This document shows positions 1 to 64,000 of a DNA stretch of 64,000 nucleotides, piece after piece. The notes beneath the pieces are model-generated. The model was not told the DNA's origin and did not search any database. It worked only from the letters and a program-made list of their open reading frames with translations. This stretch comes from a phage, in assembly GCA_018175275.1 (NCBI GenBank), contig GCA_018175275.1_4531.1; one strand, written 5' to 3'. Made by a program: the position numbers and the translations under genes. Numbering within the stretch: the stretch's first letter is position 1; the number at the start of each line of letters is the position of its first letter.

Positions 1-127
1 AGATCTGATTCAGGATGCCTTTTGTTTGTTAAAAAACCAGCTTCGATTTGAACTTGTTCAAGGTCCATCATCTTTTTGATAATGGTTTCCCAATCCGTAT
101 CATCACCTGGTAAGATCTCACTTTCCA

Positions 128-676
128 TTATTTGTCCCTACGATAAAAAGAAACAGGTCCGTAATTTCGCAAATAATTAACGTTGCGTGTATTACGATCA
201 ACACTTGCAACATTACCAAGACCATTTACAGAGTTAGGATCGCTGTTTACTCGATCAATCTCACGAGCATCAACACCACCAATAAGAACTTTACTGGTTG
301 CTCCTCGTCCTGCCGTGCACCCAGGAATAACCATAAGACCATTTAAATAGTTATGATAAATATCTTCCCACGGAGACTTATAAGTTACTTGACCGTTGTT
401 AAATTTAACTTCAACTTCGACTTCACCCATCTTTTCTCTGCGGGACATAGCTCCTCCTGTTTGAGTATTGTTATTAAGAACATCGTTGTTCCATAAATAC
501 TCTAAAACAGAAATCAAGCTGTTCCACAATACTGCACACTTATCCTTATCTTCATTCCCTATGATATCAATCCAAGTCTGGATGATCTGAATCAGCATTG
601 CATCTGGCAATACTTCTTGAGAAGGGTTATAAACAAGAATTCGGATCAGTGGTGCCAACTCTACCGCATTCAGCAT
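128..676 (-). CDS. hypothetical protein, head/packaging module
   Basis: 182-aa ORF, co-oriented and tightly packed after the capsid-like gene; no recognisable motif. Confidence 0.35.
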   Translation of the reverse strand: MLNAVELAPLIRILVYNPSQEVLPDAMLIQIIQTWIDIIGNEDKDKCAVLWNSLISVLEYLWNNDVLNNNTQTGGAMSRREKMGEVEVEVKFNNGQVTYKSPWEDIYHNYLNGLMVIPGCTAGRGATSKVLIGGVDAREIDRVNSDPNSVNGLGNVASVDRNTRNVNYLRNYGPVSFYRRDK

Positions 677-685
677 AAGCCCACC

Positions 686-1084
686 TTATTTTTTACGAAG
701 GGAACGTTTTTTAGCTGGAGTGTCTACCGCTTCTACTTTTAAAACTTCTTCTTTGATTTTTACAGGTGCATAATCTTCGTAACTTACAAGATAGTAACCC
801 ATGTGTTCTTCACTTGCAAAAGGATGCACAAGAATACCTGTTTCTTCTCTCAAACGTGTGAGGAAGTGAATGAAGTTTCCACCTAATGCAATACGACCAT
901 CTTTCAGATAGAAAGACATTGGTGGCGCAGATACTAATGTTTTATCAGCATCGATCAGTGGTGAAAGCGATTCGAAATCACGAATCATTTCGTGATAACT
1001 AAAGTAACGTTTCAATTCTGGGTTTGACATATCAATCTCCTCATTGTAAACTCTTGTTGTAAACAGAAAAGGCTCGCCCATCAC
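686..1084 (-). CDS. hypothetical protein, head/packaging module
   Basis: 132-aa ORF between capsid-like gene and the 182-aa ORF; position only. Confidence 0.35.
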   Translation of the reverse strand: MMGEPFLFTTRVYNEEIDMSNPELKRYFSYHEMIRDFESLSPLIDADKTLVSAPPMSFYLKDGRIALGGNFIHFLTRLREETGILVHPFASEEHMGYYLVSYEDYAPVKIKEEVLKVEAVDTPAKKRSLRKK

Positions 1085-1114
1085 GGACGAGCCTCTAATA
1101 TTAACAGAGTTCTG

Positions 1115-2116
1115 TTAAGCCGTAGTCAGTTTAACTACCAGTTCTGGACGAGTGTTAACTGCGAGCAGCGAGAATTCAGACTGAAGCTGAATGGTGCGGT
1201 GCTGGCTGATCATGAAGGTATACAGTTCACGAGCCTGGGTGTTAGCCAGTTCTGGAGTATCCGCAGGAGCGTAGTGCGCCTGGAACATACCTTCGATACC
1301 CATAGGCAGAACATATGCTTCACCAGCAGGGATGTTACCGTGGATATCTTCAATGTAAGTTACACCGTTCCATTCGAACACCTGAACATCCATGTTACCG
1401 CTAAGGCGGTCACGCAGAAGGTTAGGAGTTCCCTGGAAATACTGATACGCCTGGCGAACAAATGGAGAGTTAACCAGAGATGCGAAAAATTCACGAGAAC
1501 ACAGAGCTACGATACGAGTAGCGGTAGAGCCATCTTGTTTAGTATCGATGATGTAAGCACGAGCTTCTTGCTCGATAGTGGCTGCTGGAGAAACAGTGGT
1601 AGAAGCAAAGTCTACAGCAACAGATTTCTGGGTAGCACCCCATTCGGTATACCAGTTGTATGCAGAGTTAGCTGCACCACCTACGCCGTTATAGGCACGA
1701 CCCATAACTGCTTCTGCAAAGATTTTCTCTTTGGTTTTTGCTACGTCACGCAGAATCTGGGACATATAGCGGTTAACAACTTCAGCGTCTGTGCGCAGAG
1801 AGTCATTGATTCCTGCCATCGCAAAGCTACGGAAAGATTGAATATCTTGAGCTTTGATGTTTTTATCCAGAGGGAAGAACGGAATACGGAACGCTTTCAG
1901 TTCTGGATTTTTCATGGTCAGGAAGTTACGCTCACCACCACGCTCACGAGCGGAGATCAGAGCATCTTCAGCTTTTTCTTTACCGATTTCAATAGCGGTA
2001 GTTGAATGATAGTCAACGCTGAACAGATTCAGGCTGGCAATCAGTGTATCAGGGGAATCCTGAAGTTCGATCATAGGGCTGAAATCTACAACCTGATCTA
2101 AAATTACTGCTGGCAT
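1115..2116 (-). CDS. putative major capsid protein
   Basis: 333-aa ORF following the scaffold-like coiled-coil gene in the order terminase-portal-scaffold-capsid; call is positional, not motif-based. Confidence 0.4.
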   Translation of the reverse strand: MPAVILDQVVDFSPMIELQDSPDTLIASLNLFSVDYHSTTAIEIGKEKAEDALISARERGGERNFLTMKNPELKAFRIPFFPLDKNIKAQDIQSFRSFAMAGINDSLRTDAEVVNRYMSQILRDVAKTKEKIFAEAVMGRAYNGVGGAANSAYNWYTEWGATQKSVAVDFASTTVSPAATIEQEARAYIIDTKQDGSTATRIVALCSREFFASLVNSPFVRQAYQYFQGTPNLLRDRLSGNMDVQVFEWNGVTYIEDIHGNIPAGEAYVLPMGIEGMFQAHYAPADTPELANTQARELYTFMISQHRTIQLQSEFSLLAVNTRPELVVKLTTA

Positions 2117-2137
2117 TATATTAATCTCCTATTAAAA

Positions 2138-2536
2138 TTAAGAAGTGAAAACGACTTTTTCGGTCAGTTTCAGATCATGTGTTTCCAGTGCTGCTACGCC
2201 AGCGTCATCTACCAGGGAGCCATCTTTGTAGTATACTGCAAAGCGGTTCAGAGTAAGATCACGTACGCCAACAACTGCGGTGAAAGTGTCACCTACTGCT
2301 ACATCGTCAATACCGAACAGAGCATCAGTCCAAATCAGAACTTTAGCAGCATCGGCAGCTTCAGCTTTAGCAGCTTCAGTGTTGTCAGCTTTCAGGATAG
2401 AACCAATTTTCATGGTTGCTGTTTTAACCAGGTTAACTTCACGTACACAGTGTCCAAGGTCAGAGCTAAACACTCCACCCAGAACCAGGTGTCCGAATTC
2501 CTGGCGAGAGTTAGATAAAGTAATTCCTTTAGCCAT
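2138..2536 (-). CDS. hypothetical head-associated protein
   Basis: 132-aa ORF between scaffold-like and capsid-like genes. Confidence 0.3.
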   Translation of the reverse strand: MAKGITLSNSRQEFGHLVLGGVFSSDLGHCVREVNLVKTATMKIGSILKADNTEAAKAEAADAAKVLIWTDALFGIDDVAVGDTFTAVVGVRDLTLNRFAVYYKDGSLVDDAGVAALETHDLKLTEKVVFTS

Positions 2537-2555
2537 TTAATTTAATCTCCTAAGA

Positions 2556-3671
2556 TTATTGTTTCTGGGCTTTTTTAAGTTCAGCAGCTTTCTGACTAAT
2601 CAGTTCAGAAGAAGATTTAGCTACAGGTTGAGTATTGATCACATCAACACCACGTTCTGTTCCAAATTCTTTCTTAACTGCGTCCACTTCTGCACGTGCT
2701 TTTTCGAATGCTTTGACGATAGTTTCAGCGATATCTTTATTGTCTACCAGATATTTAACGAGAGCTTCAACTTTGTCTTCTTCTACGAAAGAATAGGATT
2801 TAACAACAGTTGTATATTCTTCTTCGATACGAGCTTGTTCAGCTTTACGAAGTTCTTCTGCTTCCTGTTCTGCCTTAGCAATTTTTTCCTGTGCTTCAAG
2901 TTCTGCGGCTGCACGTGCATCTGCGGCTGCTTTTTCTACAGCTTCAGCGATCTGTGCTTTCATCAGTTCTTGGAATTCAGCAGATTTCAGGAATTCTTCT
3001 TTGTTGATATTTTCCAAAGGGGTTTCTCCTTTATTGATTCCAGTTGTGTTTGCAGATTTATCACCTGCGGGGTTAGCCTCTGCATCCACAGAGTTTGTAT
3101 TAGCTTTAGCGTGAGCTTTCACTAAATAATCTTTAACTTGACTTTGTTTCAAGGAACTCTTAACGAGATTACTCAAAGCATCGTCTAAAACGTCCTCAAA
3201 GAAATCAATGGAGATCATTACATCACCATCAACAACTTGATAATCAGTAACACGAACAACAGGTTTAGCAACCTCTTCAACTTCAACATTCAGTCCGTCA
3301 ACTTTAAAGCCAACAGAGAACATGCCGTTATCTGAACAGAAAATTGCAACGTTCGCATCGAAGTCAGCATCAATAACGTAAACCCAATCCCAACCAGCTT
3401 CAAATTTTTCACGCACTTTTTCAGAGATGCGATCCATCACTTGTTGAATATAGCTTTTACGTAACTCTGTAACATCTTCTCCCATTTTAGTGAGAGCTTC
3501 TAACTTTTCAAAAGTTATGTCTGGAGATCCGTCTGACTTAAATAAAAGGGGGGTATTATAACCAGATGCTGCTCCACCTTGAAAATCGAAAGTGTAAGCA
3601 ATATGAGCACCTAGTGACTCTTCCGTAGCTTTTCCTGAAAAGTCTACGTTAGTTAAATATGTATTTGCCAC
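2556..3671 (-). CDS. putative scaffolding protein
   Basis: 371 aa; C-terminal Ala/Glu/Lys-rich coiled-coil segment (AAADARAAAELEAQEKIAKAEQEAEELRKAEQARIEEE); lies between portal-like and capsid-like genes. Confidence 0.4.
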   Translation of the reverse strand: MANTYLTNVDFSGKATEESLGAHIAYTFDFQGGAASGYNTPLLFKSDGSPDITFEKLEALTKMGEDVTELRKSYIQQVMDRISEKVREKFEAGWDWVYVIDADFDANVAIFCSDNGMFSVGFKVDGLNVEVEEVAKPVVRVTDYQVVDGDVMISIDFFEDVLDDALSNLVKSSLKQSQVKDYLVKAHAKANTNSVDAEANPAGDKSANTTGINKGETPLENINKEEFLKSAEFQELMKAQIAEAVEKAAADARAAAELEAQEKIAKAEQEAEELRKAEQARIEEEYTTVVKSYSFVEEDKVEALVKYLVDNKDIAETIVKAFEKARAEVDAVKKEFGTERGVDVINTQPVAKSSSELISQKAAELKKAQKQ

Positions 3672-3673
3672 GA

Positions 3674-4153
3674 TTAGTCCTTCTTGACTTTAACGCCCAT
3701 TGCGCCTATACTCAAACCTTTAAGAACGCCGTCTTTACGAGCTTGATATAATTCAGGGTCGTTGAATTGGATTTTAACGAGGGGAGTTCCTTCCACAACG
3801 AGTTCGTCACCAATGTAACAATCGACTTCATTTACCCAAGCTTTAATTGGAGAAAACTTATCGGTGTTCTTCATGTGACCAAGATTACCGCTAATGTTGG
3901 TAATATTCTCATTGAAGTTGTCAACCATCTTCCTGATTTCCAAATCAGACATGCGCTCTCCGTGGAGATCGTCTTCTTCAGGTGGACAATACAAGACCTC
4001 AATAACCTGCATCTTTTCTTCATCAAATTTATTTTGTTTGACTAAAGTTTCAGGTTTTTGAGATGGTATAGAATCTTGTTGGGATTCAGAATTCTCTTTA
4101 AAACCAGCGAAGGTTTTGAAGAGTTCCCACAGTGTATCTTTATTGAGTTCCAT
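3674..4153 (-). CDS. hypothetical protein, head morphogenesis region
   Basis: 159-aa ORF immediately downstream of the portal-like gene. Confidence 0.35.
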   Translation of the reverse strand: MELNKDTLWELFKTFAGFKENSESQQDSIPSQKPETLVKQNKFDEEKMQVIEVLYCPPEEDDLHGERMSDLEIRKMVDNFNENITNISGNLGHMKNTDKFSPIKAWVNEVDCYIGDELVVEGTPLVKIQFNDPELYQARKDGVLKGLSIGAMGVKVKKD

Positions 4154-4189
4154 TTGAAACCTCTTAAAAACAGATATCCCATAAATCTT

Positions 4190-4218
4190 AGTCTACAGGA
4201 TATTTGTTGTTTTGTCAA
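4190..4218 (-). promoter_or_regulatory. sigma70-like promoter (TTGACA-N17-TAGACT) upstream of the 159-aa head gene
   Basis: minus-strand TTGACA at 4213-4218 within the recurring CTATTGACA context; weak -10. Confidence 0.3.
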
Positions 4219-4246
4219 TAGAAAAATTAAAAAATATTAAATATTT

Positions 4247-5812
4247 TTAATTCGACAGGTTTTGTGCTGAAGGATCTAAAGCAGAAACAGTATCAGATGT
4301 TCCAGTACCTGCTGTAGCTAAACCATCTCCTGATCGTGAAGTTTTGTCAGGCATATAGTTATCCATGAATTCAAAGAATTTCTCTTTATTGGCAACAATA
4401 TCGTCAGGGATGCGATATTCGAAACCAATTTTTTCAAGGAACTCGTTAATAACTTCTGGGGTTAAAGGTATTGCACCAGAGGCTACCAACTGCTGAATAG
4501 CTTTAGCATTTACTTCAATATCAGGATCACCCATTTCACCACTGACAAACTTAGGCATATCTTCATCAGAAAGGAAGATATTGTTTAGTCGTAGTGTTTG
4601 AGGGATCAGTTGAGAGTTTATAGCTTCTACAACAATATCTACATCTCGCTCAATAAAATGAGACAATAGTGTTTGTTTGTTGTCAGAAAGCGCAAAACTT
4701 CCTGCATCACCATCACCCATAATCAACACACCCGCACCAAAGCGGTTATAAATATCCAGTTTGCGTTGTTTGATTAGTGCTTGAGTGTCAAACTGTTTAC
4801 CCGTGCCATCAACACCTTGGAATACAAGATCGTATTGACGCATCACTGTGCCTTCATAAACGTCCGAAGGCAATACCATGTAGGCTTGCTCACCAGAGTG
4901 CAGGTTAGCGATGTTGGCTTGGAGAACTCGAAGAGATTGTGCTTCATCCCCAGCAGGATCTAAAGACGCCCTGTTTAGAATGTCACTAGGAACCTTAAGA
5001 ACTGGCATACCGCCTAAATCTTTAGATACCCCAATAACCTCAAATTCCTGAATAAGAGATTTTTCACGCCAGCTACGATATACAGCTAAAAGCGGACTAA
5101 CTCCTAGTGGGTTATTCTCTGTAATGTTGCTACCAACAAATAAAACTTTACTGAAAGGAATTTCTTTAATACCAGTTTCTAAAGTTGTATTACCTGGGGC
5201 TAACATTGTATTGGTGATATTCTGGTTAACAGACAAGATAGAACGTCCGTCTGCCGAATATGTAAAAGGTTGAGCCATATGAAGAGTATCTTGTGGTCTA
5301 AAAGCCAGCTTAGTTAATCGCCAATACCCAAAGTAAGGACTCTTAGGATCTTCATCCAACTCATAAACTTTTTCTGCGAATGCAAACCCATATTGCTTAT
5401 ATGTCAAAAGTGATCTAACATATTGACGTAGAGGGGCTTGCATATTACGTAACATATAATCAATAAACTTAGCAGCTTTTCTTGACTTTGCTGAGCTTAC
5501 ATTGTATTTTATCTTAAAATCAAAGAATGCTCTATCTACAAAGATATACGTAGCATCAAGAGCAGTAGCTACATCAGGGTCTTCACCCATCTCTTTAAAA
5601 GTTCGAATACATTCTGGGAAACGAGTCTCATAAGGTTGCATGAAATTCGTAAATGCTTTGATTGAGTTTAATCCGATCGTTCCTATTTCAGGTGACAGGA
5701 GTAACGTTTTCTCTTTCTCTGCTTCTTTTGTTGGAGAGAGAGCAGCTTTATTTGCAGCACCTTTGTCCCAGTATTCTGACTTTTTAGTGTACGTTCTTTT
5801 TCCTGTTGACAC
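4247..5812 (-). CDS. putative portal protein
   Basis: 521-aa ORF directly downstream of the large terminase gene; size and position typical of portal. Confidence 0.45.
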   Translation of the reverse strand: MSTGKRTYTKKSEYWDKGAANKAALSPTKEAEKEKTLLLSPEIGTIGLNSIKAFTNFMQPYETRFPECIRTFKEMGEDPDVATALDATYIFVDRAFFDFKIKYNVSSAKSRKAAKFIDYMLRNMQAPLRQYVRSLLTYKQYGFAFAEKVYELDEDPKSPYFGYWRLTKLAFRPQDTLHMAQPFTYSADGRSILSVNQNITNTMLAPGNTTLETGIKEIPFSKVLFVGSNITENNPLGVSPLLAVYRSWREKSLIQEFEVIGVSKDLGGMPVLKVPSDILNRASLDPAGDEAQSLRVLQANIANLHSGEQAYMVLPSDVYEGTVMRQYDLVFQGVDGTGKQFDTQALIKQRKLDIYNRFGAGVLIMGDGDAGSFALSDNKQTLLSHFIERDVDIVVEAINSQLIPQTLRLNNIFLSDEDMPKFVSGEMGDPDIEVNAKAIQQLVASGAIPLTPEVINEFLEKIGFEYRIPDDIVANKEKFFEFMDNYMPDKTSRSGDGLATAGTGTSDTVSALDPSAQNLSN

Positions 5813-5881
5813 TTGTTCCTCCAGTCAGGTATAAAATCGTTAAGGCAAGGCTGTATTATATACAACCTCACCTATCTAGTT

Positions 5882-5910
5882 ATAATACACTTTAAAGTGA
5901 CTTTTGTCAA
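5882..5910 (-). promoter_or_regulatory. sigma70-like promoter (TTGACA-N17-TATTAT)
   Basis: minus-strand -35 TTGACA (plus 5905-5910) and -10 TATTAT (plus 5882-5887), between terminase and portal genes. Confidence 0.45.
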
Positions 5911-5913
5911 CAA

Positions 5914-7989
5914 TTATCTTTTACGGACACTATACGGTTGGTGAAATCCGCTGTTCATTCTACTGTATCCTGTAGGAGCATTTGTTGTTGCAGGGATAGC
6001 TACTGCCTTGAAAGTATTCTCTTTTGACAGAGTATTGAAACAAGAAGCAGCAGCATCGGGAATGTCATCTTTAATAGTGGCTGTAGATCTTTCACCATTG
6101 AAAGATTCCAATTCTTTATAAAAGTGGGTTAGAGTTTCCACATTAGGGAAAGAATCTTCAACAATATAAACAAAACCATTTTGACACGCACTACTAAAAG
6201 GCATAAAACGCTGAAGCTTTTTCTTGTTACCTGGCATAGCATCTGGTTTAACAACAAAACCTTCTAGAATAAGTTTCTTTGCAGACTCTGTATATTCTAT
6301 TGTCCCAGCGCCAGATGGGTCTTTAGGAAGCACTACTGTAACTTCTGGTCCATCAATCTTACATTGATTAAGAATCAGATTATCCCTTTCCCCAGGTAGT
6401 CTTCTAAACCTTCCGAAAATTTTACTTTTCTCATCCACAGCGTCATAGTCATAGTCACCAAAGATGTAGATATTACCATCTTGATCTTTACCCATTTTGA
6501 CAGACGTTGTATAGTCTGGATAACGATAAGTTTCTGTAGGAACTGAAACAGCTTTATCCCAGGCTCGCATTAGTTTAAGATTGTTAGGAACATCTTTATA
6601 AGATATTTTATGTAACCATTCACGTTGAAAGAAAGATTCTTTCTGAATACGTGCAAACCAACAACCATCCAGAAGCTGTGCTCTTTTAATTGCTGTTTGT
6701 GATTTAAGCTGTGCTAAGTAATTAGGGTTAAGCCTAATCAGTTCTGGGTTATCAAATATTGTCCCACCAATAAATACGAAAGTTTGTGGTTCAATAACAA
6801 CTGTCTCCCCTGTATTAGGGTTTTCCATGAAACAGTTTTCTGGATATTTTTCTTTCAGTTCTTCAGGTGTGTCAGCAAAAACAGGTTCATCGTTAACAAT
6901 GATGAAATATTTTTGTTTACCACACATATCTTCTCTAGGATAACCACCCTCATCAAGATAAGGTAACACCCAATTCAAAACCCAACTATCTGCATCGGGG
7001 TTACATGTGCACAACATGAAGCTTGTTTCTGATTCTGAACGCATACGTCCCAGAAGATAGAGCATTTCATATTGCGTGAAGTGGGTTAACTCGTCAAAAC
7101 CTACCATTGAATACTGTGTACCCTGATGGTTTGTTTCTGCTGTTACGTTATCATTTTCCAAATGGTCGAATTTGAGGGTTCCACCACCAGTGGCTTCAAA
7201 AATGATATCCATTGTACTTTCTTTTACGTGCGGTTGTAAAGGAAGATACAAACGTTTTGCTTCTGTAAACAGACCACCTGGTTTACGGTGAGCAGTGGTG
7301 TTCTTACGGAAAAGTATTCCACCAAACAAAGGATCTTTGTAGGCGTATTTTAAAGCTTTCAGCAATAGCAGACGAGACTTGCCGCTATTCCCAGTAACGA
7401 AGCAGTGATCGCCACGTCTAAAGACAATATAGCTGCTTGGAGTCTCAAAACAATATTTCTTATCATCTGTTGAAATAACCTCGTGTATTTTTAAGTAAGT
7501 GCTCTTTTTACCAGGTATGTTAAAAGGAACACGTTTACCGAATGGATTTTCTACATAACCTTGAAGGGGTTTTCCTATTTGCTGTAATGCAATAAGATCT
7601 CCTACAAGAATCTCAAAATGTTTCTTTGATTTCTTTTTCTTATAGAATACAAAACGGTGTTCCATACTAAGTTCTTGGAACAACCCTACACCATTTGTTA
7701 TTCTGTATAGGTTATCTCCATTTAAATCGTATTCTACAAAATAAGGTGTTACCAATTCTAAACGCTTATTCTTAGGGTTGTATTGGTAAATATCTTCTCC
7801 CGAATATTCACTAATCTGTCTCCAACCATCTTTTGTAAGATATTCCGTTTCAGCAGAAACACATCCAGCGGCACCACCATAAATCATAACTTCTGGCATT
7901 AAATCCATTGCAAGAGTCTGTTTACCTGGTTGAGCCTTTACTTCAATATCTACTCCAGCTAAACTACCTGCTGCCTTTTTCTTTGCCAC
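5914..7989 (-). CDS. terL: terminase large subunit, interrupted by a mini-intein
   Basis: 691 aa; Walker B-like VGFDELTHF and downstream LCTCNPDADSW; N-terminal GGAAG and GKSR halves of a P-loop separated by a 159-aa insert with intein block A/B signatures. Confidence 0.6.
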   Translation of the reverse strand: MAKKKAAGSLAGVDIEVKAQPGKQTLAMDLMPEVMIYGGAAGCVSAETEYLTKDGWRQISEYSGEDIYQYNPKNKRLELVTPYFVEYDLNGDNLYRITNGVGLFQELSMEHRFVFYKKKKSKKHFEILVGDLIALQQIGKPLQGYVENPFGKRVPFNIPGKKSTYLKIHEVISTDDKKYCFETPSSYIVFRRGDHCFVTGNSGKSRLLLLKALKYAYKDPLFGGILFRKNTTAHRKPGGLFTEAKRLYLPLQPHVKESTMDIIFEATGGGTLKFDHLENDNVTAETNHQGTQYSMVGFDELTHFTQYEMLYLLGRMRSESETSFMLCTCNPDADSWVLNWVLPYLDEGGYPREDMCGKQKYFIIVNDEPVFADTPEELKEKYPENCFMENPNTGETVVIEPQTFVFIGGTIFDNPELIRLNPNYLAQLKSQTAIKRAQLLDGCWFARIQKESFFQREWLHKISYKDVPNNLKLMRAWDKAVSVPTETYRYPDYTTSVKMGKDQDGNIYIFGDYDYDAVDEKSKIFGRFRRLPGERDNLILNQCKIDGPEVTVVLPKDPSGAGTIEYTESAKKLILEGFVVKPDAMPGNKKKLQRFMPFSSACQNGFVYIVEDSFPNVETLTHFYKELESFNGERSTATIKDDIPDAAASCFNTLSKENTFKAVAIPATTNAPTGYSRMNSGFHQPYSVRKR
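7387..7863 (-). other. candidate mini-intein (Hint domain) within terL
   Basis: insert begins Cys (CVSAETEYLTKDGWRQISEY, block A-like), contains LSMEHRFVF (block B-like S/T-x-x-H), ends ...VTGN followed by Ser; excision gives YGGAAG|SGKSRLL = GxxxxGKS. Confidence 0.5.
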
Positions 7990-7998
7990 ATTCCCTCC

Positions 7999-8343
7999 TT
8001 ATTCAGAAATAATACCTTTCTCTTGCAGTGTTTTAATATATGTTTGTAAACCTAAAACCTTTCGTCTATCTTGCTCCCAAAGAGCATTGTTTTGAGTTTG
8101 GTTGTTAACAACTTCAGATCTACTAACCCCTTTTGCAATTTGATTTTTAGTGTATGGCACAGGTGTCGATACTTTATCCATCAAATCAGAATCTGGACCT
8201 CTAACCTTTTCTATTGCTACGGCCTTACACTCATCAATAAGAACTGGGGAAACTTTTGTTGATGATGAACAACCCGTCATCATTAGGGGCAAAGCAAGAC
8301 ATACTGCCAGAATTAGTTTTTGCATAATTCGTTGTATCCTCAT
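7999..8343 (-). CDS. putative o-spanin (Rz1-like outer-membrane lipoprotein)
   Basis: 114 aa; signal peptide plus lipobox-like LMMTGC; overlaps the 3' part of the Rz-like gene in another frame. Confidence 0.5.
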   Translation of the reverse strand: MRIQRIMQKLILAVCLALPLMMTGCSSSTKVSPVLIDECKAVAIEKVRGPDSDLMDKVSTPVPYTKNQIAKGVSRSEVVNNQTQNNALWEQDRRKVLGLQTYIKTLQEKGIISE

Positions 8344-8626
8344 TGATCATTTGTTTCTTCTTCTCTAAATCTGCTTTTAATTGTGCATTGTTTTTAGACA
8401 AGCTATTTATTTGGGTATTTAATAATGCTCTTTCTTCATCTGCTCTTTTTTGAAGAACATTAAAATCCTGTTTTGCTTTTGCTTGGGCTGCTTGATATAA
8501 TTGTGTTTGATAGGCAACACCATCTTTGTAGCCAGACTCACGTATCTTGTTATAAGCAAACATTCCGGCAAAAATAAGAACAACAATTAAAACAAAACCT
8601 AACACAGTTTTAGTCTTTAGATTCAT
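8234..8626 (-). CDS. putative i-spanin (Rz-like)
   Basis: 130 aa; N-terminal transmembrane helix (VLGFVLIVVLIFAGMFAY) followed by Gln/Ala/Lys-rich coiled coil; overlaps the lipoprotein ORF. Confidence 0.5.
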   Translation of the reverse strand: MNLKTKTVLGFVLIVVLIFAGMFAYNKIRESGYKDGVAYQTQLYQAAQAKAKQDFNVLQKRADEERALLNTQINSLSKNNAQLKADLEKKKQMINEDTTNYAKTNSGSMSCFAPNDDGLFIINKSFPSSY

Positions 8627-8905
8627 TATCTTCTACTTCCTCGTAAAATTTTATTTTAGGAAGAGAAGGGGCATTATTAACTATCTTCTTCACTTCCATT
8701 GGTTGAGATTCCGCTAGGATCTCTTCCCACGTCTTCTCTATCATCATAGAGTTCTTCCTCCAAATTCCAAACACGTGTGTAATCATTCTTTTTATCTTTA
8801 TGATAAGAAGAGCGGTTAAAGTCATTTTTAACTACAAAATTGCGCATATTTTATCCTCCTCATATCTGATCTTATCATAAAATGATATACAATTGCAAGC
8901 ATTAA

Positions 8906-8940
8906 AAATAAAAAAGCCCCTAACCTTTCGGAGAGGGGTG
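8906..8940 (-). terminator. rho-independent terminator-like hairpin plus T-run (minus strand)
   Basis: CCCCT...AGGGG stem followed by T-run on the minus strand, after the 98-aa gene. Confidence 0.4.
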
Positions 8941-8984
8941 TTAAAAATAACAAGGAGGGGCAAAGCCCCAAGAGAGGAGAGGGA

Positions 8985-9281
8985 TTAGATTACGATCTTT
9001 TTAGGAACGTCATCTGTATTCTGCACGGCAGGGGTTTCTTCTTCCATAGCTTCATAATGTTCTTCTAACCATTCTTCTACTTGCTCTTTAATAGCTTTAG
9101 CTGCTTGGAAGCGGAGAGGTTTTGCTGCATCCTTATCATTAACAAGTTCAACAATATACCGCATAGCTTCTAAATAATGCTCTGCAAATAATTCTTTTAC
9201 ACTTGCTTGCGCCGCATCCATTGCGTAAATCTGTTGCATTTCGGCTGTTGGTCTTCCACGACCACGTTTTAGTTTAGGCAT
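8985..9281 (-). CDS. hypothetical small basic protein (possible DNA-binding)
   Basis: 98 aa; N-terminal KRGRGRP motif; AGGAGG RBS upstream. Confidence 0.4.
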   Translation of the reverse strand: MPKLKRGRGRPTAEMQQIYAMDAAQASVKELFAEHYLEAMRYIVELVNDKDAAKPLRFQAAKAIKEQVEEWLEEHYEAMEEETPAVQNTDDVPKKIVI

Positions 9282-9350
9282 AATAAAATCCTCCTAAACT
9301 TTATCTTAACATATAAAAAATAATAAGTCAAGTTTTATTCAATAGATAGC

Positions 9351-9372
9351 AAAAAGCCTCCAATAAGGAGGC
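9351..9372 (-). terminator. rho-independent terminator downstream of the tRNA cluster
   Basis: minus-strand hairpin GCCTCC-TTATT-GGAGGC followed by TTTTTG. Confidence 0.45.
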
Positions 9373-9488
9373 CAATAAATACTGTTAATTTGAAATGTTT
9401 TATTATGATTGTGCGTTAAGGAGTCGCACCCCTCCATCTTAGAAGGAACCAGGCAAGGTCTTCAAAGATACCGCTGGCAAGCGATATT

Positions 9489-9567
9489 TGGAGGCGGGAA
9501 TTGGATTTGAACCAATGATCTCCAGCATATGAAACTGGCGAGGACGACCAGACTCCTCTATCCCGCT
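9489..9567 (-). tRNA. tRNA-Met(CAT): tRNA-Met/Ile2 (CAT)
   Basis: acceptor AGCGGGA/TCCCGCC (1:72 mismatch), D-stem GAGG/CCTC, anticodon loop TT-CAT-AT, T-arm ATTGG-TTCAAAT-CCAAT, CCA encoded. Confidence 0.5.
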
Positions 9568-9645
9568 ATTATGTATCCCGTGCTGGATTCGAACCAGCGT
9601 CACAATAAATTGTGGATCTCTTATCCTGTAAGTCTAACGGGAAAC
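9568..9645 (-). tRNA. tRNA-like element, anticodon arm not resolvable (possible degenerate tRNA)
   Basis: canonical T-arm GCTGG-TTCGAAT-CCAGC and 6/7 acceptor complementarity, but no canonical 7-nt anticodon loop found by eye. Confidence 0.25.
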
Positions 9646-9719
9646 TGGTTGTTTCGACAAGAATCGAACTTGTATCTCACGATTATCAGTCGTGGGTTCT
9701 ACCATTGAACTACGAAACA
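9646..9719 (-). tRNA. tRNA-Ile(GAT): tRNA-Ile (GAT)
   Basis: acceptor TGTTTCG/CGAAACA, D-stem GTTC/GAAC, anticodon stem CACGA/TCGTG with loop CT-GAT-AA, T-arm ACAAG-TTCGATT-CTTGT, CCA encoded. Confidence 0.7.
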
Positions 9720-9782
9720 TTTAAAAGAATATCTCACGTCTGATACAGACTAACCTTTTGTCTGACGCATGAAATATTTAAT

Positions 9783-9859
9783 TGGTCGGAATTGCAGGAT
9801 TCGAACCTGCGACCCTACGCTCCCAAAGCGTATGCTCTACCAAACTGAGCTAAATTCCG
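9783..9859 (-). tRNA. tRNA-Pro(TGG): tRNA-Pro (TGG)
   Basis: acceptor CGGAATT/AATTCCG, D-stem GCTC/GAGC, anticodon stem TACGC/GCGTA with loop TT-TGG-GA, T-arm GCAGG-TTCGAAT-CCTGC; 5' end overlaps the stop of the HNH gene. Confidence 0.7.
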
Positions 9860-10368
9860 TTATTAATGTGCTTCCATGTGGTGTAAGTAACAATATCCTG
9901 TATTGTCCATCTTGAAACTTCATACTTTTTTGCCAATGCTCGTTGACTAATTTTAGTAGTCTCATACTCCATACGGATTTGAATAACATCTTTTTCTGAT
10001 AACTTGGCTTTATTATTTTCTTCCCCTTTAGGATTAACAAGTAATCCTGTGCTAACAGCGTGTGTCATATTCTCATGCTGTGTCGCCCACTCCACGTTAT
10101 CCTTGTGGTTGTTAAGCTTGTTACCATCTTTGTGATTAACAGATTTCTTGTTTTCAGGATTAGGATGAAAAGCTTTACAAACCAAACGGTGAATCTTAAA
10201 ACAAATACTTTTTCCTTTTCTACCGCCAATTTTTGTTGCGTGGGTATAGTAACCTGTTTTAGATATGGTTTGGGATAGTATCTTATTAGTTCTCTTACTT
10301 CTTAATCTTCCGAGGTCACTTATTTGGAAGTAATTCTCATAACCAGCTACATCACGCCATTCTTCCAT
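9850..10368 (-). CDS. HNH homing endonuclease (NUMOD4-like N-terminus) inside the tRNA cluster
   Basis: 172 aa; N-terminal EEWRDVAGYENYFQISDLGRLRS; HNH core HRLVCKAFHPNPENKKSVNHKDGNKLNNHKDNVEWATQHEN; AAGGAGG RBS. Confidence 0.6.
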   Translation of the reverse strand: MEEWRDVAGYENYFQISDLGRLRSKRTNKILSQTISKTGYYTHATKIGGRKGKSICFKIHRLVCKAFHPNPENKKSVNHKDGNKLNNHKDNVEWATQHENMTHAVSTGLLVNPKGEENNKAKLSEKDVIQIRMEYETTKISQRALAKKYEVSRWTIQDIVTYTTWKHINNGI

Positions 10369-10494
10369 TTATACCTCCTTATACCTGAATAAAACAATAA
10401 ACCATTTAATGAAGGGCAACCAGAAGAAGTGTGAGAGAAGGAGAAAACCATGAGTAAAAGAGAAAGTTTTCTGGCAACCCTTTATTAAATAATT

Positions 10495-10571
10495 TGGAGC
10501 GTTATATCGGATTCGAACCGATGCCACCGACTTGGAAGGACGGGATGCTGAACCGCTAACACTAATAACGC
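10495..10571 (-). tRNA. tRNA-Gly(TCC): tRNA-Gly (TCC)
   Basis: perfect acceptor GCGTTAT/ATAACGC, anticodon loop CT-TCC-AA, T-arm ATCGG-TTCGAAT-CCGAT, CCA encoded; D-arm slightly irregular. Confidence 0.6.
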
Positions 10572-10588
10572 TTTGTATATATATATTT

Positions 10589-10618
10589 ACTATACTACAT
10601 TTTACTATCGAATGTCAA
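10589..10618 (-). promoter_or_regulatory. sigma70-like promoter (TTGACA-N18-TATAGT) driving tRNA-Gly
   Basis: minus-strand TTGACA (plus 10613-10618) and TATAGT (plus 10589-10594), about 20 nt upstream of the tRNA 5' end. Confidence 0.5.
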
Positions 10619-10893
10619 TAGTTATTTAATAGGTGGGACAGTGACGAGTATCCCTTTGGGTGACTAGCCCTACGTTCGGTAAGCTAACTTAAAATAATAC
10701 AAAACCAAAGTCAAATATTATTCTTCGTTGCTGTCGATGGGAGAGCCGCTTCTCATTTTGCCCCATCCAACCCTACTCCGGTCAAGTTTCGGGTGACTCT
10801 TTTTGTGATCAACACAATACTAAGAACACTGTCTTTCGAGCAGACCTTGTGCACAGGATACGACGATCAATCACAGTGCTCTTAATGTTGTGT

Positions 10894-10968
10894 TGGTGCT
10901 CCCACACTGAATCGAACAGAGATCCACGGATTACAAAACCGTTGTAATAGCCATTATACTATAGGAGC
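10894..10968 (-). tRNA. tRNA-Thr(TGT): tRNA-Thr (TGT)
   Basis: acceptor GCTCCTA/TGGGAGC (one G-U), 3-bp D-stem, anticodon stem ACGG/CCGT with loop TT-TGT-AA, T-loop TTCGATT, CCA encoded. Confidence 0.5.
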
Positions 10969-10973
10969 AATGC

Positions 10974-11051
10974 TGGGACTCGGCAGGATTCGATACCTGC
11001 AATTCCAGAAGCCTATTGGCGACTGGGGGTTTACCTTAACTCTACAAGTCC
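10974..11051 (-). tRNA. tRNA-like element with 8-nt T-loop and non-canonical anticodon region
   Basis: T-arm GCAGG-TATCGAAT-CCTGC and acceptor complementarity GGACTTG/CGAGTCC; central region forms an extended hairpin instead of a standard anticodon arm. Confidence 0.25.
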
Positions 11052-11058
11052 ATAATTC

Positions 11059-11144
11059 TGGCGATGAGTATAGGATTCGAACCTATATTGTTCTTTCGAA
11101 CACGGATTAACAGTCCGCCGCTTAAACCATTCAGCCAACTCATC
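11059..11144 (-). tRNA. tRNA-Asn(GTT): tRNA-Asn (GTT) with unusually long variable region
   Basis: perfect acceptor GATGAGT/ACTCATC; anticodon arm GCGGA-CTGTTAA-TCCGT; about 14-nt variable hairpin GTTC-GAAA-GAAC; T-arm ATAGG-TTCGAAT-CCTAT. Confidence 0.5.
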
Positions 11145-11150
11145 TTAATT

Positions 11151-11238
11151 TGGTGGTGAGTGATGGAGTCGAACCACCCGAATCGCAATGATAACAGATT
11201 TACAGTCTGCCCCGCTACCCCTACGGAATTAACTCACC
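11151..11238 (-). tRNA. tRNA-Tyr(GTA): tRNA-Tyr (GTA), type II
   Basis: perfect acceptor GGTGAGT/ACTCACC, anticodon stem GCAGA/TCTGT with loop CT-GTA-AA, long variable arm, T-loop TTCGACT, CCA encoded. Confidence 0.6.
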
Positions 11239-11368
11239 TAAATACTAATATTTAAATTCTTTTTAAAATAGCCAGTGTTCACACCACTAACTATGAGTTA
11301 TCGGTAAAGTGGTTACCGCCACTTGCCGAAGATTTACTCTGCTAAAGTAAGCTACATTAAAAAGAACT

Positions 11369-11454
11369 TGGCGGTAGATGTAGGACTCGAACCTACACGC
11401 CGTTTCCGACTACAGTTTAGCAAACTGTCGTGGCTACCATTTCACCAATCTACC
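11369..11454 (-). tRNA. tRNA-Ser(GCT): tRNA-Ser (GCT), type II
   Basis: perfect acceptor GGTAGAT/ATCTACC, anticodon stem ACAGT/ACTGT with loop TT-GCT-AA, long variable arm, T-arm GTAGG-TTCGAGT-CCTAC, CCA encoded. Confidence 0.7.
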
Positions 11455-11459
11455 TAATC

Positions 11460-11550
11460 TGGCGGAAGGAGGGAGAGTCGAACTCCCAAGGCTCTTTCAA
11501 GCTCGGCGGTTTTCAAGACCGTTTTCGTCGCCACATCGATTTGCCCTTCC
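11460..11550 (-). tRNA. tRNA-Ser(TGA): tRNA-Ser (TGA), type II
   Basis: acceptor GGAAGGG/TCCTTCC, anticodon loop CT-TGA-AA, long variable arm GAGCTTGAAAGAGCCTT, T-arm GGGAG-TTCGACT-CTCCC, CCA encoded. Confidence 0.65.
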
Positions 11551-11559
11551 ATACTTATA

Positions 11560-11588
11560 ATCTAACATAAAATAATGTTTGTTGTCAA
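11560..11588 (-). promoter_or_regulatory. sigma70-like promoter (CTATTGACA -35, weak -10) upstream of tRNA-Ser
   Basis: minus-strand TTGACA (plus 11583-11588); -10 candidate TAGATT at 18-nt spacing. Confidence 0.35.
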
Positions 11589-11784
11589 TAGTTTTTTAAA
11601 ACATTTTACCATGAATGGTGACTCCACCAACCCCCGTTCTCCACGAACGGTGCTCTTCGAGCATTTATGTCTTCTAATATAACCGTGGCCTTTGTTTATA
11701 ATGTCTGACATACTTGCCTCATTCTCTGCCACCATGATCAGTAGTGGGTTCAAATCACTTGAGCTAATTCATGTTAAAATGTTC

Positions 11785-11859
11785 TGGTGTCTTTACAAGG
11801 AATCGAACCTTGACTAAGAGTTTAGAAGACTCCTGTGCTATCCATTACACCATAAAGAC
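11785..11859 (-). tRNA. tRNA-Arg(TCT): tRNA-Arg (TCT)
   Basis: perfect acceptor GTCTTTA/TAAAGAC, D-stem GTGT/GCAC, anticodon stem GGAGT/ACTCT with loop CT-TCT-AA, T-arm CAAGG-TTCGATT-CCTTG, CCA encoded. Confidence 0.7.
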
Positions 11860-11861
11860 TT

Positions 11862-11936
11862 TGGTGGCCCTGGCTGGTTTCGATCCAGCTACCTATCGGT
11901 TATGAGCCGACAGCTCTCCCATTGAGCTACAGGGCC
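11862..11936 (-). tRNA. tRNA-Met(CAT): tRNA-Met or Ile2 (CAT)
   Basis: perfect acceptor GGCCCTG/CAGGGCC, D-stem GCTC/GAGC, anticodon stem GTCGG/CCGAT with loop CT-CAT-AA, T-arm GCTGG-ATCGAAA-CCAGC, CCA encoded; acceptor resembles E. coli tRNA-Ile2. Confidence 0.65.
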
Positions 11937-12141
11937 ATAAATGTGGTAACAGAGACGCTGACGATTGTAGAGAACCGCTACATTCTCTAAGACCAAGCCC
12001 AACTTTCAGCGTAAAAGTTCTTGAGCCGAGACTGTTCCTTTTCCTCTTTGGTAGCTAACCTCTGAAGAAGTAGTCTCTAACACTATCCGCAGTGCAAGCC
12101 CCTCTTAACAAAAGTCAACGACCCTGTTACCACACTTGATG

Positions 12142-12176
12142 AACGTATCCTAACATATGAAGGATACGTTTGTCAA
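12142..12176 (-). promoter_or_regulatory. promoter -35 box plus 10-bp perfect palindrome (candidate operator) heading the tRNA cluster
   Basis: minus-strand CTATTGACA (plus 12171-12176) followed by AACGTATCCT-N9-AGGATACGTT inverted repeat (plus 12142-12170). Confidence 0.4.
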
Positions 12177-12183
12177 TAGTTAT

Positions 12184-12432
12184 TTAAGCATATTCTGCTA
12201 CTTCTTCACTATCTTTCTTTTCCAGAAGAGCAACAACCAAAGCTTCTGCGTTAAAAGTGTTAATTTCAAGATCCATCTCTCGCATCAGAGCCAAGAAATC
12301 AATAACTTTAACATCTTTAGTGATTACAATAGAAGTTGTACCATTGTTTTCAGATGTGTATTTTTCTGGATGGAAAAGAAAAACTGCATTGCCGTTACCA
12401 TCTTCAAACACGTGTTTTTCTAATAGAGACAT
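12184..12432 (-). CDS. hypothetical small protein
   Basis: ORF with AGGAGG RBS before ATG at 12432 (MSLLEKHVFEDGNG...); track ORF extends further upstream. Confidence 0.4.
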   Translation of the reverse strand: MSLLEKHVFEDGNGNAVFLFHPEKYTSENNGTTSIVITKDVKVIDFLALMREMDLEINTFNAEALVVALLEKKDSEEVAEYA

Positions 12433-12440
12433 TGTTCCTC

Positions 12441-12692
12441 CTAATCTGTTAGTTGTTCGTCCTCTACCAAGTTTGACACGAGAACGTCTGTTATACATTG
12501 ATGCTGATAAACCCTTTCGGGACTATCATCAAAAGCCAAACCTGTGCAAATAGAACAGAGGTCTGATTCCTTGATGACTCCATTTTTATCACGTCTGGAG
12601 TGGTTTGTCAAATGCCTATTACAAGCACGGCACCTAAAATAAAAACTATTTTGCATATATCCTTCGAACCCCAAATGGGGAGTGATCGGCAT
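12441..12692 (-). CDS. hypothetical Cys-rich small protein
   Basis: 83 aa with CRACNRH...CSIC cysteine pairs (possible zinc ribbon). Confidence 0.35.
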   Translation of the reverse strand: MPITPHLGFEGYMQNSFYFRCRACNRHLTNHSRRDKNGVIKESDLCSICTGLAFDDSPERVYQHQCITDVLVSNLVEDEQLTD

Positions 12693-12729
12693 CTCCTCAC
12701 TTCTAGTTTAGCACGAAGGATATCTTAAG

Positions 12730-12915
12730 TCAACTAGGAATAATTTTATCCTTTTTGGTTTCATAACCAGTCCAATCTAAATCCTCCCAGCCTTCATCAT
12801 CGTCTAACACATTGTCATCGTCATAAGATGCAATGTTATAAATAGAACGTGGATTACAAGACATACAATCTTTAATAGGCACATGATGCCATTTGCACGG
12901 ATTCTCACTAATCAT
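12730..12915 (-). CDS. hypothetical small protein
   Basis: 61-aa ORF, last gene of the minus-strand block before the strand switch. Confidence 0.3.
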   Translation of the reverse strand: MISENPCKWHHVPIKDCMSCNPRSIYNIASYDDDNVLDDDEGWEDLDWTGYETKKDKIIPS

Positions 12916-12942
12916 TGCACACCTCCATTCTTGTTAAGATGT

Positions 12943-13137
12943 TCCGTACTGTACTTCATACTAATCTATAGATCAAGTATTATTTATAATAATTTATTAT
13001 TTTATTTTTTAATTGATAGAAGTTGATCTGTACGTACCAGTTCTGATACACTGTACCTGTTTGTTAGATCTAATAATTATTTATTATTAATATTTAATAA
13101 TTATTAATCTAGTACGGAGTACAGTACTTGAGTACAG
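12943..13137. repeat. AT-rich strand-switch region flanked by inverted GTAC-rich repeats
   Basis: left CCGTACTGTACT (12943-12955) and right AGTACGGAGTACAGTACTTGAGTACAGAGTACT (13111-13143) are mutually inverted, enclosing about 140 bp of >85% A+T; genes diverge on both sides. Confidence 0.45.
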
Positions 13138-13397
13138 AGTACTACATCAACAACCTAAAACCTTAACTCGCTGCGCTCGTTAATAGATTTCTAGGGTAGC
13201 ATACTTCGAACACAAAAGTCAAGAGTTTTATTAAAATTATTTTCTGTGTGCAAAAAACCTTGCTTAAATAGGTAGCAATAGTATAGCCTATAACATAAGC
13301 TTCATAAGAGGCTCGTAGAGCAAGTTCACTTACTAGGTAAGGTGATTTATCATCTTATATATAAAAAGTGCGTCAGAGACGCGTTTAGGAGGCTAGA

Positions 13398-13721
13398 ATG
13401 AGATTTACAAGACAAGAGGTAGTTGTGCTGGACGAAGCAATGACAATGATCGTCTTTTACTACGAGGATATCTTCTGTGCAGCATATCATTTAAATGATA
13501 TTCAGATTGAATGGCAGCAGATAGCATTCCTGTTGGACAAGAGTAATCATTTGGATGGCTTTGAGTATTTGGAGTGGGATGGTGCAAAGGAAGTTAAAAT
13601 TGTAGGGTTAAATCACGATCAGATTGTTGACATGCAATGTAAGTTGTGTCATTATCAGTTCTCAAACAAAGTCAAACTCGAAAGGCAATTGGAGGTGGTT
13701 AAAGATGATAGCACTAATTAG
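13398..13721 (+). CDS. hypothetical protein (first gene of plus-strand block)
   Basis: 107-aa ORF with AGGAGG RBS. Confidence 0.45.
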   Translation: MRFTRQEVVVLDEAMTMIVFYYEDIFCAAYHLNDIQIEWQQIAFLLDKSNHLDGFEYLEWDGAKEVKIVGLNHDQIVDMQCKLCHYQFSNKVKLERQLEVVKDDSTN

Positions 13722-13817
13722 TGAGAACCCAATCCTGACAACAATTGTTCTGATTTTTGCCATGTGTGTGGTTCACGATGTTCTGGTAAGTTATTTTGAC
13801 AACAAAGGAGGTAAGAA

Positions 13818-14012
13818 ATGAAAGACGTTATTCAAATGGTATTCCGTGTCACCCTGGATGATATTCATGTTGTTAAAGGCACCCAGAACTACACAGAAGC
13901 GAAAGAACATTTCCTGGAATGGGTTGAGACGTTGAAGACACAAAACGTTTCCTACAACCGTGTGACGCTCACTGGCGACCATACCCCAATCATGGAGTAC
14001 GTAAAGAAATGA
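13818..14012 (+). CDS. hypothetical small protein
   Basis: 64-aa ORF, RBS AAAGGAGG, tightly packed. Confidence 0.4.
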   Translation: MKDVIQMVFRVTLDDIHVVKGTQNYTEAKEHFLEWVETLKTQNVSYNRVTLTGDHTPIMEYVKK

Positions 14013-14248
14013 GCAAATATCCAATTACAGGTGTAACCTATTCTTGTGTATCAAAAGGTGGCTTATATACGGTCGTGGAATTTCCAAAACCTGCCGGAAT
14101 ATCTAAAGTGTTTGATCCTGTTGTTATCTATGAAGATCTTAGAACAGGTCAACGTTATTGGAGATTTGTGAATGACTTTTTAGATCGTATGGAGGTAGTA
14201 AGTGGCGAAAACACCGAAGAAGTTATCAAAGCCAAAGAACGTTACTAA
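14009..14248 (+). CDS. hypothetical small protein
   Basis: 79-aa ORF, start overlaps previous stop. Confidence 0.4.
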   Translation: MSKYPITGVTYSCVSKGGLYTVVEFPKPAGISKVFDPVVIYEDLRTGQRYWRFVNDFLDRMEVVSGENTEEVIKAKERY

Positions 14249-14555
14249 GAAACCGAAAAACGAGGTTCTCAAAGTAGCCAAATCAGTTCCTAAGAAAGAT
14301 AAGTTTGATACGGAGGCATTCGTCTTTGACACACCAATCGAGAAGATTGAAGAAGCGTTGCAACGTCTTGAGGAGCAGGAGGCAGATCCAATGGCTGAAC
14401 CACTCACGGCAGACCAAATCTATTGGTGGGGAATATGGACTTTGCAACTGCCAGAAGCAAAAAGAAGAGGAATGACTTCAGTTCCTACTTGTGCAAAAGA
14501 AGCTGCTGTGTTAGGTTTGTATGAGAAATCTAAAAAGAGGAGCAAAAAGAAATGA
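14202..14555 (+). CDS. hypothetical lysine-rich protein (possible nucleic-acid binding)
   Basis: 117 aa; N-terminus KTPKKLSKPKNVTKKPKNEVLKVAKSVPKK; start uncertain (overlaps previous ORF). Confidence 0.35.
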   Translation: MAKTPKKLSKPKNVTKKPKNEVLKVAKSVPKKDKFDTEAFVFDTPIEKIEEALQRLEEQEADPMAEPLTADQIYWWGIWTLQLPEAKRRGMTSVPTCAKEAAVLGLYEKSKKRSKKK

Positions 14556-14833
14556 TCAAGACTTTCCTGAAGTGTGTAAAAGCAACAGATAGTGAGTGGT
14601 ACTCTGGATTATTCACTGTTGGCAAGAAATATGAGATCCTCAACGGGACAGGCAAGAAGTTTTCTCTCGTTGTAAACGATGAAGGCACGAAGCAAATGGT
14701 ATTTGCTGAAAGCTCTGTCTATGGTATCTTTGAAGTGGTGCAAGAAGGCTCTCCAATGATTCTGGAGTATCATGGCACTAATAAACCATATACTGCTATG
14801 GATGTTATCAACAACAAGAGGAATGCAAAATGA
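14552..14833 (+). CDS. hypothetical protein
   Basis: 93-aa ORF, overlapping-stop/start packing. Confidence 0.4.
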   Translation: MIKTFLKCVKATDSEWYSGLFTVGKKYEILNGTGKKFSLVVNDEGTKQMVFAESSVYGIFEVVQEGSPMILEYHGTNKPYTAMDVINNKRNAK

Positions 14834-15012
14834 TTTTGCTCTATTCCGGTAAGGCAAAATACATGCAAGGTGTTAAACGCGTAGAGGTTACTAGGACAGT
14901 AACAATAGGGAAATCTTTTATCGTTTATTGTTTCCTTGTTAATGGGAAGGAGTATGCTGTAGCAAAGACCTTGGTTGATAATGGTAAAACTTGGAAAGTG
15001 GAGGCACTATGA
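14830..15012 (+). CDS. hypothetical small protein
   Basis: 60-aa ORF in operon-like packing. Confidence 0.3.
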   Translation: MILLYSGKAKYMQGVKRVEVTRTVTIGKSFIVYCFLVNGKEYAVAKTLVDNGKTWKVEAL

Positions 15013-15206
15013 TCACTGTAGCTGGGTGGGTGGTATTGGCAACACTTAATGGGAATGTTACTGTGGAGACTAAAACCATCTTCAAAGCACCAGAAGATTG
15101 CTATAACTCCTTGGTAACTTGGCCTCGTGATGAGGATGATAAGGCAGAGTATCAGTGTTTTTACATTGAGGGTAAGCCTGTAGAATTTGAGGTGAGGGTG
15201 AAATGA
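14991..15206 (+). CDS. hypothetical small protein
   Basis: 71-aa ORF. Confidence 0.3.
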   Translation: MESGGTMITVAGWVVLATLNGNVTVETKTIFKAPEDCYNSLVTWPRDEDDKAEYQCFYIEGKPVEFEVRVK

Positions 15207-15688
15207 AAATAAAAATTACTAAAGCACATGTAGATAACCCACAATTCTTTTCTTTGAATACAAGCTACGATATTAAAAACGGAGATGAGTTTGATGTTGT
15301 TGATATTGTAACAGATTCCGATGGCGTGGATTTTGGATATATGATTGTTCCTCCTTGTGGCGGTAGTCCTATTGTTGTATTGCGTGACGAAGCTGTAGAA
15401 GTGAGTTATGATGAATCCCAATACGACAGTCCATATATGACAGAGTGGATCGTGGCTGTAGATGTTGGAGGTATGGTTTCTGTACTGAAAGCTCCAAATC
15501 TCCACCCTGGTTTTACAGAGAACGGTAAGACAGCTTTGGATTATGGGTTGCCAGAAGATGTTGAGAATACACCGCCAGGTATGTACCGTTGGATTTGCTC
15601 TTTCCATGAAGAGAAGGATTGGGAATCAGGGCTTGTGGAGGATTGGCATTTTGAAGTGGAGAGTTCTTTTTTAATCATGCCTGCTTAG
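15203..15688 (+). CDS. hypothetical protein
   Basis: 161-aa ORF. Confidence 0.4.
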   Translation: MKIKITKAHVDNPQFFSLNTSYDIKNGDEFDVVDIVTDSDGVDFGYMIVPPCGGSPIVVLRDEAVEVSYDESQYDSPYMTEWIVAVDVGGMVSVLKAPNLHPGFTENGKTALDYGLPEDVENTPPGMYRWICSFHEEKDWESGLVEDWHFEVESSFLIMPA

Positions 15689-15698
15689 AGGAGGTTAT

Positions 15699-16055
15699 AT
15701 GGGTACTATTATTTGGCTTGATGATTTACGTGATCCAAAAGATTATGGTTATCCAGATGCAATCTGGTTTAAAACATCACAGGAACTTCTTGCCTCTCGT
15801 TACATGAATGAGGTGCAGAAGGGTTATCGTTTTGTAGACGAGTGGCATTTTGACAACGATTTGGGTGAAGACTCTGATCGAGATGGGTATGATGTTTTCT
15901 TACATTTGGAAGAACTCCTGATGTTTGGTAAACCTTGTTTTGGTTCACCTACTATTTTCGTGCATACTTCTAATCCCTCCGCTGGGGATAAATTCATGCT
16001 TGCAAAAGAATCCATGCTGCGTTATGGTATTCAAATGAAGCGTGTTCACTATTAA
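15699..16055 (+). CDS. hypothetical protein
   Basis: 118-aa ORF with GAGGAGG RBS. Confidence 0.4.
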   Translation: MGTIIWLDDLRDPKDYGYPDAIWFKTSQELLASRYMNEVQKGYRFVDEWHFDNDLGEDSDRDGYDVFLHLEELLMFGKPCFGSPTIFVHTSNPSAGDKFMLAKESMLRYGIQMKRVHY

Positions 16056-16066
16056 GGAGAAACTTA

Positions 16067-16423
16067 ATGAGCAGTATTGATCAGAACATTTGTTACCAAC
16101 CTCTCGCTTGGATCGGTGAGGGGCATTATGCGCAACGTGTTATCGTCTGTGCTGCGAATAAGTATATTTTGAATAATGGTGAAGAATTAATTATTCCTTG
16201 CGTTAGACATGCAAATCCTGTATTATCTGCACAATTGAATGTATTGAAAGAAGCAGGTGTGCTTGATAAAGCGCATTGCCTTCCAAACAATCAAGGTTTT
16301 ATTGATCAATACTACAATTGGTGGAGTCGTGAAGATGCATACATCATTGCAAAACACGCAGACCAGATTGACTACGAACGTAATGGTCATGATCGTGACC
16401 TATTTAGCGAGGGATTATACTAA
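16067..16423 (+). CDS. hypothetical protein
   Basis: 118-aa ORF with AAGGAGA RBS, immediately upstream of the RNA-repair genes. Confidence 0.4.
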   Translation: MSSIDQNICYQPLAWIGEGHYAQRVIVCAANKYILNNGEELIIPCVRHANPVLSAQLNVLKEAGVLDKAHCLPNNQGFIDQYYNWWSREDAYIIAKHADQIDYERNGHDRDLFSEGLY

Positions 16424-16974
16424 TGTTTATTACAAGTGATTTGCATTTTATGCACAAACGTATACGAGAGTTTGCTCCTGAATATCGACCGTGGGAGGAT
16501 ATGGACCACATGACAGAAGCCTTGATCGAAGCATGGAACAAATGTGCTACTACTCCTGGTGTTAAGATGTGGCATTTGGGCGACTTCTGTTTCGGAACTG
16601 AAGAAGATACCCGTAAAATTGCTTCTCGTCTCCAAGGAGATATCACCTACTGTGTTGGGAACCATGACTACAGCAAACACCGAGAAGTGCTTGCAGAGTA
16701 TGGTGAAGTGGTGTATTATGACGAAGTGAAATATCAGAAGCTGTTCTTCGTCTTAAGTCATTACCCTATGGCCTCCTGGAACAAACAAGGTCGTGGATCA
16801 ATCATGCTACACGGGCATTCCCACGGATCTTTCCCTGATGAAGCTTATGGTAAAATGTTAGATGTGGGTTGGGATGCACACGGAAAAATCTTGCATTTTG
16901 ATGAGATAATTACTATGATGAGTAAACGAGATATCGTGACTGTAGACCATCACAAAATAATCAAAGGAGAGTAA
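16423..16974 (+). CDS. calcineurin-like metallophosphoesterase (candidate RNA end-healing phosphatase)
   Basis: 183 aa; motifs SDLHF, LGDFCFG, VGNHD, LHGHSHG; translationally coupled to the RNA ligase gene. Confidence 0.6.
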   Translation: MFITSDLHFMHKRIREFAPEYRPWEDMDHMTEALIEAWNKCATTPGVKMWHLGDFCFGTEEDTRKIASRLQGDITYCVGNHDYSKHREVLAEYGEVVYYDEVKYQKLFFVLSHYPMASWNKQGRGSIMLHGHSHGSFPDEAYGKMLDVGWDAHGKILHFDEIITMMSKRDIVTVDHHKIIKGE

Positions 16975-16975
16975 T

Positions 16976-17908
16976 GTGACTAAATTTAATTGCGACGATT
17001 TGGTTGAAAAAGGTTTAGTTCATAAGAAAACATATAAAGAAGGAGAGTATTCTGGTCTATCTGTTCTTAAGTATAAGAACAAAGTTTTCTGGGATAACCT
17101 GTGGAACATTGATTCTCGTCTTCTAGAATGTCGCGGAATCGTTGTTGACGCTGATGACAATGTTGTTATTTGGCCTTTCACTAAGATTTTTAATCGTTTT
17201 GAGAATGGCACAGATCTACCAGCGGATGAATTTGTAGATGTGGTTCGTAAAGTAAATGGTTTTATGGCCTCTGTAGGTGTATATAAAGGTCAACTTATTG
17301 TATCGACAACAGGAAGCCTTGAATCAGATTTTGCAAGTATTGCAAAGAATCATATTGTTTCAGAGTGTGATGACATAGAACATTTCATCAAATGGACAGA
17401 GAGTGCAAAAGCAACTTTCCTTTTTGAAATCTGTGATCCTTCTGATCCGCATATTGTCGAAGAAGAACCAGGTGCATACTTAATTGGTGCCAGAATTCAA
17501 AACCCTGATGGGACAAGTTTTATGTTACCTGAAGGTGCTCTTGATGGAATTGCTTCTGTCACCAAATTTAAGCGTCCTGAAGTTCATCCAATGGTTAAGT
17601 TTTCAGATGTTGTTGAAATGTCTAAACATTGTAAACACGAAGGGTTTGTAGTTCGTGAAACAAACTATCCGTTCAACTTACTTTTAAAAATTAAATCACC
17701 ACACTATCTTACTAAGAAGTTTCTTATGCGCGGTGGAGATAAAAAGTGGGATCTGATTTGGGATAATCCAAAAAATGCCAAACAAATGGTTGACGAAGAA
17801 TATTACGCTTTGTTAGAATGGATTCGAAATAATTTTACGAAGACTCAATGGGCTGCTTTAAATCAGCAAGAGCGACGTGAAAAAATCGAAAACTTTTTTG
17901 GAGGATAA
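16976..17908 (+). CDS. RNA ligase, T4 Rnl1-like
   Basis: 310 aa; LLECRGIVVDADDNV resembles T4 Rnl1 ALECRGIMFEMDGE; nucleotidyltransferase motifs KVNGF (I), EGFVVRE (IV), LLLKIKSP (V); GTG start with AAGGAGAG RBS. Confidence 0.6.
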   Translation: MTKFNCDDLVEKGLVHKKTYKEGEYSGLSVLKYKNKVFWDNLWNIDSRLLECRGIVVDADDNVVIWPFTKIFNRFENGTDLPADEFVDVVRKVNGFMASVGVYKGQLIVSTTGSLESDFASIAKNHIVSECDDIEHFIKWTESAKATFLFEICDPSDPHIVEEEPGAYLIGARIQNPDGTSFMLPEGALDGIASVTKFKRPEVHPMVKFSDVVEMSKHCKHEGFVVRETNYPFNLLLKIKSPHYLTKKFLMRGGDKKWDLIWDNPKNAKQMVDEEYYALLEWIRNNFTKTQWAALNQQERREKIENFFGG

Positions 17909-18313
17909 ATGAAACAACTTATCATTTTACGTGGCGTTTCAGGTGCTGGTAAATCTACAGTAGCAGAAATTATTTCTGAAGGTTATTGGCCTATCTGTGA
18001 GGCAGATCAATATCATTACACAGAGAGTGGTGTTTACGATTGGAAGCCAGAAAATGTAGGTAAAGCACACGCATGGTGTCAGGGTATTGTTCGTGATGCT
18101 ATGGCATCTAATCTTAACAAGATTATTGTTTCTAATACTTCAACCACAGAGAAAGAACTTAAACCTTATCTAGCTCTTGCTGAAGAGTTTGGTTATCAAG
18201 TTATCTCTTTAGTTGTTGAAAATAGGCACGGTAATGATTCAATTCACGAGGTTCCACAATATATCCGTGATCAGCAAGAGAAACGTCTTCGTGGTTCACT
18301 TAAACTTCAATAA
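17909..18313 (+). CDS. pnk: polynucleotide 5'-kinase (T4 Pnk kinase-domain-like P-loop kinase)
   Basis: 134 aa; MKQLIILRGVSGAGKSTVAEII resembles T4 Pnk [23 protein letters not shown]; Walker A GxxGxGKS. Confidence 0.55.
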   Translation: MKQLIILRGVSGAGKSTVAEIISEGYWPICEADQYHYTESGVYDWKPENVGKAHAWCQGIVRDAMASNLNKIIVSNTSTTEKELKPYLALAEEFGYQVISLVVENRHGNDSIHEVPQYIRDQQEKRLRGSLKLQ

Positions 18314-18322
18314 GGAGAAATA

Positions 18323-18649
18323 ATGCAGATTTATACAGATGATCGTAAATATGAGACAATTTTAGATGAAGATACTGGACGAATTACCGTTCTCCGTCAC
18401 GGTGAAGAGTGGCGTGATGAAACGGGAGACAATTATATCTTGTCTCTGATTCATCTTATTGAACAAATGCGTGATGATTACGCTGAACTGCATTATGAAA
18501 ATGAGGCTAATAAAGTAAAATTTGAAAATGAATTAGAAGAGAAAGAATCCGAAATGGTATATCTAAAAGAAGAGATCTCCCGTTTGGAGGAAGAGATTGA
18601 TGCTCTTCAAGAAGAGATTTACGAACTCAACAACGAACTGAACGCTTAA
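18323..18649 (+). CDS. hypothetical coiled-coil protein
   Basis: 108 aa; C-terminal heptad-like EEISRLEEEIDALQEEIYELNNEL. Confidence 0.4.
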   Translation: MQIYTDDRKYETILDEDTGRITVLRHGEEWRDETGDNYILSLIHLIEQMRDDYAELHYENEANKVKFENELEEKESEMVYLKEEISRLEEEIDALQEEIYELNNELNA

Positions 18650-18658
18650 GGAGGGATT

Positions 18659-18847
18659 ATGAAAAAAGATATCGTTGTTGGTTGGCTGACTTGCCCTTGT
18701 GGTAGTAATGACATAACTGTAAACACAGAGGGTGATAAAAATTATTTATTCTACGGGGATAAAATCACTTGCAATACCTGCGGACGTGTTGGTATTATAG
18801 AAACCGATGATTGTTGTGCTTTTGAATCTTGGGATGAAGAAGAATGA
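18659..18847 (+). CDS. hypothetical zinc-ribbon protein
   Basis: 62 aa; CPCG...CNTCG cysteine pairs. Confidence 0.4.
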   Translation: MKKDIVVGWLTCPCGSNDITVNTEGDKNYLFYGDKITCNTCGRVGIIETDDCCAFESWDEEE

Positions 18848-19065
18848 GTACTGCATTTTATGTTCGTAGCGGAGACGAGGATTTTCTGGCTACTTTTGAT
18901 GACGGTGATATTGAAGATATGTATGACGATATGCTTGACTATGCCAAAGGGCAAGGTTTCACAAGCATTGATTATATGTTGGCAACATCTACAACGTTAC
19001 TCGACGCAGATTTGGATGAAGTGTGTAACAGATTGAAAATTTCAGTTTTTAAATGGGAGGACTAA
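18844..19065 (+). CDS. hypothetical acidic small protein
   Basis: 73-aa ORF, Asp/Glu-rich. Confidence 0.35.
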   Translation: MSTAFYVRSGDEDFLATFDDGDIEDMYDDMLDYAKGQGFTSIDYMLATSTTLLDADLDEVCNRLKISVFKWED

Positions 19066-20180
19066 TGCAACAAACAAATCAAACGCTGTATGGTAAAGAT
19101 TCAAAAGGAAAACTTAAACAGTGGACAGTGTATACAGATGGTGCAGTTGTTACTGTAGCTCATGGAAGGGTAGGTGGAAAAATCACAGAAAAATCTTATA
19201 CAGCAGAAGCAAAAAACATCGGTCGTTCCAATGAAACAACACCGGAAGAACAAGCTGAACTTGAAGCTTTTGCCAAATGGACAAAACAGTTAAAGAATGG
19301 CTATTATAAAACAAAAGAAGAAGCTGAAAACCATGTTCCTTCTACACCAATGAAATGCCAGGATTATAAAGATTATCCTGAAAGGGTTGTGTTCCCTGGT
19401 TATGCACAATACAAACTGAACGGGTTACGTTCTATGATTAACATGAAAGGGGAGTGTTTATCAAAAGCTGGGGAAGTGTATAACCTGCCACCTCATTGGA
19501 AAGGTATTCCAAACTTTATTAGTGAAGTTGTTGGTCATCCTCTTGATGGTGAAGTGTTTGCTGGGTTAGGTGTCCTTAGTCTGCAACAAATTAATAGTGC
19601 CTGGAAGAAGCATAATGCAAATACACCTTTGCTGAATTATTACGTATATGATATTCCAGTTCCAGATCTACCGTTTGAAAAACGTGTTGATGTTCTTGCT
19701 GCTCTTAAGGCAGTAGTTGAAGATTATGGTCTTGATGAGCTTATTTGTGTAGTTCATACAGAGTATATTGAAAACCAAGAACAGTTTGATGCTTTCTATG
19801 AAAAAGCTTTACTTGAAAAGGCTGAAGGTGTAGTATATCGTAATGCTCGCGGAGTTTACGAATTTGATAAACGCTCTTATGACGTTATTAAACGTAAACC
19901 TCGTCATACTCTTGAAGTTAAAGTAACAAATTCAAAAAGTGATAAAAATGGTGATGGAGTGTTGACAGGCGAGATGGAAAATGGTAAAGTAGTCGAATTC
20001 TTAATGCGTAAAGATGCTCATGAGACTATCAATTATCGTAAAGCAGAGAATGCTTCTACCTTGATTAATCAGTTCGTTGAAATAGAATATGAAGAATTTT
20101 CAGATGAAGGTATTCCGACAAAACCTGTTGGTGTTCGTATTCGAGAAATGATCCCAGGCACTTGGGAACCAGCAGAGTAA
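19065..20180 (+). CDS. ATP-dependent nucleic-acid ligase (nucleotidyltransferase superfamily; DNA vs RNA ligase unresolved)
   Basis: motif I K-L-N-G-L-R (Asn where DNA ligases have Asp), motif IV EGVVYR, motif V VIKRK; ATG at 19065 with GGGAGGA RBS. Confidence 0.55.
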   Translation: MQQTNQTLYGKDSKGKLKQWTVYTDGAVVTVAHGRVGGKITEKSYTAEAKNIGRSNETTPEEQAELEAFAKWTKQLKNGYYKTKEEAENHVPSTPMKCQDYKDYPERVVFPGYAQYKLNGLRSMINMKGECLSKAGEVYNLPPHWKGIPNFISEVVGHPLDGEVFAGLGVLSLQQINSAWKKHNANTPLLNYYVYDIPVPDLPFEKRVDVLAALKAVVEDYGLDELICVVHTEYIENQEQFDAFYEKALLEKAEGVVYRNARGVYEFDKRSYDVIKRKPRHTLEVKVTNSKSDKNGDGVLTGEMENGKVVEFLMRKDAHETINYRKAENASTLINQFVEIEYEEFSDEGIPTKPVGVRIREMIPGTWEPAE

Positions 20181-20302
20181 GGAGGAAAAATGTTTTTAGC
20201 CATTCTAATCGTTTTCAGTGCGCTTTCTTTTTATTGTATGAATGCTTCGGAAAACTTTCCTAAGAATTCAAAGAAAAGAACCGTATGTGTTGCGATTGAT
20301 TC

Positions 20303-20563
20303 ATGTATGTCTGGAGTTGGGTATGCGGTAGTTTCTTGTTTCTTAGCTTATCATTGTGCAAAATACTTGGAGGCATTTTTATGATAATTTTAGCAACAAT
20401 TCTTATGATGTTGATAGCAATTGCTATTGTAATACTGGCATCTTTTCCAGCGGATAAATGGTATTTCAATATTCCACGTATGCTTGTTTTCGGTTTTGCA
20501 GGAATTTACATGGGTGAGTCTGTAGTAAATATTAGCAACTTTCTAGAAAGCTATTTTAAATAA
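20303..20563 (+). CDS. hypothetical small membrane protein
   Basis: hydrophobic stretch ILATILMMLIAIAIVILASF; start ambiguous (ATG near 20381 possible). Confidence 0.3.
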   Translation: MYVWSWVCGSFLFLSLSLCKILGGIFMIILATILMMLIAIAIVILASFPADKWYFNIPRMLVFGFAGIYMGESVVNISNFLESYFK

Positions 20564-20572
20564 GGAGTTATA

Positions 20573-21298
20573 ATGATCGAGAATTTTTTTAAAGATATTA
20601 AATTCGATACTGAATTTTTCAAAAATGCAGCAAAGCACGTGATTGATTGGAATGCTAAAGCGCGAGGTGGTGAACAACCTGAATTTACTCAAGAGCTATT
20701 TATGTCCCAAATCGGGTTCGTTCGTGAAGAACTTAAAGAGTATGAAACAGCCGCGAAAGTAAACGATCATGTAGAACTCTTGGACGCAGCAGCAGATATT
20801 TTTGTAGTATCCAGTTATCTGACTTACATGTTCTTTGGTGAAGAACATACGATGAATTTCTTGGACTATACTGTAGGTGATGTTTTTACTCCGACTGTGT
20901 ATACTGACTTTGATGCTTTGGAACAAACATTTACAGAGCCAGTTCAAATGGCACTAATGGCTGCTGGTATTATGCGTATGTCTCGTGACACTCTCATTCG
21001 TTCAAAATATCCAGAAAAGAAAATTATTAAAGAAGTATTGAAAAGTAACGATTCCAAGTATCCAACTAAACAACAGTTGCTGAAAACTTGGAAAACTTCA
21101 GATATCGATTCAGCCATTGCACAAGAATGCACTGCAATTGAAGAACGAAACGCCAATCGTCCAGAAGGAGCATACACGGGTGTTCATGCTGTTTATAATG
21201 AAAAACAGAAAGTGTATGTGTTCTTTGATGATAAAGGTAAGATCATGAAGTGGTCAGGTTTCATTAAACCCAACATTGCAGCTATTATCAAAAAATGA
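20573..21298 (+). CDS. putative MazG-like nucleotide pyrophosphohydrolase
   Basis: 241 aa; REELKEYETAAKVNDHVELLDAAADIFVV resembles the MazG EExxE...D helix pair; weak call. Confidence 0.35.
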   Translation: MIENFFKDIKFDTEFFKNAAKHVIDWNAKARGGEQPEFTQELFMSQIGFVREELKEYETAAKVNDHVELLDAAADIFVVSSYLTYMFFGEEHTMNFLDYTVGDVFTPTVYTDFDALEQTFTEPVQMALMAAGIMRMSRDTLIRSKYPEKKIIKEVLKSNDSKYPTKQQLLKTWKTSDIDSAIAQECTAIEERNANRPEGAYTGVHAVYNEKQKVYVFFDDKGKIMKWSGFIKPNIAAIIKK

Positions 21299-21936
21299 TA
21301 GGTTCAACAAAGGGAGATTTTAGAATCTCCCGTCTTTCTGAAACCAAGATTGACAATCAAACTACTTTTGTATGTTTATGCTTGGTATGCCAAAAAGAAA
21401 GTTTAAGAACATTGTCCAGTCTGAAAAGATCAAAGAGTCCGAAATGCATGTATTGTAGTAAGGGCGATGGCCTATCTAATAAGGAACGATATACTTACGA
21501 AAGTTATCGTAATATGCTACAAAGGTGTTATAATGAAAATTGTGAGCACTATGATAGATACGGTGGACGAGGAATTACTGTTTGTGATGATTGGAAGAAA
21601 TCATTTAACACTTTCTTGAAAGACATGGGTAAGCGACCTAAAAACCATAGTTTAGATCGTGTAAATGTTGATCTTGGTTACAGTAAAGAGAATTGCAGAT
21701 GGACAACACAAAGTGAACAGATTCGAAACAGAGGTAAAACAAAAAGCAAGTATTCAAATTTTAGGGGAGTCTCCTATGACAAAGCTAAAAATAAATGGCT
21801 GGCTTTTATTTGTTTCGATAAGAAAACAAAATATTTAGGAAGATATACTACAGAGTTGGAAGCGGCTGAAGCTTACAATCTCGAAGCATTAGAGTTAGGT
21901 ATGTCTAACTATTTTTTAAATACCCGTTTTAAATAG
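21295..21936 (+). CDS. HNH homing endonuclease with AP2-type DNA-binding domain
   Basis: 213 aa; DRVNVDLGYSKENCRWTTQSEQIRN (HNH-like) plus FRGVSYDKAKNKWLAFI...GRYTTELEAAEAYN (AP2-like). Confidence 0.55.
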   Translation: MIGSTKGDFRISRLSETKIDNQTTFVCLCLVCQKESLRTLSSLKRSKSPKCMYCSKGDGLSNKERYTYESYRNMLQRCYNENCEHYDRYGGRGITVCDDWKKSFNTFLKDMGKRPKNHSLDRVNVDLGYSKENCRWTTQSEQIRNRGKTKSKYSNFRGVSYDKAKNKWLAFICFDKKTKYLGRYTTELEAAEAYNLEALELGMSNYFLNTRFK

Positions 21937-21944
21937 GAGGAAAC

Positions 21945-22823
21945 ATGTTTGTAAAATCTTTTAAATCCGCTCTGCCTATGGTTGTTGGTGACAATGCTTC
22001 TGTAGCATCCCTTAACAGCATTACAGATATTCCTCTGGAATTTGTAACAGCAGAAGGCTCCCAGTCACACACTATCGGTCTTGTTCGTTTCGAAGATGAC
22101 TCTAAATTTGTAAAAGAGTTTTCAGATCTTGAACTGCTTAATGTAGGTCAATCTGTGAAGAAGGTAGATAAAAAGAAAGTTAAACGTATTCTGAATGAAC
22201 GTCTAGAAGAAATGCGTCAGGACATGGAGAGCGAAGGTAAAGAGTTTTATGTCGATAAAGAAGTAGTCAAAGCAATGAAAGAAGATATTGAATTTGCACT
22301 ATTGCCTGAAACAGAACCTGAAGATTTCTTTAACTATGTTGTCTTGGATAAAACTACGAATCTTCTTTATGTTCTTAATGGAAGTAAAAAGGTTGCAGAA
22401 GAGATTACTTCTTTCCTCCGTTCCGTTCTGGGGACTTTCCCTTCGGTAGGTTTTAGTGTGCACGAAGAAGCTATTGTAAAAGGTTTTGGTGAATTGCTGG
22501 AGAATCACGAAGCAGATCGTATTACTCTCGGAAATTATATCAAAATGGAGGATAGCGAGGGCGTTGTTGTTTGGAGTAAAGAATCCCTATACGAGTCTAA
22601 AGCTGTCGAACTAAAAGAAGATGGTAAAGATGTTGTTGCAATCGGTCTTGAATATGACGGTGTTGTAGATTTTGTAGTGGATAAAGAGTTTAAACTTTCT
22701 AAACTACGTTTTCCGAAATATTTTGCAGACGAAGAAGGTAGTATTGAAGCTTCAGTCCTTCTGTGCTTCAATGAGATTCGAGGTCTGATGGAAGATTTAA
22801 CCAAAGCAACAATCCTTAAATAA
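21945..22823 (+). CDS. putative RdgC-like recombination-associated protein
   Basis: 292 aa; GVVVWSKESLYESKAVELKEDGKDVVAIGLEYDGVVDFVVDKEFKLSKLRF aligns by eye with RdgC GGVIRAKKQDL...KVVTKLALDW...DGSLKRLKF. Confidence 0.4.
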   Translation: MFVKSFKSALPMVVGDNASVASLNSITDIPLEFVTAEGSQSHTIGLVRFEDDSKFVKEFSDLELLNVGQSVKKVDKKKVKRILNERLEEMRQDMESEGKEFYVDKEVVKAMKEDIEFALLPETEPEDFFNYVVLDKTTNLLYVLNGSKKVAEEITSFLRSVLGTFPSVGFSVHEEAIVKGFGELLENHEADRITLGNYIKMEDSEGVVVWSKESLYESKAVELKEDGKDVVAIGLEYDGVVDFVVDKEFKLSKLRFPKYFADEEGSIEASVLLCFNEIRGLMEDLTKATILK

Positions 22824-22827
22824 GTTC

Positions 22828-22856
22828 TTGACTTGCGGGATTAGTTATGATATTAT
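22828..22856 (+). promoter_or_regulatory. sigma70-like promoter (TTGACT-N17-TATTAT)
   Basis: -35 TTGACT 22828-22833, -10 TATTAT 22851-22856. Confidence 0.4.
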
Positions 22857-22889
22857 GCCTACCTACCTACTTAATGAGGTAGGCTTTTT
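22857..22889 (+). terminator. hairpin plus T-run (terminator or leader attenuator)
   Basis: stem GCCTACCT/AGGTAGGC with 12-nt loop followed by TTTTT; immediately after the promoter -10 and before the RBS of the next gene. Confidence 0.4.
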
Positions 22890-22899
22890 AGGAGGCGTT

Positions 22900-23109
22900 A
22901 TGAAAAAGATTCTGACAGTCGTTCTTTTAGCTTTTAGTTTCACAGTAGCAGCAGGTCAAATTACTTTAATCTTGTCTGATTCTGAAGTTAATGGCAACAC
23001 AAAATATTGCTACTATTCTAACGCTAACCAAGATGAAGTTATAGCAATCCCGAAAAGTCGTCAATGTCCGTATACTAAAACATTCTCAACAGAGGATGAC
23101 GATGAATAA
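22900..23109 (+). CDS. small secreted protein (signal peptide)
   Basis: about 69 aa from ATG 22900 with TAGGAGG RBS; MKKILTVVLLAFSFTVAAG signal-like N-terminus. Confidence 0.45.
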   Translation: MKKILTVVLLAFSFTVAAGQITLILSDSEVNGNTKYCYYSNANQDEVIAIPKSRQCPYTKTFSTEDDDE

Positions 23110-23121
23110 TTAGGGGGAAAT

Positions 23122-24240
23122 ATTAGCGGTTATATTTTAATTAAACCTGAAGATCTTCATTTATATGTCAACGAAGAAACAATAGCTGCAATTGATTATG
23201 ATCAGATCGCTTTCCAAGCAGCGTCTGCATTAGAGAAAAGAACAATCATTGCGAAGCACATCCCTTCAGGTGCTCAAAAGGAATTTAAAAATAAGACAGA
23301 GTTTTGGGGTAAAAGCAAGACTAAAATTGGAGGTTGGCTAGGAGACACAAATGCAGAAAGAGCCTCCAAAAACAAACGTCCCTTCACAAAGGAAGAGTTC
23401 GAAATTATTGATAAGCAATACCCGCCAGAAGATATCGGACACACCTTCCAAGCAGCTAAAACAAAAGTCTTAGGTATTCTAAAACATCTACGTTTAGAAA
23501 AATATTGCGGAGTTATTGGCGTAGGAAAAACTTTCAGACACGCCTTCAAAATGCCTGTAGAATATAAATCTGAACGATTAGATATCAAACCACTTCAGCT
23601 TTCAGAAACCAAAGATTATCTTGTGGAGTTTCACAATGGTGATGTTGTTACTGTAATAGAAGCTGATGATGAGTTAGAGAAGTATGGTTTCCAAGGTTAT
23701 AAAGATTATAAAAGGACGGGTAAATTTTCTTATATCGTAGTGTCTATAGATAAAGATAGTTTACATACTCCTAGTATCCTTTTTAATTTCTACAAAGAGG
23801 ATGGAGTATTTAAAAATCCAGATATAATTCTTATTGACGAGTCTATTGGCGATATATGGATCGTAGATAAAGGTAAAAAGAAAGAAGTTAAAGGTTGGGG
23901 CAGTTACTGGTTAGCATATCAGATGCTAATGGGAGATAAAACAGATAGTATCCGACCTTATCAAGATTTTGATATTAAGTTCGGAGATATTACTTGTTTT
24001 AATCTTCTTTCAGCTTGTAAAACTCAAGCAGAACTTTTCCAAACAGTTAAAGATACTTACTACTCATGGTTCCCAGATGGTGTTAATTTTACTTCTTGGG
24101 ATGGAGAAGAAGTCCATATGACAACAGATGAATGGATAGAAACAATTTTCCAGTTGGTATACATGAAACGCTGGGATAATGACGATACAACATTTGAGAG
24201 TATGCTTCAGTCATACATCTCGCAACAGGAGGCAGAGTGA
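23122..24240 (+). CDS. putative 5'-3' exonuclease / RNase H (T4 rnh-like), no canonical start codon
   Basis: frame open from 23110 with no in-frame ATG/GTG/TTG until 23551; region before 23551 encodes IAAIDYDQIAFQAASAL resembling T4 RNase H ICLIDFSQIALSTAL; AGGGGG at 23112-23117 precedes ATT 23122. Confidence 0.4.
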   Translation: MSGYILIKPEDLHLYVNEETIAAIDYDQIAFQAASALEKRTIIAKHIPSGAQKEFKNKTEFWGKSKTKIGGWLGDTNAERASKNKRPFTKEEFEIIDKQYPPEDIGHTFQAAKTKVLGILKHLRLEKYCGVIGVGKTFRHAFKMPVEYKSERLDIKPLQLSETKDYLVEFHNGDVVTVIEADDELEKYGFQGYKDYKRTGKFSYIVVSIDKDSLHTPSILFNFYKEDGVFKNPDIILIDESIGDIWIVDKGKKKEVKGWGSYWLAYQMLMGDKTDSIRPYQDFDIKFGDITCFNLLSACKTQAELFQTVKDTYYSWFPDGVNFTSWDGEEVHMTTDEWIETIFQLVYMKRWDNDDTTFESMLQSYISQQEAE

Positions 24241-25196
24241 GCAGATTAACAGAAGAGCAGAAAGCAGATATCCTTAGTATGAGTGCAGAGGGTATGTCTT
24301 CTCGCAATATTGCAGCAATTGTTTTAGGTAGTCCAACAAGAAAAAGCACAGTGAACGATTTCCTTGCACGATTCGGAGCAAGTAAACAAGAGCCAGTTAA
24401 AAAGAAACAACCAGTTATTAAAATTATTGATGTTGAAACTGCACCAGAGATTGCATATACTTTCCGTCGATTCAAAGCCTTCATTTCTCCAGATCAAGTA
24501 ATTCGTAGGGGTTATTTGTTATCTTACTCTTCTGCCGACCTGCATACTGGTGAAGTGGAAGGTAAGAATTTGTCTTCTTATCCTCTTTTTGATATTGATC
24601 ATACAGATGATTGGGAGCTTTGCCAAGATCTTTGGAACCTTCTGAATGAGGCAGATGTAGTTGTGGCACACAACGGGTATAAGTTTGACCGTGCATACAT
24701 TAACCAACGATTTGCATATCACGATATGGCTCCTCCTTCTAATTATGTAGTTGTTGATACATTGAAGGCAGCTAAGAAACAATTTGCACTTCCTTCCAAC
24801 TCCCTTAAAGAAATGGGAGCATATTTCGAAACAGAAAGTGAAAAACTGGATAACGAGGGGTTCCCTTTATGGAAAGCATGTTGTGAAGGTGATCGTGATG
24901 CTTTTGAACGTATGCAGATTTACAATGATGGTGATGTTGTTTCACTCCGTGATTTGTATATGAAAATCCTTCCGTGGATTCCACAGCATCCTAACTTATC
25001 CGCTTATTACCCAGATGAGAAGGTCCGTTGTTCTCGTTGTGGCAGTGATCACGTTCACGTTGTTACTGGTAAACAATACCACACTGCGGTAAGTTCTTTC
25101 GATATCATTCGTTGTGAATCTTGCGGCGGTTTGTCACGTAGTAGAGCAAACACCAGATCCAAGGATAAACGAGCAGCAACTATCATTGGAATCTAA
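24237..25196 (+). CDS. putative DnaQ-like 3'-5' exonuclease with N-terminal HTH and C-terminal zinc ribbon
   Basis: 319 aa; Exo I-like IIDVETAP, Exo II-like VVAHNGYKFDRAYI; N-terminal HTH-like segment; C-terminal CSRCGS...CESCGG. Confidence 0.4.
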   Translation: MSRLTEEQKADILSMSAEGMSSRNIAAIVLGSPTRKSTVNDFLARFGASKQEPVKKKQPVIKIIDVETAPEIAYTFRRFKAFISPDQVIRRGYLLSYSSADLHTGEVEGKNLSSYPLFDIDHTDDWELCQDLWNLLNEADVVVAHNGYKFDRAYINQRFAYHDMAPPSNYVVVDTLKAAKKQFALPSNSLKEMGAYFETESEKLDNEGFPLWKACCEGDRDAFERMQIYNDGDVVSLRDLYMKILPWIPQHPNLSAYYPDEKVRCSRCGSDHVHVVTGKQYHTAVSSFDIIRCESCGGLSRSRANTRSKDKRAATIIGI

Positions 25197-25202
25197 TAAT
25201 CA

Positions 25203-25226
25203 GGGAGCTTATTGCTCCCTTTTTTA
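25203..25226 (+). terminator. rho-independent terminator
   Basis: stem AGGGAGC/GCTCCCT with TTAT loop followed by TTTTTT. Confidence 0.55.
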
Positions 25227-25255
25227 TTGACAAAAATTTTATATTAGTGTATACT
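25227..25255 (+). promoter_or_regulatory. sigma70-like promoter (TTGACA-N17-TATACT)
   Basis: -35 25227-25232, -10 25250-25255, directly after the terminator. Confidence 0.5.
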
Positions 25256-25282
25256 CTGCTAACCACAATAAAAGGAGGAAAT

Positions 25283-25510
25283 ATGAGCATTACATTAACA
25301 GGTAACGAAATTTTCGAACTGTTTGAAATGTTAGGTTTGAACTATACCATCGAGAAAGACCCAGATTTACTTGATGTTGAAATAACAATTCAAGAAGATA
25401 CAGCAATCTACAATAATGATGGTGATGTTATCTATCAAGGTAGGGTAGCTTATTATACAGACTACCCAGAAGAAGGCGCAGTAGGAATTCAGGAGGAAAA
25501 TTATGTCTAA
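25283..25510 (+). CDS. hypothetical small protein
   Basis: ATG with AAGGAGGA RBS (MSITLTGNEIF...). Confidence 0.4.
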   Translation: MSITLTGNEIFELFEMLGLNYTIEKDPDLLDVEITIQEDTAIYNNDGDVIYQGRVAYYTDYPEEGAVGIQEENYV

Positions 25511-25904
25511 TGCTTTTGATAATCAGGTTGACGGTGATCACTACACAAAAATGGCAATGCAACCTATTGAACTAGCTTATTTGGTTGGTGGCACACCTTG
25601 TTTTTGCAAATTGGCAAAATATGCAACACGTATTAAAGGTGAACGTCAGATTAACCTAGATAAAGCTATTCATTGTATTGAACTAGAAAGAACCCTTATG
25701 CAAAATAACACGTATATGGTTCGTGAAAATTATCCATCTATGACAAATGCAGCTAAACATGATCAAGCTATGCTTCTTATTGATTTCTTCACAAAAGATC
25801 CTTTAATCCGAGTGGCACTGAAACACATGTATAACTCTTCTTATGTAGATGCAATCGAAGCTATTAAACAACTTAAGGAACGTATTAGTGGCGAGCAATA
25901 CTAA
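25503..25904 (+). CDS. hypothetical protein
   Basis: 133-aa ORF with GGAGGA RBS. Confidence 0.4.
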   Translation: MSNAFDNQVDGDHYTKMAMQPIELAYLVGGTPCFCKLAKYATRIKGERQINLDKAIHCIELERTLMQNNTYMVRENYPSMTNAAKHDQAMLLIDFFTKDPLIRVALKHMYNSSYVDAIEAIKQLKERISGEQY

Positions 25905-26071
25905 ACAATATGGAGCAGGAGAAGTTTATAAAATATTCAACCGAAAAGGTGATAAACTTTTACTAACTTTGACTATTCCAGAAACAATGTGCAAGGCGGG
26001 GTTAGACCGCCTTTTGTTTTTTAAACACAATATCCCACCAGGGGAATATACAGCTAAAAAGGTGAGCAATA

Positions 26072-26647
26072 TTGGCAGGTGAACCAAAAATAATGTGGGG
26101 TGAAGGAACACCCTGGAAAACACAAGCGGAATTTTATACTTATCTTAGAGGATGTTTTAGAAAAGCATGGATGAGACACCCTAATAAAATTAAGGTTATC
26201 AATGCAAGGCGTTTTAAAGTTGATCGCGTAGATAAAGACGGCAATGTGATGATAGACAAGAAAACTGGAAAACCAAAACAAGTTTGGAATTGTGAGTGCG
26301 AAATATGTGGACATAGAGGAGGAATGAAAGACTTCCAAGTGGATCATATTCACGCAGCAAAACAACTTCAATGTTTTGATGATATTCCTCTTTTTGTTTT
26401 CCGTTTAATCTATGTGAAAGAAGAAGATTTGCGAATGGTTTGTAAATTGTGCAACTCTATTCTTGCTTATGCAGACAAGCAAGGCATATCTTTTGAAGAA
26501 GCGAAAGCTGAAAAAGAAGCAATAGCTTTGTGTAGAGCTAAGAAAGATAAAGCTTGGTTGAAGAAGCGTAAAATAGAACCTGAAAGCACAGTAGCAAAAC
26601 GCCGTAAACAAATAGTCAAAATCCTATTGCAGGAAATTGAAAGTTAG
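26072..26647 (+). CDS. putative HNH endonuclease
   Basis: 191 aa; CECEICGHRGGMKDFQVDHIHA ... LCNSIL fits the His-Me finger pattern. Confidence 0.45.
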   Translation: MAGEPKIMWGEGTPWKTQAEFYTYLRGCFRKAWMRHPNKIKVINARRFKVDRVDKDGNVMIDKKTGKPKQVWNCECEICGHRGGMKDFQVDHIHAAKQLQCFDDIPLFVFRLIYVKEEDLRMVCKLCNSILAYADKQGISFEEAKAEKEAIALCRAKKDKAWLKKRKIEPESTVAKRRKQIVKILLQEIES

Positions 26648-26683
26648 TATAAGATAACTATACTGAAAGAGAGAGGAGGTTTT

Positions 26684-27292
26684 ATGCAGATAGTATGTGA
26701 TTGGGATTTAGTTGTGGCTCCATTAGATGTTGCTTGGTTAGAATGGTTGAATAAGATTAGTGGACTTGGTGTTAAGATAGACACATTCACAAAAAATGCA
26801 GACTATGATCTTACCAACTACTTTCCTGGTTTCAGGGAGGAGTTCAATATAGATCCTTACGGATTTCTGGATAATCCTCATCTCTATGATACAATGGGTT
26901 TTGTTCCAGGTATGCCAGATTTCTTAAAGTATGTTTCAAGGAAAGGTAGCAATCTTTTGATCGCAAGTGTGACAAAAGGTGGTCACTTAAGTTCTAAACA
27001 TAAGCATGTTTTAAGAACGTTAGATACGATTGATTTTAGCAAAGGATCTGGTAACGGCTTTTTTGCTACGAAAGAAAAATACTTATTGCCTTGTGATATA
27101 GCAATAGATGACAGGGCTGATAACCTACTATATTTTCCAGATGAAGTGGTTAAAATATATTTTAATACGCCTTATAAAGATAACCATCTAGAAGAACTAA
27201 AGAAAAAACCAAATGTTGTGATCACAGGTTTAGAAGATCAGTGGCTAACATGTTTGGATGTTTTTAACACTTTGAACAATTTTAAAAACTAA
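26684..27292 (+). CDS. hypothetical protein (weak HAD-like nucleotidase resemblance)
   Basis: 202 aa; N-terminal IVCDWDLVVAPLD and internal AIDDRAD loosely resemble HAD motifs; not convincing. Confidence 0.3.
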   Translation: MQIVCDWDLVVAPLDVAWLEWLNKISGLGVKIDTFTKNADYDLTNYFPGFREEFNIDPYGFLDNPHLYDTMGFVPGMPDFLKYVSRKGSNLLIASVTKGGHLSSKHKHVLRTLDTIDFSKGSGNGFFATKEKYLLPCDIAIDDRADNLLYFPDEVVKIYFNTPYKDNHLEELKKKPNVVITGLEDQWLTCLDVFNTLNNFKN

Positions 27293-27301
27293 GGAGAAAA
27301 A

Positions 27302-28300
27302 ATGACAAAACAGATTTCGGCTAGTATTATTGCGCATTCCATCACTGAAGACGGAAAAGAGATTGTAACTTTTGAACTGGAATATCCACGTATTATTCAT
27401 TCAGAACTGATGACTCACCGCCTGTTCAGTCGTAATGCTGCTTCTAGCCGTGCTATACCTGTTAAAACACTGATTGAAATGGTGCGAAATCAACCTGCTC
27501 GTCCTTATCGTTTTGGGGCTAACCAACCTGGTATGCAGGATAAAGGTGTTGATCATGACGCTCTTATTGATGCAGGTTATACTGCTCAAGAGTGGTGGGA
27601 TCTTGCCGCGCTTAGTGCAGCACGTTTTGCAGAAGAATTCTCTTTGGCAGGGTACCACAAACAAGTTGCAAACCGTCTTCTGGAACCTTTCCAACGAATT
27701 AAAACAGTTCTGACAGCAACAGAATATGAAAATTTCTGGTGGCTACGTGATGACAAAGAAGCCGATCCTACTATCGAAGCTTTGGCTAAAGAGATGCACA
27801 AAGAGTATGAAGAATCTACACCAGAAGTGCTGAAACCAGGGCAATGGCACACACCTTATGTAGACCATTTCTATGATAATATTGGCACAGAAGGTGACGA
27901 TCATTTTGTTTTTGGTGGATACTACGTTCAAGATGAATCTGGAGAAGTTGTTGTGCTTACTTTGGAAGAAGCCAAAGCTATTTCAGCTTCGTGTTGTGCA
28001 CAGGTTAGCTATCGTCGTTTAAATGCAACTAAAGATAAAGCTTTAGATATCTATGGTCGTTTGCTGACTGGGCGTAAGGTTCATGCTTCTCCGTTTGAAC
28101 ATCAAGCTACTCCAATGCAAGAAACATGCGAACAATACGGAGAGAACTGTTTTGAAGATTTGTTTATCAATGCTCCTTGGGATTTTAACTCTTGGGAACC
28201 AGGTATTACCCATGTAGATCGTAATGGTAAGTTTTGGTCTGGCAATTTCAAAGGTTGGATTCAACATCGTCAACTTTTAACAAATCATACTAAATGGTGA
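27302..28300 (+). CDS. thyX: flavin-dependent thymidylate synthase ThyX
   Basis: 332 aa; ThyX signature R-H-R-x7-S-x-R present as MTHRLFSRNAASSRAIP. Confidence 0.65.
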   Translation: MTKQISASIIAHSITEDGKEIVTFELEYPRIIHSELMTHRLFSRNAASSRAIPVKTLIEMVRNQPARPYRFGANQPGMQDKGVDHDALIDAGYTAQEWWDLAALSAARFAEEFSLAGYHKQVANRLLEPFQRIKTVLTATEYENFWWLRDDKEADPTIEALAKEMHKEYEESTPEVLKPGQWHTPYVDHFYDNIGTEGDDHFVFGGYYVQDESGEVVVLTLEEAKAISASCCAQVSYRRLNATKDKALDIYGRLLTGRKVHASPFEHQATPMQETCEQYGENCFEDLFINAPWDFNSWEPGITHVDRNGKFWSGNFKGWIQHRQLLTNHTKW

Positions 28301-28316
28301 TCTGTTTAAATAGTTA

Positions 28317-28344
28317 TTGACTTTAGTATTAGTTTTAGTATAAT
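28317..28344 (+). promoter_or_regulatory. sigma70-like promoter (TTGACT-N16-TATAAT)
   Basis: -35 28317-28322, -10 TATAAT 28339-28344; followed by a GGGAGGA...TCCTCCC hairpin in the leader. Confidence 0.5.
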
Positions 28345-28398
28345 ATAGCACAATACTGGGAGGAGGTGAGTCCTCCCATTCAAAACGAAGGAGAAAAT

Positions 28399-28809
28399 AT
28401 GTCATTAGTAAATACTACAACTTGGGCTACCGTAAGCATGTCTACTGTAATGTCTACCCCTATCTGGAAACTAGAATCAAATAAACACAATGGCAATATC
28501 CCACACGAGAAACAAAATGCTGTTATTAGAGCGTCGCTTGTAATGCTGGGTATGGCTGAAGATTCACACTATTCTGTTGAGCGTAATGTGAATATCCGAA
28601 GCAATAACGATAAGCGAGTAGTGTTTGCAAATACAACGCTTTTCACTTTCCCTGTTTCACCTAATTGTGGTTTTAAACGAATCTATCAAGAAAATGATAT
28701 TTTTCATTTTGGTGATGAAGAATTTACAGGTTGGGGTGCGTCACATATTAAGATGGATGATTTCGGTAACTCTTATGATCCTGCGAAAGCAGATGATACT
28801 AATCAATGA
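28399..28809 (+). CDS. hypothetical protein
   Basis: ATG 28399 with GAAGGAGAAAAT RBS (MSLVNTTTW...). Confidence 0.4.
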   Translation: MSLVNTTTWATVSMSTVMSTPIWKLESNKHNGNIPHEKQNAVIRASLVMLGMAEDSHYSVERNVNIRSNNDKRVVFANTTLFTFPVSPNCGFKRIYQENDIFHFGDEEFTGWGASHIKMDDFGNSYDPAKADDTNQ

Positions 28810-29060
28810 GAGGGACAATGACTGATAATAAATATGAAGGCTGTGAAATCGAAGTCTATTTTGATGAAACTATTGGTTGTAATGTAACTGTAATTCTAGA
28901 CACTTCAAAACGTTTATCTCCTAAAAGACAAGAAGCAGATCGTCGAGCAAAAGCAAAAGGGTTTGATGACATAACTCATTTTGAAGGTTTTCTATATGCT
29001 AATGGACTTTTTAATGAAATGAAGTTCGGTTATGATGTAGATGTTTTGAATATGCATTAA
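28806..29060 (+). CDS. hypothetical small protein
   Basis: 84-aa ORF immediately upstream of nrdA. Confidence 0.35.
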   Translation: MRGTMTDNKYEGCEIEVYFDETIGCNVTVILDTSKRLSPKRQEADRRAKAKGFDDITHFEGFLYANGLFNEMKFGYDVDVLNMH

Positions 29061-29076
29061 TAATAGGGAGGAGAAG

Positions 29077-31320
29077 TTGATTCGTTTTGTAACTAAATCT
29101 AATGGTAAGACAGAGGAGTTTAACCCAGAAAAACTTCGCAAGTGGTCTGAATTTGCAGCAGGTAAACTAAACTGGTCTGAAATTGAATTAGAAGCTGTGA
29201 AGCGGTGTTATGACGGTGTGTCTACACGTGATCTGCATAAAGCAATGATTGCAGCGTGTATTGACAAGAAAACACAAGCTTACAGTGATATGGCAGGAAG
29301 ACTTCTTCTGGGTATGATTTACAAACAGGCTCATGGGGGATACCACAGTATCCCTTCACTGAATACCTTTTATCATGATATGGTAGAACGTGGTCATTGG
29401 GCTAAAATGGATTATACTGATGAAGAGATCAAAGAAATCGGTAAGATTGTAAAGCATAATAAAAATCTAACTTATGGTTATTCTGTTTTACGTCAAATGG
29501 TGGATAAATATCTTATTCGAGATGCAGTAAACGATGTGGTGCATGAGTCTCCACAGTTCCTTTTCATTGGTATCGCAATGAAGGTTATGGAGATCCAACC
29601 AAAAGAACGCCGTATAGAAGATATTAAAAAACTTTATACTTATGTCAGCGATCTTAAGATTAATCTGCCATCGCCATATCTGACAACTCTACGAACTCCA
29701 ATCAAAGGAAGTGCGTCTTGTTGTTTATTCCGTGCAGACGATACGGCAGAGTCTTTAGCCATTGCTAATTACTTAGCTCATGAGTATACGTTGAATAACG
29801 CAGGTATTGGTGTTAATCTTCAAACTCGTGCCACAGGTCAAGGTGTTAAGAATAATCGTATTATTCACGGTGGTCTTCTTCCGTATCTGAAATGGATGGA
29901 AGATAGTGTTGGAGCTTCAAAGCAAGCAAGCCGTGGAGGTAGTGCTACAGTTACCTTTACCATACTTGAACCAGACTTCGACGATCTGATTCGACTGAAG
30001 AATCCAACAACACCTATAGATAAACGAGTGGATAAACTAGATTATTCTATTGTTGTTAACCGTTCGTTCTTGCGTCGAGCAGCAAAAAACGAAGACTGGA
30101 TGTTAGTTAGTTGTGATGATGCTCCTGAACTTTATGAAGCTTTATATAAAAGTGAAGAAGAGTTTGATGCAGTTTATGACAAAGTAAGTCGTCGTCGCAT
30201 TAAGAAAAAATTTGTTAAGGCTCGTGATCTTCTGACAGAGATTATTGTTCAACGTGCAGAAACAGGACGTATTTACATGTTCTTTGCTGACAACGTTAAC
30301 AACCATACACCTTTCTTGGATACGGTGTATCAATCAAACCTGTGTCAAGAGATCTTCTTACCAACTAAAGCTTTTCACAGTATGCCGGATCTCTTTACTG
30401 GTGAAAATACAGAAGATCAAGAATTGGCTTTATGTTTCTTATCTTCTATTGTTGCTGGTCGTGTATTACCTGAAGAATATGAGGATGTTGCATACTACAC
30501 TGTATTGACAATTGACAACGTTATTGAAACAATGGATTATCCATTTAAACATAACGAAATAACTGCTAAAGCACGTAGATCTATTGGTGTAGGCATTACA
30601 AACTTAGCACATTACTTGGCAAGTAATTTTGTAAATTATTCAGATGATTATGCTAAAAAATTAATGCATGAACTTGCAGAACGTCATTACTTTTGGTTGG
30701 CAAAAGCCTCTTTGCGTCTGGCTAAGGAAAAAGGTAATGCAGAATGGATCGATAAGACCAAATGGCCTCAAGGTTGGCTACCGATTGACACCTATGCTAA
30801 AGCAGTAGATAGTGTCGGTAACTTTGATCTTAAAATGGACTGGGAAGGTTTACGTGCTGAAATCATTGAACAAGGTGGTATCCGTAATAGTGTCTTGGCT
30901 GCTATTGCACCTAATGAGTCCAGCAGTTTGGTAAGCAATACTACTAACTCTCTGTACCCTGTTCGTGATACTATTATGTATAAACAAAGTCAGAAAGGTA
31001 GTGTATTATTTATTGTTCCAGACTACGAAAAACTGAAAATGTTCTACCAATCCGCCTGGGATACTCCGGCTAAAGACCTTGCAGAAATGTATGGTATCTT
31101 TACCAAGTTTACAGACCAAGGAATTTCTTGTGATTCTTGGCTAGATTATTCTAAATTGGTAGGTGGACGTTTATCAGTGAAAGCCGAGATGCAGTTTATT
31201 CTGAATTTTGCTAGATTGGGTGGCAAGTCGTTGTATTATCTTAACAGTAGAACAAAATCAGCAGATTCTTTAGCACAAGAAGATTCTGAAGACGAAGGGT
31301 GTAGTGCCTGTAAAATGTAG
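29077..31320 (+). CDS. nrdA: ribonucleotide reductase class Ia large subunit NrdA
   Basis: 747 aa; N-terminal ATP-cone-like segment, active-site N-L-C-Q-E motif, C-terminal Cys pair EGCSACKM; TTG start with GGGAGGAG RBS. Confidence 0.7.
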   Translation: MIRFVTKSNGKTEEFNPEKLRKWSEFAAGKLNWSEIELEAVKRCYDGVSTRDLHKAMIAACIDKKTQAYSDMAGRLLLGMIYKQAHGGYHSIPSLNTFYHDMVERGHWAKMDYTDEEIKEIGKIVKHNKNLTYGYSVLRQMVDKYLIRDAVNDVVHESPQFLFIGIAMKVMEIQPKERRIEDIKKLYTYVSDLKINLPSPYLTTLRTPIKGSASCCLFRADDTAESLAIANYLAHEYTLNNAGIGVNLQTRATGQGVKNNRIIHGGLLPYLKWMEDSVGASKQASRGGSATVTFTILEPDFDDLIRLKNPTTPIDKRVDKLDYSIVVNRSFLRRAAKNEDWMLVSCDDAPELYEALYKSEEEFDAVYDKVSRRRIKKKFVKARDLLTEIIVQRAETGRIYMFFADNVNNHTPFLDTVYQSNLCQEIFLPTKAFHSMPDLFTGENTEDQELALCFLSSIVAGRVLPEEYEDVAYYTVLTIDNVIETMDYPFKHNEITAKARRSIGVGITNLAHYLASNFVNYSDDYAKKLMHELAERHYFWLAKASLRLAKEKGNAEWIDKTKWPQGWLPIDTYAKAVDSVGNFDLKMDWEGLRAEIIEQGGIRNSVLAAIAPNESSSLVSNTTNSLYPVRDTIMYKQSQKGSVLFIVPDYEKLKMFYQSAWDTPAKDLAEMYGIFTKFTDQGISCDSWLDYSKLVGGRLSVKAEMQFILNFARLGGKSLYYLNSRTKSADSLAQEDSEDEGCSACKM

Positions 31321-31389
31321 TAGGAGAACAGATGAAGAAGGGTAAACGTAAAGTTACCGTTCTCACAGAGAGGGGAGAAATCCCCTTGA

Positions 31390-31989
31390 TTGTGGATGTT
31401 GAACGTAGATTGTGGGAAGGTGGTGTTATCAATGGAAAAAAGGGTTAATACATTCATAGATCCTTCCTATGCAGCTTGGAAAGGCATGTTTAATCGCGCA
31501 TATCGTATGGAAAACATTAGACCAGGTTATAAAGATGTTACCGTGTGTGATGCTTGGTTCACCTTTTCAAACTTTGATAACTGGTATCAAGAACATAACG
31601 TGGAAGGCTTTGTTTTAGATAAAGATCTTGTTCTTGAAGGAAATACTGTTTACTGTCCTGAATATTGTAGGTTTGTTCCTCCTTACATAAATACACTCTT
31701 AAGTTATGCTAAGAGGTATGAAAGAAAATACTTACTAGGAGCACATGTTAGGAAAGATGGTAAGATTTATGCCAAAGCTTCTGGGAGCAAAGGTAAGCAT
31801 TTAGGTTACTTCGCTACAGAGGAAGAGGCACACTTCGCTTGGCTAAAGGATAAAGCTAAGTCAATCAGGGAAACAGCGGATCGTTACAAAGAGGAAGAAC
31901 ATTTTTATCAAGAGGTGTACAACACTCTTGTAAACAAGGCGGATTTCTATTGGCATCTGGCTGAAACAAAAACAGTGTTTCGAGGCTAA
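31390..31989 (+). CDS. HNH-AP2 homing endonuclease between nrdA and nrdB
   Basis: VTVCDAWFTFSNFDNW and HLGYFATEEEAHFAW are paralogous to the HNH-AP2 protein at 21295-21936; start may be ATG 31432. Confidence 0.5.
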   Translation: MWMLNVDCGKVVLSMEKRVNTFIDPSYAAWKGMFNRAYRMENIRPGYKDVTVCDAWFTFSNFDNWYQEHNVEGFVLDKDLVLEGNTVYCPEYCRFVPPYINTLLSYAKRYERKYLLGAHVRKDGKIYAKASGSKGKHLGYFATEEEAHFAWLKDKAKSIRETADRYKEEEHFYQEVYNTLVNKADFYWHLAETKTVFRG

Positions 31990-31995
31990 ATATAA

Positions 31996-32016
31996 AGGGG
32001 CTTCGGCCCCCTTTTT
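31996..32016 (+). terminator. GGGGC-TTCG-GCCCC hairpin terminator
   Basis: tetraloop hairpin followed by TTTTT. Confidence 0.5.
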
Positions 32017-32033
32017 ATCGAGGAGAATTTTAA

Positions 32034-33122
32034 ATGGCAGCAATTAATTTACACAATGAAGTTTACAAAACAGGAAAATATCCAGTATTTTTAGGGGAAC
32101 AATTAGGGATCTTTGATTCTGTTAACGTGACTTATCCAGAAATGCACAAACTCTACAAACTTCAAAAAGCACAAGATTGGGATGAAAACGAAGTTAACTT
32201 GGATCAGACACGTAAAGATTTCGTAGCTTGTTCTAAAAACAACTATGATGTTATGATTAAAAACTTATCGTTCCAATGGGAAAATGATTCTCTTGCAAAA
32301 TCAATCATCACTTTGTTCTCTCCATTCTTGAGTAACAATGAAGCCTGTGCTATGATGATGAAGCAGAGTGAAATGGAAGTTCTCCATGCGTTAACGTATT
32401 CTGAAATAATCCGTCAATGTACTCCAGATCCAATCGAAGTCATCAATCAGATTATGATTAATGATAAAATTTTCAATCGTATGGGTATCATTGCTGATAT
32501 CATGGGTCAGTTGGAAGAAGCTGGTCATAAGTATGCTCTAGGATTGATTGAAGCTAACGATGAACTTCGACTGCTGATTCTTAAAGGGATGGTAGCCCTG
32601 ATTGGGTTAGAAGGTATTCAGTTTATATCTTCCTTCTCTGCTACTTTTGCTATGGCAGAACAACAACTGTTTGTTGGAGCTTGTAAACTGATCCAGAAAA
32701 TTATGCTAGATGAAATCTTGCATGTTAAGATGGATTATGCTGTAATTGATGCATTGATGCATGACCCAATTTGGCGTAAAATTTACGAAGACAATATCGA
32801 AGAGTTGACTTTGATTCTCGACACTGTTGTTGAACAAGAGGAACAGTGGTGTGACTACCTGTTTAGTGAAGGGCGTTTTATTGTAGGTCTTAACGCCGAA
32901 TTGTCTAAACAATGGGTTTATTTCAATGCTGCTCCTATTTATCGTCGATTGAAAATGAAAGCCAAGTTTAAAGCACCTAAACATAGTCCTTTAGCTTGGA
33001 TGGAAAAATGGTTGAATCCTGATTTGATTCAGTCAGCAGCCCAAGAGATTCAGTTAACTAACTACAAATTAAATTCAGCTAACAAAGATCTCTCTGATGA
33101 TGAGGAGCTTGACTTCGAATGA
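32034..33122 (+). CDS. nrdB: ribonucleotide reductase class Ia small subunit NrdB
   Basis: 362 aa, size and position after nrdA; ferritin-like helical protein with Glu/His-rich segments. Confidence 0.6.
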   Translation: MAAINLHNEVYKTGKYPVFLGEQLGIFDSVNVTYPEMHKLYKLQKAQDWDENEVNLDQTRKDFVACSKNNYDVMIKNLSFQWENDSLAKSIITLFSPFLSNNEACAMMMKQSEMEVLHALTYSEIIRQCTPDPIEVINQIMINDKIFNRMGIIADIMGQLEEAGHKYALGLIEANDELRLLILKGMVALIGLEGIQFISSFSATFAMAEQQLFVGACKLIQKIMLDEILHVKMDYAVIDALMHDPIWRKIYEDNIEELTLILDTVVEQEEQWCDYLFSEGRFIVGLNAELSKQWVYFNAAPIYRRLKMKAKFKAPKHSPLAWMEKWLNPDLIQSAAQEIQLTNYKLNSANKDLSDDEELDFE

Positions 33123-33328
33123 TTTTGAAATGTGTTGGTATAATCGACACATTCAAAGACGTTTTTGATAAAGGGGCTTCTTATGAAGCCTCTGAAATGA
33201 AGAATGGTTTTTGTGATGTATTCGGTAAACGCCTGAAGAAAAACGGCGATCCTTGGCTAGGAGTTATGTCTTGTGGTCATATTATTGTAAATGGTGTTGC
33301 CAAGTTTGAAATAATTAAGGAGGAATAA
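33119..33328 (+). CDS. hypothetical small protein
   Basis: 69-aa ORF. Confidence 0.3.
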   Translation: MILKCVGIIDTFKDVFDKGASYEASEMKNGFCDVFGKRLKKNGDPWLGVMSCGHIIVNGVAKFEIIKEE

Positions 33329-33481
33329 TGGCTGAAAAACTTATTTTTTGTCCTGTGTGTGGTGGGACTGGACAAATGGAAGTGGAAATTATGGTAACAT
33401 TTCCTTGCCTGAATTGTCATGGTGAGGGGCGAGTAGTAGTCTTTGAAAAAGAAGGGTTGGAGGTAGAAGATGGAGAGTGAA
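33329..33481 (+). CDS. hypothetical DnaJ-type zinc-finger mini-protein (not in ORF track)
   Basis: 50 aa; MAEKLIFCPVCGGTGQ...CLNCHGEGRVV, two CxxCxGxG repeats; AAGGAGGA RBS. Confidence 0.35.
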
Positions 33482-33623
33482 AAAGAGTATGTCCGCATTC
33501 CACGAGAATTAACAGATCACATTGCAGAAGCAATAGCTTTCGAAGCTAGATGTTGTGGAGGTATTGCTTACGATATTTATGAAGCAATTATTAAAGCTGC
33601 TCAAGAAGAGGAGGAGATGAATA

Positions 33624-33950
33624 ATGGGTATTGATATCGAATGGCGTATGTTACAGGGTGCACCATATGATAAATGGAAAGAAATATTTGGAGACGACCC
33701 ACAAGTTGAAGACCAGTTCGATGGGGACTTTAATTGGTTTCTCTGCGAAGGTTTGGGCTTGGAAAACATTTCCCCGTGGTACGATGCAGATCCTGAAGAT
33801 TGTGTCTTCGGTGTCAAGCTGTGTAGCGGCTGTGGTGCTTGTGCCATAGACCTCACAAGCTTAAATAAAAAAGCGAATGAGATCTATTTTGAACTGCTTA
33901 ATAAGTATAATATTGAAACTGAAACATTAGTATCACAAAACGTCTGGTAA
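33624..33950 (+). CDS. hypothetical protein
   Basis: 108-aa ORF with GAGGAGGAG RBS. Confidence 0.4.
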   Translation: MGIDIEWRMLQGAPYDKWKEIFGDDPQVEDQFDGDFNWFLCEGLGLENISPWYDADPEDCVFGVKLCSGCGACAIDLTSLNKKANEIYFELLNKYNIETETLVSQNVW

Positions 33951-33959
33951 GGAGAACTG

Positions 33960-34952
33960 ATGCGCTATCTGGTAACAGGTGGTCTTGGTTTTATTGGGAG
34001 TGCCGTGGTGCGCTCTCTTTGTCAAGATCCTAATAACGAAGTTTTTGTCGTTGATAAGATGAGCTATGCAGCAGATATTGAGAATGTAGGCGATATCACT
34101 CACGTTAAACTAAGCATGACAGATTTGGCAAACGAAGCCCAAGTAAAAAGTTTAGTAGTAGAGTGCAATCCCGATTTCATCATTCACTTAGCGGCAGAGA
34201 GTCATGTGGATAATTCTATCAAGAATCCACGAGTTTTCATCGACTCCAATATTATTGGTACATACAATTTATTGGAAGCTGCAAGGCTCCTCCCAAAGAA
34301 TAAACTGAAGATGTTCGTACACGTCTCCACAGACGAAGTGTACGGCGATATGGCAGACTCTGGCGTTCCCTTTACCGAAGAGACAGCTTATGCCCCTTCA
34401 AGCCCATACAGTGCGTCTAAGGCAGCATCTGACCATCTTGTGAAAGCTTGGCACCGTACCTACGATTTGCCTGTTGTGATAACCAACTGCTCCAATAACT
34501 TTGGACCCTATCAACATCCAGAAAAGCTGATCCCAAAAATCATCACAAGTATCTTGACGAATAAAGAGATTCCGGTGTATGGTAAAGGCGATCAGGTGCG
34601 AGACTGGCTTTTTGTTGAGGATCATGCGCGAGCTATTCTTCAAGTGGCAACAGGTGGAGAACCAGGTAAAACGTATAATGTGGGAACACGTAATCCCAAA
34701 ACCAATATGGAGATCATCTATATGGTTTGTGACTACATGGATGCTGTACATCCAGAAGCAGGAACCTACCCTTCTTCCAACTTGATAACTTTTGTTGAAG
34801 ATCGTAAAGGGCATGACTTGCGTTATGAAATCAATCCTTCTAAGATAGAGTCTGAACTGGGTTGGAGTGCAAACTCTACATTTGAACAAGATCTCTACTC
34901 AACGATTGAATGGTACTTAAACAACCCTCAATGGTGGAGTGGGAAGATTTAA
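33960..34952 (+). CDS. rmlB: dTDP-glucose 4,6-dehydratase (RmlB/RfbB)
   Basis: 330 aa; N-terminal TGGLGFIGS Rossmann motif, catalytic YSASKAA (YxxxK). Confidence 0.7.
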
Positions 34953-34960
34953 GGAGGGCT

Positions 34961-35839
34961 ATGAAAGGTATTATTTTGGCGGGAGGAAGTGGAACCCGCC
35001 TTCATCCGGTAACACGCAGTGTGAGCAAGCAATTGCTCCCTGTGTATGACAAACCCATGATCTACTACCCTTTATCGGTATTGATGTTGGCTGACATTAA
35101 GGATATCTTAATCATCACCACACCAGGCGATCAGGAAGACTTTGAGTATCTTCTCGGAGATGGGTCTATGTTTGGGATAAAACTCACTTACGCAATCCAA
35201 TCCGAGCCGCGAGGTCTTGCGGACGCTTTCATCATCGGTAAAGATTTTATCGGAGAAGACTCTGTTGCTCTTATTTTAGGTGACAACCTATTCTTCGGAC
35301 AAAGCTTTGGTAAACTACTGATTAACGCCAGTGAGATGGTAGATGTTTGTGGCGGAGCTTGTATCTTCGGGTATTTGGTGAAAGATCCTGAACGATTCGG
35401 TGTGGTTGAATTTGGGAGTAATCGTCAAGCTATTTCTATTGAAGAGAAACCTGAAAATCCTAAATCAGATTATGCTGTCACAGGTTTGTATTTCTATGAT
35501 AACTCTGTTGTTCAACGTGCATTAGAAGTAACCCCTTCCGCGCGTGGAGAACTGGAGATCACAGATATCAATCGCAGCTACCTCGAAGACAGGAAGTTAC
35601 AAGTGGAAGTTCTCGGACGAGGATTTACTTGGCTTGACACAGGAACACACGCCAGTCTGATGGAAGCTGGTCAATTCGTGCAGACTATTGAGAACCGTCA
35701 AGGGTTGAAGATTGCGTGCCTGGAAGAAATTGCTTTCAAAAAAGGGTGGATTTCTTTAGAGACTTTGGTATATCATGGAAACTCACTGAAGAAAACAGAG
35801 TACGGGCAATACCTACTCAAATTAGCGGAGAGAAAATGA
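34961..35839 (+). CDS. rmlA: glucose-1-phosphate thymidylyltransferase (RmlA/RfbA)
   Basis: [18 protein letters not shown] signature; start taken at ATG 34961 after AAGGAGGG (track ORF begins 34910). Confidence 0.7.
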
Positions 35840-36402
35840 AAGTAGAAAAAACAAAAATTGAAGGTGCGGTAATTATCAAACCAGACGTTTATAAAGATGA
35901 TCGTGGTTTCTTTTTAGAAACATATAATGAACAAAAATACGAAGATATCATCGGTAGACAAACTTTCGTTCAAGATAACATGTCTAAATCAAACTTCGGT
36001 GTTTTGCGAGGAATGCACTTTCAAACAAATAATCCGCAAGGTAAGCTTGTTCGTTGTGTAAGTGGGGAAGTATTGGATTTCGCTGTAGACCTACGTAAAG
36101 ATAGTCCTACTTACGGTGCTTGGGACGGTGTTGTTCTTCGTGCACGACACCATACACAGTTCTGGCTTCCACCTGGTTTGGCGCATGGTTTTATAGTGTT
36201 GAGTATGGATGCTATCTTCGAATACAAATGCACAACTCCATACGACCCTTCCAGCGAACAAAGTTTACGTTGGGATGATCCTGATATAGGGATTGATTGG
36301 GGCTTCGATATGATTTTTGACGAAGATTTTAAACCTATCTTATCAACAAAAGATGCAATGGCTAAGTCTTTTCAACAGCTACGTAGCGAGGGTGTATGCT
36401 AA
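35836..36402 (+). CDS. rmlC: dTDP-4-dehydrorhamnose 3,5-epimerase (RmlC/RfbC)
   Basis: 188 aa from ATG 35836 overlapping the rmlA stop (ATGA); cupin-type epimerase motifs; gene order B-A-C-D. Confidence 0.6.
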
Positions 36403-37238
36403 CATATCTGGTATTGGGTGGTAATGGACAACTGGGACAAGCTTTACGTAAAGTGGCTCCTTCAAATGTGTCTTTAATTTATCCTAAAGAACGTGTAGAT
36501 ATTACAAATTTTGAAGCTGTGCGAAACGCTATTGTTGAAGATTATGTAGATGGTGTTATTAATTGCGCTGCTTATACGGCTGTAGATAAAGCAGAACAGG
36601 ATTTTGCTACTGCTTTGGCTGTTAATGCCTATGGCCCTGCAAATATTGCGGCAGTGTGCAGCAAACTTAAAATTGATTTTGTGCATATTTCTACAGACTA
36701 TATTTTTAATTATTCTCATCCTATTTTTGAAGACACTACACCTAACCCGATAAACAATTATGGGTATACGAAAGAACTCGGTGAAAAAATGGTGCGAGGA
36801 GTTAACCCAAACGCATATATTATTCGAACAGCGTCTGTATATAGTGAATTTGGAAATAACTTTCTAAAAACCATGTTGTCTCGCTATAATGATGGACAAC
36901 GTGATTTTATTATTGTTGCTGATCAGTTCTCTTGTCCAACATATGCCCCAGATTTAGCAGAAGCTATTTTTGAAGTATTAAAAACAGGTTGGTCAAGATC
37001 TGTAAAGACTTACCATTTTGCAGGAAGCCATCTTATTTCTTGGGCGGAGTTTGCGGAAAAGATCTTGACACAGATGCCAGAACCTGTTAAGATATCGGCG
37101 GTATCAGCTTCAACCTATAATGCTCCAGCAGCACGTCCGGTGAAGTCACAATTAGTAACCAGTCACTATCTTACAAAATCAGATTTAAATAAAGGTATTG
37201 AACGGTCTTTAGCAGTATTACTTAATAAGGAGAGGTAA
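36396..37238 (+). CDS. rmlD: dTDP-4-dehydrorhamnose reductase (RmlD/RfbD)
   Basis: 280 aa; N-terminal LVLGGNGQLGQAL Rossmann motif; last gene of rml set. Confidence 0.6.
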   Translation: MLTYLVLGGNGQLGQALRKVAPSNVSLIYPKERVDITNFEAVRNAIVEDYVDGVINCAAYTAVDKAEQDFATALAVNAYGPANIAAVCSKLKIDFVHISTDYIFNYSHPIFEDTTPNPINNYGYTKELGEKMVRGVNPNAYIIRTASVYSEFGNNFLKTMLSRYNDGQRDFIIVADQFSCPTYAPDLAEAIFEVLKTGWSRSVKTYHFAGSHLISWAEFAEKILTQMPEPVKISAVSASTYNAPAARPVKSQLVTSHYLTKSDLNKGIERSLAVLLNKER

Positions 37239-37498
37239 TGGAATTTGTAATTTTTGGTAAACCTAACTGTCAATTTTGCGAAATGTCAAAACAACTATTA
37301 ACCATGCGCAATAAACAGTTTGAATATTTAAGTCTTGACCAAGACTACGATTTAGAATCAATGACTAAAACAGTTGTTGATCTTACCGGAGTTCCTCCAC
37401 GCACATTTCCACAAATTCTGTCTGAAGTGAACGGGGAGGTAACATACGTAGGCGGTTTTACCGAACTGCGTGATCTCATGGCTCAAATTGCGGAGTAA
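37238..37498 (+). CDS. glutaredoxin-like protein (NrdC/NrdH-type)
   Basis: 86 aa; CxxC active site in GKPNCQFCEM; thioredoxin-fold size. Confidence 0.55.
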   Translation: MEFVIFGKPNCQFCEMSKQLLTMRNKQFEYLSLDQDYDLESMTKTVVDLTGVPPRTFPQILSEVNGEVTYVGGFTELRDLMAQIAE

Positions 37499-37660
37499 CA
37501 ATTATGAAAAGTAAACAGAAACGTAAGATCTTTTCTCGTGCTTTGGCAAATGAGCTGAAGTCCAACATAAAGAAAACGAAACCAAAACGTGAAACTTCTC
37601 CAGAACACCTGTTGTTTAACGAGTTGGATCACGGAGTAGGAGATGACGAATAGGAAGTAA

Positions 37661-38161
37661 ATGGCTAAAGTAGTAGATGAGTTTGATATGCTACGAGTCG
37701 ATGAAGGACTGAAGCTTACTGTTTATCAAGACCATCTTGGTTATTGGACAGTCGGCATAGGACACCTTCTGACTAAAATAAAAGATAAAGCAAAGGCTAT
37801 TCAAATCTTAGATAATCTCCTTGGTCGTAAGACCAATGGAGTTATCACAGAAAAAGAAGCCCGTCAAATCTTTGCTGACGATGTTGCAAAAGTGAAGAGA
37901 GACATAAAAAACAGTGCTATCTTATCACCAATCTATGATAAGGTGAGTGATACTCGTAAATTGGGAATAATCAACATGGTTTTCCAGTTGGGGTTAAAAG
38001 GTGCTGAAGGGTTTAAAAATAGCTTGACTTTAATCAGCAATGCATATTATACTCAAGCAGGTAAAAACATGCGTAAAAGCCGATGGTATAGCCAGACGCC
38101 AAACCGTGCTGAACGAGTAATTAAAGTTCTGACTTCTGGAACTTTAGATGCTTACAACTAA
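37661..38161 (+). CDS. endolysin, T4-type lysozyme (GH24)
   Basis: 166 aa, near full-length similarity by eye to T4 lysozyme: LRVDEGLKLTVYQDHLGYWTVGIGHLLTK, KTNGVITEKEA, INMVFQLG, SRWYSQTPNRAERVI. Confidence 0.8.
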   Translation: MAKVVDEFDMLRVDEGLKLTVYQDHLGYWTVGIGHLLTKIKDKAKAIQILDNLLGRKTNGVITEKEARQIFADDVAKVKRDIKNSAILSPIYDKVSDTRKLGIINMVFQLGLKGAEGFKNSLTLISNAYYTQAGKNMRKSRWYSQTPNRAERVIKVLTSGTLDAYN

Positions 38162-38163
38162 TA

Positions 38164-38180
38164 AAGGGGCTTCGGCCCCT
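38164..38180 (+). terminator. GGGGC-TTCG-GCCCC hairpin (weak T-run)
   Basis: second copy of the tetraloop hairpin, directly after the lysozyme stop. Confidence 0.35.
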
Positions 38181-38197
38181 TCTAAAAGGAGTGCTAC

Positions 38198-38957
38198 TAT
38201 GGGAAATAAAACCGCAGCTAAAACACAACGGCAGAAACTGGCTAATTCAGCAAAGATTGAAAGCCGTTATGCAGCAAAAGCGGTAGGTAATGACGATTAC
38301 CGTTTAGATGAATTTATGCCTGAAGGGGACCAAAATAAGATTGTTCAAAGCATGATTTGGAATGATCTGACTGTTGTAAATGCTCCGGCAGGGACTGGTA
38401 AAACCTCTGTTGCTTTATGGAAAGCTTTGCAGATGCTTCGTTCAGGAGACTTCCGTAAACTACTTTTTATCAAGAACCCTACTGAAGTCGGAGATGACCA
38501 GATTGGTTTCTTGTCTGGGGATAAAACAGATAAACTAGCAGCACACTACGAATCTACAAAACGTATTTTCCAGCAATTCATGACAGCCAATAAATTGGAA
38601 AATGATATTGGATCAGGTAAGATCGAATTGAATATTCCTAACTATTTGTTGGGAGCTACCCTGGATAATACAATTGTCATTATTGACGAAGCACAACTTA
38701 TGTCAACAGAAACACTTAAACTTCTTATTGAACGTGCAGGTATTAATACGCATGTTATTGTATTAGGCGATGTTCGCCAGACATATGCAATTAAAAAACG
38801 TAGCAATGGTCTGCATCAAATTTTGGAACTTTTATATCCAGAAAATGAAGAAGGTGTTCGTGAGCCAATTGTAGATTTTATTGGATATGTTGAACTGACA
38901 ACGGACGATAATAAACGTGGACGTTTGTCTAAACTGATTACTGAAGTGTTTATTTAA
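38198..38957 (+). CDS. phoH: PhoH-like ATPase
   Basis: Walker A NAPAGTGKTSVAL, Walker B-like IVIIDEAQ; ATG 38198 with AAAAGGAG RBS (track ORF starts 38148). Confidence 0.65.
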
Positions 38958-38989
38958 TAACGTGGCAGGGAAGCCATTTATAAGGAGGA

Positions 38990-39493
38990 TTGATGGGTGT
39001 AGCAACAATAGCTATCGGAAGAAGTGGTATAGATGAGTGCTATCAAACGGGACTCGTAAAACCTAACGAATTTCGTCAAATTTGTGTAAACCATATTGAA
39101 AAAGAGATTGCTCTTACTTTAGAGAATATGACCCTCCGAGATAAACTGGAAATGTTTAAATGTTGGTGTCTAGGAGAAGATTGGCTTTTAAACCATTTTC
39201 AAGAACTTTCTGATAGTAAAGAAAGCTTGTTTGATTGTATAATAGGAATAGCTGGCTCCGATCCTAGCCTTCTGCACATAACAGAAGAAGAGGCGAAGTT
39301 ACTGTTCTTAAGTAATTTGTTTAATAAGAAAGCACTGCTTGTTCGTGATTGCAGTGATCTTCTTAATAACCCGCTCGCAACGTCTGATCAAATTTTTGTT
39401 GACAAAGAGACACTACGTGCGATAGAATACATCTGCAAATATGTGAATGGCGGGAAAGCGGTTCTTAAAACATTAACAGAGGAGGAAGAATAG
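38990..39493 (+). CDS. hypothetical protein
   Basis: 167-aa ORF with AAGGAGGA RBS. Confidence 0.4.
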   Translation: MMGVATIAIGRSGIDECYQTGLVKPNEFRQICVNHIEKEIALTLENMTLRDKLEMFKCWCLGEDWLLNHFQELSDSKESLFDCIIGIAGSDPSLLHITEEEAKLLFLSNLFNKKALLVRDCSDLLNNPLATSDQIFVDKETLRAIEYICKYVNGGKAVLKTLTEEEE

Positions 39494-40185
39494 TGACGAC
39501 AATTATTGCAACCAAGAATAAGATTTTGAGTGATGGTAAGGTAACTTTTGGCGGACGTGTAGATTCTATTAATTTCAAAAAGGTCCGAAAAATTGGAGAT
39601 TACCTTGTAGGTGGTGCTGGTCGTCTGACCTCCGTGCTTTCTTTCTTTCAATGGTTTGAACAAAACCTACAGTGCGAAGCAGCACGTGATGCTGTCCCTG
39701 GTTTGATGATTCATTCTGATCCAGATAAAGAAGATGAAGAGTTTATTGCGCTTGTTGTTCATCCAGACGGACGTATTTTCCTGCACGAAGGTAACAATCC
39801 AACACGTGCATATCCGATTGATGAAGAATATTATGCAGTAGGAAGTGGGTCAGACTTTGCTTTAGCTGCTCTTGATGCAGGGGCAACACCAGAACAAGCT
39901 ATGGAAGTAGCTAAAAAGCGAGATGCTTTTTCTGGTGGTGAAACATTTATTGAAGAACAAGACGAGATTATTGAATTAACAGACGATGATTTAGAAAACT
40001 TCTCCAAAGAAGAATTAATCAATCTTTTGAAATTCGGTAATCCCTACGGTGAAGAAGAACCTCGTAACGTGGCAGGTAACGAGGCGGACACTGAAGAAAA
40101 ATCTGTTGCAGAAAACAACTTGACTTCTAAATCTGAAAATATTAATCTCGTAAATGTGGCGGATTTCGAAGGAACCGCTATTTAA
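39493..40185 (+). CDS. HslV-like N-terminal-nucleophile peptidase with acidic C-terminal extension
   Basis: 230 aa; N-terminus M-TTIIA (Thr at 2), VGGAG, YAVGSGSDFALAALDAG parallel HslV TTIVSV/GFAGG/IAIGSGGPYAQAAARA; about 70-aa acidic tail. Confidence 0.5.
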   Translation: MTTIIATKNKILSDGKVTFGGRVDSINFKKVRKIGDYLVGGAGRLTSVLSFFQWFEQNLQCEAARDAVPGLMIHSDPDKEDEEFIALVVHPDGRIFLHEGNNPTRAYPIDEEYYAVGSGSDFALAALDAGATPEQAMEVAKKRDAFSGGETFIEEQDEIIELTDDDLENFSKEELINLLKFGNPYGEEEPRNVAGNEADTEEKSVAENNLTSKSENINLVNVADFEGTAI

Positions 40186-40190
40186 CAAAC

Positions 40191-40212
40191 TGCCCCTTCG
40201 GGGGCATTTCTT
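40191..40212 (+). terminator. rho-independent terminator
   Basis: stem TGCCCC/GGGGCA with TTCG loop followed by TTTCTT. Confidence 0.45.
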
Positions 40213-40230
40213 AAACATAGGAGATTAATA

Positions 40231-40665
40231 ATGTTACAAGTTCCTGCTAAGTTTGTTGAAGGCGCTATCCACTCTTACCGTCAAACATGTAAGAGGGCAA
40301 GAAACTGTTTAGATGGTCTGGTGGCAAAAACCTATACTGTTGAAAAGAAGAAACGTTGGTTTGGCAAAGATGTTTACGAAGTTAATATTTTTGGTGAACA
40401 TAAACTAAACCACGATACTCCTGAAAACATGTTAGAAATATTTCTAAGAGATGACAAAATATCTCCTATGGATTACCAACTTTTAAAATTTTATGATTCT
40501 TCTTTGGCTATTGATAAGTTTGTTGAGGATATTTTGTCTAGAAAAACAGATAAAAACACTTATCCTCTAGAGGCTGATCAAATAGGATTATTAAACGAGA
40601 TTTCATCTTTTAAAGAGTTGGATAATATTACAAAAGAGGAGATTTTAGATGGCATTAGATTATGA
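40231..40665 (+). CDS. hypothetical protein
   Basis: 144-aa ORF with AGGAGA RBS. Confidence 0.4.
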   Translation: MLQVPAKFVEGAIHSYRQTCKRARNCLDGLVAKTYTVEKKKRWFGKDVYEVNIFGEHKLNHDTPENMLEIFLRDDKISPMDYQLLKFYDSSLAIDKFVEDILSRKTDKNTYPLEADQIGLLNEISSFKELDNITKEEILDGIRL

Positions 40666-41158
40666 TCGCCCAACGAGCGATTATTATCCTACACCGCAAA
40701 AAGCAATCAATAGTTTGTTTAGTGTTATAGATTTCAAAAATCTAAAGGAAGAAGGTTGGGTTTTTGCAGAACCTTGCAGAGGTGAAGCTGAAGCGATTTA
40801 TCGCCATTTTCCTGAAGGTTCAGAATATTGTGAACTTGAAGAAGGTAAGGATTATTTTAGTCACGAGTGGGAAAATCGTCCCGACATTATAATCACAAAC
40901 CCTCCATTTAAGTTAGCAATGGAGTTCTTGGAAAAGAGCTTAAAAGAGGCGGATGTTTGTATTTATCTTCTTCGGTTGGGCTTCTTGGAGTCAAAGAAAC
41001 GACGAGAGTTCCATCAAAAGAATCCACCGACAAACCTTATAGTTCTTTCAGAACGGCCTTCGTTTGTTGCAGGTGGAACAGATAAGACAGCATACGCTTG
41101 GTATGTATACGACCCAAAGAATCGTTTGGGCCTCTCTCAACCATTTTATTTTGTTTAA
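40649..41158 (+). CDS. putative methyltransferase-like protein (NPPF motif)
   Basis: 169 aa; IIITNPPFKLAMEF resembles N6-adenine/N4-cytosine methyltransferase motif IV; too short for a complete enzyme. Confidence 0.35.
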   Translation: MALDYDRPTSDYYPTPQKAINSLFSVIDFKNLKEEGWVFAEPCRGEAEAIYRHFPEGSEYCELEEGKDYFSHEWENRPDIIITNPPFKLAMEFLEKSLKEADVCIYLLRLGFLESKKRREFHQKNPPTNLIVLSERPSFVAGGTDKTAYAWYVYDPKNRLGLSQPFYFV

Positions 41159-41170
41159 GGAGTGTGAACT

Positions 41171-41407
41171 ATGGGTAAACTAATTATGACAGTGGCTATT
41201 GATTTTGATGAAGTAGATGAAAGCCTCAACCTTTCACTTTCTACTGATGTAGAGGGTGAAATGGATAATATTGAAGCAGCTACTGCTCTTTTCTTCAAAA
41301 AAGCTATTGAAGTTTATGCCGAACATGCTGCAAACCAAGCAGTAGACTATGGCGGCATCGTGCGAGCTTTGGTTCACTCTACCGAGAACAATGACTGGGA
41401 AGACTAA
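41171..41407 (+). CDS. hypothetical small protein
   Basis: 78-aa ORF. Confidence 0.35.
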   Translation: MGKLIMTVAIDFDEVDESLNLSLSTDVEGEMDNIEAATALFFKKAIEVYAEHAANQAVDYGGIVRALVHSTENNDWED

Positions 41408-41610
41408 TGGCTTACAATTATTACTGCATTTATGCACATGAAAAGAAAAAAGGTGACACTGGGACTAACGTTTATGCGGAGTCTGAATCTCATGCAAAAG
41501 AGATTGGTGCTATCCTTCTATCACGCTGGACTGGAAATAATTACAGTGCAGAAGATATGTTTGCAGAAGTGGATTCTGGTATCCAAGAAGACAACATAAC
41601 AACTACGTGA
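41407..41610 (+). CDS. hypothetical small protein
   Basis: 67-aa ORF. Confidence 0.35.
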   Translation: MAYNYYCIYAHEKKKGDTGTNVYAESESHAKEIGAILLSRWTGNNYSAEDMFAEVDSGIQEDNITTT

Positions 41611-41618
41611 TATACTTA

Positions 41619-41645
41619 TACTCCCTTCTCGGAGGGAGTATTTTT
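41619..41645 (+). terminator. rho-independent terminator
   Basis: stem TACTCCC/GGGAGTA followed by TTTTT. Confidence 0.5.
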
Positions 41646-41656
41646 AAGGAGGGATT

Positions 41657-41851
41657 ATGCAGAGCGGAGAAGAACTTTTAGAGAAACAATTCTCAACGCG
41701 TCAACAAGCTTTAAGTTATATGGTTTTTCTAAGTAATCTTGATGTGAATGAGATACTTTTACGGCGCGAAGGTAATTTCTGGAGCGTTAAATATCATGCA
41801 ACAAGGTCTGTAATCTACCTGGAAGAGGCGGAATTCTCTTTGGTAGAATGA
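41657..41851 (+). CDS. hypothetical small protein
   Basis: 64-aa ORF with AAGGAGGGA RBS. Confidence 0.35.
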   Translation: MQSGEELLEKQFSTRQQALSYMVFLSNLDVNEILLRREGNFWSVKYHATRSVIYLEEAEFSLVE

Positions 41852-42438
41852 TCCGAGGAGTAGTTATGCGTTCAACTTTCACTGGCAAAATAAACGCTGG
41901 TTTGATTTTTACCGCAGTAAGCATTCTTAGCAAAAAGTTTAAAGTTGTTAACTTACCTGTGTGTGTCGATTTCGATCATGTTTTTGATCCTTCGAACCCC
42001 ACTCGTTGCATAGTAAGGAGTAATGTTGAAAACCCAACAGAAAATCTTTTTTATGTAACAAAACCATCTCAAAGCATACTTAACCAGGTTGAGGCGAAAT
42101 TGATACCTAACGGTAAATATTACTCCTTTTTACCTTGTAAGTCGGTTGAAGTAGAGAATAGCAGTACTTTCGCTAACAACTTGTCTGTATTCGTTTTCTT
42201 TGTTTCGCACGAAGATGAAACAGATGAAATGGTAGCAACAGTGAGATCACTTTATGACTCTTTAGGGGTTGTTTATAGACAACAAGTGTGCGAAAATAAT
42301 AAAGCCTGTGTAGATTTCATTATCAACGGTATTTGTGTTTGTAGAGTAGAATCTTTTTGGCTGCACGATACATATGTGACTGTAGCAGAGGTTATATCTG
42401 AACCAAAATTTAGTCATGCGGTTTCGTTAATAATTTGA
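41848..42438 (+). CDS. hypothetical protein
   Basis: 196-aa ORF. Confidence 0.4.
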   Translation: MIRGVVMRSTFTGKINAGLIFTAVSILSKKFKVVNLPVCVDFDHVFDPSNPTRCIVRSNVENPTENLFYVTKPSQSILNQVEAKLIPNGKYYSFLPCKSVEVENSSTFANNLSVFVFFVSHEDETDEMVATVRSLYDSLGVVYRQQVCENNKACVDFIINGICVCRVESFWLHDTYVTVAEVISEPKFSHAVSLII

Positions 42439-42448
42439 GGAGGAAGGA

Positions 42449-42778
42449 ATGGAAATTACTACAGAACAAGCCCTTATCGACGAGGGTCGTAAAATCTTAG
42501 AAAAGCATTTAGGGGAGATTCATAAAACTCCTGGCTATTTGGGTTGGAGAATTGTTGAAGCTGTAGATTTCCTTCCTCGTAACAGTAAAAGCGTCGAAAT
42601 GCGATCTCTTTTCTTATTAGTAAAGGTGGATGGGGATACACCTTTTAAAGATGCCGCAGAGCATATTGAAAAAGTTGAAGAGAAAGCTTATGCAGAATTT
42701 GCCGATCTTGTTTTAGAACAAAAGATTGAAGGAAAGGTGAATATTTTTATTTTCTTAGATTTTGAGGAGGATAAGTGA
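42449..42778 (+). CDS. hypothetical protein
   Basis: 109-aa ORF with GAGGAGGAAGG RBS. Confidence 0.4.
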   Translation: MEITTEQALIDEGRKILEKHLGEIHKTPGYLGWRIVEAVDFLPRNSKSVEMRSLFLLVKVDGDTPFKDAAEHIEKVEEKAYAEFADLVLEQKIEGKVNIFIFLDFEEDK

Positions 42779-43518
42779 TCATACATAGAGAAATTACTGT
42801 TAAAAGCGATCAAGATCTTTTTATAATTGGAGATCTACACGGTTGTTATAATTTGTATGAAAAAGGAAAGGCAAAGTTAGGTATCCGAGATACAGATGTA
42901 GTTGTATCTTTAGGAGATCTTACTGACCGTGGAAAGCAAAACTTTCGTTGTGTTTTAGAATTTACTCGTAAACACAACCGCTACGCTATTCGTGGAAATC
43001 ATGAAGACATGATGATTAAAGGTATGCTGGAAGGAGATCGTAGCTACTTCGAGTGTTGGTATCAAAATGGAGGATATACAGTCCTTGAAGAATGTGGTGA
43101 AGAAGGAGCTACAGCCTTAGCAATGATGACAGAAGATTTACCTGTTGTTCTCATTGTTAACTACAGAGGCATGAAACTTGCGTTTATTCATGGTGGGTAT
43201 CCATCTTCTTTGGAATATCTCCCTGTAACAGATATTCCAGAATACACTTTGAAGATGACAAAAACACAGGAAAACCGTTTTGCTGAAGCACTTATGTGGG
43301 ACAGAGATATGGTGGACTGTGCTAAAGAGGGAATGAAACTTCCTGTTGTGATGGGTGTGGACTATGTGTTTCATGGACACTCTTATGTAAAAACACCTAT
43401 TATCAATGCGAATCGTGTTTATATGGATACTGGATCTGTGTTCAATAATAACTTAACATTTGCTTATTTCGATATGGACGGTGGTCTTCAATTTTATTCA
43501 ACTCTTGAGGAGGATTAA
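42775..43518 (+). CDS. Ser/Thr protein phosphatase (PPP-family metallophosphatase)
   Basis: 247 aa; GDLHG, GDLTDRG, RGNHE motifs in canonical order. Confidence 0.65.
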   Translation: MIIHREITVKSDQDLFIIGDLHGCYNLYEKGKAKLGIRDTDVVVSLGDLTDRGKQNFRCVLEFTRKHNRYAIRGNHEDMMIKGMLEGDRSYFECWYQNGGYTVLEECGEEGATALAMMTEDLPVVLIVNYRGMKLAFIHGGYPSSLEYLPVTDIPEYTLKMTKTQENRFAEALMWDRDMVDCAKEGMKLPVVMGVDYVFHGHSYVKTPIINANRVYMDTGSVFNNNLTFAYFDMDGGLQFYSTLEED

Positions 43519-43829
43519 TGTATAAGATTACAATTATTCAAAGTGTAGGTAATATCCGTAAAGAAGTTATCTTAGAAACAGAAGATGTTAATCTTGTTCG
43601 TGAGATTGTTTTTAAGGAAGATGACCTGCAAGCTGTAGAATCGGATGCACCGAATCTTATGGTGGATCAAGAATATTCTGAACTTCGTCGTATTTTTGAA
43701 GAGATTCAGAAGAAAGAAACACAACCTACCATAAAACCTTTTGGTCCTTATGATCCGAGCAATCCTAGCAGTCCTTGGATCATGAGAAATACGGAACCCT
43801 ATTATGCACCTTTTGAAATTACTTGCTGA
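43518..43829 (+). CDS. hypothetical protein
   Basis: 103-aa ORF, translationally coupled to the phosphatase. Confidence 0.4.
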   Translation: MYKITIIQSVGNIRKEVILETEDVNLVREIVFKEDDLQAVESDAPNLMVDQEYSELRRIFEEIQKKETQPTIKPFGPYDPSNPSSPWIMRNTEPYYAPFEITC

Positions 43830-43836
43830 GGTGTTT

Positions 43837-44418
43837 ATGGCAGAATTGTTTTATACGGGAGTTGGAAGTAGAGACATCTCCAAAGAAGAGTGGGCTTTGA
43901 TGGTAGGCATAGGGAAATGGCTTTCCAACCTTGGATTTAAATTAAGGTCTGGGAAGGCAGAGGGTAGTGATTCTGCTTTTGAAACAGGTGTCCAAGAGTC
44001 TGAAAATCCTAGCAACAAGGAGATTTATGTACCTTGGGAAAATTTCAAAGGTAATCAGATTCCAGGTGATGTTATTGTTCTTGCAAAACCAGATACAATG
44101 AACTATGCTATCTCTGTGCAATGGATCAAAGATGTTCACCCAGCTTATGAAAAGCTTAAGCAGGGCGCTAGAAAATTGCACCAACGTAATGTGCATCAGG
44201 TGTTAGGTAAAGATTTGGAGAATCCTGCTCCATCATGTTTCTTGTTGGCTTGTGCCGATACTGATAAACATGGAGATGCAAAAGGTGGAACAGCTACGGC
44301 TTGGAAGATAGCTAAAGCCAATAATGTTCCTTGTTTAAACATTCGTGGGAAAACAAAACAAGAGATTTACGATTTTCTACGACCTTTGGTAATGAGGGCA
44401 ATAACAAGTGATTCCTAA
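43837..44418 (+). CDS. hypothetical Rossmann-like protein (DprA/SLOG-type motif)
   Basis: GVGSRDIS ... LRSGKAEGSDSAFETG resembles the GxGxR...SGxAxGxD pattern of DprA/LOG-like folds; start set at ATG 43837. Confidence 0.3.
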   Translation: MAELFYTGVGSRDISKEEWALMVGIGKWLSNLGFKLRSGKAEGSDSAFETGVQESENPSNKEIYVPWENFKGNQIPGDVIVLAKPDTMNYAISVQWIKDVHPAYEKLKQGARKLHQRNVHQVLGKDLENPAPSCFLLACADTDKHGDAKGGTATAWKIAKANNVPCLNIRGKTKQEIYDFLRPLVMRAITSDS

Positions 44419-44920
44419 ACGTAAACGTGGTGAACAAAGAACAAACTTGGCAGAAATCTTAGATTACAACATGGTTAATGATGTGACAAAAGAAATTCTG
44501 CCTGTTGTAGAAGATATTCTTCAAAGAGGGTTACGATTCTGCTCGGATCGGGTGCATTTCATGTGGACACATAAAAGTGACTCCGCTTTGAATTTCTATC
44601 CTTTGGACTATACTCTGAACAATACGGAGATGAAAGATATCAACAAATACTTAATGGGATATAAAGATATAACAGAAACTGTTCTTGGAGAATTGGCAGA
44701 AATCTTGGCTAACGATATCCTTAGAAATATTAATAAGGCTCTTGACAGAAGCCCAGCAGGAGTAGTAGTATCTTTTGCTGTGCCAGATATGGTTAAATAT
44801 GAGTCTACAATACCTAATAAAGCTTATGCCTTTCTTCGGAGAGACGTTCGTGGAAATGTGTTGGAGATGGAGTCAAACTACAAGATTGAGGAGGTTTTAT
44901 GGCAGAGTTCGGATCAGTAA
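44408..44920 (+). CDS. hypothetical protein
   Basis: 170-aa ORF. Confidence 0.4.
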   Translation: MIPKRKRGEQRTNLAEILDYNMVNDVTKEILPVVEDILQRGLRFCSDRVHFMWTHKSDSALNFYPLDYTLNNTEMKDINKYLMGYKDITETVLGELAEILANDILRNINKALDRSPAGVVVSFAVPDMVKYESTIPNKAYAFLRRDVRGNVLEMESNYKIEEVLWQSSDQ

Positions 44921-45189
44921 CAAGTTTTGAAAGTAACTTCGTTACCGCTTGGGAAGCTTGGGATGAAATGGGTGTTGGGGAACTTTATTTTTACAATGTA
45001 ACACTACGTCCAGAGTATGCTTACCTGGTACCAGAAGGAACAGTTCAAATTGGCATGTATTTGTCTTCTCAAGACGGTGTTGTTCAATTTGAGTTTTATT
45101 CTAACACAACGGACAACGAATTTACATACCGCGCATTTCATGTCAACATGTCTTTAGGAGAGGAGAAATTTTATGACGACCAAGTTTAA
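44899..45189 (+). CDS. hypothetical protein
   Basis: 96-aa ORF. Confidence 0.35.
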   Translation: MAEFGSVTSFESNFVTAWEAWDEMGVGELYFYNVTLRPEYAYLVPEGTVQIGMYLSSQDGVVQFEFYSNTTDNEFTYRAFHVNMSLGEEKFYDDQV

Positions 45190-45370
45190 AACAGTAGAAG
45201 AAGCCGTAAAAGCAGCTTATGATGCTTTAGCGGAAGCAGAGCAGTTAGCAGACGAGACTGGAGAAGGTTTCCATTTCTCCCCTGAATATGGGATGGGTGG
45301 TTATTATGATCCAGAAGATGAAAATGAGAATACTGGGACAAATTGGCATCCATCTTCTTTAAGTTGTTAA
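45173..45370 (+). CDS. small acidic protein with C-terminal W-H-P-S-S-L-S-C tail (family member 1)
   Basis: 65 aa, AGGAGAGGAG RBS; C-terminus NWHPSSLSC. Confidence 0.5.
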   Translation: MTTKFKTVEEAVKAAYDALAEAEQLADETGEGFHFSPEYGMGGYYDPEDENENTGTNWHPSSLSC

Positions 45371-45381
45371 TAGGAGGTAAA

Positions 45382-45657
45382 GTGGGAATCGAAGATATCA
45401 AAGGTTATAAGGCGCATACTGACGATAAGATTGGCAAGGTTAACGCTATTAAAGATGCAGAAGAGCGTTTAGGTTTAATCTTCAAAGCTTTAGAGGAAGA
45501 GTATTGTGAAGCATATCATGGGTCTTTTGACGGCACAGAAAAAGAATTAGATGTTGCATACGAGCGTATTGATCAAATCCGTTGTGCTATTAAACATTTA
45601 AAAGAAGCTAGTATGTGGGCTTGTCGTTCAGTTTTCCAACCGGAGGAGAAATACTAA
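45382..45657 (+). CDS. hypothetical protein between tail-motif family members
   Basis: GTG 45382 after TAGGAGGTAAA; about 92 aa. Confidence 0.35.
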   Translation: MGIEDIKGYKAHTDDKIGKVNAIKDAEERLGLIFKALEEEYCEAYHGSFDGTEKELDVAYERIDQIRCAIKHLKEASMWACRSVFQPEEKY

Positions 45658-45875
45658 TGAGTGATCGTAATGTTGAAGAATTAACTGAAAAAGCCCAAGC
45701 TATTATGGCTTTAGTGGACGAACTTACAAAAGAAGCTGAAGATGCTGGTTTTGGTCTTAGTTTAGAAGATAACGCAATCTGTTTTGAAGATTGGCAATCC
45801 TCTTCTTGTTATGGTGAAGGTGATGATGGTTTTGTCGTTAATTCTCAAGGTGTTTGGCATAGTAGTAGCTGTTAA
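45656..45875 (+). CDS. small acidic protein with internal DWQSSSC and C-terminal VWHSSSC (family member 2)
   Basis: 73 aa from ATG 45656 with GGAGGAGAAA RBS. Confidence 0.5.
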
Positions 45876-45884
45876 GGAGAGATT

Positions 45885-46157
45885 GTGGAGTCTGAAGGCG
45901 AACTGCTGATAAAAAAGAAAGTTAAAGAGATGGAACAAGCACAGAGAAAGTTTCGTAAGGAAATTGAAGAACTTTGTGAACAGTTTCAGGAACAAGCTTG
46001 GATAGGTGACTACGGCAACGGAGAAACTTATTACCCTACAGGAACGCCAGCCGCAGATCACTATATTGATTTCATTTGTGAAGATTATGGTGTAGAGTTG
46101 GATGAAAATGGTTTAACCACAAGAGGTGTTTGGATCTCTTCTTCCTCAATGTGTTAG
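45885..46157 (+). CDS. small acidic protein with C-terminal VWISSSSMC tail (family member 3)
   Basis: 90 aa, GTG start with AAGGAGAG RBS; followed by terminator. Confidence 0.5.
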   Translation: MESEGELLIKKKVKEMEQAQRKFRKEIEELCEQFQEQAWIGDYGNGETYYPTGTPAADHYIDFICEDYGVELDENGLTTRGVWISSSSMC

Positions 46158-46165
46158 TAAATAAT

Positions 46166-46187
46166 AACCCGCTTCGGCGGGTTTTTT
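46166..46187 (+). terminator. rho-independent terminator
   Basis: stem CCCGC/GCGGG with TTCG loop followed by TTTTTT. Confidence 0.55.
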
Positions 46188-46188
46188 A

Positions 46189-46217
46189 TTGACAGGAATC
46201 TGGAAGCTTGATAAACT
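46189..46217 (+). promoter_or_regulatory. sigma70-like promoter (TTGACA-N17-TAAACT)
   Basis: -35 46189-46194, -10 46212-46217, directly after the terminator. Confidence 0.45.
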
Positions 46218-46247
46218 TAACCTATCAACCAATAGAGGAGAAATATT

Positions 46248-47189
46248 ATGGTGTTAATTGGTAGCCGTGCATTACAAATTCATGCTATGGACATGGGAAA
46301 AGACTTGTATCGCCCTTGTGTAGATTTAGATTATCTCTGTACAGAACAAGAGTGGGAAGAATTATCAAAAATGTTCTCTCAAGACGAGTTTGTTGAACTT
46401 GTAGAACGTAAAGGGAACAAAGGCCATGTCAAAATGATAGCTGGTGCACATTTGGAATACGATATTGCTTCTCAAGGAGATAGCACAGAAGCTTTGATTA
46501 GTTATTGTGAAGATTCTGATGATGTTCGTCGAACTTACGCTGGACATGTTGTTGCTCCTTTAGATGTGCTCTACCTTCTTAAAATGAGTCATCGTTTTAA
46601 AAAGGATAGTCCTCACTTCTTTAAAACTATGAAAGATATTCATTTCATGCGGTCACTGGGCGCAAAGATCCCAGAAAATCTTAAGAGTATTTATGAGTTG
46701 CGTGAGAAAGAAACATACACTTACTCTCATCCGAACTTAAACGTAAAAAGTAAAGAGTTCTTTAAAGGTGACGAGGTTCCGTATGTTTATGATCATGATT
46801 CTATCCATGAAGCAATCGCGTTAATGGATGCTCCAGCATATAAATCTTATATGAAAGATGGAAGTGAAGTTATGACCAGCAAAGAAAAGTTTTTTGCTCA
46901 ACCAAAACATGTGCGGCTGTTAGGTGTTTATGAAGAAGCGTGTGTTTTGGCTTTGGAACGTTCACAAATTCCTTTCGGTGAAGAGATCGGAGGTCCAACC
47001 CCTAAGCAAAGTTTTATAATGGCTTTATCTAAAGTCTGCACATCCATCACTAGTGGTTGGTTTAGGGAATATGCTTGGGAAAACTTTTATGTTGTTATTA
47101 AGCTATATGAAAACATGGGCGAAAACGACTATGTTGAACGTTTTAAAGCTAATCAACATGTAGTAAAGCCTTTTGAAGGAGGTTATTAA
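46248..47189 (+). CDS. hypothetical protein (possible nucleotidyltransferase fold)
   Basis: 313 aa; N-terminal LIGSRALQIH...CVDLDYL loosely fits the GS...DxD pattern of pol-beta-type nucleotidyltransferases; unverified. Confidence 0.3.
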   Translation: MVLIGSRALQIHAMDMGKDLYRPCVDLDYLCTEQEWEELSKMFSQDEFVELVERKGNKGHVKMIAGAHLEYDIASQGDSTEALISYCEDSDDVRRTYAGHVVAPLDVLYLLKMSHRFKKDSPHFFKTMKDIHFMRSLGAKIPENLKSIYELREKETYTYSHPNLNVKSKEFFKGDEVPYVYDHDSIHEAIALMDAPAYKSYMKDGSEVMTSKEKFFAQPKHVRLLGVYEEACVLALERSQIPFGEEIGGPTPKQSFIMALSKVCTSITSGWFREYAWENFYVVIKLYENMGENDYVERFKANQHVVKPFEGGY

Positions 47190-47586
47190 TATGTGTGGAT
47201 ATCTTTCAGAAAGTTATTTCAAAGTGACGCATGAGGATTTAGAAAAAGCACGATTGAAACTGACAGCTATTATTGAATACTCTAATACTGTTGAACACAG
47301 ATTAAAGACTACTAAAGTATCTGTTCCTTGTTGGTTAGGTTTACGGCATAAAATAATGTCTCAACATGACCATGTTGTTCGAGAGATGCATGGTTGGTGT
47401 TGGTTTCACGATGTGGCTCTGCATTTTGGTTATATTACAGAAGAAGAGCATAGATTCTGTGAACTAACATATCGTATTCCAACCCTTCACGATTTAGATT
47501 TGTGGAAGAAAGCAAACGAGATTTTTCTTACAGAAAGTGATTGGCGTAAAGTTATGGCTTGTCTTGAATGGAGGGGTAATGAGTAA
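47173..47586 (+). CDS. hypothetical protein
   Basis: 137-aa ORF. Confidence 0.4.
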   Translation: MKEVINMCGYLSESYFKVTHEDLEKARLKLTAIIEYSNTVEHRLKTTKVSVPCWLGLRHKIMSQHDHVVREMHGWCWFHDVALHFGYITEEEHRFCELTYRIPTLHDLDLWKKANEIFLTESDWRKVMACLEWRGNE

Positions 47587-48262
47587 AACAGTTTTGTCTA
47601 TGTTTGACGGATCTGGGATCATGGTGTTACGTTATGCCGAAGCAGGTCACAAGTGTTTTTGTGTAAACGCTGATGAAGGGGATCACGGTAAATACGAGGT
47701 TAGGATGGAGCACCCAAACATAACCTATGTGAATGCTTGGATAGATTCTACATTCAACCCTGAAGATCATGGGATACCTAAACCCGATATTATTTTTGGA
47801 TTTCCACCTTGCACTATGTTAGCAGGTAGTGGTAGCAAACACGAACGCAGCACAGAGGAATTGGATGAAGCTTTAGCTAATATTCGTGTAGTGGAAGCTT
47901 TGGGTAACAAATATAATGTTCCTTGGATGATTGAGAACCCAGTAGGTAAACTTTCAACCTTATGGCGTAAACCCGATTTTTACTTTGATCCTTATGAGTA
48001 TGGTGGGTATTTGTTTGAAGAGGAAGGAAGCTTTCATCCTAAAATGCCTACCCGTGATGGGTATACAAAGAAAACTTGTATTTGGCACGGCAATGGTTTT
48101 GTTCAACCAGTGAAGAAACCAGTAGATCATATAGGCTGCTTCTGGGGTTGGAAAAGCTTAGGTGGAGCTAGTGCAAAAACAAAACAACTTAGATCCCTAA
48201 CCGCACGTGGTTTTGCTCGTGCCGTGTTTTTGTCTAACAATCTTCTAGATAAGGAGAAATAA
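47579..48262 (+). CDS. C5-cytosine-methyltransferase-like small protein
   Basis: motif I LSMFDGSG, Pro-Cys motif GFPPCT, ENV-like MIENPVG; about 227 aa, no obvious target-recognition domain; start set at ATG 47579. Confidence 0.4.
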   Translation: MSKTVLSMFDGSGIMVLRYAEAGHKCFCVNADEGDHGKYEVRMEHPNITYVNAWIDSTFNPEDHGIPKPDIIFGFPPCTMLAGSGSKHERSTEELDEALANIRVVEALGNKYNVPWMIENPVGKLSTLWRKPDFYFDPYEYGGYLFEEEGSFHPKMPTRDGYTKKTCIWHGNGFVQPVKKPVDHIGCFWGWKSLGGASAKTKQLRSLTARGFARAVFLSNNLLDKEK

Positions 48263-48912
48263 TGTCAAATTCAAAACCAGTAGTTGCTTATCAAGTAGAT
48301 CGTAATGATGGTGAAGGAAGTGTTGTTATTTTCAGTACACACGGTCTTGAGGCTCGTCGAAAAGGTGCATATCGTTTAGAATGTGAGTTTGAAGACTGCA
48401 CAAGCCACCGTGTCAAACAATTCGATCAATATGCTGATAAAGGCTTCGTCCCTATCAAAGCCTTACTGGAAGATGGTTGGTGGGTATATTCTGCTTTTGA
48501 TGGTGTTAGACTCGACGAACCTGTAGGAGGTCTTGAGGCAGATTTTGACGAATGCGAAGATGGCTTGTATATTGAAGAGGATCTTGTATTTTCCCTTGAC
48601 GAGAAAAGCGTGTGGAAGAACTGGGAAGAAATGGAACGTCACGCGCATTTTATCAACAATGCTTTGATTCGTAAAGCTTGGTTTATGGAGGCGGTGAAGG
48701 TAGCGTATCCGCAGTTCACCTTTACAGAGGTTTGGGGCGGTCCACACCACATCACCCATACAGCATTTTTCGACTTCCCTGGTTCACGTTACAAAGGTAA
48801 TATAATGTGGGACTGGGATGAGAATAAACAACCTTCGGCTCAAGACTTCCGTTGTTATGTTTGCCAAGGCGATCAAGAAGCCCTTGACAAATACCTACAA
48901 AGTCTGGTATAG
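48262..48912 (+). CDS. hypothetical protein
   Basis: 216-aa ORF. Confidence 0.4.
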   Translation: MSNSKPVVAYQVDRNDGEGSVVIFSTHGLEARRKGAYRLECEFEDCTSHRVKQFDQYADKGFVPIKALLEDGWWVYSAFDGVRLDEPVGGLEADFDECEDGLYIEEDLVFSLDEKSVWKNWEEMERHAHFINNALIRKAWFMEAVKVAYPQFTFTEVWGGPHHITHTAFFDFPGSRYKGNIMWDWDENKQPSAQDFRCYVCQGDQEALDKYLQSLV

Positions 48913-48970
48913 TGCCAGCATCTGAACAAAGCCTCCTGTTTCAGGGGGCTTTTCTTTTATGGGAGGAAAT

Positions 48971-49462
48971 ATGTTTCAAGTAGAAATTCATGTGCACAAC
49001 AGTTGTTCAAATTGCGAAACTTGTGGTTACAATAGTTCAACCATGATCACTATTAGCGGAGACTTAGGAGATGCCAAGTTTGGCGAAGTTGCAAGCTGCT
49101 TCAGCGGAGAGGATGCAGATTGGCATGATATTGCACACTGGTTGGTGAGCAAACTAAAAGAAAAAGAGAAACCATTTCCTGCTCTGCTTGATCGTTCTCT
49201 TGTGGAAGATGCAGGTAAAGCATATGCAGACTATGCATATGCAGACGGGAAATATTTGGAAGATGATAAGGCTAACCATTTGCTTTATGTTTACTATGAA
49301 GCTGAATCTGCCTACGATAATTATTACAGCATGTCCAACATTCTACGTTTGTTTGCGGAGTTTGATATTTACTTTGAAGTGAGTTATTCTCAAGACGAAG
49401 TGCACGATTTGGATGACGAAGATTATGATGATTATGAGGAGGAAGAATGCCAAGACGATTAA
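48971..49462 (+). CDS. hypothetical highly acidic protein
   Basis: C-terminus DEVHDLDDEDYDDYEEEECQDD; ATG 48971 with GGGAGGAAAT RBS. Confidence 0.4.
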   Translation: MFQVEIHVHNSCSNCETCGYNSSTMITISGDLGDAKFGEVASCFSGEDADWHDIAHWLVSKLKEKEKPFPALLDRSLVEDAGKAYADYAYADGKYLEDDKANHLLYVYYEAESAYDNYYSMSNILRLFAEFDIYFEVSYSQDEVHDLDDEDYDDYEEEECQDD

Positions 49463-50247
49463 TAGTGATCAGCGGCGCTGGCTTAAGCGCCGATAGCGGT
49501 GTTCGTACTTTCCGCACTGACACAGAAAGTGGCAAAGCTTTGTGGGATGAATACGACCTTTCTGAAGTGTGCGACATTTTCAACTTCCGTGCTGGATACC
49601 AACAAGAACAGTGTGTTCCTGGGGCTGTTGGCGGATTAGATGCAGAGGGATACAACCTCTACCGTAAAACTCATGACTTCTACAATAAACGTCGCGTAGA
49701 GATGGATAGTGTAACTCCTAACGCTGCGCATTACCAGATCGCGGAATGGTTTCAAGAGTACGGCTGTGATCGTGTTATCAACATCACGACAAACGTAGAT
49801 GATCTTCTGGAACAAGCGGGTGTTGTTCATGAAGATGTTCTACATGTTCACGGCTTCCTGCCTGAAGTGATCGTAGACAATAGAATCATCAAAGATGTTG
49901 GCTATGCTGCTATCGATGTGGATGATTACAAGTATGTGAAGCCCAATGTAGTGTTCTTTGGGGAGACTGCCCCATTGTATAACGATATGTACCACATCTT
50001 AGACGGCTTGACGGCTCAAGATATGGTGATTGTAGTGGGTTGCTCTAATCAAGTTATCAATTTTAACTGGGAGCTTTTTCCTGCTCTTAATAGCGGGACA
50101 AAAATGGTTGTAGTTAACCCTGGAGTTAATTACGAAGAAACACTTCTCTATGAAGATCGTGGAGTTTTTGTTTACCGAGAAAAAGCTGCAACAGCCTTCA
50201 GCAATGAAGGTTTCATTAAAATGGTCGAAGACCACTTAAACAAATAA
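49447..50247 (+). CDS. Sir2-family (sirtuin-like) NAD-binding protein
   Basis: 266 aa; GAGLSADSGVRTFR, ITTNVDDL, HVHG, VVFFGE motifs; no CxxC...CxxC zinc ribbon. Confidence 0.6.
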   Translation: MPRRLIVISGAGLSADSGVRTFRTDTESGKALWDEYDLSEVCDIFNFRAGYQQEQCVPGAVGGLDAEGYNLYRKTHDFYNKRRVEMDSVTPNAAHYQIAEWFQEYGCDRVINITTNVDDLLEQAGVVHEDVLHVHGFLPEVIVDNRIIKDVGYAAIDVDDYKYVKPNVVFFGETAPLYNDMYHILDGLTAQDMVIVVGCSNQVINFNWELFPALNSGTKMVVVNPGVNYEETLLYEDRGVFVYREKAATAFSNEGFIKMVEDHLNK

Positions 50248-50256
50248 ACCACTCAA

Positions 50257-50276
50257 GGGGCTTCGGCCCCTTTCTT
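50257..50276 (+). terminator. GGGGC-TTCG-GCCCC hairpin terminator
   Basis: third copy of the tetraloop hairpin followed by TTTCTT. Confidence 0.45.
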
Positions 50277-50290
50277 ATTAGGAGAATAAA

Positions 50291-50563
50291 ATGACTGAAG
50301 AAATCCGTGATTACTACCTTGCACATTACGTTTACTACTTTGCTAATGCTACACAAAAAGGGGAAGGTAATCTTTACTTGGCAACAGGACATGGAACAGG
50401 CGTTAGGAAATCAAATATTGATAATGCCTTGGCTCAAGTGGCTGCGGGGCTAGAAGATAAACTTCAAACACCTGTAGTTGTAGTGATGCAAAATATAAGT
50501 TACCTAGCAAGTTGTACTGAAACCGAATTTAACGCGTCTGAGACGCAATCTAACGAAGAATAA
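50291..50563 (+). CDS. hypothetical protein (last plus-strand gene)
   Basis: 90-aa ORF with AGGAGAA RBS. Confidence 0.4.
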   Translation: MTEEIRDYYLAHYVYYFANATQKGEGNLYLATGHGTGVRKSNIDNALAQVAAGLEDKLQTPVVVVMQNISYLASCTETEFNASETQSNEE

Positions 50564-50567
50564 AACA

Positions 50568-50597
50568 AAGGCACCCAAGTGGGTGCCTTTTCTATTT
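50568..50597. terminator. bidirectional terminator at the convergence of plus and minus blocks
   Basis: stem GGCACCC/GGGTGCC (AAGT loop) flanked by A-run upstream and TTTTCTATTTT downstream. Confidence 0.55.
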
Positions 50598-50632
50598 TAG
50601 AGCGTCTCTGTTCGATTTAGGTGGGTTCTAGC

Positions 50633-50863
50633 TTACTTGTGCAGTGCTCTCTCGTATAACTCGATGATCAATTCATCCTCTACTGTAATACGCGCCATTT
50701 GATCCGTCTTGAGTATTGTTGGTTGGTAGTGGTGCATTTCACTATTGATACTACAATCCCATTCGTCATAACCTAAATACTCTCCTACATGGACCTTAAC
50801 CATAAAGGGAAACGGGTTATCTACCAAAAATGCCATACAACCTTCTTCGATTTTATTTAACAC
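50633..50863 (-). CDS. hypothetical small protein
   Basis: 76-aa ORF. Confidence 0.35.
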   Translation of the reverse strand: MLNKIEEGCMAFLVDNPFPFMVKVHVGEYLGYDEWDCSINSEMHHYQPTILKTDQMARITVEDELIIELYERALHK

Positions 50864-50888
50864 ACGACCTCCTATTGCTACAGATATG

Positions 50889-50908
50889 AAAAAACCCGCC
50901 GAAGCGGG
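50889..50908 (-). terminator. rho-independent terminator (minus strand)
   Basis: minus-strand stem CCCGC/GCGGG with TTCG loop followed by T-run. Confidence 0.45.
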
Positions 50909-50954
50909 TTCTATTGCTACGATAGGATCACTATCCTATAGTATTGTTTCTGTG

Positions 50955-51236
50955 TCAAGCCTTAGCGTAGAAAAACTTCTCATATTCAGATTTTGTTACG
51001 ATTGTGGGGCAACCTTTTGTTCCATCCTCGATAACAGGGGCTTCTACCATTCTGGTGTTGAATAAGCAATAAGTTCCACGCATGTAAATACCCAGTTTTG
51101 TTTCTACGATGTGCTCTTTACTTACGCTTGAAAACTTAATCTCACCATCGGAGTCTCTTATAGCAATAAGCGCATGTTCGGGCCAATCTTTTCCTTTTGC
51201 TCCTAAAGCATTATACAATTCTTGAACGAGTTCCAT
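50955..51236 (-). CDS. hypothetical protein
   Basis: 93-aa ORF. Confidence 0.4.
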   Translation of the reverse strand: MELVQELYNALGAKGKDWPEHALIAIRDSDGEIKFSSVSKEHIVETKLGIYMRGTYCLFNTRMVEAPVIEDGTKGCPTIVTKSEYEKFFYAKA

Positions 51237-51248
51237 ATGACCTCCTTA

Positions 51249-51449
51249 TTAAATAACAAATTTTTCTTCTTCTGGCTTATCGTAATCTGGAGAATAAACA
51301 TGTGCGGGATTAAAACCTTTAAAATTTCCGCGACCTTTACGTGGACAGTTGAATGTGCGAGCTTGATGATCCCCAAAAGATTTCCCACAATGCATACATT
51401 TAAAATCAGTGCGTTTAGTCATGCCATATCTCCTTTTAAAAGGCTGCAC
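51249..51449 (-). CDS. hypothetical zinc-finger small protein
   Basis: 66 aa; CMHCG...NCPRKG cysteine/histidine pattern. Confidence 0.35.
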   Translation of the reverse strand: MQPFKRRYGMTKRTDFKCMHCGKSFGDHQARTFNCPRKGRGNFKGFNPAHVYSPDYDKPEEEKFVI

Positions 51450-51585
51450 CTATTGAAGATGCAGCTTTGATAGATTATTTAGATGAGTCTAAAATGTCTT
51501 TTACTTTTGCCGTGATAACGTCTTGATATTTGTTAATAAGATAGCCTACAACTACACCTACGATAAATGAAACCATTATTTCTCC

Positions 51586-52194
51586 TTATTTAAGTGGTGA
51601 GAGAACAATCTCTCGGTTTTTTAAGAACCAAAGCATGTCATCTTGATCATAGTCTGATCCCTCTGTAGTAGAATTTTTGATAGAATCAAAAAACCAACGA
51701 GGTATACCAAAACAACTTCCAGATGACTGCATGTCTTTCTGCGACATTTTAAATGTGATTGGAAAATCACAATTATCAATCTCTCGTATATCTGCTGAAG
51801 ATAAGATTGTAACTTCAACCAGTTCGTCGTTAGATGTAGTATCGTTGTCTTCCTGAATAATGTCAAATGCTTTTTGCACATCTTTTGCATCTAATGTTAA
51901 ACCTGTGGCTTTCTGAAAAGCCGAAACAAAAATTAGAGCTTCTTCAGAGCAAGGGGCTTCCAGCAAATGAGCCATAATAGGTGACAAGCAAATGTTAAGA
52001 TCTTTGTCATACCAACGAACAATCCACACAGGCGTTGCTCCGTTTTGTTTGTCACGAGCCAAAATTGTAACGTGCTGACCTTCTTCTGGTATATGATACA
52101 AACCAGAAAAACCAGGGCCTGTAGTAGATTTTTTGACACGTGCTACGTGTCCAACTTCTAAAGGATCTTTACCATCCCAAATCTTCTCTTCCAT
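51586..52194 (-). CDS. hypothetical protein
   Basis: 202-aa ORF. Confidence 0.4.
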   Translation of the reverse strand: MEEKIWDGKDPLEVGHVARVKKSTTGPGFSGLYHIPEEGQHVTILARDKQNGATPVWIVRWYDKDLNICLSPIMAHLLEAPCSEEALIFVSAFQKATGLTLDAKDVQKAFDIIQEDNDTTSNDELVEVTILSSADIREIDNCDFPITFKMSQKDMQSSGSCFGIPRWFFDSIKNSTTEGSDYDQDDMLWFLKNREIVLSPLK

Positions 52195-52202
52195 ATAACC
52201 TC

Positions 52203-52466
52203 CTAAATAACATCTTTGAAATAGTGAATCACTTCAATATTATGGTACAAAGTGCTTCGCTCTTTTGTGTACTCTGTTTTAGTAACAAACACTTTTGCAA
52301 TACCGTACTTATGTGCTGGTAGGTTTGGATTGGTTTGCATAATTTCTTTCACTACACTTATAGTTTCGTGCTCGGATTCCCAATAAGTGAAGTAACCCTC
52401 ACTATCAACGATTAAAGACTCGTTTTCAAGATCTACAAAACAGAAAAATATTGACGGATGGCTCAT
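52203..52466 (-). CDS. hypothetical protein
   Basis: 87-aa ORF. Confidence 0.35.
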   Translation of the reverse strand: MSHPSIFFCFVDLENESLIVDSEGYFTYWESEHETISVVKEIMQTNPNLPAHKYGIAKVFVTKTEYTKERSTLYHNIEVIHYFKDVI

Positions 52467-52626
52467 TCTTTTTCTTCAACCTTCTTCAAAGCTTTTTGAT
52501 CGAATATAGCGTGTTGCAACTCCCCGTTTTCATCAAACCAAGTTACTTTACAAGATTCACCATAACTTTCTATTACTGTCATTTGTTTGTTTGCACCTTT
52601 AAGACAAACCACATCACCTACTTGCA

Positions 52627-53076
52627 TCATGATTGAGTTCCTTTTTGTTTTTCAATAGCTGCACGAATTTCTGCTAAAGGCTCTGCTACCAGATCTTCAA
52701 CTTCTTGGATTTGTTCATTCATTACGTCACGAACCATTTGAATCCGCTCTTCAAGGGAAACAGCAAGTTCATCTGCATAAGCCATATTAAGAACGTGGTA
52801 GAAATTTTCTTGTGCACTTAAAGCACCAGATAACAAATAATCCTGATCTTCCTCTGGTAAAAGCATGTGTTGCTCATATTCAGCAAAAGTGTTTTTGTTA
52901 ATCTCAAGCAAAGCACCCATCATAACATCATACTGATAATCTTTATGACCAGGATTGTTTAAAATAACATCTTCAAAGATATTAAGAAGAATCTTAGTAA
53001 CAAAAGCATTGTTTTCGGCACCTTCCATCTGACGGATTACTGTGATTACTTCTTTTTCTTTAGCGTTTTGGCTCAT
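52627..53076 (-). CDS. hypothetical protein
   Basis: 149-aa ORF. Confidence 0.4.
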   Translation of the reverse strand: MSQNAKEKEVITVIRQMEGAENNAFVTKILLNIFEDVILNNPGHKDYQYDVMMGALLEINKNTFAEYEQHMLLPEEDQDYLLSGALSAQENFYHVLNMAYADELAVSLEERIQMVRDVMNEQIQEVEDLVAEPLAEIRAAIEKQKGTQS

Positions 53077-53266
53077 AGTGTTTCTCCTCTGATTCTATTT
53101 GGATATAACCTGTGGTTTTGCACGGGTTACACTCGTAAATTTGACCTACATCCGCCATAACATATCCTGCACCACCACAATAGGGGCAAGGCATAGGAGG
53201 ACAAGGTATGGACGTAGTGATTGTTACGACATTATCAATTTTCAACATTTTCGCCATTATTACCAT
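53060..53266 (-). CDS. hypothetical zinc-ribbon small protein
   Basis: 68 aa; CPPMPCPYCGGAG ... CNPCKTTG. Confidence 0.35.
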   Translation of the reverse strand: MVIMAKMLKIDNVVTITTSIPCPPMPCPYCGGAGYVMADVGQIYECNPCKTTGYIQIESEEKHYEPKR

Positions 53267-53305
53267 TCCGCTATTAACGTCAAACCAAGTGCATCGTTAA
53301 AACGC

Positions 53306-53509
53306 TCAACATTTGAGTATAGGTATGGAGGGGGTTATTTGCTCTAAAATTTGTGCTGCTTCCACTTGGTGCTCTATGTTTTGAGAAGTTCGGGCATAAA
53401 CTAAGACACCCATTTTATTCAAAATAAAAACAGAATCAGACCCATCCAGCTTATCAACGGCTGCATACATTTTAGTCATATCTTCTCCTGGATTACCACT
53501 CAGCAACAA
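53306..53509 (-). CDS. hypothetical small protein
   Basis: 67-aa ORF. Confidence 0.3.
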   Translation of the reverse strand: MLLSGNPGEDMTKMYAAVDKLDGSDSVFILNKMGVLVYARTSQNIEHQVEAAQILEQITPSIPILKC

Positions 53510-53708
53510 GACTAGGATTCATAGCAAAAGCTTTGAAAGTTGTTATATCATGACTAACATTAAAACTAACACCTTTTACTTTCTCTAGTATTTGAACTTT
53601 CGTCTCTCCGTCCCACGGTAGGATGATAACACCATCTGCTGTGATCAACCACCAATGGTTCTCTCCATCTCGTGAATCTTTTGCTTTGTATAGAAAATTG
53701 GAACTCAT
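53493..53708 (-). CDS. hypothetical small protein
   Basis: 71-aa ORF; first gene downstream of the 360-bp non-coding region. Confidence 0.35.
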   Translation of the reverse strand: MSSNFLYKAKDSRDGENHWWLITADGVIILPWDGETKVQILEKVKGVSFNVSHDITTFKAFAMNPSLVAEW

Positions 53709-54068
53709 TCTTCCTCCTGTTCGGTATTATTCACTTGTGAGACACAATGTAACATAAGCTTTGTGAGTTTGTCAAGGATCTAATTACATTCTACAGAAGA
53801 AGAGGGTTAATAACTATAGGAATAGTCTTACTATAGGTGCAATACTAGTTAAGAGTTAGATTGATAGGTAAGACTTATCTTAAACAGATAATTGATAGGT
53901 GAATCAGCATTGACTTTTTCAAAAAAATATGGTACCCTAAACATATGTTTACGAGCGATAGCGAGTAGTAGATTTCTATATAATAATGTTTCATGTTACT
54001 CACGATAGTGAGGTATGAAACGTAAGTGAAGGTAGATAAACTATGATCATCTATCTACCATCTATTAA

Positions 54069-54278
54069 TCAATATAGATCTAATGTTAGACTAACAGTTA
54101 TCCAACAAACAATAGCAGTCCATATAACAAGTAATGATCTACAAACTACATCCCATTCAAATACATTGTATGTTAACCATTCTCCCATCACAACAGAAGA
54201 ACCCAACCAACATCCAACAACAACTATAATCCAATAAAAGAATCCTACAGTAGAGTATACAGCAAAAGCTTTTAACAT
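54069..54278 (-). CDS. hypothetical small hydrophobic membrane protein
   Basis: 69 aa, largely hydrophobic (FFYWIIVVVGCWLG...); GGAGGAAA RBS before ATG 54278. Confidence 0.4.
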   Translation of the reverse strand: MLKAFAVYSTVGFFYWIIVVVGCWLGSSVVMGEWLTYNVFEWDVVCRSLLVIWTAIVCWITVSLTLDLY

Positions 54279-54691
54279 CTTTCCTCCAGAAGTTGTTCAA
54301 CAGTTTGACGAGTATGATTGTCCCAGTAAACCTTAGTGAAGTCAAGAGTTCCTTGTTCGTTTCTCTTAGTTTCGAAGAAGTATCCGCCTTCTCTTTCTAC
54401 TCTGTCTCTAATGTGCTCTATGAGGTGCTTTTTACAAGATGCTGATAAACAATAGTCATACTCCCCACGAAGCAATGCTATAGCTGCAAGTCTGTTATCA
54501 CCAACTTGAGATATTGTCCAAGAAAGCATACTACCTTTTATACCTAAAGGTGTTTGTCGAATGGAATATCCACCATGCCGACTGATAGAAATTATGGCAA
54601 GTGGTTCTCCTGTTAGAGATCTTCCTAATGCACCTTCTGTTGGACTTCCTTCGATAATACGTTTGAAAAAGGCTTTGATCTTACCTAACAT
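54272..54691 (-). CDS. hypothetical protein
   Basis: 139-aa ORF. Confidence 0.4.
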   Translation of the reverse strand: MLGKIKAFFKRIIEGSPTEGALGRSLTGEPLAIISISRHGGYSIRQTPLGIKGSMLSWTISQVGDNRLAAIALLRGEYDYCLSASCKKHLIEHIRDRVEREGGYFFETKRNEQGTLDFTKVYWDNHTRQTVEQLLEERC

Positions 54692-54835
54692 AAGTCCCCC
54701 TTAAAAATTTACTTGTTTAAAGTATCTCTTACTTGTTCTGCTTGACGTTTAGTAATAAAAGTCCCAACCGAAACGTTAAACTCATTGACTACAGAGAACG
54801 ATCCATCACGGTTCTCACGAATATTAAACAATTTC

Positions 54836-55039
54836 TTACTCATTTCTACCTCCTTCAATGCTTTGTGCCGTACCATCCCAAGCCATTAGAATGTTTTCCA
54901 ATAGTTCACGAGGATCTTTAAACCAAACTTCCATTTCATCAAGGATCTCGTCCGTGTCGTAAGTATAACCTGGAACACCAAGTTCACATTTCTTAAGATA
55001 GCTTTCTAACCAGCGGTGATAATTCTTAACCCCATTCAT
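54836..55039 (-). CDS. hypothetical small protein
   Basis: 67-aa ORF. Confidence 0.3.
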   Translation of the reverse strand: MNGVKNYHRWLESYLKKCELGVPGYTYDTDEILDEMEVWFKDPRELLENILMAWDGTAQSIEGGRNE

Positions 55040-55412
55040 ACTGTGCTACCTTTTCTTTTACCCAATCTACACGATCTTTATCATAATGTTGAGTGCCAAG
55101 GAAAAGACCATTGTGGAAACTTTCCTCACCGAAAGGATAAATTGGATCTAAACCATCTTCTTCAAATAACATTTTTAATCTGTTTGATGTAGATTTCTTA
55201 GTTTCTGAATTGTAGTTTGTGGTTATAAGCCAATCTTCCAAACAACGACACAAACCTTGACGAGAATCCCAAGGAAAAACACAATCTCCGACAGGAGCTT
55301 GTTCCGCCCATTTCAACCAGCCTTTAAAAAAGTTATACAGTATGTAGTCTTCAGTGTAATACATTATCTCCTCCTTTACGTATACAATAACACCCCGAAG
55401 AACGGGGTGCAA
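55026..55412 (-). CDS. paralog-family protein A (W-L ... G-L-C ... Y-P-F ... R-V-x-W-V-K/R)
   Basis: shares the conserved motif series with ORFs at 56304-56702, 59739-60065 and 62971-63285; likely start ATG 55364 after AGGAGG. Confidence 0.45.
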   Translation of the reverse strand: MHPVLRGVIVYVKEEIMYYTEDYILYNFFKGWLKWAEQAPVGDCVFPWDSRQGLCRCLEDWLITTNYNSETKKSTSNRLKMLFEEDGLDPIYPFGEESFHNGLFLGTQHYDKDRVDWVKEKVAQYEWG

Positions 55413-55415
55413 CTG

Positions 55416-56027
55416 TTATTTAATCTGTTTGAAAATTTCGTTTGGAACGGTACCGTTTAAAATACCTTCTACGATCTCTTGTGCAGATGTGTAAGAGAGT
55501 CCAAAAGAAGCTACGCCTAAAATTGCCTCCTTCAAAGGATCTGGCAGGGGTTCAAAATTACCTGCAACAAAGCCACCTGCACAAGCAGCGCCTTCATCAT
55601 CCCAGAAAACAACTGCTACATCGTTACCATGCGAAGTTGTGCGATGTGCAATAACTTCAACTTCGGTGCCTTCTTTAGGAACAGAATAAGAACTGTCCCA
55701 AGAATATCTTTCTAAATCAGGAACAAAGATAACCTTTTCACCTACTGGCGGCAGTTCACAACGATAATACCAAGAATTTTTTTCGTTCATTGCTCTATTT
55801 TCCTCCACGTCTTCAAAAGTAACGATCCAATCGTAGCCGTAAGAAAACGGATATTTTAGATCTAAAGAATAAGTTTGACCTAGATCGTCCTCAACAAGAA
55901 CCATCTTGTCAAAGTTTGCGATGTTAGGATTATGTTTAATGACAGGGTATGTTTCCCCTACAGTAAATTGTCCTAAATGGTAAAGTTCATCTCTCCAAGT
56001 AATTTGGATATGAGTGCATTGAATCAT
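55416..56027 (-). CDS. hypothetical protein
   Basis: 203-aa ORF. Confidence 0.4.
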   Translation of the reverse strand: MIQCTHIQITWRDELYHLGQFTVGETYPVIKHNPNIANFDKMVLVEDDLGQTYSLDLKYPFSYGYDWIVTFEDVEENRAMNEKNSWYYRCELPPVGEKVIFVPDLERYSWDSSYSVPKEGTEVEVIAHRTTSHGNDVAVVFWDDEGAACAGGFVAGNFEPLPDPLKEAILGVASFGLSYTSAQEIVEGILNGTVPNEIFKQIK

Positions 56028-56031
56028 AAAA

Positions 56032-56304
56032 TCACCCCCAAGAAATATTTATATATCTTACAATGTTTGCACTGTCTAAAGCCATGTTTGCACCACACCC
56101 ACGCTCGCGCCAGTAACTAACAATACCTTCACAGATACTCTCTTGTATCTTCTTATCACTTGGCATTTCTAGTATAAGACTTGGGTTGTGGATGTTTATG
56201 TTATAATACCCTTCCTCTGCTGCTTGAGCTACCAATTTACTTACTTTTTCAAAGTACGGGGAATTAGTGGCATCTGCCATTGTTTTTAAGGTTTGTCTAT
56301 CCAT
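56032..56304 (-). CDS. hypothetical protein
   Basis: 90-aa ORF. Confidence 0.35.
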   Translation of the reverse strand: MDRQTLKTMADATNSPYFEKVSKLVAQAAEEGYYNINIHNPSLILEMPSDKKIQESICEGIVSYWRERGCGANMALDSANIVRYINISWG

Positions 56305-56702
56305 TATTCTGCCTCATCATAGAAGAAATCCAACTCTTGTTCCAGTTGTTTAACTTGATCCTTAACCCACTGTACACGTTTTTCATTAAACATGCAACGT
56401 TTTTCCTTACACTCTTGCTCAAAAGATTTTGCTGTGTTAAACGGGAAAGTTGTATCTAAACCAGCATTTTCAAAACTGGCTAATTGCATACCATAAACAG
56501 AATATGCTAAAGAATGATCGGCTCGAAATTCATCACTTATATACATACGTAGACCTCGGCATAAGCCAACATCAGCGTAACCACTTTCTCGTGGAAAGAG
56601 ACGGAGGTGTTCTAACCAATTATTATAGAAATCTAAAAGAATCCTCTTACACTTCAAATCAATTGTCATAAAAAGTTTCTCCTTCATCGAACAAGTTGGC
56701 AA
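56304..56702 (-). CDS. paralog-family protein D
   Basis: FYNNWLEH...VGLCRGL...TFPFN...KRVQWVKDQV matches the family pattern; start probably ATG 56669. Confidence 0.45.
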   Translation of the reverse strand: MPTCSMKEKLFMTIDLKCKRILLDFYNNWLEHLRLFPRESGYADVGLCRGLRMYISDEFRADHSLAYSVYGMQLASFENAGLDTTFPFNTAKSFEQECKEKRCMFNEKRVQWVKDQVKQLEQELDFFYDEAE

Positions 56703-57069
56703 GATTGTTCACCGCAATTTGGGTGGAAAGAAGACAACTGTTTGCAGACACATAAGCACGAGCTATTTTGTAAACATAGGCTTTCGTATTACAATTATCT
56801 AGGATCGGAAGACTTTCGTCGATAGCATCTATAACACTAAACATCACATCTAAAACTTTAATGGTGAGTGTTGTATTTGTATCTTCGTAACCTTTTTCAA
56901 TCCGACCTGAATAGAAAGCATAGTCCTCAACAGTTCGTCGTTTAAACTGGCGCATAAAATCGGAACCATCTGTAGCAGAATTGAACAAATTTTCAAAAAA
57001 TACGTCCCATCCGGCAAAAAGGGCTGACAGCATGATTAAGTGATCTATAGATTCATTTTCTTGTTTCAT
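56659..57069 (-). CDS. hypothetical protein
   Basis: 136-aa ORF. Confidence 0.4.
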   Translation of the reverse strand: MKQENESIDHLIMLSALFAGWDVFFENLFNSATDGSDFMRQFKRRTVEDYAFYSGRIEKGYEDTNTTLTIKVLDVMFSVIDAIDESLPILDNCNTKAYVYKIARAYVSANSCLLSTQIAVNNLANLFDEGETFYDN

Positions 57070-57077
57070 ATCCTCTC

Positions 57078-57755
57078 CTATTTAATGTTCAGTCTGGCAC
57101 ACAAACGAGAAACAGTTTTAGCATCCCATTTACCACCACGTGCTGTTGCTATTTTCTTACTATTGAATTTTTCAGCAATAGTTTTGTAAGGTGTATTTAA
57201 ATCTCTAAGGATCTCCAAGCGTTCACGGAATGTCTCTGCAAAAGCGTCTGCTTTAACAGAGTTGTATTCCATTTTTCCTTTTCTACGTGCAGCGGCAGTT
57301 TTAGGATTAGCACTGCCTAATAAAACACCTTTGCTTTTTGCTACAGCAAGCCCCTTTTTAATACGATCAGCAATACCTCTAACTTCTTGTTCAGCCAGAA
57401 CAGACAGAAGCTGTATAACCATTTTATCTGCGTCTGGCATGATGGCTATCTTAACATCAATCATTTCTAGAAGAGTTGCTACGGAGGCGTTGTTACGACC
57501 CAAGCGGTCAACTTTAGCTACCAATAAAGTTGCTCCGGTAGCTTTACACATTTCAACCGCTTTAACCAGTTCCTTACGTTGCTTCCAATCGCCCTTACCC
57601 GAATAGTATTCAGAAAATTGACCAATAACTTCCGCATCAGGCACAGAGTCTAAGAAGTAACGGATATCATTCTCTTGGCTCTCCATACCATATTGTGCCT
57701 CACCTTTTTTCTGTTTAGAAAGACGACTGTAAACAACAAACTTTTTCATAACCAC
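57078..57755 (-). CDS. serine recombinase (resolvase/invertase family)
   Basis: 225 aa; N-terminal VVYSRLSKQ (catalytic Ser context), VAKVDRLGRN motif, C-terminal HTH-like segment. Confidence 0.55.
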   Translation of the reverse strand: MVMKKFVVYSRLSKQKKGEAQYGMESQENDIRYFLDSVPDAEVIGQFSEYYSGKGDWKQRKELVKAVEMCKATGATLLVAKVDRLGRNNASVATLLEMIDVKIAIMPDADKMVIQLLSVLAEQEVRGIADRIKKGLAVAKSKGVLLGSANPKTAAARRKGKMEYNSVKADAFAETFRERLEILRDLNTPYKTIAEKFNSKKIATARGGKWDAKTVSRLCARLNIK

Positions 57756-57819
57756 TCCTAAACCATTGCTGTATTCTCACTTTACAAAACGAATAAACAC
57801 TTGTCAAGGTATTTATTAT

Positions 57820-58032
57820 TTACAGCCATTCTACTCTTAAGCAGTATTCCTCGACATGTTGTTTACGCTTGTTTTTGTCTATGTAAGTGTATTCAACAAA
57901 TGTCCCAAGATAGTCCTTGTCTACATTGTGTGGGCTATTGATTGGACATTTAGTACGACAAACCCGTTGCCACTGACGAAGAATTACGGCTTTGTTTTTA
58001 GGATCAAAGGGATGAGGGTAATGTACCTTCAT
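57820..58032 (-). CDS. hypothetical small protein
   Basis: 70-aa ORF. Confidence 0.3.
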   Translation of the reverse strand: MKVHYPHPFDPKNKAVILRQWQRVCRTKCPINSPHNVDKDYLGTFVEYTYIDKNKRKQHVEEYCLRVEWL

Positions 58033-58356
58033 TCACGCCTCCTGTTTTAGTCGAAAAATATTTTGAATAACTAGAGATGTATAGTTATCACTTAGTCCCA
58101 TAAGTTCTACTTCCAAGTTTCGAATATCTTCCACCGTAGGAGGATATGTTGGTAAAAATGCTTGAGCATTGCCAGATCCAACCTCATTGCTGTAAGCAGT
58201 TGTAAAATTGTAAGATACAAAACATGAAACACCTTTTTGTCGGTACCCGATTAATCGACGAATACACCAGATAAGAGCCAAACCTATGAGAACACCTCCT
58301 AAACCAGCTAACAAGAAGGATAAGTTCATAATAGCTTCGTTAACAACTGCTTGCAT
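58033..58356 (-). CDS. hypothetical membrane protein
   Basis: 107 aa; hydrophobic segment LSFLLAGLGGVLIGLALIWCI. Confidence 0.4.
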   Translation of the reverse strand: MQAVVNEAIMNLSFLLAGLGGVLIGLALIWCIRRLIGYRQKGVSCFVSYNFTTAYSNEVGSGNAQAFLPTYPPTVEDIRNLEVELMGLSDNYTSLVIQNIFRLKQEA

Positions 58357-58366
58357 TCTTTTCTCC

Positions 58367-58714
58367 TTAGTTGTGTAAACCCAAATGTGCTACAACTTCT
58401 CTACGATAAGATAACTGCATAGCGATTTTATAGCCAGGATGAAAACCATTTACATCAATGTCATCAAACCAAACCTCAAATGAACCGTGTTTAAGAGTCA
58501 TTAAGTTAATATACCATTCAATAGTATAATGATCGTTAGCAATACCTTCGATGTAAAATTCTCGACAACAGTGAGATAAATCTTCACTTGTTTCACGTTT
58601 CCAGTCTTTGATAGCACCCTTCTCTTTGGCTTTATTCAGAATGTGGATCAGGTCTTCAACTTGCATATTCTCTCCTTTAGTTCCAACTAATAATAATGTG
58701 TTTGATAATCCCAA
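58367..58714 (-). CDS. hypothetical protein
   Basis: 115-aa ORF. Confidence 0.4.
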   Translation of the reverse strand: MGLSNTLLLVGTKGENMQVEDLIHILNKAKEKGAIKDWKRETSEDLSHCCREFYIEGIANDHYTIEWYINLMTLKHGSFEVWFDDIDVNGFHPGYKIAMQLSYRREVVAHLGLHN

Positions 58715-59231
58715 AAATACTGTGCTCTGCGGTTGCCAATGTTACATCCAAACCTTTTGCACGTAGCATTGTAGCTACAACATTTGCCCCTCTTTTCTGT
58801 TCACTTATCTGTTCATAAGAAGAAGGGTTATTGCACAAACCAAAACTGGAAGGTTCAAAGTATTTTTCAAACTTCCCTTGTTCCGCACAATCTTCAATCT
58901 CTAATAGAACGGCGTCTACCATTTCAGTAAAATGGGAATTTGCTTGCAGTGCTTTATTACGCAGTTTATCACGTAAACTTCCCGTAGATTCTTCCTGCTC
59001 TTCTGTCTGTCCATCTTCACAGAAAGGATGAAGTTCAGCCCAGTCCCAAGCATCTCCTTCTAAAGCAAATGGAGTGTTGTAATTGAAGAAAGTGCAGCGC
59101 GGATATTCCCCGTTGAAAGAATCTTTCAGCAGAATATATTTCTTACCGTTTGCATGGAAGAGTTCTCCTTTGATAACCTTACCTACAAGGATATCACTGT
59201 TAGTGGAACGGGTGCAAATAAATTTTTTCAT
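58677..59231 (-). CDS. hypothetical protein
   Basis: 184-aa ORF. Confidence 0.4.
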   Translation of the reverse strand: MKKFICTRSTNSDILVGKVIKGELFHANGKKYILLKDSFNGEYPRCTFFNYNTPFALEGDAWDWAELHPFCEDGQTEEQEESTGSLRDKLRNKALQANSHFTEMVDAVLLEIEDCAEQGKFEKYFEPSSFGLCNNPSSYEQISEQKRGANVVATMLRAKGLDVTLATAEHSIFGIIKHIIISWN

Positions 59232-59293
59232 GATTTTCTCCTCTTTGTTTCGATGAGATGATTATGACAAAGACAGATCCTTCTGTCAACTAT

Positions 59294-59515
59294 TTATTTC
59301 CATTCCCCTTGGTGTTCTTTGATCTCATAAGAGTAGTATTCGAACATGCTCATACAAACCACACCAGACATTTCTAAACAAAGAGGTTTACTATTATAAA
59401 AGGCACTTATCATTCTTCCAGCTTTATCTGCTGACTCTTTAGTATCACATCCACAAACTGTTCTCACCCAAGGATCAGGGCCATCATATTTAAGACGCAC
59501 AATCCACATGATCAT
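59294..59515 (-). CDS. hypothetical small protein
   Basis: 73-aa ORF. Confidence 0.3.
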   Translation of the reverse strand: MIMWIVRLKYDGPDPWVRTVCGCDTKESADKAGRMISAFYNSKPLCLEMSGVVCMSMFEYYSYEIKEHQGEWK

Positions 59516-59739
59516 TCTTCCATCTCAAACCATTCAGGGAACACTTTGCGGAAGACCCGCGTGTTTTCTAAGAGAAATTCCAACTCTTTTTCCAAATCTG
59601 CGTTCCAACCGTTTATTTTAACACGGATTGCCAATGCACTTGCACGGCGACTCAATTCTTGACAGATTGGATCACGCAGAACTATTGAGTCATAAAACTG
59701 ACAAACAGCCTCAAGTTCATACCAGTTATAATCCGACAT
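59512..59739 (-). CDS. hypothetical small protein
   Basis: 75-aa ORF. Confidence 0.3.
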   Translation of the reverse strand: MSDYNWYELEAVCQFYDSIVLRDPICQELSRRASALAIRVKINGWNADLEKELEFLLENTRVFRKVFPEWFEMEE

Positions 59740-60065
59740 TATTCATCCTCCTCTGCAATACGATCTCTTACCCAATTAATCCTGTCCACGTTCAGGTGAC
59801 ATACCTCTGCATCTGATTCTAAGACATATGCATCGTAGTTCTCATTGAAAGGGAGTGCTTGACTCAACCCTTTGTGGTAAAACTGTGCGTGCATTTCATC
59901 TGACAAGGTTGTTATAAGGGGATTGTAATTACCTCTGTGCACATAATCGAACAAGTTGGCACACAAACCACAATCCCGCCGAAAAGGTTTACCATCAGGA
60001 GCACCAACATCAATCCATGCTAGATAAATTTTATAAAACTCCATCAACCTTGTGCTTGTTTTCAT
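59739..60065 (-). CDS. paralog-family protein B
   Basis: FYKIYLAWIDVGAPDG...CGLCANL...ALPFNENYD...DRINWVRDRI matches the family pattern. Confidence 0.45.
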   Translation of the reverse strand: MKTSTRLMEFYKIYLAWIDVGAPDGKPFRRDCGLCANLFDYVHRGNYNPLITTLSDEMHAQFYHKGLSQALPFNENYDAYVLESDAEVCHLNVDRINWVRDRIAEEDE

Positions 60066-60303
60066 TTAGCCACCTCGTTAGTTTTTCTTGCTCTTTGTTT
60101 GCGCGTTCTAAGCTTCTGAACTTTAAACAGAGGGAACGAGAATCCCTACCCATGCACAAGCTTTCATCTAAGCTGTGCTCCCCAACCAACCAAAGAGAGT
60201 ATGTTTGAACATCTAACCCATAGTTTCTGTCTTTCCATAATCTCACCCCAAGAACATCAAAAGGAGCTTCCGCGACTAAAGAAAGAAACCGATCTTTATT
60301 CAT
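60031..60303 (-). CDS. hypothetical protein
   Basis: 90-aa ORF. Confidence 0.35.
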   Translation of the reverse strand: MNKDRFLSLVAEAPFDVLGVRLWKDRNYGLDVQTYSLWLVGEHSLDESLCMGRDSRSLCLKFRSLERANKEQEKLTRWLNENKHKVDGVL

Positions 60304-60365
60304 ATTACACCACCTTGCTCACGTTGATAATGTATGTATACCATACATAAAATAAATGTCAAGGC

Positions 60366-60566
60366 TTATCGACACAGATAGTTGTAACGATCTGCTTTAT
60401 CCTCGGCTTCAGCAAAGTCAGCAATCAAGGAAGTTTTGAGTTCTTCCAACTCTTTCACCCAAGAGTCGTAATCGTTCTGTGTTTCTCCAATAGTTTGGAG
60501 AAAACAATCGTCGTAGCCAATAGACATGGCTAACTCGATAATACGTTCCAGTTTTTCTTCCATCAC
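60366..60566 (-). CDS. hypothetical small protein
   Basis: 66-aa ORF. Confidence 0.3.
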   Translation of the reverse strand: MMEEKLERIIELAMSIGYDDCFLQTIGETQNDYDSWVKELEELKTSLIADFAEAEDKADRYNYLCR

Positions 60567-61057
60567 TTCTCTCCTTCTACAGACTTCTGTTTAACATAAA
60601 AGTAAGCACCACGAGCAAGATACAAATCATGTTCAATATCGCTCACAGGAAAACCATCTGGATTTTTAAAACCGTCTTCTACAGCCAAAATGAGAGATCG
60701 TAAACTGATAGCTAACAACTCCATTTGATCTTGTAGTTTTCTATTTTCTGCATAAAGGTTTTTGCATTTTTGTTCTGCATTTTTCCATTGTTCTAATGCA
60801 TGATCATAGTTTCGCATAAGGATAGCTTTTTCTTGTTCACGTTTAAAAGTTTCTTCACAAATGAAACCCGTGCCTAAACCAGTTTCTTCATCTTTGACAA
60901 ACACTTCAACAAAATCTTTAGACATATTATCTCCTATTTGCTTTTGGATACTCCCAACCCTCTGGGAGATCTTCTTTACACATCCACTCAAAAGGCCAGC
61001 GACAATAACTGTGCCACTTTCCATCGAGATACAAGCAATCTTCATCCACTGGTCCAC
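60563..61057 (-). CDS. hypothetical protein
   Basis: 164-aa ORF. Confidence 0.4.
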   Translation of the reverse strand: MDQWMKIACISMESGTVIVAGLLSGCVKKISQRVGSIQKQIGDNMSKDFVEVFVKDEETGLGTGFICEETFKREQEKAILMRNYDHALEQWKNAEQKCKNLYAENRKLQDQMELLAISLRSLILAVEDGFKNPDGFPVSDIEHDLYLARGAYFYVKQKSVEGEK

Positions 61058-61194
61058 AAGGGTTGATAACTACAACACACCCTTTTGCTCGCCAATATTG
61101 AACTATTTCAGGGTAAAAACAAGAAACGTCGGTCCACTCCCAAATACGTTCATCATTCAAACGGTATGCTGCTGGCAATGTCTCTTTCATATTA

Positions 61195-61641
61195 TTAAAC
61201 CTCTGTCAAAGAGAAACGCCAATCCTTACTACTACCTACACCAAGGAAGATATAGTCTCCGGTACTAACGGAATATCTCCAAGCGGGAATCCAATCAGGA
61301 ATCTCTGGCTTATGGCTGTAGCCATAACGCTCGCCACTCGAATCTGTTGCAATATAATTAACAAATTCAGGAACCTCTAAAGTTTCACCTTGATACTCTA
61401 CACGCTTGAAGCCATCTTCCACTTCTTTCTCACCTTCTACCAGAAGGGCAAGAAGTTTGATGTGAGGGCAAGTGAAATCTTGTCCTGGATAACGTGAACG
61501 GATATCTGTTAACAATGCGACTACAGCATCCGATAACTCTTTATAATCCTCATATCTTACAAATGTGCCTTCTGTCGGATCATCAGGACACAAACGCCAA
61601 ACATCGTTGCAGTTTACAGCGTAATGTCTCATTTTAGTCAT
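61195..61641 (-). CDS. hypothetical protein
   Basis: 148-aa ORF. Confidence 0.4.
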   Translation of the reverse strand: MTKMRHYAVNCNDVWRLCPDDPTEGTFVRYEDYKELSDAVVALLTDIRSRYPGQDFTCPHIKLLALLVEGEKEVEDGFKRVEYQGETLEVPEFVNYIATDSSGERYGYSHKPEIPDWIPAWRYSVSTGDYIFLGVGSSKDWRFSLTEV

Positions 61642-61650
61642 AAATCCCCC

Positions 61651-62049
61651 TTATCGTTGCGTACAATCAGCTTCTAGAGTAAGAACATTCGTTATTGTTT
61701 TATCATTTTTTAGAAATGCAAACCAAGCCAAAGTGTCTCGATACTCTGTGCGCATCATTACTACTTCAGTAGTGCCAATAAATTGTTGTGAACCGTACAT
61801 AGCACTACCATCTTTACTTTTTTCTCCTGTGTATTGCAGAATGCCACTCATCAAAGCACCACCTGAATTTTTAAGGATAAAGGAGTTATCTTTATTAATG
61901 ACAACAGAAGCCATTTTCTTAGGACCAGAAATCACTTCACCTTTCAGATTTTTAACAACCACATCTGACACACACTCATAAACTTGAGACGCATTTGCTG
62001 TTCCAAGTGATGCAACGAGTAGCAATAAACCTACAATGATCTTTTTCAT
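61651..62049 (-). CDS. hypothetical secreted protein (signal peptide)
   Basis: 132 aa; MKKIIVGLLLLVASLGTANA signal-like N-terminus; AGGAGAG RBS. Confidence 0.45.
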   Translation of the reverse strand: MKKIIVGLLLLVASLGTANASQVYECVSDVVVKNLKGEVISGPKKMASVVINKDNSFILKNSGGALMSGILQYTGEKSKDGSAMYGSQQFIGTTEVVMMRTEYRDTLAWFAFLKNDKTITNVLTLEADCTQR

Positions 62050-62144
62050 ATAAACTCTCCTCTTTATTTACCCGACGCGCCCCTGTTGGGCAGAAAGGGT
62101 TGTACGCAAAATTTTTAGCTCCAATCGTCGGGTGTCCCGACTCC

Positions 62145-62351
62145 TTACGCTTTTAATGTTTTAATAGAATGACAAGCTTTGCAAACCATAACCGGAACAA
62201 GTTCGTCTCCACTATCCGCATAAATCACTGTTTTCTTCATCCTGCCACCACATGAACAATACTCCGTATGATCTGCTGGAATATTAAATATTCCGTAATC
62301 ACTTTCATACTGTTTCTTACATATGGACACTGCTTTTGTAAAACAAGACAT
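62145..62351 (-). CDS. hypothetical zinc-ribbon small protein
   Basis: 68 aa; CSCGG ... CKACH. Confidence 0.35.
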   Translation of the reverse strand: MSCFTKAVSICKKQYESDYGIFNIPADHTEYCSCGGRMKKTVIYADSGDELVPVMVCKACHSIKTLKA

Positions 62352-62353
62352 AC

Positions 62354-62575
62354 CTACTCCGAAAGAACATTCACTTCATCAGAGAAAAATACGTAATCAC
62401 AACCTTCCCAAACATCTTCTTCAAACCACTCCCATCCCTCAACTTTGGACATTTCTTCTATCGTAACAAAGAATGTTGTCATGTCATCGCTAACAAGATG
62501 TGCTTCAACAACAAAAGGAATCTGAACATTCTCAAAACCAACATAACCCAATACATCACAAACTCTAATTTTCAT
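62354..62575 (-). CDS. hypothetical small protein
   Basis: 73-aa ORF. Confidence 0.3.
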   Translation of the reverse strand: MKIRVCDVLGYVGFENVQIPFVVEAHLVSDDMTTFFVTIEEMSKVEGWEWFEEDVWEGCDYVFFSDEVNVLSE

Positions 62576-62576
62576 A

Positions 62577-62777
62577 TTATGCTCCTTTGTAGATTATGTT
62601 GGTGCGTTCACACTCTGCCACCAGCAAGCGATTAGCGATGTTGTCCATAGGAACATCAATCTCTACGCTCCAGGCATTGATATACACTTCTTCAATCTTT
62701 GCTCCAAGCGTTTGTGCGATCAGGGCAACAGCCCCAGCATATTCAAGTTTAATCTCTATTACCATTTTGCACCTCAA
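62577..62777 (-). CDS. hypothetical small protein
   Basis: 66-aa ORF. Confidence 0.3.
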   Translation of the reverse strand: MRCKMVIEIKLEYAGAVALIAQTLGAKIEEVYINAWSVEIDVPMDNIANRLLVAECERTNIIYKGA

Positions 62778-62779
62778 GG

Positions 62780-63016
62780 TTATTTATCTTGCTTGTATCT
62801 TACAAGGCGATCACACTCCAGGTCAAGAAATTTCTCCGCATTTCGTTCATGTTTGAGCACAATACATTGTTCTTTCCAGTCTGTAGCTCTTTGCTGCGCT
62901 GCTCCTGGGTCAAAATCCCAAAGCCATGCCGCGAAAAGAACAACCATAACAATTACCAAGAAACTAAACACTATTGGCATTGCACATCCTCCTGTGTAGC
63001 ATGATCTTTTACCCAT
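62780..63016 (-). CDS. hypothetical small membrane protein
   Basis: 78 aa; hydrophobic segment PIVFSFLVIVMVVLFAAWLW. Confidence 0.35.
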   Translation of the reverse strand: MGKRSCYTGGCAMPIVFSFLVIVMVVLFAAWLWDFDPGAAQQRATDWKEQCIVLKHERNAEKFLDLECDRLVRYKQDK

Positions 63017-63285
63017 TTTATACGGGCAGCATTCAAATGTAGCAGCCCGTTTCTTTGTGCAAAATCATATTTAAACCAATCCCCATCATCAAACGGGTAT
63101 TCTTCAGACAAACCTGCTTCGCGGAATTGCATTTGCATTTCATAATTTAGGTCATCATAACCACCAGACCAAAGATAGAGGCAACTACATAATCCTTTAT
63201 CATGCCAGAAAGGATTATTATCTGGAGCACCAGCTAACAGCCAGTTATGATATGCCTGATAAAATTCTTTAAGTTCCTCTGACAT
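62971..63285 (-). CDS. paralog-family protein C
   Basis: FYQAYHNWLLAGAPDN...KGLCSCL...EYPFDDGD...ARIKWVKDHA matches the family pattern. Confidence 0.45.
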   Translation of the reverse strand: MSEELKEFYQAYHNWLLAGAPDNNPFWHDKGLCSCLYLWSGGYDDLNYEMQMQFREAGLSEEYPFDDGDWFKYDFAQRNGLLHLNAARIKWVKDHATQEDVQCQ

Positions 63286-63498
63286 TTAACCTCCTGTATA
63301 CAGTGTTGAAAGATACGCAGCAAAAGCATTCTCGGCTGTTTTCACCTCCTCTTCAAGATCTTCACGCTCTGCTGGCGTTAATGCATTCCGCACAGCAGCG
63401 TCTGCTTCTCGGATTTTTCTTACTAAACGTGAAACATCTTTCAGTTGTTGAAAAGTAGCCATAATCTTTCTCCTAGAATCTTTGTGATTTCACTTTTT

Positions 63499-63717
63499 TC
63501 AATTAGTCTGATTTTCATATCGTACTTCCTTCAATGCGAGTAATGCATTCACCAGATTATCAACACCTTGATCATCCAGTGCAATAACATCAAAGTTAAA
63601 CCCTGTATCAGTTGGGACTTTACGTTTTATGGTGTAATAGTCTCCTTCATGACGTTCAACATACGCGTATGGGTAACTGCTGTTTGGATCATGTTTCACG
63701 CGAATAGATGTTTTCAT
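63499..63717 (-). CDS. hypothetical small protein
   Basis: 72-aa ORF. Confidence 0.3.
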   Translation of the reverse strand: MKTSIRVKHDPNSSYPYAYVERHEGDYYTIKRKVPTDTGFNFDVIALDDQGVDNLVNALLALKEVRYENQTN

Positions 63718-63732
63718 GTTTTGTTCTCCTCT

Positions 63733-63984
63733 TTAGTCAAACCAGTCGTATTCAGAAGGGTAACGAGCGTAGTTTGGCTTGTACCCCAGCCTTTCCATCT
63801 TAACAGACATACGAGTGAAGCCAAAGGTTGTTTTGCCCTTAGACATAAACTTCTTCCCACTCTTCATTGGCTTCTTAGGGTCTTTGATCGTCTGGTGTAA
63901 CGCTCGCGCAAGCCACAAAGTGTATGCGCTCGGCACTTGATTAACTTTCATCTTGTTACCTTTCATCATTTCACCTCGGACCAA
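63733..63984 (-). CDS. hypothetical basic small protein
   Basis: 83-aa ORF, Lys/Arg-rich. Confidence 0.3.
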   Translation of the reverse strand: MVRGEMMKGNKMKVNQVPSAYTLWLARALHQTIKDPKKPMKSGKKFMSKGKTTFGFTRMSVKMERLGYKPNYARYPSEYDWFD

Positions 63985-64000
63985 TCAATAGTGATCCACT

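Follow-up and report, generated by a model that had tools for sequence, protein, structure and literature searches.

A short serine recombinase with an integrase-like DNA-binding domain in the early region of a phAPEC8-like phage

The phage DNA analysed here (the window, a single stretch of 64,000 nucleotides) encodes on its minus strand a small serine recombinase which, by every sequence criterion, appears to be intact and functional in the phage. We favour the explanation that it performs recombination of the resolvase type on the replicating DNA of the phage itself. This is the most plausible of the roles suggested for this gene, and we put it forward tentatively, as a possibility rather than a probability.

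The window derives from a phAPEC8-like Phapecoctavirus (Stephanstirmvirinae), an Escherichia coli myovirus of ~150 kb, and shows 95-99.5% identity to about 65 records, with 536P1 as the closest match among phage records. These phAPEC8-like relatives have been published as lytic (PMC10282059, PMC10269720). Terminase, portal and head genes together with nine tRNAs occupy the minus strand at 1-13 kb of the window, genes of nucleotide and DNA metabolism the plus strand at 13-50 kb, and small genes with no assigned function the minus strand at 50.3-64 kb. The recombinase lies among the latter and is the sole protein of this block with a recognisable domain.

The gene is already present in GenBank for phi92 (gp053) and for many relatives but its naming is inconsistent (serine recombinase, resolvase, DNA invertase, integrase, hypothetical protein and even 'methionine ABC transporter ATP-binding protein'). 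According to one paper, ESCO5 and ESCO37 lack a recombinase; both carry the gene in our homolog search. A literature search for functional studies of any member of the short subfamily described below retrieved only annotation-level guesses, including one that the recombinase 'keeps concatemers as single genomes' (PMC10282059).

The recombinase and its family

The minus-strand ORF at 57078..57755 was confirmed. Counted from GTG, as in the ORF list, it gives the 225 aa reported in an earlier note made from the DNA sequence. The true start, however, is almost certainly ATG 57749. We place the CDS at 57078..57749 (stop codon 57078-57080; 223 aa) because a Shine-Dalgarno sequence, AGGAG (57755..57759, minus strand), read directly from the sequence, overlaps the GTG of the mechanical ORF call (57755-57753) and precedes the ATG by 5 nt, and because the CDS annotated for the recombinase in relatives is of 672 nt. 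The ORF of the earlier note is therefore retained with a corrected start. Both motifs quoted there are present, YSRLSKQ as residues 7-13 and VDRLGRN as residues 80-86 in the 223-aa numbering.

That the protein is a serine recombinase is borne out by its Pfam match and by its catalytic residues. The Resolvase catalytic domain (PF00239) is matched at E=5e-18, with 65.9 bits against a cut-off of 23.3 and therefore far beyond chance, and PHROG 125 is matched at E=1e-32 over residues 2-224. Among 38 aligned homologs, the most distant at 32% identity, Y7, R9, S11, Q25, R58, D81, R82, R85 and E122 are invariant. Five of these (R9, S11, D81, R82 and R85, invariant in 38/38 homologs) represent the R8, S10, D67, R68, R71 constellation of gamma-delta. 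The set from Y7 to E122 corresponds to a full serine-recombinase active site, and from these residues the enzyme is predicted to be catalytically competent. The AlphaFold (AF2) model (pLDDT 90) agrees with the serine-recombinase fold. It includes a beta-alpha-beta catalytic core within the catalytic domain (about residues 2-101), a long alpha-E helix of 31 residues (residues 109-139) and a four-helix C-terminal DNA-binding domain (residues 149-219).

The earlier description of a 'resolvase/invertase-type' protein with a C-terminal HTH is correct for the position of the HTH but not for the classical type. In a Pfam census of the 38 family members, PF07508 (Recombinase) was found in 25 at E<=0.01 and HTH_62 ('recombinase-like HTH') in 11, while HTH_7, the resolvase/invertase HTH, was found in none. 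The window protein itself reaches 18.2 bits with PF07508 (cut-off 21.1), in an alignment limited to positions 19-48 of the 102 in the profile. When PDB sequences were searched by profile, its C-terminal domain was aligned by large serine recombinases only. On these profile matches, the C-terminal DNA-binding domain is assigned to the first HTH part of the recombinase domain of large serine recombinases and not to the HTH_7 of Hin, Gin or gamma-delta.

The longest structural and profile alignments to the window protein are those of the large serine recombinases. It is collinear with the first ~245 residues of Bxb1 Int, SPbeta SprA and PhiC31 Int, including the first HTH (IAxxLNxxGxxTxRGGxW), but lacks the rest of their recombinase domain and the zinc ribbon and coiled coil, which control synapsis and directionality. 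The chain ends at residue 223, directly after the HTH, compared with 450-700 aa for these integrases, and the small size claimed for it is thus correct. In effect, the protein can be described from its alignments as corresponding to the first ~45% of a large serine recombinase, zinc ribbon and coiled coil being absent.

The N-terminal MerR-like HTH of IS607-type enzymes is also absent; the protein opens with its catalytic domain, from residue 2, and carries the DNA-binding domain at the C-terminus. No curated NCBIfam model approaches its cut-off and no PADLOC model matches the recombinase. The protein does not conform to the definitions of DNA invertases, of classical resolvases, of integrases of the large serine type or of IS607 transposases. 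Its sequence fits a short 'Resolvase + LSR-type HTH' subfamily (PHROG 125; PF00239 + PF07508/PF20552), catalogued by Pfam and PHROGs. Like the members of this subfamily (about 215-235 aa), it has a catalytic domain, an alpha-E helix and a single recombinase-like HTH with RGGxW.

Family members are widespread. In IMG/VR more than 550 viral loci encode one, and in the metagenomic phage contigs sampled the gene lies in small-gene arrays, following a gene for a T7-type RNA polymerase, or next to a module of YqaJ exonuclease and RecT. The closest non-phage relatives are those of 124 plasmids carrying full-length homologs (34-40% identity). Of these plasmids, 104 are non-mobilizable and many are of 5-7 kb; the homologs adjoin rep and par genes, the maintenance cores of small plasmids. 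Distant homologs (25-31% identity) annotated as integrase occur in some small temperate phages (Staphylococcus StB27 and a Bacteroides phage). Another homolog is found in an integrative island that has its own tyrosine integrase.

Expression, conservation and location of the gene

A sigma70-type promoter, TTGACA-N17-TAAAGT (57779..57807, minus strand; 10/12 consensus matches), was found by promoter scan 30-58 bp before the ATG. The scan gave 40 sites in total against 37.9 expected from shuffles, so there is no enrichment and one lone match means little. A TTGAC(A/T)-N16-18 promoter is also present directly upstream of the homolog in phiWec188 (where it is located within the upstream CDS), phi92, a Klebsiella phage, Shewanella phage 1/40 and ICP1. 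The arrangement is thus common to six diverged phage lineages, the window included, and this recurrence argues for selection for expression driven by the host polymerase, which would hence be very early. The promoter at 57779..57807 would drive the recombinase as the first gene of its transcription unit, and we infer that host RNA polymerase transcribes it immediately after infection.

Downstream lie four close-packed minus-strand ORFs (55416..57069, comprising 56659-57069, 56304-56702, 56032-56304 and 55416-56027). They match PHROGs 25865, 2510, 24570 and 7798, each labelled 'unknown function', and a Pfam search of the four gave no matches. Judged by their spacing, they are probably co-transcribed with the recombinase. 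A terminator-like hairpin identified by terminator scan (55390..55410, minus strand; 8-bp stem with 6 GC pairs) may end this putative transcription unit.

The setting among small early genes given in the earlier note is accurate, in that small minus-strand genes of unassigned function adjoin the recombinase and the block is early-looking. So is the remark that the gene lies away from the tail-fibre genes. These are outside the window; in the relative NC_052654 they occupy 25.9-50 kb, as against 111.8 kb for the recombinase, a separation of about 60 kb on the map of this relative.

The gene is found in all ~65 close relatives, at one locus throughout, and the protein is at least 99% identical across 63 records. 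Compared with two close relatives there are 0 nonsynonymous and about 9% synonymous differences (pS=0.088); dN/dS is 0.16 against phiWec188 and 0.21 against the Klebsiella phage. The proposal that the gene is the decaying remnant of a mobile element does not agree with these values (dN/dS 0 to 0.2) or with its presence in all ~65 close relatives. A frameshifted copy occurs only in the Schickermooser records, with about 19 deletions of 1-5 nt within 200 bp of the catalytic domain and rare substitutions. Either the gene has truly been inactivated in this phage or the sequence is locally of poor quality. If the inactivation is real, the recombinase would be dispensable in culture. In ICP1 the homolog is variably present and confined to a variable block. 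The recombinase function can therefore be considered accessory, since the gene is apparently disrupted in the viable Schickermooser and variably present in ICP1.

Comparison with other genera shows a second locus. Synteny assessed by tblastn shows that 38-45 kb of the window (HslV-like peptidase, methyltransferase, phosphatase and DprA-like gene) has collinear counterparts in phi92 and the Klebsiella phage. The sole difference is that in both phages the promoter and recombinase are located between the homologs of 41407-41610 and 41657-41851. The window has here an 'empty' counterpart (41611..41656, plus strand) with a terminator hairpin and RBS only. A like order (HslV ... recombinase ... DprA) is found in Shewanella phage 1/40. 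The window recombinase lies 15 kb from the empty spot and on the opposite strand. Because promoter and gene sit together at the phi92-type locus, and this is empty in the window, the comparison indicates that the promoter-plus-recombinase cassette has been relocated as a unit within Stephanstirmvirinae. Nothing else moved with it. A partner gene up- or downstream was considered and rejected: all neighbours are of 'unknown function' and the small downstream gene of phi92-like phages stayed behind at the old locus.

This raises the question of whether promoter and recombinase together form a selfish unit, moving by its own activity or by hitch-hiking, with little or no benefit to the phage. The two loci within Stephanstirmvirinae and the empty ancestral-type locus in the window would fit such a cassette, as would the confinement of the ICP1 copy to a variable block, the spread of the family across phages, plasmids and islands, and the proximity of one homolog to a CapR/DUF723 homing-endonuclease-like gene. 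We consider it unlikely. No terminal repeats or conserved ends were found, the gene keeps its one locus in all close relatives under strong purifying selection, and its base composition is unremarkable. Its identity between genera (57%) is also inside the 31-85% range of its old neighbours, flanking genes that are vertically inherited.

Inversion, integration and candidate sites

The leading idea of the earlier note was a DNA invertase flipping a promoter or gene segment. Databases use this label: PHROG 125 is called 'DNA invertase', and some GenBank records say gin or DNA invertase. As a phage-borne small serine recombinase the protein also resembles Hin, Gin, Cin and Pin. It is not a member of this group, however, since in addition to HTH_7 it lacks paired inverted sites, an invertible tail-fibre segment and orientation variants. 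The NCBIfam master-invertase (Mpi) model gives only 22.6 bits against a cut-off of 272.

A search of the flanks for paired inverted crossover sites, carried out over 50-64 kb, returned inverted and direct repeats that are all weak and at chance level, in scans that could miss very short or degenerate sites. When the window was joined to the remainder of NC_052654 to give a composite genome, inverted repeats of at least 20 bp were limited to palindromic terminators, at 46166-46187 and 50889-50910 of the window. No convincing inverted pair was found near the gene at 80 diverse IMG/VR viral loci with relatives.

Orientation was compared by megablast against all phage records for window segments 1-22, 22-40 and 40-64 kb and for the 1-25 and 25-50 kb segments of the relative, that is, outside about 16 kb of the relative (record 50-56 kb and 143-151.7 kb) and the unscorable hypervariable early region, which lies beyond the window. 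Among 48-64 relatives no orientation variant was detected for any scorable segment, each being collinear in a single place. Extra match 'places' came mainly from records in which the match runs to the record end, together with odd WPEC assemblies, and are given with strands unlisted. A tail-fibre switch similar to that of Mu G was also rejected; the tail-fibre genes of the relative are on one strand throughout, with a single U-like assembly gene, and 64 relatives are collinear. With neither paired inverted sites nor orientation polymorphism among relatives, a role in inversion is very improbable.

An integrase permitting lysogeny or a plasmid-like carrier state is extremely improbable, even though the distant homologs of StB27 and the Bacteroides phage are annotated as such. 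The protein has neither zinc ribbon nor coiled coil, there is no repressor module, and the phages are published as lytic (PMC10282059, PMC10269720). A sensitive blastn comparison of 56000-59000 with 5,426 complete E. coli genomes gave no match and thus no sign of a prophage state; no attP was found for the window phage. The plasmid homologs are at most 40% identical, and among the matches listed the top ones are bacterial plasmids and not copies of this phage. Because the gene is neither an integrase nor a tail-fibre invertase, a false safety alarm can be removed: Phapecoctavirus and phi92-like phages are popular candidates for phage therapy, and safety screens flag any 'recombinase' or 'integrase'.

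The intergenic DNA upstream of the gene is only 65 bp long and is filled by the promoter, and no adjacent multi-subsite res site was found there. Its sole dyad, an imperfect 12-2-12 dyad (AATAAATACCTT-GA-CAAGTGTTTATT, 57792..57817), overlaps the -35 box. As a crossover or operator site it was rejected: it is present as a single copy in the window, it is matched in 26% of shuffles and a uniform, shuffle-controlled dyad test places it at chance level (p=0.67). Its spacer is not kept in phiWec188. In the same test phi92 (p=0.68) and the plasmids were also not significant, while nominal significance was reached at only a few loci, among them those of the Klebsiella phage (p=0.02), an island (p=0.01) and a Shewanella phage (p=0.07). 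For some plasmid homologs there are long even-spaced dyads or non-coding DNA just upstream. No shared non-coding motif was found to travel with the gene between the two loci.

These promoter-proximal dyads bear on the idea of a domesticated DNA-binding regulator, which would serve early transcription mainly as an architectural protein or site-specific repressor and retain recombination only as a vestige. Autoregulation is common among resolvases, the dyads reach nominal significance at the homolog loci named above, and comparative genomics shows no recombination products. The dyad at the window's promoter is nevertheless at chance level, and every catalytic residue is invariant across the family, which would not be expected of a pure DNA binder. 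We much doubt this explanation.

We also considered a link with the promoter-plus-hairpin repeats of the hypervariable early region. This is not supported, as these repeats also occur in rV5-like and Seunavirus-like phages that are absent from the recombinase hits. The hairpin of that region shows paired changes in arm length, typical of an RNA or structural element.

Possible functions

If the recombinase acts as a resolvase on the phage's own DNA, it would recombine directly repeated copies of a single site, both the substrate and the direction of the reaction being deduced. Early in replication, genome units would be circularised or monomerised, by analogy with plasmid multimer-resolution systems or P1 Cre-lox. 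Once host-type transcription is shut off, expression would cease and concatemers could accumulate for packaging. With only one site in each genome, the absence of a repeat pair would be accounted for, and early-only expression would be expected if circles or monomers serve the early phase and concatemers the late one.

Several of the results above are consistent with resolvase-type recombination. These are the invariant active site, the confident model, purifying selection, ubiquity in ~65 relatives, the conserved promoter and the homologs beside plasmid rep and par genes. The occurrence of distant members in elements with a separate integrase or in YqaJ/RecT replication/recombination modules also points in this direction.

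The Tn3/gamma-delta resolvases, Sin and the beta recombinase provide the nearest functional model. They share with the window protein the catalytic fold, the Ser, Arg and Asp residues, the long alpha-E helix, a size of ~200 aa and the presumed reaction (resolution of direct repeats), and relatives are found in plasmid maintenance regions. They differ in that sequence similarity is weak (phmmer E~3e-6), in that the window protein has no HTH_7 and no adjacent multi-subsite res, and in their transposon and plasmid homes as opposed to a lytic phage.

The stand-alone modules of Paracoccus pLM20P5 and Marinovum pMaD11 are closer. They show the same short architecture and 34-40% full-length identity, and lie beside rep/par. 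The homolog of pLM20P5 was labelled a multimer-resolution module by its authors, in silico only (PMC4447125). In such modules, in contrast to the phage, there is long non-coding DNA or dyads upstream.

P1 Cre-lox is a phage-encoded site-specific recombination system that circularises terminally redundant DNA and resolves dimers. The analogy is functional only: Cre is a tyrosine recombinase of an unrelated family, P1 is temperate and maintained as a plasmid, and lox adjoins cre, whereas no site was found next to the window recombinase.

A number of observations count against resolvase-type recombination. The promoter takes up the 65 bp upstream of the gene, the dyad in them is no better than chance and no motif travels with the gene. 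Phages that package concatemers have no obvious need for monomerisation. Classical resolvases require supercoiled substrates and multi-subsite res sites; a classical res is made less likely here, as there is no room for one next to the gene. In addition, the role of the plasmid homologs is an in silico prediction, and the Schickermooser disruption and the variability in ICP1 must be taken into account. Of the earlier suggestion that the enzyme resolves replication concatemers, the plausibility stands, given the plasmid rep/par relatives; a matching site was not found by dyad and repeat scans.

A different function would be that of a trans-acting weapon or takeover factor, directed at satellites, prophages or the host chromosome, whose sites would be bound through the integrase-like HTH and then recombined, broken or poisoned. 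We regard this as rather unlikely. It would account for the observation that no cis site travels with the gene or is detectable in the phage, and for a DNA-binding domain of the large-serine-recombinase type. The gene also resembles counter-defence genes in being accessory, relocatable, variably present and, as deduced from its promoter, expressed immediate-early. Inny and Muut phages presumably carry Odn-like anti-satellite nucleases, in which case both recombinase-bearing genera would be covered. Mt1B1_P17 carries such an Odn-like nuclease, and a serine recombinase is present in some of the 224 putative E. coli satellites (PMC10055350). ICP1 Adi provides a precedent in which a phage subverts the large serine recombinase of a satellite (PMC9638900).

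The case for action in trans is nevertheless purely circumstantial. Adi was examined as a possible homolog and rejected; it is an unrelated small protein (Gp97.1). In a P4-like island of Aeromonas a family member adjoins a large serine recombinase, which would fit action in trans, but the pair share only ~25% identity, and a partnership between them was not retained. There is no match to PADLOC or other defence families, the protein is nearly identical in ~63 phages of many hosts, contrary to what a fast arms race would lead one to expect, and the homologs on tiny plasmids need no such explanation.

In a more specific form, the counter-measure would recognise the att-type sites of satellites or prophages that use serine integrases, or form mixed complexes with their integrases, and so wreck or hijack excision and replication; this is decidedly unlikely. 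A weaker variant would have the recombinase shuffle cassettes of small genes within the hypervariable early region nearby.

A short enzyme of the large-serine-recombinase type behind an early promoter is found in hundreds of virulent-looking phages, and the role of small serine recombinases in strictly lytic phages is a question that is experimentally tractable. The substrate, once found, would point either to a step of DNA replication in lytic phages that has been overlooked or to a new form of warfare between elements. For genome engineering, the short enzyme could in addition provide a very compact recombinase.

A non-coding gap in the genome of a relative is occupied by four 21-bp dyad iterons. 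These were considered as a res site and rejected, since their odd-length dyads and AT-rich tract resemble instead an origin of the lambda type.

Small genes and repeats around the recombinase

The gene directly upstream of the recombinase promoter lies at 57820-58032 of the window on the minus strand, and encodes a 70-aa protein that matches the Pfam family DUF7202 over its full length (E=2e-37). In the more diverged phage phiWec188, a DUF7202 homolog with 48% identity is also located upstream of the recombinase, with one additional gene in between. The minus-strand block also includes a family of four dispersed loci for paralogous small early proteins (55026-55412, 56304-56702, 59739-60065 and approximately 62780-63016, all on the minus strand), whose copies share the C-terminal motif R(V/I)xWV(K/R). 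At least two of these (55026-55412 and 56304-56702) match the phage protein family PHROG 2510. A perfectly palindromic terminator, AACCCGCTTCGGCGGGTT, followed by a T-run, occurs twice in the window (46166-46187 and 50889-50910), and a third copy lies in another part of the genome. The copy at 46.2 kb stands immediately before a TTGACA promoter.

Hypervariable early region and probable replication origin

Just past the right end of the window is a hypervariable early region, analysed here in the relative NC_052654 (118-143 kb; positions 1-25000 of the extracted segment L017). No relative carries 80% or more of this segment in one place; for the other segments included in the comparison, the count is 48-64 relatives. 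Its small genes form an array, and each follows a spacer of approximately 85 bp in which a conserved -10 box is accompanied by a GC hairpin (reverse complement TAATATTTACCACGTAGGGCGGCAATGGTGCCGCTCAC). The layout is reminiscent of the promoter-stem-loop (PeSL) cassettes that shuffle in T4-type phages. The spacer repeat is also found in rV5-like and Seunavirus-like phages.

Within the same region, a 1.2-kb non-coding gap contains a set of four repeats with dyad symmetry, each 21 bp long (consensus AAATGAGAAT-N-ATTCTCATTT) and spaced 29 bp apart, with AT-rich direct repeats after them. The arrangement, at L017 17082-17412 (approximately 135.08-135.41 kb of NC_052654), resembles that of the lambda ori and is probably a replication origin.

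Recombinase copies in other genomes

In the close relative Schickermooser (MK373788), the recombinase gene carries approximately 19 small deletions of 1-5 nt each within 200 bp of the region coding for the catalytic domain (equivalent to window 57515-57714). Substitutions are nearly absent from this cluster, and gaps are merely scattered across the surrounding 5 kb. The copy could be a pseudogene; faulty assembly of this stretch, or heterogeneity there, could also account for the cluster. A homolog is found in the chromosome of Aeromonas sp. 55A (positions 8001-10218 of the piece examined, L007), where a short recombinase with 42% identity is convergent with a large serine recombinase of 501 aa. 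Both genes lie at one edge of a P4-like island, which carries a DUF5906 primase.

Public records of the phage and its recombinase

Three records of 155-161 kb, WPEC2, WPEC4 and WPEC1 (PV691511, PV682947 and PV659873), show 5-7, and up to 9, separate match places against window 40001-64000, whereas each of the other relatives shows a single one. These records are either duplicated or rearranged, or else misassembled.

Three further records, B15 (MG065650), A150 (MG065639) and A110a (MG065689), are titled 'Campylobacter phage'. The recombinase is present in all three. B15, labelled as a Campylobacter jejuni phage, is approximately 97% identical to the window at the DNA level, and its recombinase identity is typical of E. 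coli Phapecoctavirus; the identities for A150 and A110a are typical of phi92-like phages. A wrong host label or contamination is likely in these cases. In several GenBank records (MT496970, OR062529 and others), the counterpart of the recombinase gene (window 57078-57749) is annotated either as 'hypothetical protein' or as 'methionine ABC transporter ATP-binding protein'.
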